NCBI RefSeq assembly: GCF_004006315.1 | Contig: NZ_CP026530.1 | Span: forward strand, 159,618-191,617 | Direction of reading: 5' to 3' | Source: Nautilia sp. PV-1 | Lineage (GTDB): Bacteria; Campylobacterota; Campylobacteria; Campylobacterales; Nautiliaceae | DNA length: 32,000 bases | Shown: positions 1 through 32,000 of the stretch, one piece after another | Position numbering within the stretch: the stretch's first letter is position 1 | How the letters are laid out: every line of letters begins with the position of its first letter | The notes under the pieces: generated by a model | What the model was told of the DNA's origin: nothing | Seen by the model: the letters and a program-made list of their open reading frames with translations, nothing else | Database searches by the model: none | Program-made: the position numbers and the translations under genes

Positions 1-4319
<4,319 letters not shown>

Positions 4320-4364
4320 TTTCTCTCTTTTCCTTCCTAAAAGTCAATAATCTACAAAATTTCT

Positions 4365-4392
4365 TTGAAAATTCATTAAAATTTGATATTAT
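4365..4392 (+). promoter_or_regulatory. Possible sigma70-type promoter for rpsL (TTGAAA-N16-TATTAT with TG at the extended -10 position)
   Basis: TTGAAA at 4365-4370, TGaTATTAT at 4384-4392, about 45 nt upstream of the rpsL ATG. AT-rich background makes chance matches easy. Confidence 0.3.
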
Positions 4393-4434
4393 TTCACACT
4401 AAAAAAGTTAGTAAAATCACAGAAAAGGAAAGCT

Positions 4435-4818
4435 ATGCCTACTATAAACCAATTAGTTAGAAAAGGTAGAAAACAGGTAATTAAAAAATCTAAATCACCT
4501 GCACTTGTAAGCTGTCCTCAAAGAAGAGGGGTTTGTACAAGAGTATATACTACTACTCCTAAAAAACCTAACTCAGCTTTGAGAAAAGTTGCAAAAGTTA
4601 GACTTACTTCAGGTTATGAAGTAATTAGTTACATCCCGGGTGAAGGTCACAACCTACAAGAACACAGCATCGTGCTTGTAAGAGGTGGTAGGGTAAAAGA
4701 CTTACCAGGGGTTAAATATCACATCGTAAGAGGTGCTCTTGATACAGCTGGTGTTAAAGGAAGAGTACACTCAAGAAGTAAATACGGTACAAAAAAAGCT
4801 GACGCAGGTAAGAAGTAA
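4435..4818 (+). CDS. rpsL: 30S ribosomal protein S12
   Basis: 127 aa, [13 protein letters not shown]...[11 protein letters not shown]...VRGG.VKDLPGV.YH.VRG, classic S12. RBS AAAGGAAAG before the ATG. Confidence 0.98.
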
Positions 4819-4826
4819 TATAGTGT

Positions 4827-4846
4827 TTAAGCGAATAAGCGCTTAA
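4827..4846 (+). other. Stem-loop directly after the rpsL stop (TTAAGCG / CGCTTAA, 7-bp stem, 6-nt loop), no U-tract
   Basis: Perfect inverted repeat read from sequence, 9 nt after the rpsL stop codon. Confidence 0.5.
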
Positions 4847-4899
4847 GTTGTGAAGTAAAAGGTACAGATATATAAGTTATAGTTGGTTTTGGTTATAGT

Positions 4900-4987
4900 A
4901 GGAGCAACATTATAAGTGTAAAATGTAAAGTGAAAAGTTATTAATTTTTAATTTTTCACTTTTAACTTTTAACTTGAAATTGCTCCT
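4900..4987 (+). other. Nested inverted repeats in the rpsL-rpsG spacer
   Basis: Outer pair AGGAGCAA (4900-4907) / TTGCTCCT (4980-4987). Inner perfect 10-bp pair AAAGTGAAAA (4927-4936) / TTTTCACTTT (4953-4962) with a 16-nt loop. Confidence 0.6.
4921..4940 (+). repeat. 20-mer AAATGTAAAGTGAAAAGTTA, copy A of a spacer repeat
   Basis: 19/20 identical to 5532-5551. Forms the 5' arm of a hairpin. Confidence 0.8.
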
Positions 4988-5037
4988 CACTGCCAAAAGG
5001 TAGAGTAAGTCCTGTGAAATGCAGGGTAAAAAACTGA

Positions 5038-5520
<483 letters not shown>

Positions 5521-5531
5521 AAACAAATTAA

Positions 5532-5551
5532 AAATGAAAAGTGAAAAGTTA
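5532..5551 (+). repeat. 20-mer AAATGAAAAGTGAAAAGTTA, copy B of the spacer repeat
   Basis: 19/20 identical to 4921-4940. Pairs with CTTTTCTTCTTTTC (5564-5577) as two GAAAAG/CTTTTC helices, so the hairpin spans about 5536-5577. Confidence 0.8.
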
Positions 5552-5618
5552 AAAATGATTTTTCTTTTCTTCTTTTCCCCTTTCAAATTTCACACACAAT
5601 CACAAATAAGGAGATAAT

Positions 5619-7700
5619 ATGCCAAGAAAAACCCCTTTACATATGGTAAGAAACATTGGTATCGCCGCGCATATCGACGCAGGTAAAACAACAACTACAG
5701 AGAGAATCCTTTACTATACAGGTGTTTCTCATAAAATCGGTGAGGTGCACGAAGGTGCAGCTACAATGGACTGGATGGATCAGGAAAAAGAAAGAGGTAT
5801 TACAATTACTTCTGCAGCAACTACATGTTTTTGGAAAGACCACCAAATTAACATTATCGATACTCCGGGACACGTTGACTTTACAATCGAAGTTGAAAGA
5901 AGTATGAGGGTACTTGACGGTGCCGTTGCGGTATTCTGTGCGGTTGGTGGTGTTCAGCCTCAGTCTGAAACAGTTTGGAGACAGGCAAACAAATACAGAG
6001 TTCCAAGAATCGCATTCGTTAACAAAATGGACAGAATCGGTGCGGATTTCTATAACGTTGAAAAACAGATCAGAGAAAGACTAAAAGCTAACGCAGTTCC
6101 AATTCAGATTCCAATCGGTGCGGAAGACAACTTCAAAGGTGTTGTTGATTTAGTTAAAATGAAAGCTCTTGTATGGGATGACGAAGCTGCGCTTGGAAGT
6201 AAATATGAAGAGCAGGAAATTCCTGAAGATTTAAGAGAAAAAGCTGAAGAATACAGAGAAAAAATGATTGAATCAGTTGTTGAAACTGATGAAGCGTTAA
6301 TGGAAAAATATTTTGCCGGTGAAGAGTTAACTGAAGAAGAAATTAAAAATGCTATTAAAAAAGCTACAATTGCTATTGAGATCGTACCAATGCTTTGCGG
6401 TACTGCATTCAAAAATAAAGGTGTTCAGCCGTTACTTGACGCGGTAATCGATTATCTTCCGGCTCCTGATGAAGTTGACTGGATTAAAGGTATTGATCCT
6501 AAAACTGGTGAAGAAATCAGTGTAAATCCAAGTGACGACGAACCGTTTGCAGGTCTTGCGTTCAAAATTATGACTGACCCGTTCGTTGGTAAACTTACAT
6601 TTACAAGATTCTATTCAGGTACAATTACTTCAGGTAGTTACGTACTAAACGCAACTAAAAACAAAAAAGAAAGAGTTGGTAGACTTCTAAGAATGCACTC
6701 AAACAAAAGAGAAGAAGTTAACGAATTCTACAGTGGGGAAATCGGAGCAATCGTTGGTCTTAAAAACACACTTACAGGGGATACTCTTTGTGATGAAAAA
6801 AGACCAATTATTCTTGAGAGAATGGAATTCCCAGATCCGGTTATCAGCGTAGCTGTTGAGCCTAAAACTAAAGCTGACCAGGAAAAAATGGCAATCGCTC
6901 TTCAAAAACTTGCTGAAGAGGATCCAAGTTTCAGAGTGACAACTGACGAAGAATCTGGACAGACTATTATTTCTGGTATGGGTGAGCTTCACCTTGAAAT
7001 TATTGTAGACAGACTTAAGAGAGAATTTAAAGTTGAATGTAACACTGGTAAACCTCAGGTTGCATACAGAGAAACATTCAAAAACCAAGTTGAGCAAGAA
7101 TACAAATACGCAAAACAGTCAGGTGGTAGAGGTCAGTACGGTCACGTATTCATCAGATTAATTCCACAAGAGCCTGGAAAAGGTTATGAGTTTGTTGATT
7201 TAATTAAAGGTGGGGTAATTCCAAGAGAATACATCCCGGCAGTTGATAAAGGTATCCAAGAAGCTGCTCAAGGCGGTGTTTTAGCTGGATTCCCGGTAGT
7301 TGACTTTAAAGTTGAACTTTTCGACGGTTCTTACCATGACGTTGACTCAAGTGAGATGGCGTTTAAACTTGCTGGTTCTATGGCATTTAAAGAAGGTGTT
7401 AAAAAAGCTAACCCTGTTATTCTTGAGCCGATCATGAAAGTTGAAATCGAAGTTCCAGAAGAGTACATGGGTGACGTTATCGGTGACATCAACAGAAGAA
7501 GAGGTCAGGTTAACTCTATGGAAGATGTACACGGAATCAAAAAAATTAACGCATTCGTTCCACTTAGCGAAATGTTCGGTTACTCAACAGACCTTAGAAG
7601 TATGACTCAGGGTAGGGGAACATACTCAATGGTATTCGATCACTATGAAGAAGTACCAAGCAACATTGCTGATGAAATTATCAAAGAAAGACAAGGTTAA
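5619..7700 (+). CDS. fusA: Translation elongation factor G
   Basis: 693 aa. GTPase motifs [21 protein letters not shown]. Conserved position after rpsG. Confidence 0.98.
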
Positions 7701-7720
7701 TTCCTTGTTTTTTTCTTTTT
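7687..7720 (+). terminator. Rho-independent terminator of the str cluster
   Basis: AAAGACAAGG (7687-7696) / CCTTGTTTTT (7703-7712) stem with one G-U pair. The loop TTAATT contains the fusA stop. Followed by a long T-run. Confidence 0.75.
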
Positions 7721-7795
7721 TATATTAAATAAGTGTCAGGCACCTTATGTGTAGACACAGAATACTTTTTTCACTTTATAAACTGAAGAAAAAAA

Positions 7796-8725
7796 CTAAA
7801 ACCAGTTTTTTCTTTTGAATAATATTACACCTAAGTAAGATAAAAAGAATGACCCGATTATTATAAACGGCAGTGCCCATTGTTTGTTTTCAATAAAAAG
7901 AGGGACATTCATACCGAATAAACTGTAAATAACGGTCGGAATCATTAAAATAATTGAAATTGAAGTTAGCTGTTTCATGACAATGTTTAAGTTATTGGAT
8001 ATTACGGAGGCAAACGCATCCATCATTCCGCTTAAAATATCAGAGTATATCTGTGCCATTGTTAAAGCCTGTTTATTTTCTATAATGGCATCTTCAAGCA
8101 AATCTTCATTTATTTCACTTTTTATGTTTTTTGAATGGTTAAGTTTTGCTAAAATAATTTCATTTGCTTTAATAGAGGTAATAAAATATACAAGACATTT
8201 TTCCATTTTTAATAGATCAATAAGCTCTTTATTTCTAATGGACTGTTCGAGGTCTTTTTGTATTAATGAAATGTATTTATTGATCTGTTTAAGATATCTT
8301 AAATAAATTTTGCCGGTTCTAAGAAATATTTTTAAAATAAAATTTAAATTATCAGGAATCTTTTTATAATATTTTTTTATAAGGTTAAGTTCGTTTATTG
8401 GAAGTATTTCATTTTCTTTTGCGCAGAGAGTTAAAATATATTCTTTGGTTATAAAAATACCTAACGGCACTGTAAAATACGGGATATCATTATTAATATC
8501 ATATATAGGGATTCTAAGAATTATAAGAGTGTAATCATCTTCATATTCGATATGAGAAACTTCATCCGGGTCTAAAATATCATTTATTACGTCTGAGGGA
8601 AGGTTTAGTTCTGTTTTTAAATATTCCAGCTCTTTATCTGTAGGATTTACAACATTAATCCAACAGTTAGTTTCAATTTTTTCTATTTCTTCGATACCGC
8701 CTGTTAATTTAAAATATTTAACCAT
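7796..8725 (-). CDS. corA: CorA-family divalent metal (Mg2+/Co2+) transporter
   Basis: 309 aa. Two C-terminal TM helices flank the signature GMN motif (YSLFGMNVP). Soluble N-terminal domain of typical CorA length. Confidence 0.85.
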   Translation of the reverse strand: MVKYFKLTGGIEEIEKIETNCWINVVNPTDKELEYLKTELNLPSDVINDILDPDEVSHIEYEDDYTLIILRIPIYDINNDIPYFTVPLGIFITKEYILTLCAKENEILPINELNLIKKYYKKIPDNLNFILKIFLRTGKIYLRYLKQINKYISLIQKDLEQSIRNKELIDLLKMEKCLVYFITSIKANEIILAKLNHSKNIKSEINEDLLEDAIIENKQALTMAQIYSDILSGMMDAFASVISNNLNIVMKQLTSISIILMIPTVIYSLFGMNVPLFIENKQWALPFIIIGSFFLSYLGVILFKRKNWF

Positions 8726-8798
8726 AACAAAACCTTCCGGCAGAGATAATAAATAATTATAATACTAATTTGTTTAAATGTCCATAAAAGAGGAAAAA

Positions 8799-9239
8799 TT
8801 AAAGGAAAGATTTAATTTTTTTAAGATCCAGCTGTTTTAAAATATTTACATATTTATTGTAATCATTTCCGTAAAAAAGAAGTTTTAAGGTATATTTGTC
8901 ATTCAACTGAACGGCAATTACCCCTTTTTGTAGTTTTTTATCAATATAAACCGCACTTTTAAAGCCGTTTATTGTTAAATGTTTTAATAAGAAATTTTTT
9001 GTGTCATTGTTTACATTTAATTTTAAAATACCCGGAATTCTGTTTTCAATTCCTATATAAACAATATTGTTGGAACATTCATATTTTTTAATAATTTTAA
9101 AAAAGTCATTTAATGCTATTGGGGCATTTTGCGGTGTATAATAATTGATACTTAAACATTGTGCAAAACTGTCTGGCAGAATATGAGGAGACAGTGCAAA
9201 AGAAAGGCTCGCTATTAACGGTAAAATTATTTTTTTCAT
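8799..9239 (-). CDS. Hypothetical exported protein
   Basis: 146 aa with an N-terminal signal-like segment MKKIILPLIASLSFALS. No recognisable family. Confidence 0.5.
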   Translation of the reverse strand: MKKIILPLIASLSFALSPHILPDSFAQCLSINYYTPQNAPIALNDFFKIIKKYECSNNIVYIGIENRIPGILKLNVNNDTKNFLLKHLTINGFKSAVYIDKKLQKGVIAVQLNDKYTLKLLFYGNDYNKYVNILKQLDLKKIKSFL

Positions 9240-9328
9240 TTCCCGCTCCTTGATGATGGGTTGTTTTAATAATTATAAATCTTTTAATTTAAAGATGTAT
9301 TAAATTTGTGTTTTTTAACTGTTTATTA

Positions 9329-9357
9329 TTGACAATGAAAAATAAAAGTTATAAAAT
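9329..9357 (+). promoter_or_regulatory. Sigma70-type promoter of modD (TTGACA-N17-TAAAAT)
   Basis: TTGACA 9329-9334, 17-nt spacer, TAAAAT 9352-9357, about 40 nt upstream of the modD ATG. Confidence 0.65.
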
Positions 9358-9358
9358 G

Positions 9359-9382
9359 CGTTATATACAATTTTATATAACG
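9359..9382 (+). promoter_or_regulatory. ModE-type operator, perfect palindrome CGTTATATA-N6-TATATAACG
   Basis: 9-bp perfect inverted repeat starting 2 nt after the -10 hexamer, so it covers the expected transcription start. Matches the TATAT-rich, CG-flanked ModE-box architecture. Related sites at 13578 and 16246. Confidence 0.7.
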
Positions 9383-9396
9383 AATAAGGAGTGTTA

Positions 9397-10224
9397 ATGT
9401 TTTACACCTACGAAGAAATTGACAGGCTTGTTTCTGAAGATATGCCGTTTTTTGATTTGACTCAGAAACTTCTGGATATAAAAGAAAAAGGAAAAATTTC
9501 ATTTTTTACCAGAAAAGACTGTATTGTAACTGCAAGTGAGCTTATAGAAAAACTGGCAAAAAAACTTGAGCTTAAAGTAGTATTTAAAGAAAAAGACGGA
9601 CGATTTGTTAAAGCCGGAAGCAAACTGTTTGAAGCAGAAGGAGAAAATGTACTGATTTTATGGAAAGTTGCTCAAAATATATATGAATATGCATTAAGCG
9701 TGTCTACATATGTACATGAGATGACCGCAAAAGCCAGAAAACACAATCCAAACATAGAAATACTTACAACCAGAAAGGTAATTCCTTTTACTAAAAAGGT
9801 TGCATTACAGGCTGTTATCGACGGAGGAGGGCTGCCTCATAGGGTGACAACAACAGAAACGATACTTATTTTTGAAAATTACATTAACCTTTATGGAGGA
9901 TGGGATAAGTTTTATAAAAATTTCGAGAAATTAAAACATAAATCTATAGAAAAAAAATGGGTAGTGGAAGCGAAAAATTTTGAACATGCCAAAAAACTTG
10001 TAGAAATAGGAGTGGATGTTTTACAGCTTGATAAACTGGATATTGAAACAACAGAAAAAATTGTAGAAATCGCGCATGAAAAAAATATAAAAGTGATAAG
10101 TGCCGGAGGAATTAATATAAATAATGTGGAAGAATATGCAAAAGCGGGAGTAGACAGTATCGTTACAACCGCTCCTTATTTTGCTAAAGGAGCGGATGTG
10201 AAGGTTGTTATAGAGTCTTTTTAA
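9397..10224 (+). CDS. modD: ModD protein (quinolinate phosphoribosyltransferase-fold, molybdenum-utilisation family)
   Basis: 275 aa from ATG 9397 (AAGGAG 5 nt upstream; the ORF-track start 9391 is GTG). QPRTase-like fold motifs (TTRKVIPFTK..A..DGGG.PHR). N-terminus (EEIDRLVSEDMPFFDLT) is ModD-like and distinct from the true nadC at 18962. Preceded by a ModE-type box. Confidence 0.75.
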   Translation: MFYTYEEIDRLVSEDMPFFDLTQKLLDIKEKGKISFFTRKDCIVTASELIEKLAKKLELKVVFKEKDGRFVKAGSKLFEAEGENVLILWKVAQNIYEYALSVSTYVHEMTAKARKHNPNIEILTTRKVIPFTKKVALQAVIDGGGLPHRVTTTETILIFENYINLYGGWDKFYKNFEKLKHKSIEKKWVVEAKNFEHAKKLVEIGVDVLQLDKLDIETTEKIVEIAHEKNIKVISAGGININNVEEYAKAGVDSIVTTAPYFAKGADVKVVIESF

Positions 10225-10603
10225 GCTCTTTTACCCAGCCTTCCATTACTTCGTTTGCGATTAATGCAGGAGCTTCTAGAAAAGCTATTTCAAATTTTTC
10301 AGTATATTCCGTTACGCTGATACTTCTTGGTCTTGCTGCTGTGATTTTACCGTTTGGAAGTTTGTTTCCAAAACAGAAAAGAACCAATTTGCAGTCTTTT
10401 ATTTCCGGATTGATTTCACCGTTTTCAAGCGATGAGGTGTGTGCGTAATGATCGAATTCACCGATATATGTACAAACAGGGTGTGAATTGATTTTTTCTT
10501 TGAAAAATTCGATAATTTCCTGAGCCGTTTTATAATGAGTTTCATTTTTTTCTACGTCTAATACGAATACAGGATATTTTTCCTGAACTATCATCTGTTG
10601 CAT
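10208..10603 (-). CDS. Conserved hypothetical protein
   Basis: Start placed at MQQMIVQEKYP (GGAGAATAT-ATG); the ORF-track start 10636 lacks an RBS. About 132 aa, no family recognised. 3' end overlaps modD by 17 bp (convergent). Confidence 0.5.
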   Translation of the reverse strand: MQQMIVQEKYPVFVLDVEKNETHYKTAQEIIEFFKEKINSHPVCTYIGEFDHYAHTSSLENGEINPEIKDCKLVLFCFGNKLPNGKITAARPRSISVTEYTEKFEIAFLEAPALIANEVMEGWVKELKKTL

Positions 10604-10713
10604 ATATTCTCCTTTTTTTGGAGCGAAGTGTATCATAAATAAGGATAAATTATATCTGTTATAAGTAAAAATTATGTAATAAAAATATTTTAAATTTTTT
10701 TACAGTATTAAAG

Positions 10714-10722
10714 TGCTATAAT
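10714..10722 (+). promoter_or_regulatory. Extended -10 promoter element TGCTATAAT
   Basis: TGnTATAAT about 20 nt upstream of the RBS/ATG of the 10743 ORF. Confidence 0.45.
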
Positions 10723-10742
10723 TTCAACAAAAAAGGGTGAAC

Positions 10743-11045
10743 ATGGCTTATATGCTTATAATAGACAATGAAAATAAAAAAATAGAAATTCACTCTGATA
10801 TGTGTGACGTTGTTTTTGACAAAAAAGAAGAGCTTTTTCTTGATCCGAACTGGGAATTTATTCCGTTTCATTACTATTCCGAAATAGAGGAATATTTAAA
10901 CAATACGGAAGATTTTGAAGTTGTAGAATGTGAAATATGCAAACCTGTAGAAAATAAAGAGTCTCTTGATGAAGATTATGATGATATTTACGAAGAATTT
11001 GACGAAGATGAAGATTATGACGACACAAGATGTGATATAATATAG
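10743..11045 (+). CDS. Hypothetical small protein with a highly acidic C-terminal tail and scattered Cys residues
   Basis: 100 aa from ATG 10743 (RBS AAAAGGGTG). Contains HSDMCD and ECEICKP. Tail is DEDYDDIYEEFDEDEDYDD. No family recognised. Confidence 0.45.
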   Translation: MAYMLIIDNENKKIEIHSDMCDVVFDKKEELFLDPNWEFIPFHYYSEIEEYLNNTEDFEVVECEICKPVENKESLDEDYDDIYEEFDEDEDYDDTRCDII

Positions 11046-11071
11046 TTACAAAATATTTAAAAGGAGAAGAT

Positions 11072-11311
11072 ATGTTTAAAGAATGTTGCCCTGAATTAAT
11101 ACCTGTTATGGAACAAGTTGCGGCAGAAAATCCACATATAGCTAAATTAATCGAAAGACATCAAGAACTTAATAAAATAATTGATGAAGTTGAAGCAGGA
11201 AGAGAGCATATGGACGAACTTGAGCTTGAAAAACTTAAAAAAGAAAAACTTCATATTAAAGACGAAGTGTATGCGGCGGTAGTCGAATATAAAAAAGAAA
11301 AAGGAATTTAA
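11072..11311 (+). CDS. DUF465/YdcH-like small coiled-coil protein
   Basis: 79 aa, RBS AAGGAG. Pattern H..L...I.......D..ELE.LKKEKL.IKDEV is typical of DUF465. Confidence 0.6.
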   Translation: MFKECCPELIPVMEQVAAENPHIAKLIERHQELNKIIDEVEAGREHMDELELEKLKKEKLHIKDEVYAAVVEYKKEKGI

Positions 11312-11331
11312 TCCTTTTTCGCAATTTTTTT
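11297..11331 (+). terminator. Rho-independent terminator after the DUF465 gene
   Basis: Perfect 9-bp stem GAAAAAGGA (11297-11305) / TCCTTTTTC (11312-11320). The stop codon lies in the 6-nt loop. T7 run at 11325-11331. Confidence 0.65.
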
Positions 11332-11382
11332 CTATCTTAATATCTGACTTTCTTATATACTTTCCCAAAAAAAGGTGTTGTC

Positions 11383-12606
11383 ATGTATACCGCAAAAGAG
11401 ATTTTAATTTCTCAGATAAAACCTGCCCTAGGTTGTACCGAACCGGCTGCCATAGCTTTAAACGCAGCATATTTAAAAGATCTTACTGATGTGGACGGGA
11501 AAATAAATTTGACTATCAATACCAATTTGTTAAAAAACGCAATGTATGTTCCTATTCCGAATACAGGCAGAAGATTTGGAGTTAAATTTGCTTTTGCTTT
11601 AGGACTTTTGTGCGGAAATAAAGAAAACGGACTGAATGTTTTTGAGACAGTTACCGAAGAATGTATAAAAAAAGCTGCCGAAATGGAAAAAAATATAAAT
11701 CTTGAAATCGTAAAAGGCAGTGAAATTTTTATAAAAAGCTCTTATAAGGGGTATGAGGTTTTAACGAAGACGTTTCATGACAATATAGAAAATATAAAAA
11801 CCCCAAAAAAGGAAATAAAACTTGTAAACAGACAGGAAAGTGCAGATACCGGTGTTATAGAAAAGTGGCTTAAAAATCAGGATTTCGAAGTATTATATGA
11901 TCTTGTGGAAAAAGAAGATGATTTCTCTTTTATTGAAGATGTTATAAATATGAATATGAAACTTTCAAAAATTGGACTAGAAGAAGACTGTGCACTTAAT
12001 ATCGGTAAAAGTTTTACAGGTAATGATGTAAAATCGAAAATTATTTCATATGCCACCTCTGCTTCTGATGCGAGAATGGAAGGGGTTAATTTCCCTGCCA
12101 TGAGTCTGGTTGGAAGCGGAAATCACGGAATAAGCGCAACACTTCCCGTATGGATATACGCCAGTGAAAAGGGATTTTCAAAACATGAGACTTTCAGAGC
12201 TTTGGCTCTTAGCATGTTAATTACGGTATATGTGAAACTTTTTATAGGCAGACTTTCAGCTATATGCGGCGCCGCATTTGCAAGCGGATGTGGTGTTGCC
12301 GGGGCAATATCATATCTTGAAAGTAAAAACAGAAATATCTCAAAAAACGCCGTATCGTATCTGATACAGACAATAAACGGAGTAATTTGCGACGGTGCTA
12401 AAATGGGATGTTCTTTAAAAGTAATGCTCGGGGCTCAAAGCGGATATGAGGCTGCTGTTTTTGCATTGGAAAACAAGCCGGTTTTCAGTGACGGTATTTT
12501 AGAAGAAAATATAACAAACAGTATTAAAAATCTTAAAAATGTCTCAGATGCAATGAGCGGCGTTGATGATGCGATTGTCGATGTAATGAGAAATAAAGTT
12601 ATTTAG
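11383..12606 (+). CDS. UPF0597/YhaM-family protein (L-cysteine desulfidase-like, serine dehydratase alpha-like)
   Basis: 407 aa. The N-terminal signature IKPALGCTEPAAIALNAA and the Cys/Gly-rich C-terminal half (ICGAAFASGCGVAG..CDGAKMGCS) are typical of the family. Confidence 0.75.
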   Translation: MYTAKEILISQIKPALGCTEPAAIALNAAYLKDLTDVDGKINLTINTNLLKNAMYVPIPNTGRRFGVKFAFALGLLCGNKENGLNVFETVTEECIKKAAEMEKNINLEIVKGSEIFIKSSYKGYEVLTKTFHDNIENIKTPKKEIKLVNRQESADTGVIEKWLKNQDFEVLYDLVEKEDDFSFIEDVINMNMKLSKIGLEEDCALNIGKSFTGNDVKSKIISYATSASDARMEGVNFPAMSLVGSGNHGISATLPVWIYASEKGFSKHETFRALALSMLITVYVKLFIGRLSAICGAAFASGCGVAGAISYLESKNRNISKNAVSYLIQTINGVICDGAKMGCSLKVMLGAQSGYEAAVFALENKPVFSDGILEENITNSIKNLKNVSDAMSGVDDAIVDVMRNKVI

Positions 12607-13129
12607 AGAGTTTAAAATATCTGCTTTTGAGTAGACTCCTTACCGTTATGATTTTTTTATTGTTAAATTTATAAAGGTATGCATAAATGTGCCGGCCTAA
12701 AAGTTTATAATATATATAATCAACAAGTTCAGTGCAGTAATATTTATTATTAGTCAGACTGATTTGAGTATCAAATTCTATTTTTTGTTTTTTTAAAGTG
12801 TTAATAATTTTTTTTAATTTTTTTTGGTTTATCTTAAACAAGGGTTCTAAAATCACATAAGATGATGCAAGAGACAGGAATGATTTTAAAGGCACTATTT
12901 TTAAATTTTCGCCTTTTTTTTCATATTCGATATTGCAGACGTACGTTTTTTTGTTTTTAATAATGATAATACCGGAGTGGGAATATCCGCAGGGATCAAT
13001 TTGAGAGAAAAGATTGCTTAATATGTTTGATTCTTTTCTAAGGATAATATCTCCTGTTTTTAATACAGGATGTGCATATAAAAAACAGAAAAAGAAAGTA
13101 AAAATTATTTTTTTATATTTACTTTCCAT
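12599..13129 (-). CDS. YiiX/DUF830-like permuted papain-fold (NlpC/P60-type) protein, exported
   Basis: 176 aa with a signal-like N-terminus. GDIILRK...YSHSGIII (His region) precedes YYCTELVDY (Cys region), the permuted order of this family. Confidence 0.55.
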   Translation of the reverse strand: MESKYKKIIFTFFFCFLYAHPVLKTGDIILRKESNILSNLFSQIDPCGYSHSGIIIIKNKKTYVCNIEYEKKGENLKIVPLKSFLSLASSYVILEPLFKINQKKLKKIINTLKKQKIEFDTQISLTNNKYYCTELVDYIYYKLLGRHIYAYLYKFNNKKIITVRSLLKSRYFKLSK

Positions 13130-13503
13130 CCGTCTTTCGTTTCTACTACCGGAATGCTTTCATTGGTTACTTTCCCGTTAGCCAGAGTCTCTTTTAAAGT
13201 AACGAGAGCTTCTTTGCCGTTTTTTTTCACACCCACGACTTCTACGGATTTTAAGTTTTCACCAATTTTTTTCAGACATTTAGGCATATCGTTGTTCATT
13301 TCTTCCTGTGAACACTTCATAGCCATTGCCAGGGTGAAAAGCTCTTTTGTGGAATCTGTGGAATACTGTTTGAATGCGTTTGTGTCTCCATTAATAAATG
13401 AAGAAATGAATTCTTTTGCAGCAGTTTCAGGCGAATTTTTTTTGCTGCACCCCGTAAAAATCAATACGGCTGTAAATAATACAGCCAATAGCCCCTTTTT
13501 CAT
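13105..13503 (-). CDS. Putative lipoprotein (DUF4878-like)
   Basis: 132 aa. Signal peptide with lipobox LIFTGC. AKEFISSFINGDTNAFKQY resembles DUF4878 N-termini. Confidence 0.55.
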   Translation of the reverse strand: MKKGLLAVLFTAVLIFTGCSKKNSPETAAKEFISSFINGDTNAFKQYSTDSTKELFTLAMAMKCSQEEMNNDMPKCLKKIGENLKSVEVVGVKKNGKEALVTLKETLANGKVTNESIPVVETKDGWKVNIKK

Positions 13504-13546
13504 TCTTTCTCCTTTTATTTAGTAGAATAAAAATTATATCTAAATA

Positions 13547-13575
13547 TTGACTATCAGTAAAAATATAATTATAAT
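13547..13575 (+). promoter_or_regulatory. Sigma70-type promoter of the mod operon (TTGACT-N17-TATAAT)
   Basis: TTGACT 13547-13552, 17-nt spacer, TATAAT 13570-13575. Confidence 0.7.
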
Positions 13576-13577
13576 AG

Positions 13578-13601
13578 CGCTATATTTAAAAATATATAAC
13601 G
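13578..13601 (+). promoter_or_regulatory. ModE-type operator CGCTATATT-N6-TATATAACG
   Basis: Right half-site is perfect and the left is 7/9 relative to the 9359 palindrome. Starts 2 nt after the -10 hexamer, the same geometry as at modD. Confidence 0.7.
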
Positions 13602-13613
13602 AAAGGCGATACA

Positions 13614-14330
13614 ATGATTAAACTGCTGCTGATATTGATTTCTTTTATTTTTTCATTTGCTTCCGAAATATATGTGGCTGCTGCTGCAAACACAACATAT
13701 GCAATGCCAGAAATAATTAAAAAATTCAATCAAAAATATCCTGATGTAAAGGTAAATGTTATTCTGGCAAGCAGCGGTAAACTTACGGCACAGATTATGC
13801 ACGGTGCGGAATATGACGTATTTATGGCCGCTAATATGAAATACCCCGAGTTTTTATATAAAAAAGGAATTGCTAAAAGCAAACCGAAAATTTATGCAAA
13901 AGGGGCAATAGCTCTTTTCAGCGTAAAAAATATTAAACTTGATAATTTCAAAAAAGCTCTGTTAAATGCAAAATCTATAGCCATTGCAAATCCTAAAACG
14001 GCGCCTTACGGAAGAGCAGCCGTAGAAGCGATGAAGAATGCCGGTATATACGGTAATGTTAAAAACAGGCTTATTTTTGCCGAAACTGTAAGTGCCGTTA
14101 TTCCGTATACTGTTAATTCCGCAGATATAGGGATTGTTGCAAAAAGTTCACTTTTTTCCCCTAAAATGAAAAAATACAAAAATTTTGCAGACGTTCCCAA
14201 ATCTCTTTATAAACCTATAAATCAGGGTATAATAATGCTTAACAACAAAAAAGGCACGGTTAAGTTTTATAATTTTATTTTTTCAGACGACGCTAAAGAA
14301 GTGTTTAAAAAATACGGGTATATATTTTAA
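13614..14330 (+). CDS. modA: Molybdate ABC transporter periplasmic binding protein
   Basis: 238 aa with a signal peptide. ModA-like motifs AAAAN.., LASSGKL, ANPKTAPYG. First gene of modA-mop-modB-modC. Confidence 0.85.
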   Translation: MIKLLLILISFIFSFASEIYVAAAANTTYAMPEIIKKFNQKYPDVKVNVILASSGKLTAQIMHGAEYDVFMAANMKYPEFLYKKGIAKSKPKIYAKGAIALFSVKNIKLDNFKKALLNAKSIAIANPKTAPYGRAAVEAMKNAGIYGNVKNRLIFAETVSAVIPYTVNSADIGIVAKSSLFSPKMKKYKNFADVPKSLYKPINQGIIMLNNKKGTVKFYNFIFSDDAKEVFKKYGYIF

Positions 14331-14339
14331 AGGATTTTT

Positions 14340-14714
14340 GTGAATAAATTAATCGGCGAGATTACAGATATACAGTCGCTTGAGAGGCTGAATTTAATAA
14401 AATGCAAAGTAGGCTCTCAAACTGTGAATGTTTTAATGCTTGAGATGAATATTGACATGAAGCCCGGGAAAAAAGCAGAACTGCTGATAAAACCGACTGC
14501 GGTCAGTATTTCGGGGGAAAGATGTTCTTTTGAGAATTCATTAAGAGGTCAGATTTCTGAAATCAATAAAGGCGAAATACTCTCAAGTATAACGGTTGAT
14601 GTGGAAGGTTTTGAAATAGAATGTATTATGCTCAGCGAATATGATAATTTTGAGAAAAATGTTTTTGTCATGTTTAAAGCAAACGATGTGGCCATAGGAA
14701 AGGTTTTTGAATGA
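14340..14714 (+). CDS. Stand-alone di-TOBE (Mop-like) molybdate-binding protein
   Basis: 124 aa, GTG start. Two tandem TOBE-like halves ([10 protein letters not shown]...[10 protein letters not shown] and [10 protein letters not shown]...[10 protein letters not shown]). Located between modA and modB. Confidence 0.7.
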
Positions 14715-15385
14715 ATATAGATTTTACCCCTTTTCTGCTTTCTTTTAAGCTGGCGTTTTTTACCACATCGATTTTATTGATTATAGGAATACCGTTTGCA
14801 TGGTTTTTAAGTTCAACCAAATCTAAATTCAAGCCTGTTTTAGAAGCGATAAGCGCTCTTCCTATCGTTCTTCCTCCGTCAGTGCTCGGGTTTTATCTGC
14901 TTGTGTTTCTTTCTCAAAGTTCACCTGTAGGCAGGCTTTTTGAAGAAATGTTTAATATGAAGCTTGTTTTTACATTTGAAGGGCTGGTTGTGGCAAGCAG
15001 TATATATTCTTTTCCTTTTATGATACAGCCCTTGCAAAACGGTTTTGAAAATATTCCCAAAAATATTGTCGAAGCGTCTTATTTAAGCGGTAAAGGAAGA
15101 CTTGCCACGCTCTTTAAAGTAATACTTCCTAATATGAAAACCTCTCTTATGACGGCGGTAATTATTACTTTTGCACATACGGTCGGCGAATTCGGTGTGG
15201 TTTTGATGGTAGGAGGGTCAATTCCGGGTAAAACTGAAGTGGCAAGTGTGGCGATATATGATTATGTTGAAACTCTTGATTACGAGAGTGCGCATATTTA
15301 CAGTCTTATTATGCTTGCAATCAGTTTTGTCGTGCTTTTGTTTGTTTATATTTTTAACGAAAAACAGAAAAAGAGGTTTTTATGA
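14711..15385 (+). CDS. modB: Molybdate ABC transporter permease
   Basis: 224 aa, multi-TM. EAA loop [24 protein letters not shown] overlap with the upstream gene. Confidence 0.9.
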
Positions 15386-16236
15386 TTAAAATAAACATAA
15401 AAAAAATGCTCCACGGAAGCAGCGGAGAGATGGAGCTTGCCTGTGATTTTGAAATTGAAAAAAATGATTTTTTGGCAATTTCAGGTCCAAGCGGAAGCGG
15501 AAAAACAACTCTTCTCAGAATTATTGCCGGACTTGAAGAGTGTGAAGGGGAGATTACTGTAGAAAGTGAGGTGTGGCAGAATAAGAAAATAAAACTTCCT
15601 CCGCAAAAAAGGGAAGTGGGGTTTGTTTTTCAGGATTTTGCCCTGTTTCCCAATATGAGTGTAATTGAAAATCTTTTGTATGTGAAAAAGGATAAAGAAT
15701 TTGCCTTTGAACTTTTGAAAATGGCAGGGCTTGAAGAACTTGCAGTTAGATATCCGAATACATTAAGCGGAGGACAGAAACAAAGGGTCGCGCTTTGCAG
15801 GGCTTTAATGAGAAAGCCTAAAATTTTGCTTATGGATGAGCCTTTTTCCGCACTTGATCCGGTAATGCGTGAAAAACTTCAAAACGACATAGCCGAATTT
15901 CATACCAGATTCGATTTGACCACTATAATGGTGTCTCATTCCCCGAGTGAAATATACAGGCTTGCAAATAAAATGATTGTGCTAAACAACGGAAAAGTGG
16001 AAAAATTATCCTCGCCTAAAGAACTGTTGTTAAAAACAAGCGGATCCGCAAAATTTGCTTTTGAAGGCAAAATTATAGATATAGTGGGGGTTGATGTGAT
16101 AAATATTGCGATTATTTCAATTGCCAATCAGATTGTTGAGGTTGTAATTTCCAAAAAAGAGGCGGAAGAATTAAAAATAGGCGATAAAGTCGTGGTATCA
16201 AGTAAAGCTTATAACCCTTTAATTAGAAAAATATAA
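15382..16236 (+). CDS. modC: Molybdate ABC transporter ATP-binding protein with C-terminal TOBE domain
   Basis: 284 aa. Walker [10 protein letters not shown], signature LSGGQKQR, Walker B LLMDEP. C-terminal TOBE-like segment [10 protein letters not shown]...KVVVSSKA. Confidence 0.9.
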
Positions 16237-16245
16237 AAAACACAC

Positions 16246-16269
16246 CGTTATATAAAAAAAAATATTACG
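16246..16269 (+). promoter_or_regulatory. Third ModE-type box CGTTATATA-N6-AATATTACG, between modC and modA2
   Basis: Left half-site is perfect, right is 7/9. The downstream leader (ACGAAGGAGGCGATATG) parallels the modA leader (ACGAAAGGCGATACAATG). Confidence 0.55.
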
Positions 16270-16280
16270 AAGGAGGCGAT

Positions 16281-16940
16281 ATGAAAGCTTTAAGTCTGGC
16301 AATGTTATGTTTTATGTATCTGTTCGGTGAAATATATGTGGGAATTCCGGGCGGATACAAAGATATTTTTGTAAAAATGATCAATAAATATAATTCCACA
16401 CATAAAATAAAGGTAAATGCATTATACGGTCCTATGGGGGTGTTGATGGCTCAGGCAAAGCTGAATAATTTGGATGTTATATTGGGTGATCGTGAAAAGC
16501 TGCAAAAAAACGGATTTAAAAACTTTGTAAAACTCGGATACGGCAAACTTGTAATACTTACAAAAGAAAAGCTTAAATGTGTTAATGAAATAAATAATTT
16601 GAAAAGACTTGCTTTGCCTAATCCTAAAGGGACAACATACGGAAAGGCAGCAGCAGAAGCATTTAAAAATTTACATTTACATCCTAATACGGTTATTGTT
16701 TCTTTAATGCCCCAGGGTATAAATTATTTAAAAATTTCACAATGTGACGGTGCGGTTGCAAATAAAACACAGGAAGTTTTATTAAAAAAAAGATTTTACG
16801 CTTTGGAAATTCCTCAAAAATATTACAATACTATTGTGATAGGTTTTTGTGTATTGCATAAAAACCGTGGAGCAGAAGATTTTATAAAATTTTTATCATC
16901 TCCTGAAATTGAAAAATATCTGCAAGGATACGGTATATGA
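16281..16940 (+). CDS. Second, divergent ModA-like periplasmic oxyanion-binding protein
   Basis: 219 aa. Paralogous to modA (GEIYVG.. vs SEIYVAA..; PNPKGTTYGKAAAEAFKN vs ANPKTAPYGRAAVEAMKN). The SSG anion-binding motif is replaced by GPMG. Confidence 0.7.
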   Translation: MKALSLAMLCFMYLFGEIYVGIPGGYKDIFVKMINKYNSTHKIKVNALYGPMGVLMAQAKLNNLDVILGDREKLQKNGFKNFVKLGYGKLVILTKEKLKCVNEINNLKRLALPNPKGTTYGKAAAEAFKNLHLHPNTVIVSLMPQGINYLKISQCDGAVANKTQEVLLKKRFYALEIPQKYYNTIVIGFCVLHKNRGAEDFIKFLSSPEIEKYLQGYGI

Positions 16941-17611
16941 GTAAAGAAGCTGTTTTTTCGTTAATTCTTACATTAAAAGTGCTTTGTGCCGATGTGATAC
17001 TGCTGATTATATTTGGTACTATGCTGGTATACTATTTAATGGAAGAAAACAGTTTTTTAAAAAAAACAGTTTATATGCTTATAGACCTTCCCCTTCTTTT
17101 TCCACCGATAGCCACAGGGTTTTTACTTCTTTGGCTTTTTAGGGATAACGGATACCTCGGTAATATATTAAGCAAAATAAACATTCATATTGTATTCGGA
17201 TTTTGGGGTTTGGTATTAGCCGGATTTGTCGCTTCCGTGTCTTTATTTATCAAGCCTCTTATAGCTTCAATTAGACAGTATCCTAAAAATATAATAGAAG
17301 CTTCGTATATTTCAGGTAAAAGTAAATTTAAAACGTTTATATTTATTATTATGCCGGGTATGAAAAAAGTGTTTATAGTTTCTTTTATTTTAAGTGTTTC
17401 AAGAATTTTCGGAGAAGTAGGTATCAGTTTGATGCTGGGAGGAAATATTCCATTTAAAACCAATACGATTTCAATTGAAATTTTTTCAGAGGTTTTTAAC
17501 GGAAACATAGATACTGCTATGAATTTGAGTTTGATTATGTTTGCCGTATCTTTTGTATTGTTTGTTTTTTTAAAATATATAGAAAGTAATATAAAACATG
17601 ATTTATTCTAA
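16937..17611 (+). CDS. Second ModB-like ABC permease
   Basis: 224 aa. Clear paralogue of modB (EAA loop EASYISGKSKFKTFIFIIMP). ATGA overlap with the upstream gene. No cognate ATPase follows. Confidence 0.8.
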   Translation: MSKEAVFSLILTLKVLCADVILLIIFGTMLVYYLMEENSFLKKTVYMLIDLPLLFPPIATGFLLLWLFRDNGYLGNILSKINIHIVFGFWGLVLAGFVASVSLFIKPLIASIRQYPKNIIEASYISGKSKFKTFIFIIMPGMKKVFIVSFILSVSRIFGEVGISLMLGGNIPFKTNTISIEIFSEVFNGNIDTAMNLSLIMFAVSFVLFVFLKYIESNIKHDLF

Positions 17612-18331
17612 CAGTTTTATAGCGATTTCGGTAAGGGCGTTTCTATAAATTTTTTGTAAATCAACCCATGCAAGTGCTTCATGCGGCAGTACCTGCTGCA
17701 GTCTGTAAAGTCCGCTGTCCTGTTTTTCTATTGTAGAATAAGTCTGGTGTAAATCGCCTAATAAAAACAGTTTGCTTCCTTCACTCATTCTTGAGAGTAT
17801 CATACTCATATATTCCCTTGTGATAAGCTGTACTTCGTCAACAATCAGTACTTCTCCTTCAAGAATTGATACGCCCTGAATCATATTTAAAGGAATAATT
17901 TCAAATTTTTCAAAAAATAGCTGGGATTTTATAGAGTCGTATGTCTGACCTTTGAGATCTCGGTACAGGAAATTAAGCGCGCTTAAAAACCCTCCCGCCC
18001 ATTCAAGCATTTTTTCATCTTTGCTTCCCGGCAGAAATCCTATGTCATAATCGCTGCTGATTCCTATAGGCGGTCTGGTTATAAATATTTTCTTTTTGGT
18101 CAGACTCAAAGCCGTGGCGGTTGCAAGCAGGGTTTTGCCGCTCCCGAATCTTCCTGTTATAAGACTCGCAGGGGCTTCTACCATTGCATAAACGGCGCAT
18201 TTTTGGTAAATATCCAGAGGTTCGAAAATTTTGGCGTTTTTTATTCTTATTTTTGAAGTTTCTGGAATGTTGTCAATTCTCTCAATACCTTTATAAGGGT
18301 TATAGCAATACGCCAAGTCTCTTTCGTTCAT
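17603..18331 (-). CDS. PhoH-like ATPase (PhoH2-type), apparently N-terminally truncated
   Basis: 242 aa from the first ATG. Walker A GRFGSGKTLLA, then ITRPPIG...GFLPGSKDEK and Walker B LIVDEVQ, typical of PhoH. No SD before this ATG. The frame stays open upstream to 18475 (see findings). Confidence 0.75.
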   Translation of the reverse strand: MNERDLAYCYNPYKGIERIDNIPETSKIRIKNAKIFEPLDIYQKCAVYAMVEAPASLITGRFGSGKTLLATATALSLTKKKIFITRPPIGISSDYDIGFLPGSKDEKMLEWAGGFLSALNFLYRDLKGQTYDSIKSQLFFEKFEIIPLNMIQGVSILEGEVLIVDEVQLITREYMSMILSRMSEGSKLFLLGDLHQTYSTIEKQDSGLYRLQQVLPHEALAWVDLQKIYRNALTEIAIKLLE

Positions 18332-18475
18332 TTCATCGTAGGTAATTATAAAATCCCAGTATTTGAGTTCGTAACTGTGTTTTTGTTTTATGTATTCAAT
18401 TACTTCTTTTGCAGGTTTGATACCTATAAAATGACCATATTCAAAATTTTTGTCTTTTATTAGAATGGTAACTCC
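18332..18475 (-). other. In-frame 48-codon extension of the PhoH-like ORF resembling the C-terminal end of a PIN domain
   Basis: My translation: GVTILIKDKNFEYGHFIGIKPAKEVIEYIKQKHSYELKYWDFIITYDE, then MNERD. It has no ATG/GTG/TTG and is bounded by the stop codon of the toxin gene (18476-18478). Confidence 0.5.
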
Positions 18476-18754
18476 TTAGAATGGTTTATATTTAGTAATT
18501 CCTAAGATAATTATTTCCGATTTTGTAATTTTATATGGAATAATATAACCTTTAAAAATCAGGTCTCTGATACTGTCATCATTAAAGTATATTGATTTTC
18601 TGTATTTATATGGGAAAAGAGTTAAATTTTCTATTTTATTTTTTAGTTCTTTTTTAAACTCATAAGCAGATTGAGGCTTGTCTTTTTTTATAAAGTTCAA
18701 AATTGTCTTCATATCATCAAAAAAATGTTTTTCATAAACGATTTTATAGTTCAT
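18476..18754 (-). CDS. Type II toxin, RelE/ParE family
   Basis: 92 aa. Pattern MNYKIVY...DDMKTILNFI....P..A..F...L...I..L..FP....K.......IRDLIFKGYIIPYKI....I.ILGI is typical of ParE/RelE. 11-bp overlap with the upstream small gene. Confidence 0.7.
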   Translation of the reverse strand: MNYKIVYEKHFFDDMKTILNFIKKDKPQSAYEFKKELKNKIENLTLFPYKYRKSIYFNDDSIRDLIFKGYIIPYKITKSEIIILGITKYKPF

Positions 18755-18959
18755 CTATTTTATTCCACATTTGGGAGTGCTCTATAATGTTTCCTTTCAA
18801 TGCTGAGTTTAATCTTTTATTGAATTCGGCTTTATCGTTTTTGAATTTTTCAGACTTGATATAAATATCTTTGGCGATTAAATTGTTAACATAGTCGTTA
18901 ATATCTACATTTTGGAGGTAATCAATAAATTCATCATTTATTTGGATATTAATCTTCAT
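18744..18959 (-). CDS. Putative cognate antitoxin
   Basis: 71 aa, immediately upstream of and overlapping the toxin. Assigned by position; no family recognised. Confidence 0.5.
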   Translation of the reverse strand: MKINIQINDEFIDYLQNVDINDYVNNLIAKDIYIKSEKFKNDKAEFNKRLNSALKGNIIEHSQMWNKIDEL

Positions 18960-18961
18960 AT

Positions 18962-19792
18962 TTATCCTTTCATTTTCATTGAGAAATCTTTAAATGTGGC
19001 CTGATGGATTATAGCTCCGCTGCTTACGGCGTCTATCCCGGTTTGAACGTAGTTTTTAATGTTTTCAAGAGTTACGTTTCCGCTCGCCTCGAGTAATATG
19101 CCTTTATGGTTTTCGTTTCTGTAATTTACGACCTTTTTAATCTCTTCGAAGCTCATATTATCGCACATTACGATATCAGCTCCCGCCTGCATGGCTTCTA
19201 TTGCCATTTCTACGGTTTCCGCTTCTATTTCTATTTTTGTGGTAAACGGTATATTTTCCCTTGCGGTTTTTACGGCTTCTTCTATAGAGTTAAATAGTGC
19301 AAGGTGGGTGTCTTTTAGCATCAGACAGTCATCAAGTCCGAGTCTGTGGTTGGTTACGCCTCCGCATGCCGCCGCATATTTTTCAAATACTCTCAGTCCC
19401 GGTTTTGTTTTTCTGGTATCGAGAATATTTAGCTTTCCGTCTGTCAGTTTTACAAACTCATAAGCGTTGCTGGCAATTCCGCTAGCGTGCTGGAGGATAT
19501 TGAGCATGGTTCTTTCTATTGAAAGAATATCTTTGGCGTTTCCGTAAATTTCAAGGATAATATCGCCATGTTTATAAAAATCACTGTCCCGAAAATAAAA
19601 ATCAAATTTAACATCCGCCAGTTCGCTTAAATGTTTTATATATTCAATTCCCGCAACTACTCCTTCGCTTTTTGCTCTGATTATAGCGGTTGCGTTTTTA
19701 TCTATCAGACTTCTGGCCAGATCTCCTCTTCCGATATCTTCGCTTAACGCGTTTTTTAAAAAATCCACTATCTGGTATTTCATCAGGTTCAT
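18962..19792 (-). CDS. nadC: Nicotinate-nucleotide pyrophosphorylase (quinolinate phosphoribosyltransferase)
   Basis: 276 aa. DTRKTKPGLRVFEKYAAACGGVTNHRLGLDD..MLKDTH signature. ATGA-type overlap with nadA. Confidence 0.92.
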   Translation of the reverse strand: MNLMKYQIVDFLKNALSEDIGRGDLARSLIDKNATAIIRAKSEGVVAGIEYIKHLSELADVKFDFYFRDSDFYKHGDIILEIYGNAKDILSIERTMLNILQHASGIASNAYEFVKLTDGKLNILDTRKTKPGLRVFEKYAAACGGVTNHRLGLDDCLMLKDTHLALFNSIEEAVKTARENIPFTTKIEIEAETVEMAIEAMQAGADIVMCDNMSFEEIKKVVNYRNENHKGILLEASGNVTLENIKNYVQTGIDAVSSGAIIHQATFKDFSMKMKG

Positions 19793-20760
19793 GACAGCTC
19801 CATCATTCTTTGAAGTGCGGTTTTTGCGTATTTTGCAATTTTTGGGTCCACTTCGATTTTATTGTAATCTTTCCCTTCGTCTATCGCTTTTAAAAGTTTA
19901 TAAAGTTCTTCCAAAGTCGTTTCATTCATTGAAGGACATTCCGGTTTTGTGGAACTTAATACGTATATATTAGGATTTATTTCGTTTTTCATTCTGTTTA
20001 CGAAATTAAATTCAGTCCCGATAGCCATAGGAGTTGTAGGGTTTTCTTTTACGTAATTCAGAATCTGGGAAGTGCTTCCGGCAAAATCCGCAAGTTTTAC
20101 CACTTCGGGAGAGCATTCCGGATGAACTACGATTTTGATATCGGGAAATCTTTCTTTGTAAAATTCCACATGTTCGGGCATAAAGAGTTGATGAACGCTG
20201 CAGTGACCGTCAAAACATATCATAGTGGCATCCTGCCAGTTTTCTTCTCCGATAATAGCTGAGGTTATACCGAGTCTGTTTGCGATGTTTCTTCCGAGGT
20301 TTTTATCAGGAAGGAAAAAAATTCTTTTATTTTGGGCGAGAGCCCATTCGATTATTTTCTGTGCGTTTGAGCTAGTACACGTAAGTCCGCCGTTTTCGGC
20401 AACTATGGCTTTTGTTTTGGCTGTTGAATTTATATATGTGATTGGTATAAAATCTATATTGTTTTCTTTCAGGGTTTTTATATTGTTTTCCACTTTAGCC
20501 TCTTCTGCCATTCTGGCCATGGAACAGTCGGAAAGGCGAGGCATGTATACGTCAATATCGGGATTTAAAATTTTTGCACTTTCTCCCATAAATTTAACCC
20601 CGCAAAATATTAGCGGGTTTTTAAGTGAACTTGTTTTTTTGGCAAGTTCTAGACTGTCGCCTGTAAGATCTGCTAAATCAAATATTTCGTCTTTTTCATA
20701 ATAATGCGCTGCTATGGTTATATTATGTTTTTTTATAAGCTCTTTTACTTTATTTAGCAT
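19789..20760 (-). CDS. nadA: Quinolinate synthase
   Basis: 323 aa. NadA-like motifs (CSMA, CTSSNA, HPEC, ECPSMN). Upstream of nadC in the same operon. Confidence 0.9.
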   Translation of the reverse strand: MLNKVKELIKKHNITIAAHYYEKDEIFDLADLTGDSLELAKKTSSLKNPLIFCGVKFMGESAKILNPDIDVYMPRLSDCSMARMAEEAKVENNIKTLKENNIDFIPITYINSTAKTKAIVAENGGLTCTSSNAQKIIEWALAQNKRIFFLPDKNLGRNIANRLGITSAIIGEENWQDATMICFDGHCSVHQLFMPEHVEFYKERFPDIKIVVHPECSPEVVKLADFAGSTSQILNYVKENPTTPMAIGTEFNFVNRMKNEINPNIYVLSSTKPECPSMNETTLEELYKLLKAIDEGKDYNKIEVDPKIAKYAKTALQRMMELS

Positions 20761-20837
20761 TTAGGTCCTTTTTATGCATATGTAAACAATGATTACTTTA
20801 TAAAAATTATATTATAATTTCACAAAAAAGGAAAAAT

Positions 20838-21446
20838 ATGTCACCGTTAATATGGTATTTAATAGCTTATTTGGTAGGAGGAATTCCGTTTGGATATCTA
20901 ATAGCTAAATATTTTGCAGGGATTAATATAAAAGAACAGGGAAGCGGCAATATAGGTGCTACAAACGTGCTTAGGGTTTTGAAACAGACTGATCCTGCCA
21001 AAGCAAAAAAACTTGCTGCGGTTACTCTTTTGCTGGATGCTTTTAAAGGTGCGGCCGTTATACTTGCGGCTAAAATGATGGGAGTCTGTCCGGCTACTCA
21101 ATGGGCGATAGCTGTAATTGCGGTAATAGGGCATTGTTTTTCCCCTTATCTGAAACTTGAAGGAGGAAAAGGCGTGGCGACAACTGCCGGCGTTCTTTTA
21201 GTGCTTGTGCCAAAAGCTGTGCTGGTAGCTATTGTTGTATGGTTTATTATGGCTAAAACGGTTAAAATATCTTCACTGAGCTCTCTAAGCGCGATAATCG
21301 TAGGAATTGCGAGTACTTACGTTTTATATCCTGATCTTCCGATACATTCTCACGCTCCATTGATTATTATCGGGTTTATCGTTCTTTATAAACATAAAGA
21401 CAATATATACAGGCTGATTATCGGGGAAGAAAAAAGAGTAATATAA
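20838..21446 (+). CDS. plsY: Glycerol-3-phosphate acyltransferase PlsY
   Basis: 202 aa, multi-TM. Signature GSGNIGATN and KGGKGVAT motifs. Confidence 0.92.
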   Translation: MSPLIWYLIAYLVGGIPFGYLIAKYFAGINIKEQGSGNIGATNVLRVLKQTDPAKAKKLAAVTLLLDAFKGAAVILAAKMMGVCPATQWAIAVIAVIGHCFSPYLKLEGGKGVATTAGVLLVLVPKAVLVAIVVWFIMAKTVKISSLSSLSAIIVGIASTYVLYPDLPIHSHAPLIIIGFIVLYKHKDNIYRLIIGEEKRVI

Positions 21447-21451
21447 AAATG

Positions 21452-21479
21452 GAGAATTGAGAATTGAGAATTGAGAATA
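21452..21479 (+). repeat. Heptamer tandem repeat (GAGAATT)x3 + GAGAATA
   Basis: Read directly. Spans the plsY-folB junction and includes the predicted TTG start (21464) of folB. Confidence 0.9.
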
Positions 21480-21805
21480 ATTATAAAATATTAATTGAAA
21501 ATTTGGAATTTAAGGCTATAATCGGAATATTGCCCGAAGAGAGGGAAAAAACGCAAAAAGTTTTAGTACATGCGGAAATTGAATATGAAGGCAAAAACAA
21601 TTATATAGATTATGCCGAAGTATGCGATTTAATTGAAAAACTTATGATTGAGAGGAAATTTCTGCTTATAGAAGACGCCATGGAGGCTATAGAAGCTAAA
21701 CTTCTGGAGAAATATCCTCAGATGAAAAGCCTTGAACTTCATATAAAAAAACCTGAAATTTTAAGAAATGCTTTAGTGGGAGTGAAAATCTTAAGAAAAT
21801 ATTAA
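21464..21805 (+). CDS. folB: Dihydroneopterin aldolase-like protein
   Basis: 113 aa with a TTG start inside the heptamer repeat. IENLEFKAIIGILPEEREK.QKV.V.AEIEY fits the FolB N-terminal pattern. Size is typical. Confidence 0.65.
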   Translation: MRIENNYKILIENLEFKAIIGILPEEREKTQKVLVHAEIEYEGKNNYIDYAEVCDLIEKLMIERKFLLIEDAMEAIEAKLLEKYPQMKSLELHIKKPEILRNALVGVKILRKY

Positions 21806-21843
21806 TTTTTTGATATAATTTTTTCAAGTATTAGGTTTGGGGT

Positions 21844-21868
21844 CGTATTCGGCCGCTTGCCGAATACG
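21844..21868 (+). other. Perfect GC-rich hairpin CGTATTCGGC-cgctt-GCCGAATACG
   Basis: 10-bp perfect stem, 5-nt loop, 38 nt after the folB stop and 16 nt before the regulator GTG start. No U-tract. Confidence 0.7.
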
Positions 21869-21884
21869 AAATAAAGGAGAGAGT

Positions 21885-22553
21885 GTGAGACTTCTTGTGA
21901 TTGAAAAAGACGAAACATTAAATCATCTTATTACTAAATCTCTTGAAGAAGTCGGTTATAAAAGCGATGAGGCTTTTACCGTCAGAGATGGTAAGTATTT
22001 TTTGGATGTCAGACATTACAATTTGGCAATTATAGACGCCGATTTCGGTTTAAGCGAAGTGTTTAAATTTATCGATTATGCTAAAGAGATATATCCTCTT
22101 ATTAAAATAATCGTTATTTCAAACGACCAATCCGTAGAAACCGAAATAAAAGTTTTAAAAATGGGGGCGGATGATTTTATAAGAAAACCTCTGAATTTTG
22201 ATCTGTTAATTACAAGAATAAACGTAGCCTTAAGAAGCGGTAAAGAGTCGCAAATTAAAATAAAAGATCTGATTATTATAAAAGACGAAGAAAAAATTAT
22301 TTACAACGGTAAAGAAACATATCTAAAAGGCAAGGCTTTTGAAGTATTTACACATTTGGCCAGATATCCTAACCAGGTTATATCAAAAGAGCAGCTTTTA
22401 GATGCCATCTGGGAGGAGCCGGAGCTGGTAACTCCGAATGTTATAGAAGTTGCTGTAAATCAGATACGTCAAAAGGTTGACAAAGTTTTTAAAATTGATA
22501 CAATTAAGACCATTCGCCGCAGAGGCTATAAATTTTGTTATCCAAAGGAGTAG
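21885..22553 (+). CDS. hsrA: Orphan OmpR-family response regulator, HP1043 (HsrA)/CosR-like
   Basis: Start placed at GTG 21885 (AGGAG 5 nt upstream). N-terminus VRLLVIEKDE. The C-terminal winged helix ISKEQLLDAIWEEPELVTPNVIEVAVNQIRQKVDK...RRRGYKFCYPK is, from memory, near-identical to the corresponding segment of H. pylori HP1043. No histidine kinase adjacent. Confidence 0.8.
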   Translation: MRLLVIEKDETLNHLITKSLEEVGYKSDEAFTVRDGKYFLDVRHYNLAIIDADFGLSEVFKFIDYAKEIYPLIKIIVISNDQSVETEIKVLKMGADDFIRKPLNFDLLITRINVALRSGKESQIKIKDLIIIKDEEKIIYNGKETYLKGKAFEVFTHLARYPNQVISKEQLLDAIWEEPELVTPNVIEVAVNQIRQKVDKVFKIDTIKTIRRRGYKFCYPKE

Positions 22554-22554
22554 C

Positions 22555-22812
22555 ATGTCTTTAATGATTAACGATGAATGCATTGCATGTGATGCTTGTG
22601 TGGACGAATGTCCAAACGGCGCAATTGAGCCTGCAGATCCAATATACGAAATAGACCCGGACCTTTGTACGGAATGTATAGAGCACGGAGGAGAGCCTCA
22701 GTGTGTACAGGTATGTCCTGTAGATGCTATAGTGCCGGATCCGGATAATCAGGAAAGCGCGAAAGAACTGAAATTAAAAGCGGAATTTATTCATAAAGAC
22801 GAAGAAGAGTAA
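22555..22812 (+). CDS. YfhL-type 2x[4Fe-4S] ferredoxin
   Basis: Start at ATG 22555 (AAGGAG within the end of the upstream gene). MSLMINDECIACDACVDECP....C.EC.....QCVQVCPVDAI. Confidence 0.9.
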   Translation: MSLMINDECIACDACVDECPNGAIEPADPIYEIDPDLCTECIEHGGEPQCVQVCPVDAIVPDPDNQESAKELKLKAEFIHKDEEE

Positions 22813-24278
22813 TGGCTAAAATTACGGCTGTAATAGATATAGGTTCTAACTCGGCCAGAATGGCTGTGTTTAAAAAAACCAGCCGTTTTGGATTTTATCT
22901 TCTAAGGGAAGAGAAATCCAAAGTAAGAATCAGCGAAGGCGCATATGAAAACGGAGGGAATCTTCAGGATTTTGCAATTGAAAGAGCCATAAAAGCTTTA
23001 AAAGAATTTCTTTTAATTGCAAAGTCTTTAAAGGTCAGAAAAATTTTAGCCGTAGCCACCTCGGCCGTAAGGGATGCTCCTAATAAGAGCGAATTTTTAG
23101 CAAGGGTCAGAAAAGAACTCGGTATAAATATAAAAGTGATAGACGGCGATAAAGAAGCGTTTTTTGGAGGAGTCGCCGCAGCAAACCTCTTATATGAAAA
23201 AAACGGAGTCACCATAGATATAGGCGGAGGTTCAACTGAACTTGCCTTAATTAAGAAAAAGCAGATTCAACAGACTATTTCGCTGAAACTCGGAACGGTA
23301 AGGCTTAAAGAGCTTTATTTTGACAAAGGCGATATAGAAGGCGCCAAAAAGCATGTAAGAAAAGAGATAAAAAGACTTGATGAGGCGTTTAAACAGAATA
23401 AAGTTTTCGGAATAGGCGGTACTATAAGGGCGCTTTCTCAGGTAATAATGAAAAGAATAGAATATCCGCTGGATATACTGCACGGATTCACCTACGACAC
23501 CAAAGAACATATCAAATTTTTAAAGTCTCTTATTAAAATGAAAGATGAAGAACTTCTTAAAATAGGAGTAAAGCCCGAAAGGCTTGACGTTATAAGACCC
23601 GGAGTGCTTATTTTCACGGAGCTACTGGACTTTTTAGAGGCCAAGCAGGTTATTACAAGCGGTGTGGGTGTGAGAGAGGGTGTTTTTTTAACGGATCTGC
23701 TCAGACACGACAACTACAAGTTTCCGGAGAATTTTAATCCCTCGGTCAGAACAATTATTGACGTTTATCAAATAAATACGAAACTTTCTTCATATGAAAC
23801 GAAAATAGCTTTGGAACTGTTCGATTTATTAAAAGACGAATTTGAACTTGATGAGAAATATAAGCTTCATTTAACCTATGCCATTAAGCTTTCACGTGCC
23901 GGCGAGCTTATAGATTTTTATGAAGCGCATAAGCATACCGATTATATACTTTTAAACTCTCTTCATTACGGTTTCAGGCATTGTGACAGGCTTCTAATGT
24001 CAAAAATAATCCGCTTTTATAAAAGAAAAAAAATAAAAAAAAGAGAAATTGAAAAATATAAATGTCTGCTTCCTCAAAAGAATATTATTGAAAAACTCTG
24101 TAATATTTTCTGGGTTGCTAAACTTGTAAATATTAATCTGTCAATGCCGGAAGTGACTATCAAAAAAGAAAAAAACTGCATAATAATAGAAGGTGAAAAT
24201 TTATATCTTGCAAAAGAAAGAAGCAAAACAAGAGAACTGTTTTTCGAACTTATAATAAAAGAAAAAGGCATAGAATGA
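22812..24278 (+). CDS. ppx: Exopolyphosphatase / guanosine pentaphosphate phosphohydrolase (Ppx/GppA family)
   Basis: 488 aa. IDIGSNSARM and DIGGGSTE ASKHA-fold motifs. The ATG overlaps the ferredoxin stop by 1 nt. Confidence 0.88.
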   Translation: MAKITAVIDIGSNSARMAVFKKTSRFGFYLLREEKSKVRISEGAYENGGNLQDFAIERAIKALKEFLLIAKSLKVRKILAVATSAVRDAPNKSEFLARVRKELGINIKVIDGDKEAFFGGVAAANLLYEKNGVTIDIGGGSTELALIKKKQIQQTISLKLGTVRLKELYFDKGDIEGAKKHVRKEIKRLDEAFKQNKVFGIGGTIRALSQVIMKRIEYPLDILHGFTYDTKEHIKFLKSLIKMKDEELLKIGVKPERLDVIRPGVLIFTELLDFLEAKQVITSGVGVREGVFLTDLLRHDNYKFPENFNPSVRTIIDVYQINTKLSSYETKIALELFDLLKDEFELDEKYKLHLTYAIKLSRAGELIDFYEAHKHTDYILLNSLHYGFRHCDRLLMSKIIRFYKRKKIKKREIEKYKCLLPQKNIIEKLCNIFWVAKLVNINLSMPEVTIKKEKNCIIIEGENLYLAKERSKTRELFFELIIKEKGIE

Positions 24279-24748
24279 AAAAAACGCTTTATTTGATCCC
24301 TTTGGCTTTTTTAGGATGCAGCGTTTCTGATACTACGGTTAAGGTTAAGGAATTTACCAAATGTTACGTGCATCAGATGCCGGCTCCTTTTTGGGTGTGT
24401 TATCAATCTTCGTTTTTGAGTGTGGGAAAAGTTCATTCCGAAAAGCTTAACCGTTTAAAGCAGGAAGAAGCTTATTCCCTGGGTGTTAGCGAGCTTATAT
24501 CCAAGCTTCAGAGTAAAACGAAGCTTTTTTTAAGAAAACTCGGAATAGAAGATAAAAAAATAGATTCGGATATAAAAGATTATGTTATTTTAAACGCTCT
24601 TCAGGGCGATACCTGGTACAATAAAAAAGAGCAGATGATATATGTGCAGGTTAAAATAGATAAAGAAGGGTTTAAAAAATTTCTTTTTAACAGATATAAA
24701 AAAATAGATAAGAAAGTTTTACAAAGCGCATTTGATGAAACCTTTTGA
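24275..24748 (+). CDS. Lipoprotein, possibly LPP20-like
   Basis: 157 aa. Lipobox AFLGC. The PAPFWV motif is reminiscent of LPP20-family lipoproteins. ATGA overlap with ppx. Confidence 0.5.
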   Translation: MKKTLYLIPLAFLGCSVSDTTVKVKEFTKCYVHQMPAPFWVCYQSSFLSVGKVHSEKLNRLKQEEAYSLGVSELISKLQSKTKLFLRKLGIEDKKIDSDIKDYVILNALQGDTWYNKKEQMIYVQVKIDKEGFKKFLFNRYKKIDKKVLQSAFDETF

Positions 24749-25844
24749 TTTTATAATAATCGGAGGAGGTATTGCCGGACTTTTAAGCGCGTATGAGCTT
24801 AGGGATTATAATACTCTTTTAATAGATGAAAACGGAATACTGACTTCCGGAGCAAGTGCGGCTGCGGGAGCGTTTTTGTTTCCTAAAGTCGGATTTGACA
24901 CCGCATATACAAGATTTATAAACCAGGCGATTGTTGATTCTCTAAAATTTTATGAAAAAGAAGGTATAGATACGCATAAAATTGGCGTAACAATTCTGCC
25001 AAGAGATGAGAGGGATATAGAAAAATTTAAACAGTATGAAAAAGATATTAGGCTTCCATATGAAAAAAGATACGGAGGATTTTTCTTTAAAGAAGGTGGG
25101 GTGGTTTTCCCTGAAGAGGTAAGAGAAAAAATTAAAGTAGATTTTGAAATCAAAAAAATTGACAAACTGGAAAAAGAAGGCGGTTTTTGGAAAGTAGGAG
25201 GATATACTGCCAAAAATGTAATTCTGGCAACCGGGCATAAAACGGTAATAGATATCCCTTATATAAATATTCGTCCTATCTGGGGAGAAAGAATAGAAGG
25301 AAGAGGAGAATTTAGAATTGAGAATGAAGATGGAATAAAAGAAGATTTTCTGCCTTGCCATTTTCATAAAAACTGTTCGTTAACCGAAGTCGGAGGAATT
25401 ATCAAAATAGGTGCGACTCATAAACGAAACTGTCCGGAATGCAAAGAGAATGAAGAAGAAGCTTATGAGCTGATAAACAAGGCAAAAGAGATAGTTGATA
25501 TTAAAAATTTTGAAATATCAAAAATTATAGGGGGATTTAGGGCTGCTAGTGTTGATTATTTTCCTGTGGTTGGTAAAATTATAGATGTAGATAAAACTAT
25601 GGAATCAAACCCTAAAATAGTTAAAGGAGAGGTTCCAAAGTTTATTAGTTATTTAGAAGGCCTTTATATTATCAACGGTATGGGCGGCAGAGGTTTTTCT
25701 AACGCATATTACTGTGCCAAAGCTTTAAAAGAGCATATTGTCGGAAATAAAGATTTGGGTATTTTAGATACAAAAAGAGTTTTTATAAAATGGGCCAGAA
25801 AAAAAGGCGAAGAGTACTTAAAGGAGAAAAATGTTAAAAGTTAA
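24735..25844 (+). CDS. FAD-dependent oxidoreductase (DAO family)
   Basis: N-terminal dinucleotide fold FDFIIIGGGIAGLLSAYEL. About 369 aa from ATG 24735 (the ORF-track start 24732 is TTG). Confidence 0.75.
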   Translation: MKPFDFIIIGGGIAGLLSAYELRDYNTLLIDENGILTSGASAAAGAFLFPKVGFDTAYTRFINQAIVDSLKFYEKEGIDTHKIGVTILPRDERDIEKFKQYEKDIRLPYEKRYGGFFFKEGGVVFPEEVREKIKVDFEIKKIDKLEKEGGFWKVGGYTAKNVILATGHKTVIDIPYINIRPIWGERIEGRGEFRIENEDGIKEDFLPCHFHKNCSLTEVGGIIKIGATHKRNCPECKENEEEAYELINKAKEIVDIKNFEISKIIGGFRAASVDYFPVVGKIIDVDKTMESNPKIVKGEVPKFISYLEGLYIINGMGGRGFSNAYYCAKALKEHIVGNKDLGILDTKRVFIKWARKKGEEYLKEKNVKS

Positions 25845-26598
25845 AAACGTAACGAAGCAGTTTGGTGGAGTCGTGGCGATTAAAGATGTTAATTTTGAAG
25901 TCAAGCAGGGAGAAATATTTGCACTCGTAGGTCCTAACGGTGCCGGTAAAACCACTCTTTTTAATATCATCACAGGGGCGTTTGAACCTACCAGCGGACA
26001 TGTTTATTTTAAAGATGAAGAAATTACCGGGCTTAGTCCTGTAAAAATCGTGGAAAAAGGTATTGCCAGAACATTCCAGAATATCAGACTTTTTAATTCA
26101 ATGACTGTACTTGAAAATGTTTTAATCGGATTTCACAATCATATTGAGTATACGTTTTTCGAAGCTGTTTTCAGACTGCCTAGATTTTTCTCTCAGGAAA
26201 AAGTTCATAAAGAACTTGCAATGGAAATTTTGAAATTTTTGAAAATTGACAAATATGCAAATCACAACGCAAAAGCACTGAGTTACGGTAACCAGAGAAA
26301 AGTGGAAATTGCAAGGGCTTTGGCGACCGAGCCTGATTTACTGCTTTTAGACGAACCGGCAGCCGGTATGAACCCTAAAGAAACGGACGAACTTGCTGAT
26401 ACCGTATTCAGACTTAGAAGCGAAAAAGAAAAAACAATTCTTTTTATCGAACATGATATGAAATTCGTTCAGAAGATTGCAGACAGGGTAATGGTTCTTG
26501 ATTACGGTAAAACAATTTTCGAAGGAAAACCTGCCGATATGATGAAGGATGAGACGGTAATAAAAGCTTATTTAGGAGATATCGATGTTGAAGGTTAA
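25831..26598 (+). CDS. livG: LivG-type branched-chain amino acid ABC transporter ATP-binding protein
   Basis: 255 aa. GPNGAGKTT, LSYGNQRKVEIARAL, LLLDEPAAG, C-terminal ...VIKAYLG. Confidence 0.85.
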   Translation: MLKVKNVTKQFGGVVAIKDVNFEVKQGEIFALVGPNGAGKTTLFNIITGAFEPTSGHVYFKDEEITGLSPVKIVEKGIARTFQNIRLFNSMTVLENVLIGFHNHIEYTFFEAVFRLPRFFSQEKVHKELAMEILKFLKIDKYANHNAKALSYGNQRKVEIARALATEPDLLLLDEPAAGMNPKETDELADTVFRLRSEKEKTILFIEHDMKFVQKIADRVMVLDYGKTIFEGKPADMMKDETVIKAYLGDIDVEG

Positions 26599-27283
26599 AA
26601 ATTTAAAGGTAAAATACGGTGTTATTGAGGCGGTTAGAGGAATTGACTTTAATGTAAAAGCGGGTGAAATTGTCACTATTATCGGAGCTAACGGAGCGGG
26701 TAAAACTTCTACACTTAGTGCTATTTTCAACCTGGTTAAAAAAGAGGGTGAAGTAAGGTTTGTAGAAGGCGATATATCTAAACTTTCAACTGACAAAATA
26801 GTTAAACACGGAATGGCTTTGGTTCCTGAAGGAAGAAAGATTTTTATTAACTTAACCGTTGAAGAAAATCTTAAAATCGGAGCATATACGAATGAAGAAA
26901 ATTACGAAACTCTAAAAGAGGAAATGTTTAGACTTTTTCCAAGACTTAAACAAAAAAGAAACAACTACGGAGGAAGCCTGAGCGGTGGTGAGCAGCAGAT
27001 GCTGGCAATTGCAAGGGCTTTGATGAGTGAACCTAAAATGCTGGTACTTGACGAGCCGTCCCTTGGTCTAGCGCCTATAATCGTAAAAGATTTATTCGGG
27101 ATTTTAGTGGATTTAAACAAAAACGACGACGTTACAATTCTTTTAGTAGAGCAAAACGCTGCGGCTGCTCTTAAAATTGCCGATAGAGCGTATGTTATGG
27201 AAAACGGTTCTCTTGTTATGGAAGATGAGGCAAAAGCCCTTCTTGCAAGTGACGAAATTAAGAAGAAATACCTCGGAGGTTAA
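26585..27283 (+). CDS. livF: LivF-type branched-chain amino acid ABC transporter ATP-binding protein
   Basis: 232 aa. GANGAGKTS, LSGGEQQMLAIARAL, LVLDEPSLGLAP, C-terminal ...KKKYLGG. Confidence 0.85.
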   Translation: MLKVKNLKVKYGVIEAVRGIDFNVKAGEIVTIIGANGAGKTSTLSAIFNLVKKEGEVRFVEGDISKLSTDKIVKHGMALVPEGRKIFINLTVEENLKIGAYTNEENYETLKEEMFRLFPRLKQKRNNYGGSLSGGEQQMLAIARALMSEPKMLVLDEPSLGLAPIIVKDLFGILVDLNKNDDVTILLVEQNAAAALKIADRAYVMENGSLVMEDEAKALLASDEIKKKYLGG

Positions 27284-28161
27284 TTTCTGTTTAAAATCTC
27301 TCCGATTTTTTCTCTCATCCATTTACCCATTTTCATGTTATGATAAGCCCAGCTTAAATACTGCATATCTATTTCGGCTACATCTTCTATTTTCATGCCT
27401 TTATATTTGCCGACTCCGAATTTAAACTCCATAGGTTCATCCAGGTTTTCAAGGTGATGTTCTATTGAATATCTCACATCCGGGTCAAGATCCGTGAGGC
27501 TCAGCATATATTCTATATAATCCGGATCGTTTATAAGAACGTCTTTTATTTTTTCAAATTTATATTTGCCCTGATAGAATTTATCGTGAAGAACCGGCCT
27601 TGTAGTCAAATCGGCAAGCTCTTCAAAGCTTTTATCGAAGTTTTTTACCAGATATTCAAACAAAAGACCTAAAACTATTACATCTCCGAGTGCGTCGTGT
27701 GCGTTAATCTGGATATTGTATTTTTCGCATATCTCTTTTTCTTTTTTATAAAGTCCCAGTGCGTATCTGTTATACTGAAGTGAAAACTTGCCTTCCGGAA
27801 TTAAATGTTTCAGAACCCTAAATGTGTCTACAAGTTTGAAAAACGAGTTAAAACCTTCTTTTTTAAGCATATCAAGGTCAAATTTGGCATTGTGTATTAC
27901 AAGCAGGTTTTCGGGTGAATTAAGCTCTTTTAATCTTTTATATGCATCGGTGTGTTTTATTAAAGGCTTGTCTTCGACCATTTCGTTCGTAATGTGATGA
28001 ACGGCCATTGCCTCAAAGCTGATTGGAAGAGGAGGCTTTACAAGCTCGTCGTGTATTTCTTCGATTTCAAGGTTTTCGTTTAAAACCAGATAGCTTAACT
28101 GTATTATTCTGTCTTCTTCTTTGTTTCCTGTTGTTTCGGTGTCAAGTATTATTATTTTCAT
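27280..28161 (-). CDS. DEDDh 3'-5' exonuclease (DnaQ/ExoX-like) with C-terminal DUF3820-like repeats
   Basis: 293 aa. Exo I LDTETTG, Exo II HNAKFDLDML, Exo III HDALGDV. The C-terminal FGVGKYKGMKIEDVAEIDMQYLSWAY resembles DUF3820. Confidence 0.8.
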   Translation of the reverse strand: MKIIILDTETTGNKEEDRIIQLSYLVLNENLEIEEIHDELVKPPLPISFEAMAVHHITNEMVEDKPLIKHTDAYKRLKELNSPENLLVIHNAKFDLDMLKKEGFNSFFKLVDTFRVLKHLIPEGKFSLQYNRYALGLYKKEKEICEKYNIQINAHDALGDVIVLGLLFEYLVKNFDKSFEELADLTTRPVLHDKFYQGKYKFEKIKDVLINDPDYIEYMLSLTDLDPDVRYSIEHHLENLDEPMEFKFGVGKYKGMKIEDVAEIDMQYLSWAYHNMKMGKWMREKIGEILNRN

Positions 28162-28804
28162 CTATTTCCTTAATAAGTGGTATTTTTATTATGTATCCGT
28201 CGTCTTTGTTTAAAATCTCGAAATAAGGAGATTTTATTGTTTTATGTGGTTTGGTTTTTATGCCGATTTCTATAATCTGATATTTTTTATCGTTGATTTT
28301 AATATATTCGCCGACGTTTATTTTTGTTGAAATTATAGCTTCTTTTTGGTTTTCAAGCATATCGAAAATTATATCTAAAAGAGCCTTTTTATGTACAAGA
28401 ATCGTAGGTATCGAAGGGTCGAACATGGTTGTAATGGTTATGTTTTGTTTAAGAGTGGAATATTCTATTGCAAAATTTAAAAGCATGGAAAGGTCTATTT
28501 CTTCTAATTCTGTTAATTCTATTGAATGGGTGTTTGTGTTTATAAAAAATCTTATTCCGACGTTGGTATCGTCTTTATAGCCTATACTGTAGCCGTTAAA
28601 TTCGAAATCTTTGAATTTAACGTGTTTAAACTCCGTTTTTATTCCTGGATTAGCGGGAGCGTTGTTTATCACAAATTCGTAAACTTCTTTTTTATTGACG
28701 TACGACAGAAAAATTTCCGCTTCCTGGTTGCAGTATTGTATATGTCCTTTTTCGTTGAATATAATAAGCGGATTTATATCGTATTCACACCAGAATTCAA
28801 ACAT
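28142..28804 (-). CDS. Hypothetical protein: PAS-like N-terminus plus degenerate HATPase-like C-terminus, no H-box
   Basis: 220 aa. NPLIIFNEKGHIQYCNQEAEIFL matches the PAS core pattern. The C-terminal half (IDLSMLLNF...VHKKALLDIIFDMLENQKEA...IEIGIKT) has kinase catalytic-domain-like spacing but lacks G1/G2 boxes. Overlaps neighbours by 8 and 20 bp. Confidence 0.45.
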   Translation of the reverse strand: MFEFWCEYDINPLIIFNEKGHIQYCNQEAEIFLSYVNKKEVYEFVINNAPANPGIKTEFKHVKFKDFEFNGYSIGYKDDTNVGIRFFINTNTHSIELTELEEIDLSMLLNFAIEYSTLKQNITITTMFDPSIPTILVHKKALLDIIFDMLENQKEAIISTKINVGEYIKINDKKYQIIEIGIKTKPHKTIKSPYFEILNKDDGYIIKIPLIKEIDENNNT

Positions 28805-29477
28805 TTAAAGCCTTCATTTTTTTTGTTAAGGTAACTCGGTTTATTTTAAGATGGTTTGCTATTTGAAGTTTGCTTTTATATTTGGTCTTTGCCGCTTTAA
28901 AAAGGGCTTTTTCAAAATTGTTCAGTTCTTCTTCATAAGTGAAGTCTTCATTTATGTTTTCAAAATAATCAGTTAAAATTTTATAAACATCCTGTTTGTT
29001 TTCAGGCAGAAGGAATTTTGAAAAGATCTGTCTTTTTAAAGAATTCAGGTTTTCGCTTATATCCGGATGTTCAATGTGAATGTTTTTGCTGATTTTTAAC
29101 TCTTCTTTTGCCTGCTGTTTAAATAAGTCTATAAAATCGTAAATATCTTCCGGGTGTTCTTTTAGAGGTTTTAATTCTATGTCCATAGTGAAATATTTTT
29201 TTAAAATTTCTTTGTTTAAAGGCTGTGTTCCGGTGGCTATTAAAAAGTTGTTTTTAAATTCAAGTACCGGATTTTTATCGAAATCTTCCAAGATAACTGG
29301 GTTTATTGTGGGGGTTTTGGGATTTATTACGGCATTAGGCGCTATATATTTGGCGAGAAAGGTTTTGCCGACTCCCTTTTCACCCCATATATAGACGTTT
29401 ATTTTGAGCTGTTTACACATATCGGCGATGTTTTTTATTTTTTTTAAATATTCCGAAGTTGCTAAAAACATAAGCAC
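28797..29477 (-). CDS. AAA+ (sigma54-activator-derived, GAFTGA-less) protein with C-terminal Fis-type HTH
   Basis: 226 aa (GTG 29477, or ATG 29471). Walker A GEKGVGKT. VILEDFD (Walker B-like). LKPLKEHPEDIYDFIDLF resembles the EBP motif lPPLReR.eDI..L..hF. C-terminal LQIANHLKINRVTLTKKMK is an HTH. No receiver domain and no GAFTGA. Confidence 0.55.
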   Translation of the reverse strand: MLMFLATSEYLKKIKNIADMCKQLKINVYIWGEKGVGKTFLAKYIAPNAVINPKTPTINPVILEDFDKNPVLEFKNNFLIATGTQPLNKEILKKYFTMDIELKPLKEHPEDIYDFIDLFKQQAKEELKISKNIHIEHPDISENLNSLKRQIFSKFLLPENKQDVYKILTDYFENINEDFTYEEELNNFEKALFKAAKTKYKSKLQIANHLKINRVTLTKKMKALNV

Positions 29478-29496
29478 CTTTTTGCTTATGATTATA

Positions 29497-30333
29497 TCAA
29501 ATATTTTTGTTTGTTTTTATGAAAAAAGTAAGTGTGGCAATCATTAAAGATATGCCGGCAAACAGCCAAAAAGCATTCGACATTAATGATATGTTTTTTA
29601 ACGATATTTTAAATACCAGCATTAACGCTTCTATTGAAAGCGCTATAAGAATTGAAATAATAAATTTTACAAACGTTTTCTTTTCTATATTTTCGTCTTT
29701 TTTAAAGCTTTTAAAAAACACCTCCTGTTCGAGCAGCGTTTTTGAAAGGTCGAATATTGCAATTGCAATTGTGATGTAAATTATCGGTTTGAAAAAAGAC
29801 ATAATTGAAAGTTCTCCGTATTTGAATATTTCGTATACCGAATATGCCAGTATTGAAAATGATAAAAACATCATAAAAAATCCGCTCAGGGCGTAAAACA
29901 GCTTGGTTGTGGAATCAAATACGGTATGGGTTTCCAGAAGTTTTAGCCTTTCAAGCAGCGTTTTTAAATTAAAATCCAAAAAAAGCGTTTTTTCATTTTG
30001 AGGAATCGCTAAAGTAATGCATATATTTCCTGTGGCGGAGCTTTTATAAGGCGTACTCATTAAAGAGTTTTTGAAATCTATTTTTTTAAACAGATATTGT
30101 CTTGATTTTCCTTTTTCGTTTCCGTCTTCTTTGTTTCTGTAATAATTAGGAGAAATTTGTGTTTTTGACTCATTGTCTACCACATATATCAGTTCTAAAG
30201 ATTTAAAATATTCAAATAGATGTTTCAAATTATGTTCTGAAAGAAGATTTGATGTGGTATTTAAAATGGTGTCTTTTAAAAATGATTCTATAAAAAATCT
30301 GTTTTGTTCGTATATTTCAAGCAGTTCATTCAC
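29497..30333 (-). CDS. Membrane protein: N-terminal soluble Cache/PDC-like domain plus four C-terminal TM helices
   Basis: 278 aa with no signal peptide. YVVDNESKTQISPNYY...STPYKSSATGNICITLAIP fits the Cache/PDC pattern. Four hydrophobic helices between about residues 146 and 272. Confidence 0.5.
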   Translation of the reverse strand: MNELLEIYEQNRFFIESFLKDTILNTTSNLLSEHNLKHLFEYFKSLELIYVVDNESKTQISPNYYRNKEDGNEKGKSRQYLFKKIDFKNSLMSTPYKSSATGNICITLAIPQNEKTLFLDFNLKTLLERLKLLETHTVFDSTTKLFYALSGFFMMFLSFSILAYSVYEIFKYGELSIMSFFKPIIYITIAIAIFDLSKTLLEQEVFFKSFKKDENIEKKTFVKFIISILIALSIEALMLVFKISLKNISLMSNAFWLFAGISLMIATLTFFIKTNKNI

Positions 30334-30380
30334 TGTAAGCCTTTTTTTGGTGATTTATAAAGCTGAATGTGAAATATTGA

Positions 30381-30416
30381 ATTTAAAAAGGAAGTAAAAG
30401 AAAGAACTCTTTTACT
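30381..30416 (-). terminator. Rho-independent terminator after amtB
   Basis: On the minus strand: AGTAAAAG / CTTTTACT 8-bp stem (30409-30416 / 30393-30400), 8-nt loop, followed by TCCTTTTTAAAT. Confidence 0.6.
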
Positions 30417-30419
30417 TGA

Positions 30420-32000
<1,581 letters not shown>

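Follow-up and report, generated by a model that had tools for sequence, protein, structure and literature searches.

PhoH2 is a widespread and poorly understood protein, and a gene of this kind in the window (the whole 32,000-nt stretch of Nautilia sp. PV-1 DNA analysed here) raises the question of where its translation begins and how it came to lack a nuclease domain. The gene lies on the minus strand, directly behind a toxin–antitoxin (TA) cassette, and a first-pass annotation made from the letters alone had read it as a PIN–PhoH gene decapitated by that cassette, from which a PhoH-only protein could still be made at a rare ATT codon. Comparison with related genomes makes a different reading highly probable, namely that the gene encodes an old and intact nuclease-free PhoH2-type ATPase with a family-wide ATT/ATA start, and that the TA cassette was inserted later. 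The features of the locus are collected in Table 1.

Table 1. Features of the phoH locus, in window coordinates.
Feature	Position	Strand	Remarks
phoH CDS, proposed true extent	17603..18466	-	287 aa, PIN-less PhoH2-type P-loop ATPase; ATT start, stop TAA 17605-17603
ATT, proposed non-canonical start codon	18464..18466	-	ATT/ATA at the homologous codon in 23 family orthologues
Shine–Dalgarno AAGGAG	18472..18477	-	overlaps toxin stop TAA (18476-18478); 5 nt before ATT
First ATG, annotated 242-aa start, probably not the real start	18329..18331	-	without Shine–Dalgarno; Met not conserved
Walker A GRFGSGKT	18131..18154	-	residues 105-112 of the 287-aa protein; G105, G108, G110, K111 and T112 invariant in alignment A2
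Walker B D210-E211 (in LIVDEVQ)	17834..17839	-	invariant columns in alignments A1 and A2
ParE/RelE-family toxin gene	18476..18754	-	92 aa; Pfam ParE_toxin PF05016, E 3.3e-10, 40.8 bits vs cut-off 23
Putative antitoxin gene	18744..18959	-	71 aa; from the ORF list; 11-nt overlap with the toxin start
TA cassette, AT-rich insertion	18479..18967	-	about 489 bp, relative to the cassette-free junction seen within the genus
nadC, quinolinate phosphoribosyltransferase, ancestral upstream neighbour of phoH	18962..19792	-	tblastn synteny; QRPTase Pfam domains on the L023 neighbour

The start codon of phoH

From the toxin TAA to its own stop, the phoH frame (17603-18478) comprises 290 sense codons with no internal stop. 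The earliest ATG, GTG or TTG in it is the ATG at 18331-18329, which is codon 49; the 48 open codons ahead of it noted in the first-pass annotation are confirmed by the reading frame, and so is the missing Shine–Dalgarno (SD) motif, as the 20 nt on the 5' side of this ATG (gattttataattacctacgatgaa) hold nothing like GGAG. The toxin stop codon is part of TAAGGAG, within which an SD AAGGAG can be read, and the in-frame ATT follows after the 5-nt spacer TTACC, as had also been pointed out; the same arrangement is conserved in 23 of 23 Nautiliaceae orthologues, this set being those with an intact 5' end, and so goes beyond a chance occurrence. The proposal of an ATT-initiated PhoH-only protein is strongly supported by this conservation, although it comes to 287 aa, counting up to the final sense codon, rather than the 288 first given.

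Of these orthologues, which belong to four genera, 20 have ATT at the homologous codon and the other three have ATA, and an SD (AAGGAG, AAAGGAG, AAGGAGG or AAAGGA) stands 4–8 nt before it in every case; in one genome (G024), an ATG lies immediately 5' of the ATT. Sister lineages start at the ATT position or within one codon of it, with TTG (L023, L069), GTG (L024, L046) or ATG (L025, L070, P0004, P0030). On the 5' side of the ATT only the SD is conserved, and on the 3' side the peptide ILIEDKNFE(F/Y)GHF is conserved. The 44 codons after the ATT (codons 2–45) have a dN/dS of 0.16, which indicates purifying selection, and of the 44 columns 40 vary at the third codon position and 20 at the second; over the PhoH domain dN/dS is 0.05, with dS above 1. 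The next in-frame canonical start falls anywhere from codon 14 to beyond codon 120 across the orthologues, and in G017, G020 and G018 there is no ATG, GTG or TTG within 120 codons, that is, until past Walker A. In the AF2 model of the 287-aa protein (pLDDT 83.8), residues 1–80 score 87–94, and the N-terminal domain contains a strand (2–4), a helix (19–30) and a second strand (39–44), all three of which would be removed by a start at ATG 18331. What is found here is a near-cognate codon behind an SD in a gene with no usable canonical start, the pattern of a conserved non-AUG start. At the sequence level there is thus strong support for a phoH product that begins with the ATT, whose SD shares bases with the toxin stop, and not with the first ATG; the 242 aa of the annotation would then result from a miscalled start codon.

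It is very unlikely that the annotated start is right and that the frame upstream of ATG 18331 is conserved for another reason. An ATG is a canonical start, and public annotation gives 242 aa here (P0002, the record's own product) and 237–272 aa in relatives, but the annotated starts of those relatives sit at differing positions, and the orthologues carry I, T, V, A, L, Y or N where this SD-less ATG encodes Met; moreover, three genomes have no canonical start ahead of Walker A, and codons 2–45 are both under protein-level purifying selection and part of a confidently modelled domain. Initiation at another near-cognate codon, such as the ATA two codons after the ATT, or at mixed sites, is unlikely. 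The succession ATT-YTA-ATA is conserved, three species have ATA-ATA-ATA, and ATA is usable as a weak start; however, the SD lies 4–8 nt from the ATT and 10–14 nt from the downstream ATA, and the canonical starts of the sister lineages align with the ATT or with the codon just before it and not with the ATA. As for phoH being a decaying pseudogene of the Nautiliaceae that has lost its start codon, such a view could appeal to the lack of a canonical start and to two near-complete family genomes (G009 and G021) from which the gene is absent, but it is hardly credible in the face of intact frames of 285–288 codons in more than 20 genomes, the low dN/dS of the PhoH domain at dS above 1, invariant Walker A and B motifs and a strong, conserved SD; the gene's absence from G009 and G021 indicates that phoH is dispensable. 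With initiation at the ATT, gene callers that pick the first ATG would be making a systematic annotation error across these relatives, cutting off an N-terminal domain that is predicted to be folded.

A PhoH2-type ATPase without the PIN domain

The Pfam PhoH profile (PF02562) matches residues 87–287 of the 290-codon frame over profile positions 5–202 of 205, with 88.4 bits against a cut-off of 27. Both P-loop motifs, GRFGSGKT and LIVDEVQ, are intact, their columns are invariant in 24 sequences, and the orthologues are 80–94% identical over their full length. It has been reported that PhoH2 consists of a PIN RNase and an ATP-dependent RNA helicase (PMC7390352). The closest relatives of the present protein outside its own clade are indeed PIN_4+PhoH proteins of 430–450 aa, with about 50% identity, extending over residues 5–288 in the metagenomic ones, which bears out the earlier view that the gene is of the PhoH2 lineage and that PIN is missing. 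Meanwhile, no PIN family matches the phoH frame in Pfam even at E ≤ 1, and PIN_4 (PF13638) has zero matches in the complete own genome, so that no separately encoded partner is found there. Two details of the earlier account do not survive this comparison: the 48-codon extension had been taken for the C-terminal remnant of a PIN domain, and about 110 N-terminal PIN codons had been thought missing. By BLASTP and hhalign, the extension aligns to PhoH2 residues of about 137–156, which is 20–30 residues past the end of PIN_4 (in hhalign, residue 7 pairs with residue 155 of P0048, whose PIN_4 ends at 126; probability 100, E 6.5e-96), and it is the entire PIN domain that is absent.

The structural comparison agrees with this placement. 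In Foldseek, residues 1/2–286 align to the reviewed PhoH2 proteins of B. subtilis, M. tuberculosis, M. smegmatis and T. bispora, with E values of 1e-16 to 1e-17, TM scores by query of 0.68–0.72 and 18–24% identity, and the 287-aa model can be superposed in full on the last ~300 residues of PhoH2, the PhoH2-specific module ahead of the P-loop domain included; in B. subtilis PhoH2 is YlaK, and in M. tuberculosis it is Rv1095. PhoH of the YbeZ type has the P-loop PhoH domain in common with the present protein (PDB 3B85, E 3.5e-11 by sequence, TM 0.74 by target), but it can be aligned only from residue ~64–79 onward, at 23–28% identity, its N-terminal region being different; no YbeZ-type copy was found in the own genome. 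Compared with PhoH2, the N-terminal PIN_4 domain is wholly absent, the NCBIfam PhoH2 equivalog model (NF053827) scores 58.7 bits, below its cut-off of 680, a small phoAT-like partner is missing upstream, and the gene has nadC as its linked neighbour and AUU as its proposed start.

With the PhoH2-type inter-domain module and the PhoH domain present and the N-terminal PIN_4 nuclease domain absent, the sequence evidence supports the assignment of the 287-aa protein to the PhoH2 lineage, the whole PIN domain having been lost and the inter-domain module and P-loop domain kept. The loss of PIN would be old, since a few Campylobacterota lineages next to the Nautiliaceae share it with them, so that it is wider than the family, and loss is preferred to gain because the short clade is narrowly distributed. 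Within the family, a full PIN-PhoH2 occurs only in G009 and G007, elsewhere in the genome and with about 31% identity; on account of this low identity and the other genomic site, it was rejected as the parent of the short form. The protein is predicted to have no nuclease of its own and to act as an RNA-binding helicase or translocase driven by ATP, the helicase activity being assigned from distant relatives that are 18–24% identical in the Foldseek alignments; with the PIN domain gone, it is not expected to be an RNase. Among PhoH2 proteins, only the mycobacterial ones are known to show ATP-dependent RNA unwinding and RNase activity (PMC7390352). A naturally nuclease-free PhoH2 helicase core, as predicted here, would be useful for separating the two activities.

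The nadC–phoH junction and the toxin–antitoxin cassette

The genes nadA, nadC and phoH are contiguous and without the cassette in G003–G005 and 11 other genomes, and tblastn recovers the nadA-nadC-phoH synteny in 17 related loci. In G003–G005, which belong to the own genus, and in three other genera, the ~287-aa PIN-less form follows nadC directly with no TA cassette, and a full-length PIN-PhoH beside nadC was found in none of the 30 family genomes searched. The cassette itself is restricted to G000, G001 and G002. Its GC content is 23.8%, compared with 39.7% for nadC and 36.8% for phoH. It has a ParE_toxin domain scoring above threshold and a small overlapping gene upstream, which places it with the ParE/RelE type II systems; like these, it consists of two overlapping genes, a small upstream antitoxin and a 92-aa toxin, its base composition is AT-rich and its occurrence within the genus is patchy, but here the 71-aa antitoxin ORF has no significant family match in Pfam or NCBIfam. 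That ORF is conserved alongside the toxin in G001 and G002, and in G001 the toxin is split over three reading frames.

The origin of the junction can be read from the two states side by side. In cassette-free G003, atgaaaatgaaa is followed directly by TAAGGAGTTAAATATT, whereas in G000 the order is atgaaaatgaaa, the insertion (ggataaatATG...ccattc) and TAAGGAGTTACCATT. The cassette was thus most probably inserted later, between the last sense codon of nadC and the resident TAAGGAG; in that position the toxin would end on the stop codon of nadC, and the toxin's TAA is indeed nadC's stop in G003. The start signals of phoH would have been left untouched. In this way, a TA cassette may settle between two genes of an operon and take over the stop codon already there, with the downstream gene undisturbed.

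On these grounds, a recent truncation of a full-length PIN-PhoH2 by the cassette, which would have replaced about 110 PIN codons and left a PIN remnant, is refuted as an account of this locus and is given almost no credence here. No stop codon interrupts the frame before the toxin stop is reached, and outside the clade the nearest homologues are PIN-PhoH2 proteins, both as such a truncation would have it, but the same short gene with an identical start position stands directly after nadC without any cassette in G003–G005 and three other genera, and independent truncations in these cassette-free orthologues are implausible because the start position is identical. In addition, the 489 bp of the cassette are cleanly inserted ahead of a TAAGGAG that was already there, the extension maps downstream of where PIN_4 ends, and no PIN family is matched.

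Coupling to the upstream cistron and other near-cognate starts

Among the orthologue loci, three different genes precede phoH, namely nadC, the toxin gene and a gene for a 320-aa membrane protein, and whichever of them is present, the upstream stop lies within -17 to +10 nt of the phoH start: a gap of 3, 9 or 10 nt is seen in 19 genomes and an overlap of 11–17 nt in four. Judging by this anatomy, translation of phoH may be coupled to that of the cistron ahead of it, through ribosomes that re-initiate after terminating, through de novo initiation on the SD, or both, and a start this weak would hold phoH output at a low level or make it depend on upstream translation. A NadC-PhoH readthrough fusion was also considered and was rejected since the nadC/phoH frame relation varies among genomes. 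Consensus scans for an internal promoter or terminator from nadA to phoH gave counts no higher than shuffled controls. The sequencing runs that contain the locus are nearly all DNA or metagenomes, the sole RNA match being one metatranscriptome with 6% of the sampled words.

In E. coli, infC and pcnB are AUU-initiated genes, and phoH adds to them a well-supported comparative case of an AUU start, here conserved throughout a family. In infC as in phoH, a rare AUU that has persisted across long evolutionary distances follows an SD and lies near the stop codon of the cistron before it, but phoH does not encode a translation factor; the own-genome infC starts with ATG and therefore provides no internal precedent as an AUU control. 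The infC junction reads UAA GGU AUU, and with AUU as start codon, reporter expression was 6–8 times lower than with AUG or GUG (PMC3592434).

Near-cognate starts are also kept family-wide in flhA (CTG) and in a comF-like gene (ATT). These two and phoH, with CUG, AUU and AUU/AUA, respectively, may be tightly coupled downstream cistrons that are expressed mainly via termination-reinitiation and not by free 30S initiation, each start lying no more than ~17 nt from the preceding stop with its SD embedded in the 3' end of the preceding gene; this is a tentative idea, which we rate as possible rather than probable. Dependence on reinitiation would explain why two independent insertions, the TA cassette and the gene for the 320-aa membrane protein, both terminate at the TAA within the resident TAAGGAG, and the three genes together lead to the hypothesis of a coupling-dependent use of weak starts in deep-sea vent Campylobacterota. 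A genome-wide scan for non-canonical starts also returned a prepilin-like ATT candidate, which has many paralogues and an orthologue with stops in G003.

Start codon of the phoH reading frame

On the minus strand of the window, the PhoH-like frame is open for 290 sense codons, between the TAA (18478-18476) that ends the ParE/RelE-type gene, a member of the ParE_toxin family in Pfam, and the stop at 17605-17603. The first canonical start, the ATG at 18331 that opens the annotated 242-aa product, is codon 49, and no Shine-Dalgarno (SD) sequence was found before it. The toxin stop is the TAA within TAAGGAG, and an in-frame ATT (18466-18464) lies 5 nt 3' of this SD; the first-pass annotation had described the frame in these terms, with a product of 288 aa from the ATT that is here read as 287 aa.

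When 41 related genomes were searched in six frames, phoH orthologues were present in 23 of the 24 from the same family, with 80-94% identity across all 290 residues, extension included, and open frames of 286-295 codons in the complete ones; phoH is present in 26 of the 30 Nautiliaceae genomes searched. The 5' end is intact in 23 orthologues, which represent four genera; at the codon homologous to the window ATT, 20 of them have ATT and 3 have ATA, and in one genome (G024) an ATG stands directly 5' of it. An SD (AAGGAG, AAAGGAG, AAGGAGG or AAAGGA) occurs 4-8 nt 5' of the start in every copy; conservation 5' of the ATT is limited to this SD, and on the 3' side ILIEDKNFE(F/Y)GHF is nearly invariant. 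The next in-frame ATG, GTG or TTG lies at codon 14 to beyond codon 120, and in three orthologues (G017, G020, G018) no canonical start precedes the Walker A motif (residues 105-112). For codons 2-45, dN/dS is 0.16 at dS 1.2, and 40 of 44 third positions are variable versus 20 of 44 second positions. Distant members of the short clade, which comprises PIN-less PhoH2-type proteins like that of the window, use canonical starts at the ATT position or at most one codon from it, and one of them (L069) reads TAAGGAG-N5-TTG.

In the AlphaFold2 model of the 287-aa protein, mean pLDDT is 83.8 and residues 1-80 reach 87-94; residues 2-4 form a strand, 19-30 a helix and 39-63 further strands. On this model, the annotated 242-aa product would begin inside a folded module. 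The conserved ATT or ATA with its SD, the dN/dS, the outgroup starts and the model strongly support translation of the N-terminal extension from the ATT, as had been proposed. Initiation at the ATA two codons 3' of the ATT is an unlikely alternative: the SD spacing does not fit that codon, and the outgroup start positions do not either.

Features at the phoH locus, in related genomes and elsewhere in the Nautilia sp. PV-1 genome (G000)
Feature	Location	Strand	Remarks
phoH, proposed CDS	window 17603-18466	minus	ATT start
Putative antitoxin, 71 aa	window 18744-18959	minus	no significant Pfam or NCBIfam family match
Split ParE-type toxin	L003:1224-1500 (G001)		same genus
320-aa membrane-protein gene	L006:2366-3328 (G020)		another genus
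TTG start at or within one codon of the ATT position	L023, L069		both after nadC
GTG start, same position	L024, L046
ATG start, same position	L025, L070, P0004, P0030
Full-length PIN_4-PhoH2, open frame 446 aa	G009:C7:29401-30591	minus	away from nadC
Full-length PIN_4-PhoH2, open frame 459 aa	G007:C1:440669-441973	plus	away from nadC
flhA	G000:C1:843596-845782 (L079:501-2687), outside window	plus	FHIPEP domain, residues 27-712
comF-like gene	G000:C1:620775-621326 (L078:501-1052), outside window	plus	C-x2-C ... C-x2-C N-terminus and Pribosyltran domain
Prepilin-type gene	G000:C1:260454-260927 (L077:501-974), outside window	minus	N_methyl motif, residues 5-29
infC	G000:C1:1307289-1307501 region (L052)		ATG start

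Insertions and proposed coupling at the nadC-phoH junction

By tblastn synteny, the antitoxin-toxin pair separates nadC from phoH in the window genome and two congeners alone (G000, G001, G002); three other members of the genus (G003, G004, G005) and genomes from three further genera have nadA-nadC-phoH contiguous without it. The short phoH thus adjoins nadC in relatives that have no cassette, which refutes, by the criterion that the first-pass annotation itself had set, the earlier view that the cassette had decapitated the gene. The junction of cassette-free G003 reads ...atgaaaatgaaa followed by TAAGGAGTTAAATATT, and that of the window reads ...atgaaaatgaaa, then ggataaatATG ... ccattc, then TAAGGAGTTACCATT; from this sequence comparison, the cassette is 489 bp of inserted DNA, placed after the final sense codon of nadC and before the resident TAAGGAG. 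With this placement, the toxin ends on the stop that nadC uses in G003, and the SD and start of phoH are untouched. GC content is 23.8% in the cassette versus 39.7% in nadC and 36.8% in phoH. The best match of the putative antitoxin was to the C-terminus of a RelN-family antitoxin model (E 0.029). In G001, the toxin is broken into pieces of 40, 30 and 34 aa in three reading frames, beside an intact antitoxin and phoH, which would reflect either a decaying toxin or a MAG assembly error. At the same junction, three genomes of another genus (G020, G024, G043) carry a different insertion, a gene for a multi-pass membrane protein of 320 aa, which likewise stops on the TAA of TAAGGAGG, 10 nt 5' of the phoH ATT.

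Whatever gene is upstream, its stop lies 3, 9 or 10 nt 5' of the phoH start in 19 genomes, and in 4 genomes the upstream cistron overlaps the start by 11-17 nt. Between nadA and phoH, no terminator-like site was found on the minus strand, and promoter-like sites are not commoner than in shuffled sequence. Judged by its layout, this stop-start arrangement is the anatomy of translational coupling. In a study with E. coli reporters, expression from AUU was 6-8 times below that from AUG or GUG, and the infC junction UAA GGU AUU was interpreted as using re-initiation and de novo initiation in equal measure (PMC3592434). Given this anatomy and the weakness of AUU in reporters, it is proposed that phoH would be expressed at a low level and depend on the upstream cistron, a testable hypothesis linking weak start codons and coupling.

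Relation of the protein to PhoH2

Pfam assigns residues 87-287 of the 290-codon frame to PhoH (PF02562; 88.4 bits) and finds no PIN family down to E<=1. PhoH identity is 66-94% within the clade, and the best homologues outside it are PIN_4 + PhoH proteins of 430-450 aa at about 50% identity. BLASTP aligns window residues 5-11 to residues 137-156 of such proteins, in which PIN_4 ends at 115-126, and profile-profile comparison agrees (probability 100, E 6.5e-96). With Foldseek, model residues 1/2-286 align to reviewed PhoH2 of B. subtilis, M. smegmatis, M. tuberculosis and T. bispora, whereas the alignment to YbeZ-type PhoH begins only at residue 64-79; the sole solved relative is the PhoH domain of PDB 3B85. 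These alignments support a PhoH2 core minus its PIN domain, in line with the PIN-PhoH2 ancestry first suggested. The extension, on alignments and model, is the PhoH2 inter-domain module and not the PIN tail it had been taken for, since the alignments begin beyond the end of PIN_4. Against the NCBIfam PhoH2 equivalog the protein scores 58.7 bits, below the cut-off of 680.

The window phoH is the only true PhoH in the complete genome of the strain, which also lacks any PIN_4 match. Full-length PIN_4-PhoH2 occurs in the family only in G009 and G007, at other genomic sites and with only about 31% identity to the short form, which is absent from G009 and coexists with the full-length form in G007. 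PhoH2 has been described as an ATP-dependent RNA helicase joined to a PIN RNase (PMC7390352), and we infer that the window protein would be the ATPase/helicase part alone. Domain loss in PhoH2 and rare AUU starts are known kinds of event, of which this case is a variant; its value is moderate, in a corrected phoH annotation and a clean comparative example.

Other candidate near-cognate starts in the family

The strain's genome was scanned for long open frames whose first 35 codons lack a canonical start but which have an SD and a near-cognate codon; this gave six loci. For flhA, a CTG start follows ATAAGGAT(G/A)A in all 21 Nautiliaceae orthologues, no canonical start was found before the FHIPEP domain, and the upstream gene overlaps by about 14 nt; from sequence, it looks like a family-wide CUG start. 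The comF-like gene opens ATT-TTT in 23 of 24 family orthologues; the codon 5' of this ATT is ATG in four of these and ACG, AAG, GAG, AAC or AGA in the others, the upstream gene often stops 2-6 nt away, and the earliest canonical start in the strain is codon 69 of the open frame. Considered with phoH, the flhA and comF-like starts point to what may be a Nautiliaceae habit, the conservation of near-cognate starts on tightly coupled cistrons. infC of the strain begins with ATG (TAA ACT ATG AGT AAA), unlike the AUU typical of many bacteria. In the prepilin-type gene, the sole plausible start is an ATT behind GAGGGGAG, and the earliest canonical start is codon 72 of the open frame; this gene may be decaying, because its G003 orthologue contains two in-frame TAA codons.

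What the first reader, a model, noticed from the sequence alone, without database searches (positions are those of the whole stretch)
27280..30333. Candidate undescribed module: Cache-like/4TM protein, GAFTGA-less AAA+/HTH protein, PAS pseudo-kinase and DEDDh exonuclease in one overlapping operon beside glnK-amtB
Four minus-strand genes are packed with a 19-nt gap, an 8-bp overlap (ATGTTTGA) and a 20-bp overlap, which implies co-translation. Their domain logic looks like a stripped-down two-component/EBP system. First comes a membrane protein with a cytoplasmic Cache/PDC-like sensor. Next is an EBP-derived AAA+ protein that kept Walker A, the C-terminal EBP helix motif and a Fis-type HTH, but lost the receiver and the sigma54-contacting GAFTGA segment. 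Third is a PAS protein whose C-terminus resembles a kinase ATP-binding domain without an H-box or G-boxes. The last gene is an ExoX-like DEDDh exonuclease with DUF3820-like repeats. The operon lies immediately downstream of glnK-amtB but is insulated from it by a terminator (30381-30416). A PAS/kinase-like plus AAA+/HTH pair next to P-II/AmtB recalls NtrB/NtrC. I therefore hypothesise a degenerate, phosphorylation-independent nitrogen- or ligand-sensing module. The alternative reading is sensor, ATPase and nuclease acting as a nucleic-acid-targeting (defence-like) system. I know of no characterised system with this composition.
Basis: partly seen in the sequence, partly recalled or inferred. 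Interest (0 to 1): 0.75.

Follow-up and report, generated by a model that had tools for sequence, protein, structure and literature searches.

The report
Kinase-less NtrB/NtrC remnant beside glnK-amtB
Two of the four genes are a stripped-down, probably phosphorylation-free descendant of the classic NtrB/NtrC nitrogen sensor pair, conserved next to ammonium-uptake genes in deep-sea Campylobacterota; the exonuclease is only a local neighbour.

Summary
The window is from Nautilia sp. PV-1. They are not one conserved four-gene module.

The conserved core is P2 plus P3. P2 is an enhancer-binding-protein remnant with no receiver domain and no GAFTGA segment, but with a P-loop and an NtrC-like HTH. 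P3 is a PAS domain plus a histidine-kinase catalytic-domain fold with no DHp/H-box and no ATP-binding boxes. The pair is translationally coupled. It lies beside amtB-glnK in Nautiliaceae, and in Sulfurovum-type contigs (P2 next to P3 in 78 of 80, amtB downstream in 75).

P1 (cytoplasmic PDC-like domain plus four TM helices) is a much wider family that keeps turning up beside nitrogen genes: amtB/glnK, glnD, and a nirA-like gene. P4, the ExoX-like exonuclease, is attached only in Nautiliaceae.

A 17-bp palindrome, TGATTAA-N3-TTAATCA, lies upstream of glnK, amtB, a nirA-like gene and (in Sulfurovum) P2 itself. It is far more frequent than chance allows.

Best reading: a phosphorylation-independent nitrogen regulator acting at sigma-70-type promoters, analogous to NifL-NifA. 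The defence reading is not supported. I found no published description.

The parts
28797..29471 (-). P2: truncated enhancer-binding-protein / NtrC-like DNA-binding protein (224 aa). It has no receiver domain and no GAFTGA segment.
   Evidence: Pfam Sigma54_activ_2 1.7e-6 and a weak HTH_8 hit. hhalign against full-length EBPs: 99.85%, E 6.5e-31. The NtrC1 alignment shows about 70 aa of the AAA+ core missing. The family has 86 representatives at E<1e-10, all 220-270 aa.
29361..29384 (-). P2 Walker A motif GEKGVGKT (aa 30-37)
   Evidence: G30, G33, G35 and K36 are invariant and T/S37 is kept in Nautiliaceae. In Sulfurovum and Arcobacter homologues the last residue is K or R.
28812..28874 (-). P2 C-terminal Fis/NtrC-type helix-turn-helix (SKLQIANHLKINRVTLTKKMK)
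   Evidence: HTH_8 17.9 bits and TIGR01818 ntrC C-terminus 6.5e-6. N211, R212, T214, L215, K217 and K218 are near-invariant across the family.
28142..28804 (-). P3: PAS domain (aa ~7-90) plus kinase catalytic (CA/HATPase-like) fold (aa ~101-211), with no DHp/H-box and no N/G1/G2 boxes
   Evidence: AF2 pLDDT 87.8. Foldseek matches: WalK, YF1 and ThkA at 6e-7 to 1e-5, and NtrB CA domain 1r62 at 4.6e-5. No HATPase_c hit and no significant PDB sequence hit. Alignments show no ATP-box motifs.
29497..30333 (-). P1: membrane protein with an N-terminal cytoplasmic PDC/YkuI_C-like domain (aa 1-130) and four TM helices (aa 137-276)
   Evidence: AF2 pLDDT 75.9. Foldseek: YkuI 2bas 1.1e-5, Tlp3 dCache 2e-3. 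dCache_1 scores 17.5 bits, below its cut-off of 45. The family has 975 hits across Campylobacterota.
27280..28161 (-). P4: ExoX-like DEDDh 3'-5' exonuclease with two ExoX-like_C repeats. It is a Nautiliaceae-specific operon passenger.
   Evidence: RNase_T 1.1e-20 and ExoX-like_C 2.2e-16 in two stretches. ExoX NF005937 scores 127 bits, below its cut-off of 202. Best PDB sequence match is E. coli ExoX 4fzx at 7e-8. P4 is absent beside P2-P3 outside Nautiliaceae.
29491..29499 (-). Extended -10-like element TGATATAAT for P2-P3-P4. It overlaps the P1 stop codon.
   Evidence: TGnTATAAT followed by AAAAAGGTG and ATG is invariant in five Nautiliaceae loci, whether or not P1 is present. No transcript data exist.
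30380..30417 (-). Terminator-like hairpin plus U-tract between amtB and P1
   Evidence: RNA fold -9.8 kcal/mol, z = -5.0, 0 of 200 shuffles fold as well. The AT-rich stem was missed by the consensus scan.
30420..31700 (-). amtB (ammonium transporter, 426 aa)
   Evidence: ORF. Ammonium_transp Pfam hit on the orthologues.
31690..32000 (-). glnK (P-II protein), cut off by the end of the window. Its promoter and the two candidate operators lie about 95-135 nt beyond the window.
   Evidence: phmmer GlnK 3e-43. In L088 (P2 protein 100% identical to the window's) the operators lie at 4339-4355 and 4361-4377, upstream of glnK at 4444.

Best explanation
P2 and P3 are a degenerate descendant of an NtrC/NtrB-type two-component pair that can no longer use phosphotransfer. 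P2 has lost the receiver domain, the sigma-54-contacting GAFTGA loop and most catalytic AAA+ features. It keeps a P-loop scaffold and an NtrC-like HTH. P3 has lost the DHp/H-box and the ATP-binding boxes, and keeps PAS plus the catalytic-domain fold.

Inferred mechanism:
1. P2 binds as a dimer to the 17-bp palindrome TGATTAA-N3-TTAATCA.
2. At the sigma-70-type promoters of glnK-amtB, amtB and a nirA-like gene, the sites are centred near -50 and -75, which are activator positions. At its own promoter in Sulfurovum the site lies just downstream of the -10 element, a repressor position.
3. P3, made in fixed ratio with P2 through translational coupling, modulates P2 by direct binding, in the manner of NifL-NifA. 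It would respond to a PAS ligand and/or to GlnK docking on its kinase-like domain, as PII docks on the NtrB catalytic domain.
4. P1 is a separately distributed membrane protein with a cytoplasmic PDC-like domain, associated with nitrogen genes. It may supply an input.
5. P4 is an ExoX-type repair exonuclease that joined the operon only in Nautiliaceae.

Shown here: domain architectures, homology to EBPs, gene linkage, motif enrichment and motif position. Inferred: DNA binding by P2, the P2-P3 and P3-GlnK contacts, and the direction of regulation.
For: Descent of P2 from an EBP:
- hhalign against full-length EBPs gives 99.85%, E 6.5e-31. The alignment runs from just after the receiver domain to the C-terminus, with the GAFTGA block and a second block deleted.
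- NtrC1 residues 24-59 and 171-209 map to P2 residues 11-43 and 85-123.
- The HTH pattern G[LI]NRNTLRK of the wider P2 family also retrieved dozens of full-length alphaproteobacterial loci that aligned with the P2 family over up to its whole length.

P3 architecture: PAS plus CA fold without DHp. JGI names family members 'nitrogen-specific signal transduction histidine kinase'.

Linkage:
- Nautiliaceae: glnK-amtB-(P1)-P2-P3-P4.
- Sulfurovum and Nitratifractor genome loci: P2-P3-amtB-glnK.
- 80 Sulfurovum-type metagenome loci: P2 immediately upstream of P3 in 78 and amtB downstream in 75.
- Arcobacter and Marinarcus: amtB-glnK x2 on one strand, P1-P2-glnD on the other.

Operator:
- 7 perfect copies in 345 kb of non-redundant loci, against 0 in 20 shuffles that preserve local composition. 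All 7 lie upstream of glnK, amtB, P2 or a nirA-like gene followed by a P1 homologue.
- 171 copies with at most 1 mismatch in the 80 Sulfurovum-type loci; 161 of them lie within 250 bp upstream of amtB, P2 or glnK.
- The half-sites are fixed while the N3 spacer varies.
- The glnK promoters carry TATAAT-type -10 elements and no sigma-54 box.
Against: - No experiment or transcript data exist for any of these genes.
- The operator could belong to another regulator. It is not found upstream of P2 or P1 in the window itself: there is no copy with 2 or fewer mismatches.
- Sulfurimonas, Sulfurospirillum and Hydrogenimonas carry a lone P2 homologue between slyD and fabD, with no nitrogen genes nearby.
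- Two Sulfurovaceae-type loci have P2-P3 without amtB.
- P3 has no significant sequence similarity to any solved kinase. Its NtrB ancestry rests on fold, on a weak NCBIfam hit (0.0035) and on JGI's naming.
- The 80 Sulfurovum-type loci are closely related (73-94% identity), so their counts are not independent events.
- I could not check whether these genomes also encode canonical NtrBC.
Confidence: 0.55

Rival explanations
1. All four genes form one functional module: membrane sensor, then AAA+/HTH protein, then pseudo-kinase, then nuclease output. The output would be nitrogen-controlled nucleic-acid processing or a defence-like action on nucleic acids.
For: The four genes are contiguous in Nautilia and Lebetimonas, with the same overlaps. 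The 20-bp P3/P4 overlap is kept in every Nautiliaceae locus examined, so P4 is co-expressed with P2-P3 there.
Against: P4 is absent beside P2-P3 in all 85 Sulfurovum-type loci and in both Arcobacteraceae loci. P1 is absent in C. pacificus and in MAG L089. PADLOC returns only generic hits. The locus is syntenic core genome with ordinary composition. P4 looks like an ordinary ExoX-type repair enzyme with an intact DEDDh motif.
Confidence: 0.1
2. P2 is a general, nitrogen-unrelated Fis-like transcription factor or nucleoid protein of Campylobacterota, and P3 is an unrelated PAS protein. Their position beside glnK-amtB would be inherited synteny, and the palindrome would belong to a different nitrogen regulator.
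For: A lone P2 homologue sits in a housekeeping context (slyD-P2-fabD-pfs) in Sulfurimonas, Sulfurospirillum and Hydrogenimonas. NCBI annotates P2 as a 'Fis family transcriptional regulator'. The window has no operator copy at P1 or P2.
Against: Linkage to amtB/glnK or glnD is seen in three different gene orders, in Nautiliaceae, Sulfurovaceae/Nitratifractor and Arcobacteraceae. That is hard to explain by inherited synteny alone. In Sulfurovum the palindrome also sits directly upstream of P2 (50 of 171 copies), which is typical of autoregulation. P2 is the only transcription factor conserved in these loci.
Confidence: 0.2
3. P2 still works as an ATP-dependent, sigma-54-linked factor (for example by titrating or remodelling sigma-54 or another EBP such as FlgR), and not as a sigma-70-type regulator.
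For: Walker A (GEKGVGKT) and an acidic pair (ED) at the Walker B position are kept in Nautiliaceae. The family clearly derives from EBPs.
Against: The GAFTGA segment and the pre-sensor-I insertion are deleted. The Walker A T/S is replaced by K/R, and the Walker B acidic pair is lost, in most of the wider family. The glnK promoters have -10 TATAAT elements and no GG-N10-GC box.
Confidence: 0.05

Closest known systems
NtrB-NtrC (GlnL-GlnG) nitrogen two-component system
   Same: P2 aligns with the EBP central and HTH domains and carries an NtrC-like HTH. P3 has the NtrB domain types, PAS and CA. The genes are adjacent and beside glnK-amtB. The candidate operator is a 17-bp dyad with TG...CA ends, like the enteric NtrC site TGCACC-N5-GGTGCA (the enteric site is from my own knowledge).
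   Different: There is no receiver domain, no DHp/H-box and no ATP boxes, so phosphotransfer is impossible. There is no GAFTGA, so sigma-54 cannot be activated. Gene order is C-like then B-like. Scores are far below the family cut-offs: ntrC 25 bits against 558.6, NR(II) 16.6 against 240.
NifL-NifA anti-activator/activator pair (Azotobacter, Klebsiella)
   Same: A PAS protein with a non-phosphorylating kinase-like domain is encoded next to, and presumed to act stoichiometrically on, an EBP-family DNA-binding protein, in a PII-linked nitrogen context. The NifL-NifA mechanism is from established knowledge. The analogy is my inference.
   Different: NifA is a full sigma-54 activator with GAF and GAFTGA. 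NifL keeps an H-domain and a nucleotide-binding GHKL domain. Here both partners are much more reduced, and no interaction has been shown.
GAFTGA-less, sigma-70-dependent NtrC-family regulators (Rhodobacter capsulatus NtrC; TyrR)
   Same: These are EBP-derived regulators without the sigma-54 contact loop, and they act at sigma-70 promoters from upstream dyad sites (my own knowledge). A Caulobacter NtrB-NtrC preprint (10.1101/2023.06.06.543975) turned up. I saw only the truncated start of its abstract and take nothing from it.
   Different: Those proteins keep a receiver domain (or ACT/PAS domains), a cognate active kinase and a complete AAA+ core. P2 has none of these.
E. coli exodeoxyribonuclease X (ExoX), for P4
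   Same: DEDDh RNase_T domain plus the ExoX-like_C motif. ExoX is the best NCBIfam match and the best PDB sequence match.
   Different: P4 is 293 aa with two C-terminal repeats. It scores 127 bits, below the equivalog cut-off of 202.
YkuI C-terminal PAS-like / Cache (PDC) sensor domains, for P1
   Same: The N-terminal domain of the P1 model superposes on YkuI_C (E 1e-5, 18-23% identity) and on the Tlp3 dCache domain.
   Different: The P1 domain is N-terminal with no signal peptide or preceding TM helix, so it is presumably cytoplasmic. It is fused to a 4-TM bundle with no Pfam match. dCache_1 scores below its cut-off.

Membership tests
Bacterial enhancer-binding protein (sigma-54 activator, PF00158/PF14532) | Homology of the central domain to the EBP AAA+ domain | tested here: met
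   Sigma54_activ_2 28.8 bits (cut-off 25) and Sigma54_activat 20.8 (cut-off 20.2). hhalign 99.85%, E 6.5e-31.
Bacterial enhancer-binding protein (sigma-54 activator, PF00158/PF14532) | GAFTGA (L1) loop that contacts sigma-54 | tested here: not met
   The ESELFGxxKGAFTGA block of the EBP profile falls in a gap of the P2 family. About 70 aa are missing relative to NtrC1.
Bacterial enhancer-binding protein (sigma-54 activator, PF00158/PF14532) | Walker A and Walker B (DE) motifs for ATP hydrolysis | tested here: inconclusive
   Walker A GEKGVGKT is intact in Nautiliaceae. The Walker B position reads E-D/N in Nautiliaceae and N-F in the wider family. The Walker A T/S becomes K/R in Sulfurovum and Arcobacter homologues.
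NtrC (TIGR01818 / NF008176) | N-terminal receiver domain with the phospho-acceptor Asp, and a full-length equivalog score | tested here: not met
   P2 begins at the position that follows the receiver domain in EBPs. TIGR01818 scores 25.2 bits against a cut-off of 558.6, and only over the C-terminus.
NtrC (TIGR01818 / NF008176) | C-terminal Fis-type HTH | tested here: met
   HTH_8 17.9 bits (below the cut-off of 22). The ntrC model matches positions 399-462 at 6.5e-6. The NRxTLxKK motif is near-invariant.
Histidine kinase / NtrB (NF008293) | DHp domain with the phospho-accepting His (H-box) | tested here: not met
   The AF2 model goes from PAS (13-88) straight to the CA fold (101-209), with no helical hairpin. 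Foldseek alignments to full kinases skip the DHp.
Histidine kinase / NtrB (NF008293) | Catalytic (HATPase_c) fold | tested here: met
   Foldseek probability 1.00 to many CA domains, including NtrB 1r62 (E 4.6e-5, TM 0.57 on the target).
Histidine kinase / NtrB (NF008293) | N, G1 and G2 ATP-binding boxes | tested here: not met
   No HATPase_c Pfam hit at E <= 1. No DxGxG or GxGxG motif and no conserved N-box Asn in the alignments. No PDB kinase hit by sequence.
NifL-NifA-type partner regulation | Direct, stoichiometric binding of the PAS/kinase-like protein to the EBP-like protein, modulated by PII | not testable with these tools
   Only indirect support: conserved adjacency, overlapping stop and start codons and glnK linkage.
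Exodeoxyribonuclease X (NF005937) | DEDDh exonuclease domain plus ExoX C-terminal motif, with a score above the equivalog cut-off | tested here: inconclusive
   RNase_T 1.1e-20 and ExoX-like_C in two stretches. The DxE, D and H-x4-D motifs are readable in the sequence. NF005937 scores 127.4 bits against a cut-off of 202.
Cache/PDC sensor domain (PF02743) | PDC fold, and a sequence score above the gathering threshold | tested here: inconclusive
   Fold match to YkuI_C (1e-5) and Tlp3 dCache (2e-3). dCache_1 scores 17.5 bits against a cut-off of 45.
Anti-phage defence system (PADLOC) | Match of the components to a known or candidate defence system model | tested here: not met
   P1 and P3 have no hits. 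P2 matches only generic RtcR/PspF AAA-HTH models, and P4 only a generic DEDDh model.

The most novel reading that the evidence does not exclude
Campylobacterota outside Campylobacter and Helicobacter control nitrogen assimilation with a fossilised two-component system. An NtrC remnant without receiver or GAFTGA binds TGATTAA-N3-TTAATCA at sigma-70 promoters of glnK, amtB and nirA. An NtrB remnant, with PAS and a dead catalytic domain but no DHp, switches it by direct binding and relays GlnK/2-oxoglutarate status. The P1 membrane PDC protein gives a further input. This would be a natural example of a phosphorelay that evolved into a pure partner-switch.
Probability: 0.3. Interest if true: 0.8.

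Novelty: new variant of a known kind. Interest (0 to 1): 0.62.

Why it matters
Nitrogen regulation in the chemolithoautotrophic Campylobacterota that dominate hydrothermal vents and sulfidic habitats is essentially uncharacterised, and my searches found no paper on these genes. A conserved pair derived from NtrB/NtrC, but stripped of every residue needed for phosphotransfer and for sigma-54 activation, would show how a two-component system can decay into a protein-protein switch while keeping its physiological job. Together with a sharply defined candidate operator, it gives a directly testable regulon model for glnK, amtB and nirA. It would also give a function to a 'Fis family regulator', a 'hypothetical protein' family and a widespread membrane protein family of about 1000 members that currently have none.

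Tried and rejected
- **Defence reading.** The PADLOC scan gave only generic hits. Synteny is conserved and composition is ordinary. Rejected.
- **Four-gene co-occurrence.** Tested with context look-ups and two collection scans. It holds only in Nautiliaceae.
- **Operator inside the window.** No copy with 2 or fewer mismatches. The glnK promoter lies just beyond the window end.
- **PglG link.** One UniRef name calls a P1 homologue 'General glycosylation pathway protein'. I could not obtain C. jejuni PglG to test this, and the paper search was uninformative. Left open.
- **Literature and proteomics.** The Nautilia sp. PV-1 and N. profundicola papers say nothing about these genes.
- **Sequence search of the P3 family against the PDB.** No significant hit. 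Only the fold comparison shows the kinase relationship.
- **RNA families and repeats.** No Rfam family in the window and no meaningful repeat in 27000-32000.
- **Consensus terminator scan.** It missed the amtB hairpin because the stem is AT-rich. Folding confirmed the hairpin.
- **PsiE-like idea for the P1 4TM region.** No Pfam match at E <= 1.

Full report
**Source and observation.** The window comes from Nautilia sp. PV-1. The NCBI protein 'Fis family transcriptional regulator [Nautilia sp. PV-1]' is 100% identical to P2, and 'hypothetical protein C3L23_01080' to P1.

- P1, 29497-30333
- P2, 28797-29477
- P3, 28142-28804
- P4, 27280-28161

The 8-bp overlap (ATGTTTGA) and the 20-bp overlap can be read in the sequence. 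The database protein of 224 aa and the RBS AAAAAGGTG place the P2 start at the ATG at 29471, so the P1-P2 gap is 25 nt. Upstream lie amtB (30420-31700) and glnK (31690 onward, cut by the window end).

The 86-nt amtB-P1 spacer folds into an 11-bp hairpin followed by a U-tract (-9.8 kcal/mol, z = -5.0). The consensus terminator scan missed it because the stem is AT-rich.

**The four proteins.**

*P2.* It passes the Pfam cut-offs for Sigma54_activ_2 and Sigma54_activat and has a weak HTH_8 hit. NCBIfam hits are to the C-terminus of NtrC and to the Walker A region of FlgR, PgtA and NorR. A profile of 68 family members aligns to full-length EBPs with 99.85% probability (E 6.5e-31). The alignment runs from just after the receiver domain to the C-terminus, and two blocks are deleted: the ESELFG..GAFTGA segment and the pre-sensor-I insertion. 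Against Aquifex NtrC1, about 70 residues of the AAA+ core are missing. Walker A is intact in Nautiliaceae (GEKGVGKT). Elsewhere its T/S becomes K/R and the Walker B acidic pair is lost. The domain therefore looks like a scaffold and not a motor.

*P3.* It has no Pfam hit and no significant sequence hit in the PDB. A confident AF2 model (pLDDT 87.8) shows a PAS domain joined directly to a kinase catalytic-domain fold. Foldseek matches PAS-histidine kinases at 6e-7 to 1e-5 and the isolated NtrB catalytic domain 1r62 at 4.6e-5. The DHp is skipped. The alignments show no N, G1 or G2 boxes.

*P1.* The model (pLDDT 75.9) is an N-terminal PDC-like domain whose best matches are the cytoplasmic YkuI C-terminal domain and the Tlp3 dCache domain. 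Four TM helices follow.

*P4.* It is an ExoX-like DEDDh exonuclease with two ExoX-like_C motifs.

The one exception is the suggested PsiE-like 4TM region, which gave no Pfam match.

**Is it a four-gene module?** Only in Nautiliaceae.
- Lebetimonas and a contig whose P2 protein is 100% identical to the window's show glnK-amtB-P1-P2-P3-P4.
- Caminibacter pacificus and a Nautiliaceae MAG lack P1 but keep glnK-amtB-P2-P3-P4. In the MAG only 35 nt separate amtB from P2.
- In five Nautiliaceae, the sequence TGnTATAAT-N8/9-AAAAAGGTG-N3-ATG is invariant upstream of P2, whether or not P1 is present. In the window it overlaps the P1 stop codon. P2-P3-P4 therefore appears to have its own promoter.

An exhaustive profile search shows that P2 belongs to a family of short (220-270 aa) proteins, with 86 representatives at E<1e-10. 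Full-length EBPs follow below them and match in two separate stretches.

A genome scan plus a phmmer map gave these contexts:
- P2-P3-amtB-glnK in Sulfurovum and Nitratifractor.
- P2-P3 without amtB in two other MAGs.
- A lone P2 homologue between slyD and fabD-pfs in Sulfurimonas, Sulfurospirillum and Hydrogenimonas.

A metagenome scan with the Sulfurovum-type P3 returned 80 loci. P2 is immediately upstream in 78 and amtB downstream in 75. None has P1 or P4. These loci are 73-94% identical, so the counts show stability and not 80 independent events.

P1 is a much larger family: 975 hits at about 50% identity in Arcobacter, Poseidonibacter, Sulfurimonas and others.
- In Arcobacter sp. LA11 and Ca. 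Marinarcus, the P1 homologue is followed by a clear P2 homologue and then glnD, divergent from two amtB-glnK pairs.
- In another contig it directly follows a nirA-like sulfite/nitrite reductase gene.
- In two others it stands next to a BFD-like [2Fe-2S] gene.

In summary, P2-P3 is the conserved pair. P1 is an independently distributed gene that travels with nitrogen genes. P4 is a lineage-specific passenger.

**A candidate operator.** Comparing intergenic regions revealed a 17-bp palindrome, TGATTAA-N3-TTAATCA. In 345 kb of non-redundant Campylobacterota loci there are 7 perfect copies, against 0 in 20 shuffles that preserve local composition. Every perfect copy is in a relevant promoter region:
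- upstream of glnK in Lebetimonas and in Nautilia;
- upstream of P2 and of amtB in Sulfurovum;
- between an MFS transporter gene and a nirA-like gene followed by a P1 homologue.

In the 80 Sulfurovum-type loci there are 171 copies with at most 1 mismatch, and 161 of them lie within 250 bp upstream of amtB (109), P2 (50) or glnK (2). The half-sites are fixed while the 3-nt spacer varies, as expected for a protein-binding site.

In the Nautilia contig L088, two copies 22 bp apart lie about 33 and 55 nt upstream of a TATAAT element. That puts their centres near -53 and -75. No sigma-54 box is present. These sites correspond to positions about 95-135 nt beyond the end of the window. Inside the window no copy exists.

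In Sulfurovum the copy at P2 lies just downstream of a TGATATAAT element, which is a repressor position. Arcobacter has a variant dyad, TGTATA-N5-TATACA, in three copies around its amtB genes.

P2 is the only DNA-binding protein conserved in these loci, so it is the natural candidate for binding this site. This is an inference.

**Mechanism proposed.** The pair cannot carry out phosphotransfer: it has no His box, no ATP boxes and no receiver domain. It cannot activate sigma-54 because GAFTGA is absent. The closest working analogues are:
- NifL-NifA, in which a PAS/kinase-like protein controls an EBP by binding, under PII control;
- GAFTGA-less NtrC-family regulators that act with sigma-70.

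I propose that dimeric P2 binds the palindrome to activate glnK-amtB and related promoters and, in Sulfurovum, to repress its own. P3, co-translated with P2, would gate P2 according to a PAS ligand and/or GlnK docking on its catalytic-domain remnant. I put about 0.55 on the P2-P3 nitrogen-regulator reading as a whole, and about 0.3 on the full chain that includes GlnK relay through P3.

**Rivals.**
- *A true four-component module or a defence system (0.1).* P4 and P1 are dispensable in related lineages. PADLOC has nothing specific, and the locus is core genome.
- *A nitrogen-unrelated Fis-like factor with inherited synteny (0.2).* The slyD-fabD context of the Sulfurimonas-type homologues supports this. 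Three different gene orders linking P2 to amtB/glnK or glnD, and the autoregulatory position of the palindrome, argue against it.
- *A still sigma-54-linked ATPase (0.05).* The deletions and the promoter type contradict this.

**Novelty.** No Pfam or NCBIfam family covers P3 or P1. P2 is annotated only as 'Fis family transcriptional regulator'. Full-text searches, and the two Nautilia genome and proteome papers, say nothing about these genes. I rate it a new variant of a known kind: an NtrBC-derived, NifLA-like regulator.

Noticed in passing
L088:4339-4377 (the contig's P2 protein is 100% identical to the window's; corresponds to about 32095-32133, just past the window end): Two copies of the palindrome TGATTAA-N3-TTAATCA, 22 bp apart, lie upstream of glnK. 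The same motif occurs at the amtB, P2 and nirA-like promoters in other Campylobacterota.
   Followed up: yes
L088:4286-4300; also L001, L003 and L089 (alignment A11, columns ~18-32): A second, shorter conserved dyad, TTGATTTTATCAA (TGAT-N3-ATCA), sits next to the start of the divergent ferredoxin-thioredoxin-reductase-like/rhodanese gene, upstream of glnK, in all four Nautiliaceae.
   Followed up: no
L005:3087-3103, 4791-4807 and 4939-4955 (Arcobacter sp. LA11): A variant 17-bp dyad, TGTATA-N5-TATACA, occurs three times around the two amtB-glnK units and the divergent P1-P2-glnD operon. It may be the lineage-specific version of the operator.
   Followed up: partly
L091:2958-2974 and 3028-5843: A perfect operator copy lies between a divergent MFS transporter gene and a nirA-like (NIR_SIR) gene, which is followed 24 nt later by a P1 homologue. 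This links P1 to nitrite/nitrate assimilation.
   Followed up: partly
L001:5585-6000 (Caminibacter pacificus, amtB-P2 spacer): Where P1 is missing there is a 416-bp non-coding spacer containing repeated CACGATTTCACAAAC-like units and a hairpin. It may be a scar of P1 loss or a separate element.
   Followed up: no
L010:7496-11564, L013:6323-11189, L019: Sulfurimonas, Sulfurospirillum and Hydrogenimonas carry a lone P2-family gene inserted in the conserved slyD-(P2)-fabD-pfs-tilS-like housekeeping row, with no P1, P3 or nitrogen genes nearby.
   Followed up: partly
P0297: UniRef names one P1 homologue, from Ca. Marinarcus aquaticus, 'General glycosylation pathway protein' (the PglG label). Homology to C. 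jejuni PglG could not be tested here.
   Followed up: no
window:8001-9000: GC content dips locally to 0.257, with reversed AT skew, against 0.30-0.39 in the flanks. The dip covers two minus-strand ORFs (7796-8725 and 8799-9239).
   Followed up: no
window:1-32000: No Rfam family reaches its gathering score anywhere in the 32-kb window.
   Followed up: yes
L088:728-4268, and the same stretch in L001, L003 and L089: A conserved row of genes diverges from glnK in Nautiliaceae: FeThRed_B, FeThRed_B+rhodanese, small ORFs and a DUF7897 protein. It may share the nitrogen-regulated intergenic region.
   Followed up: no
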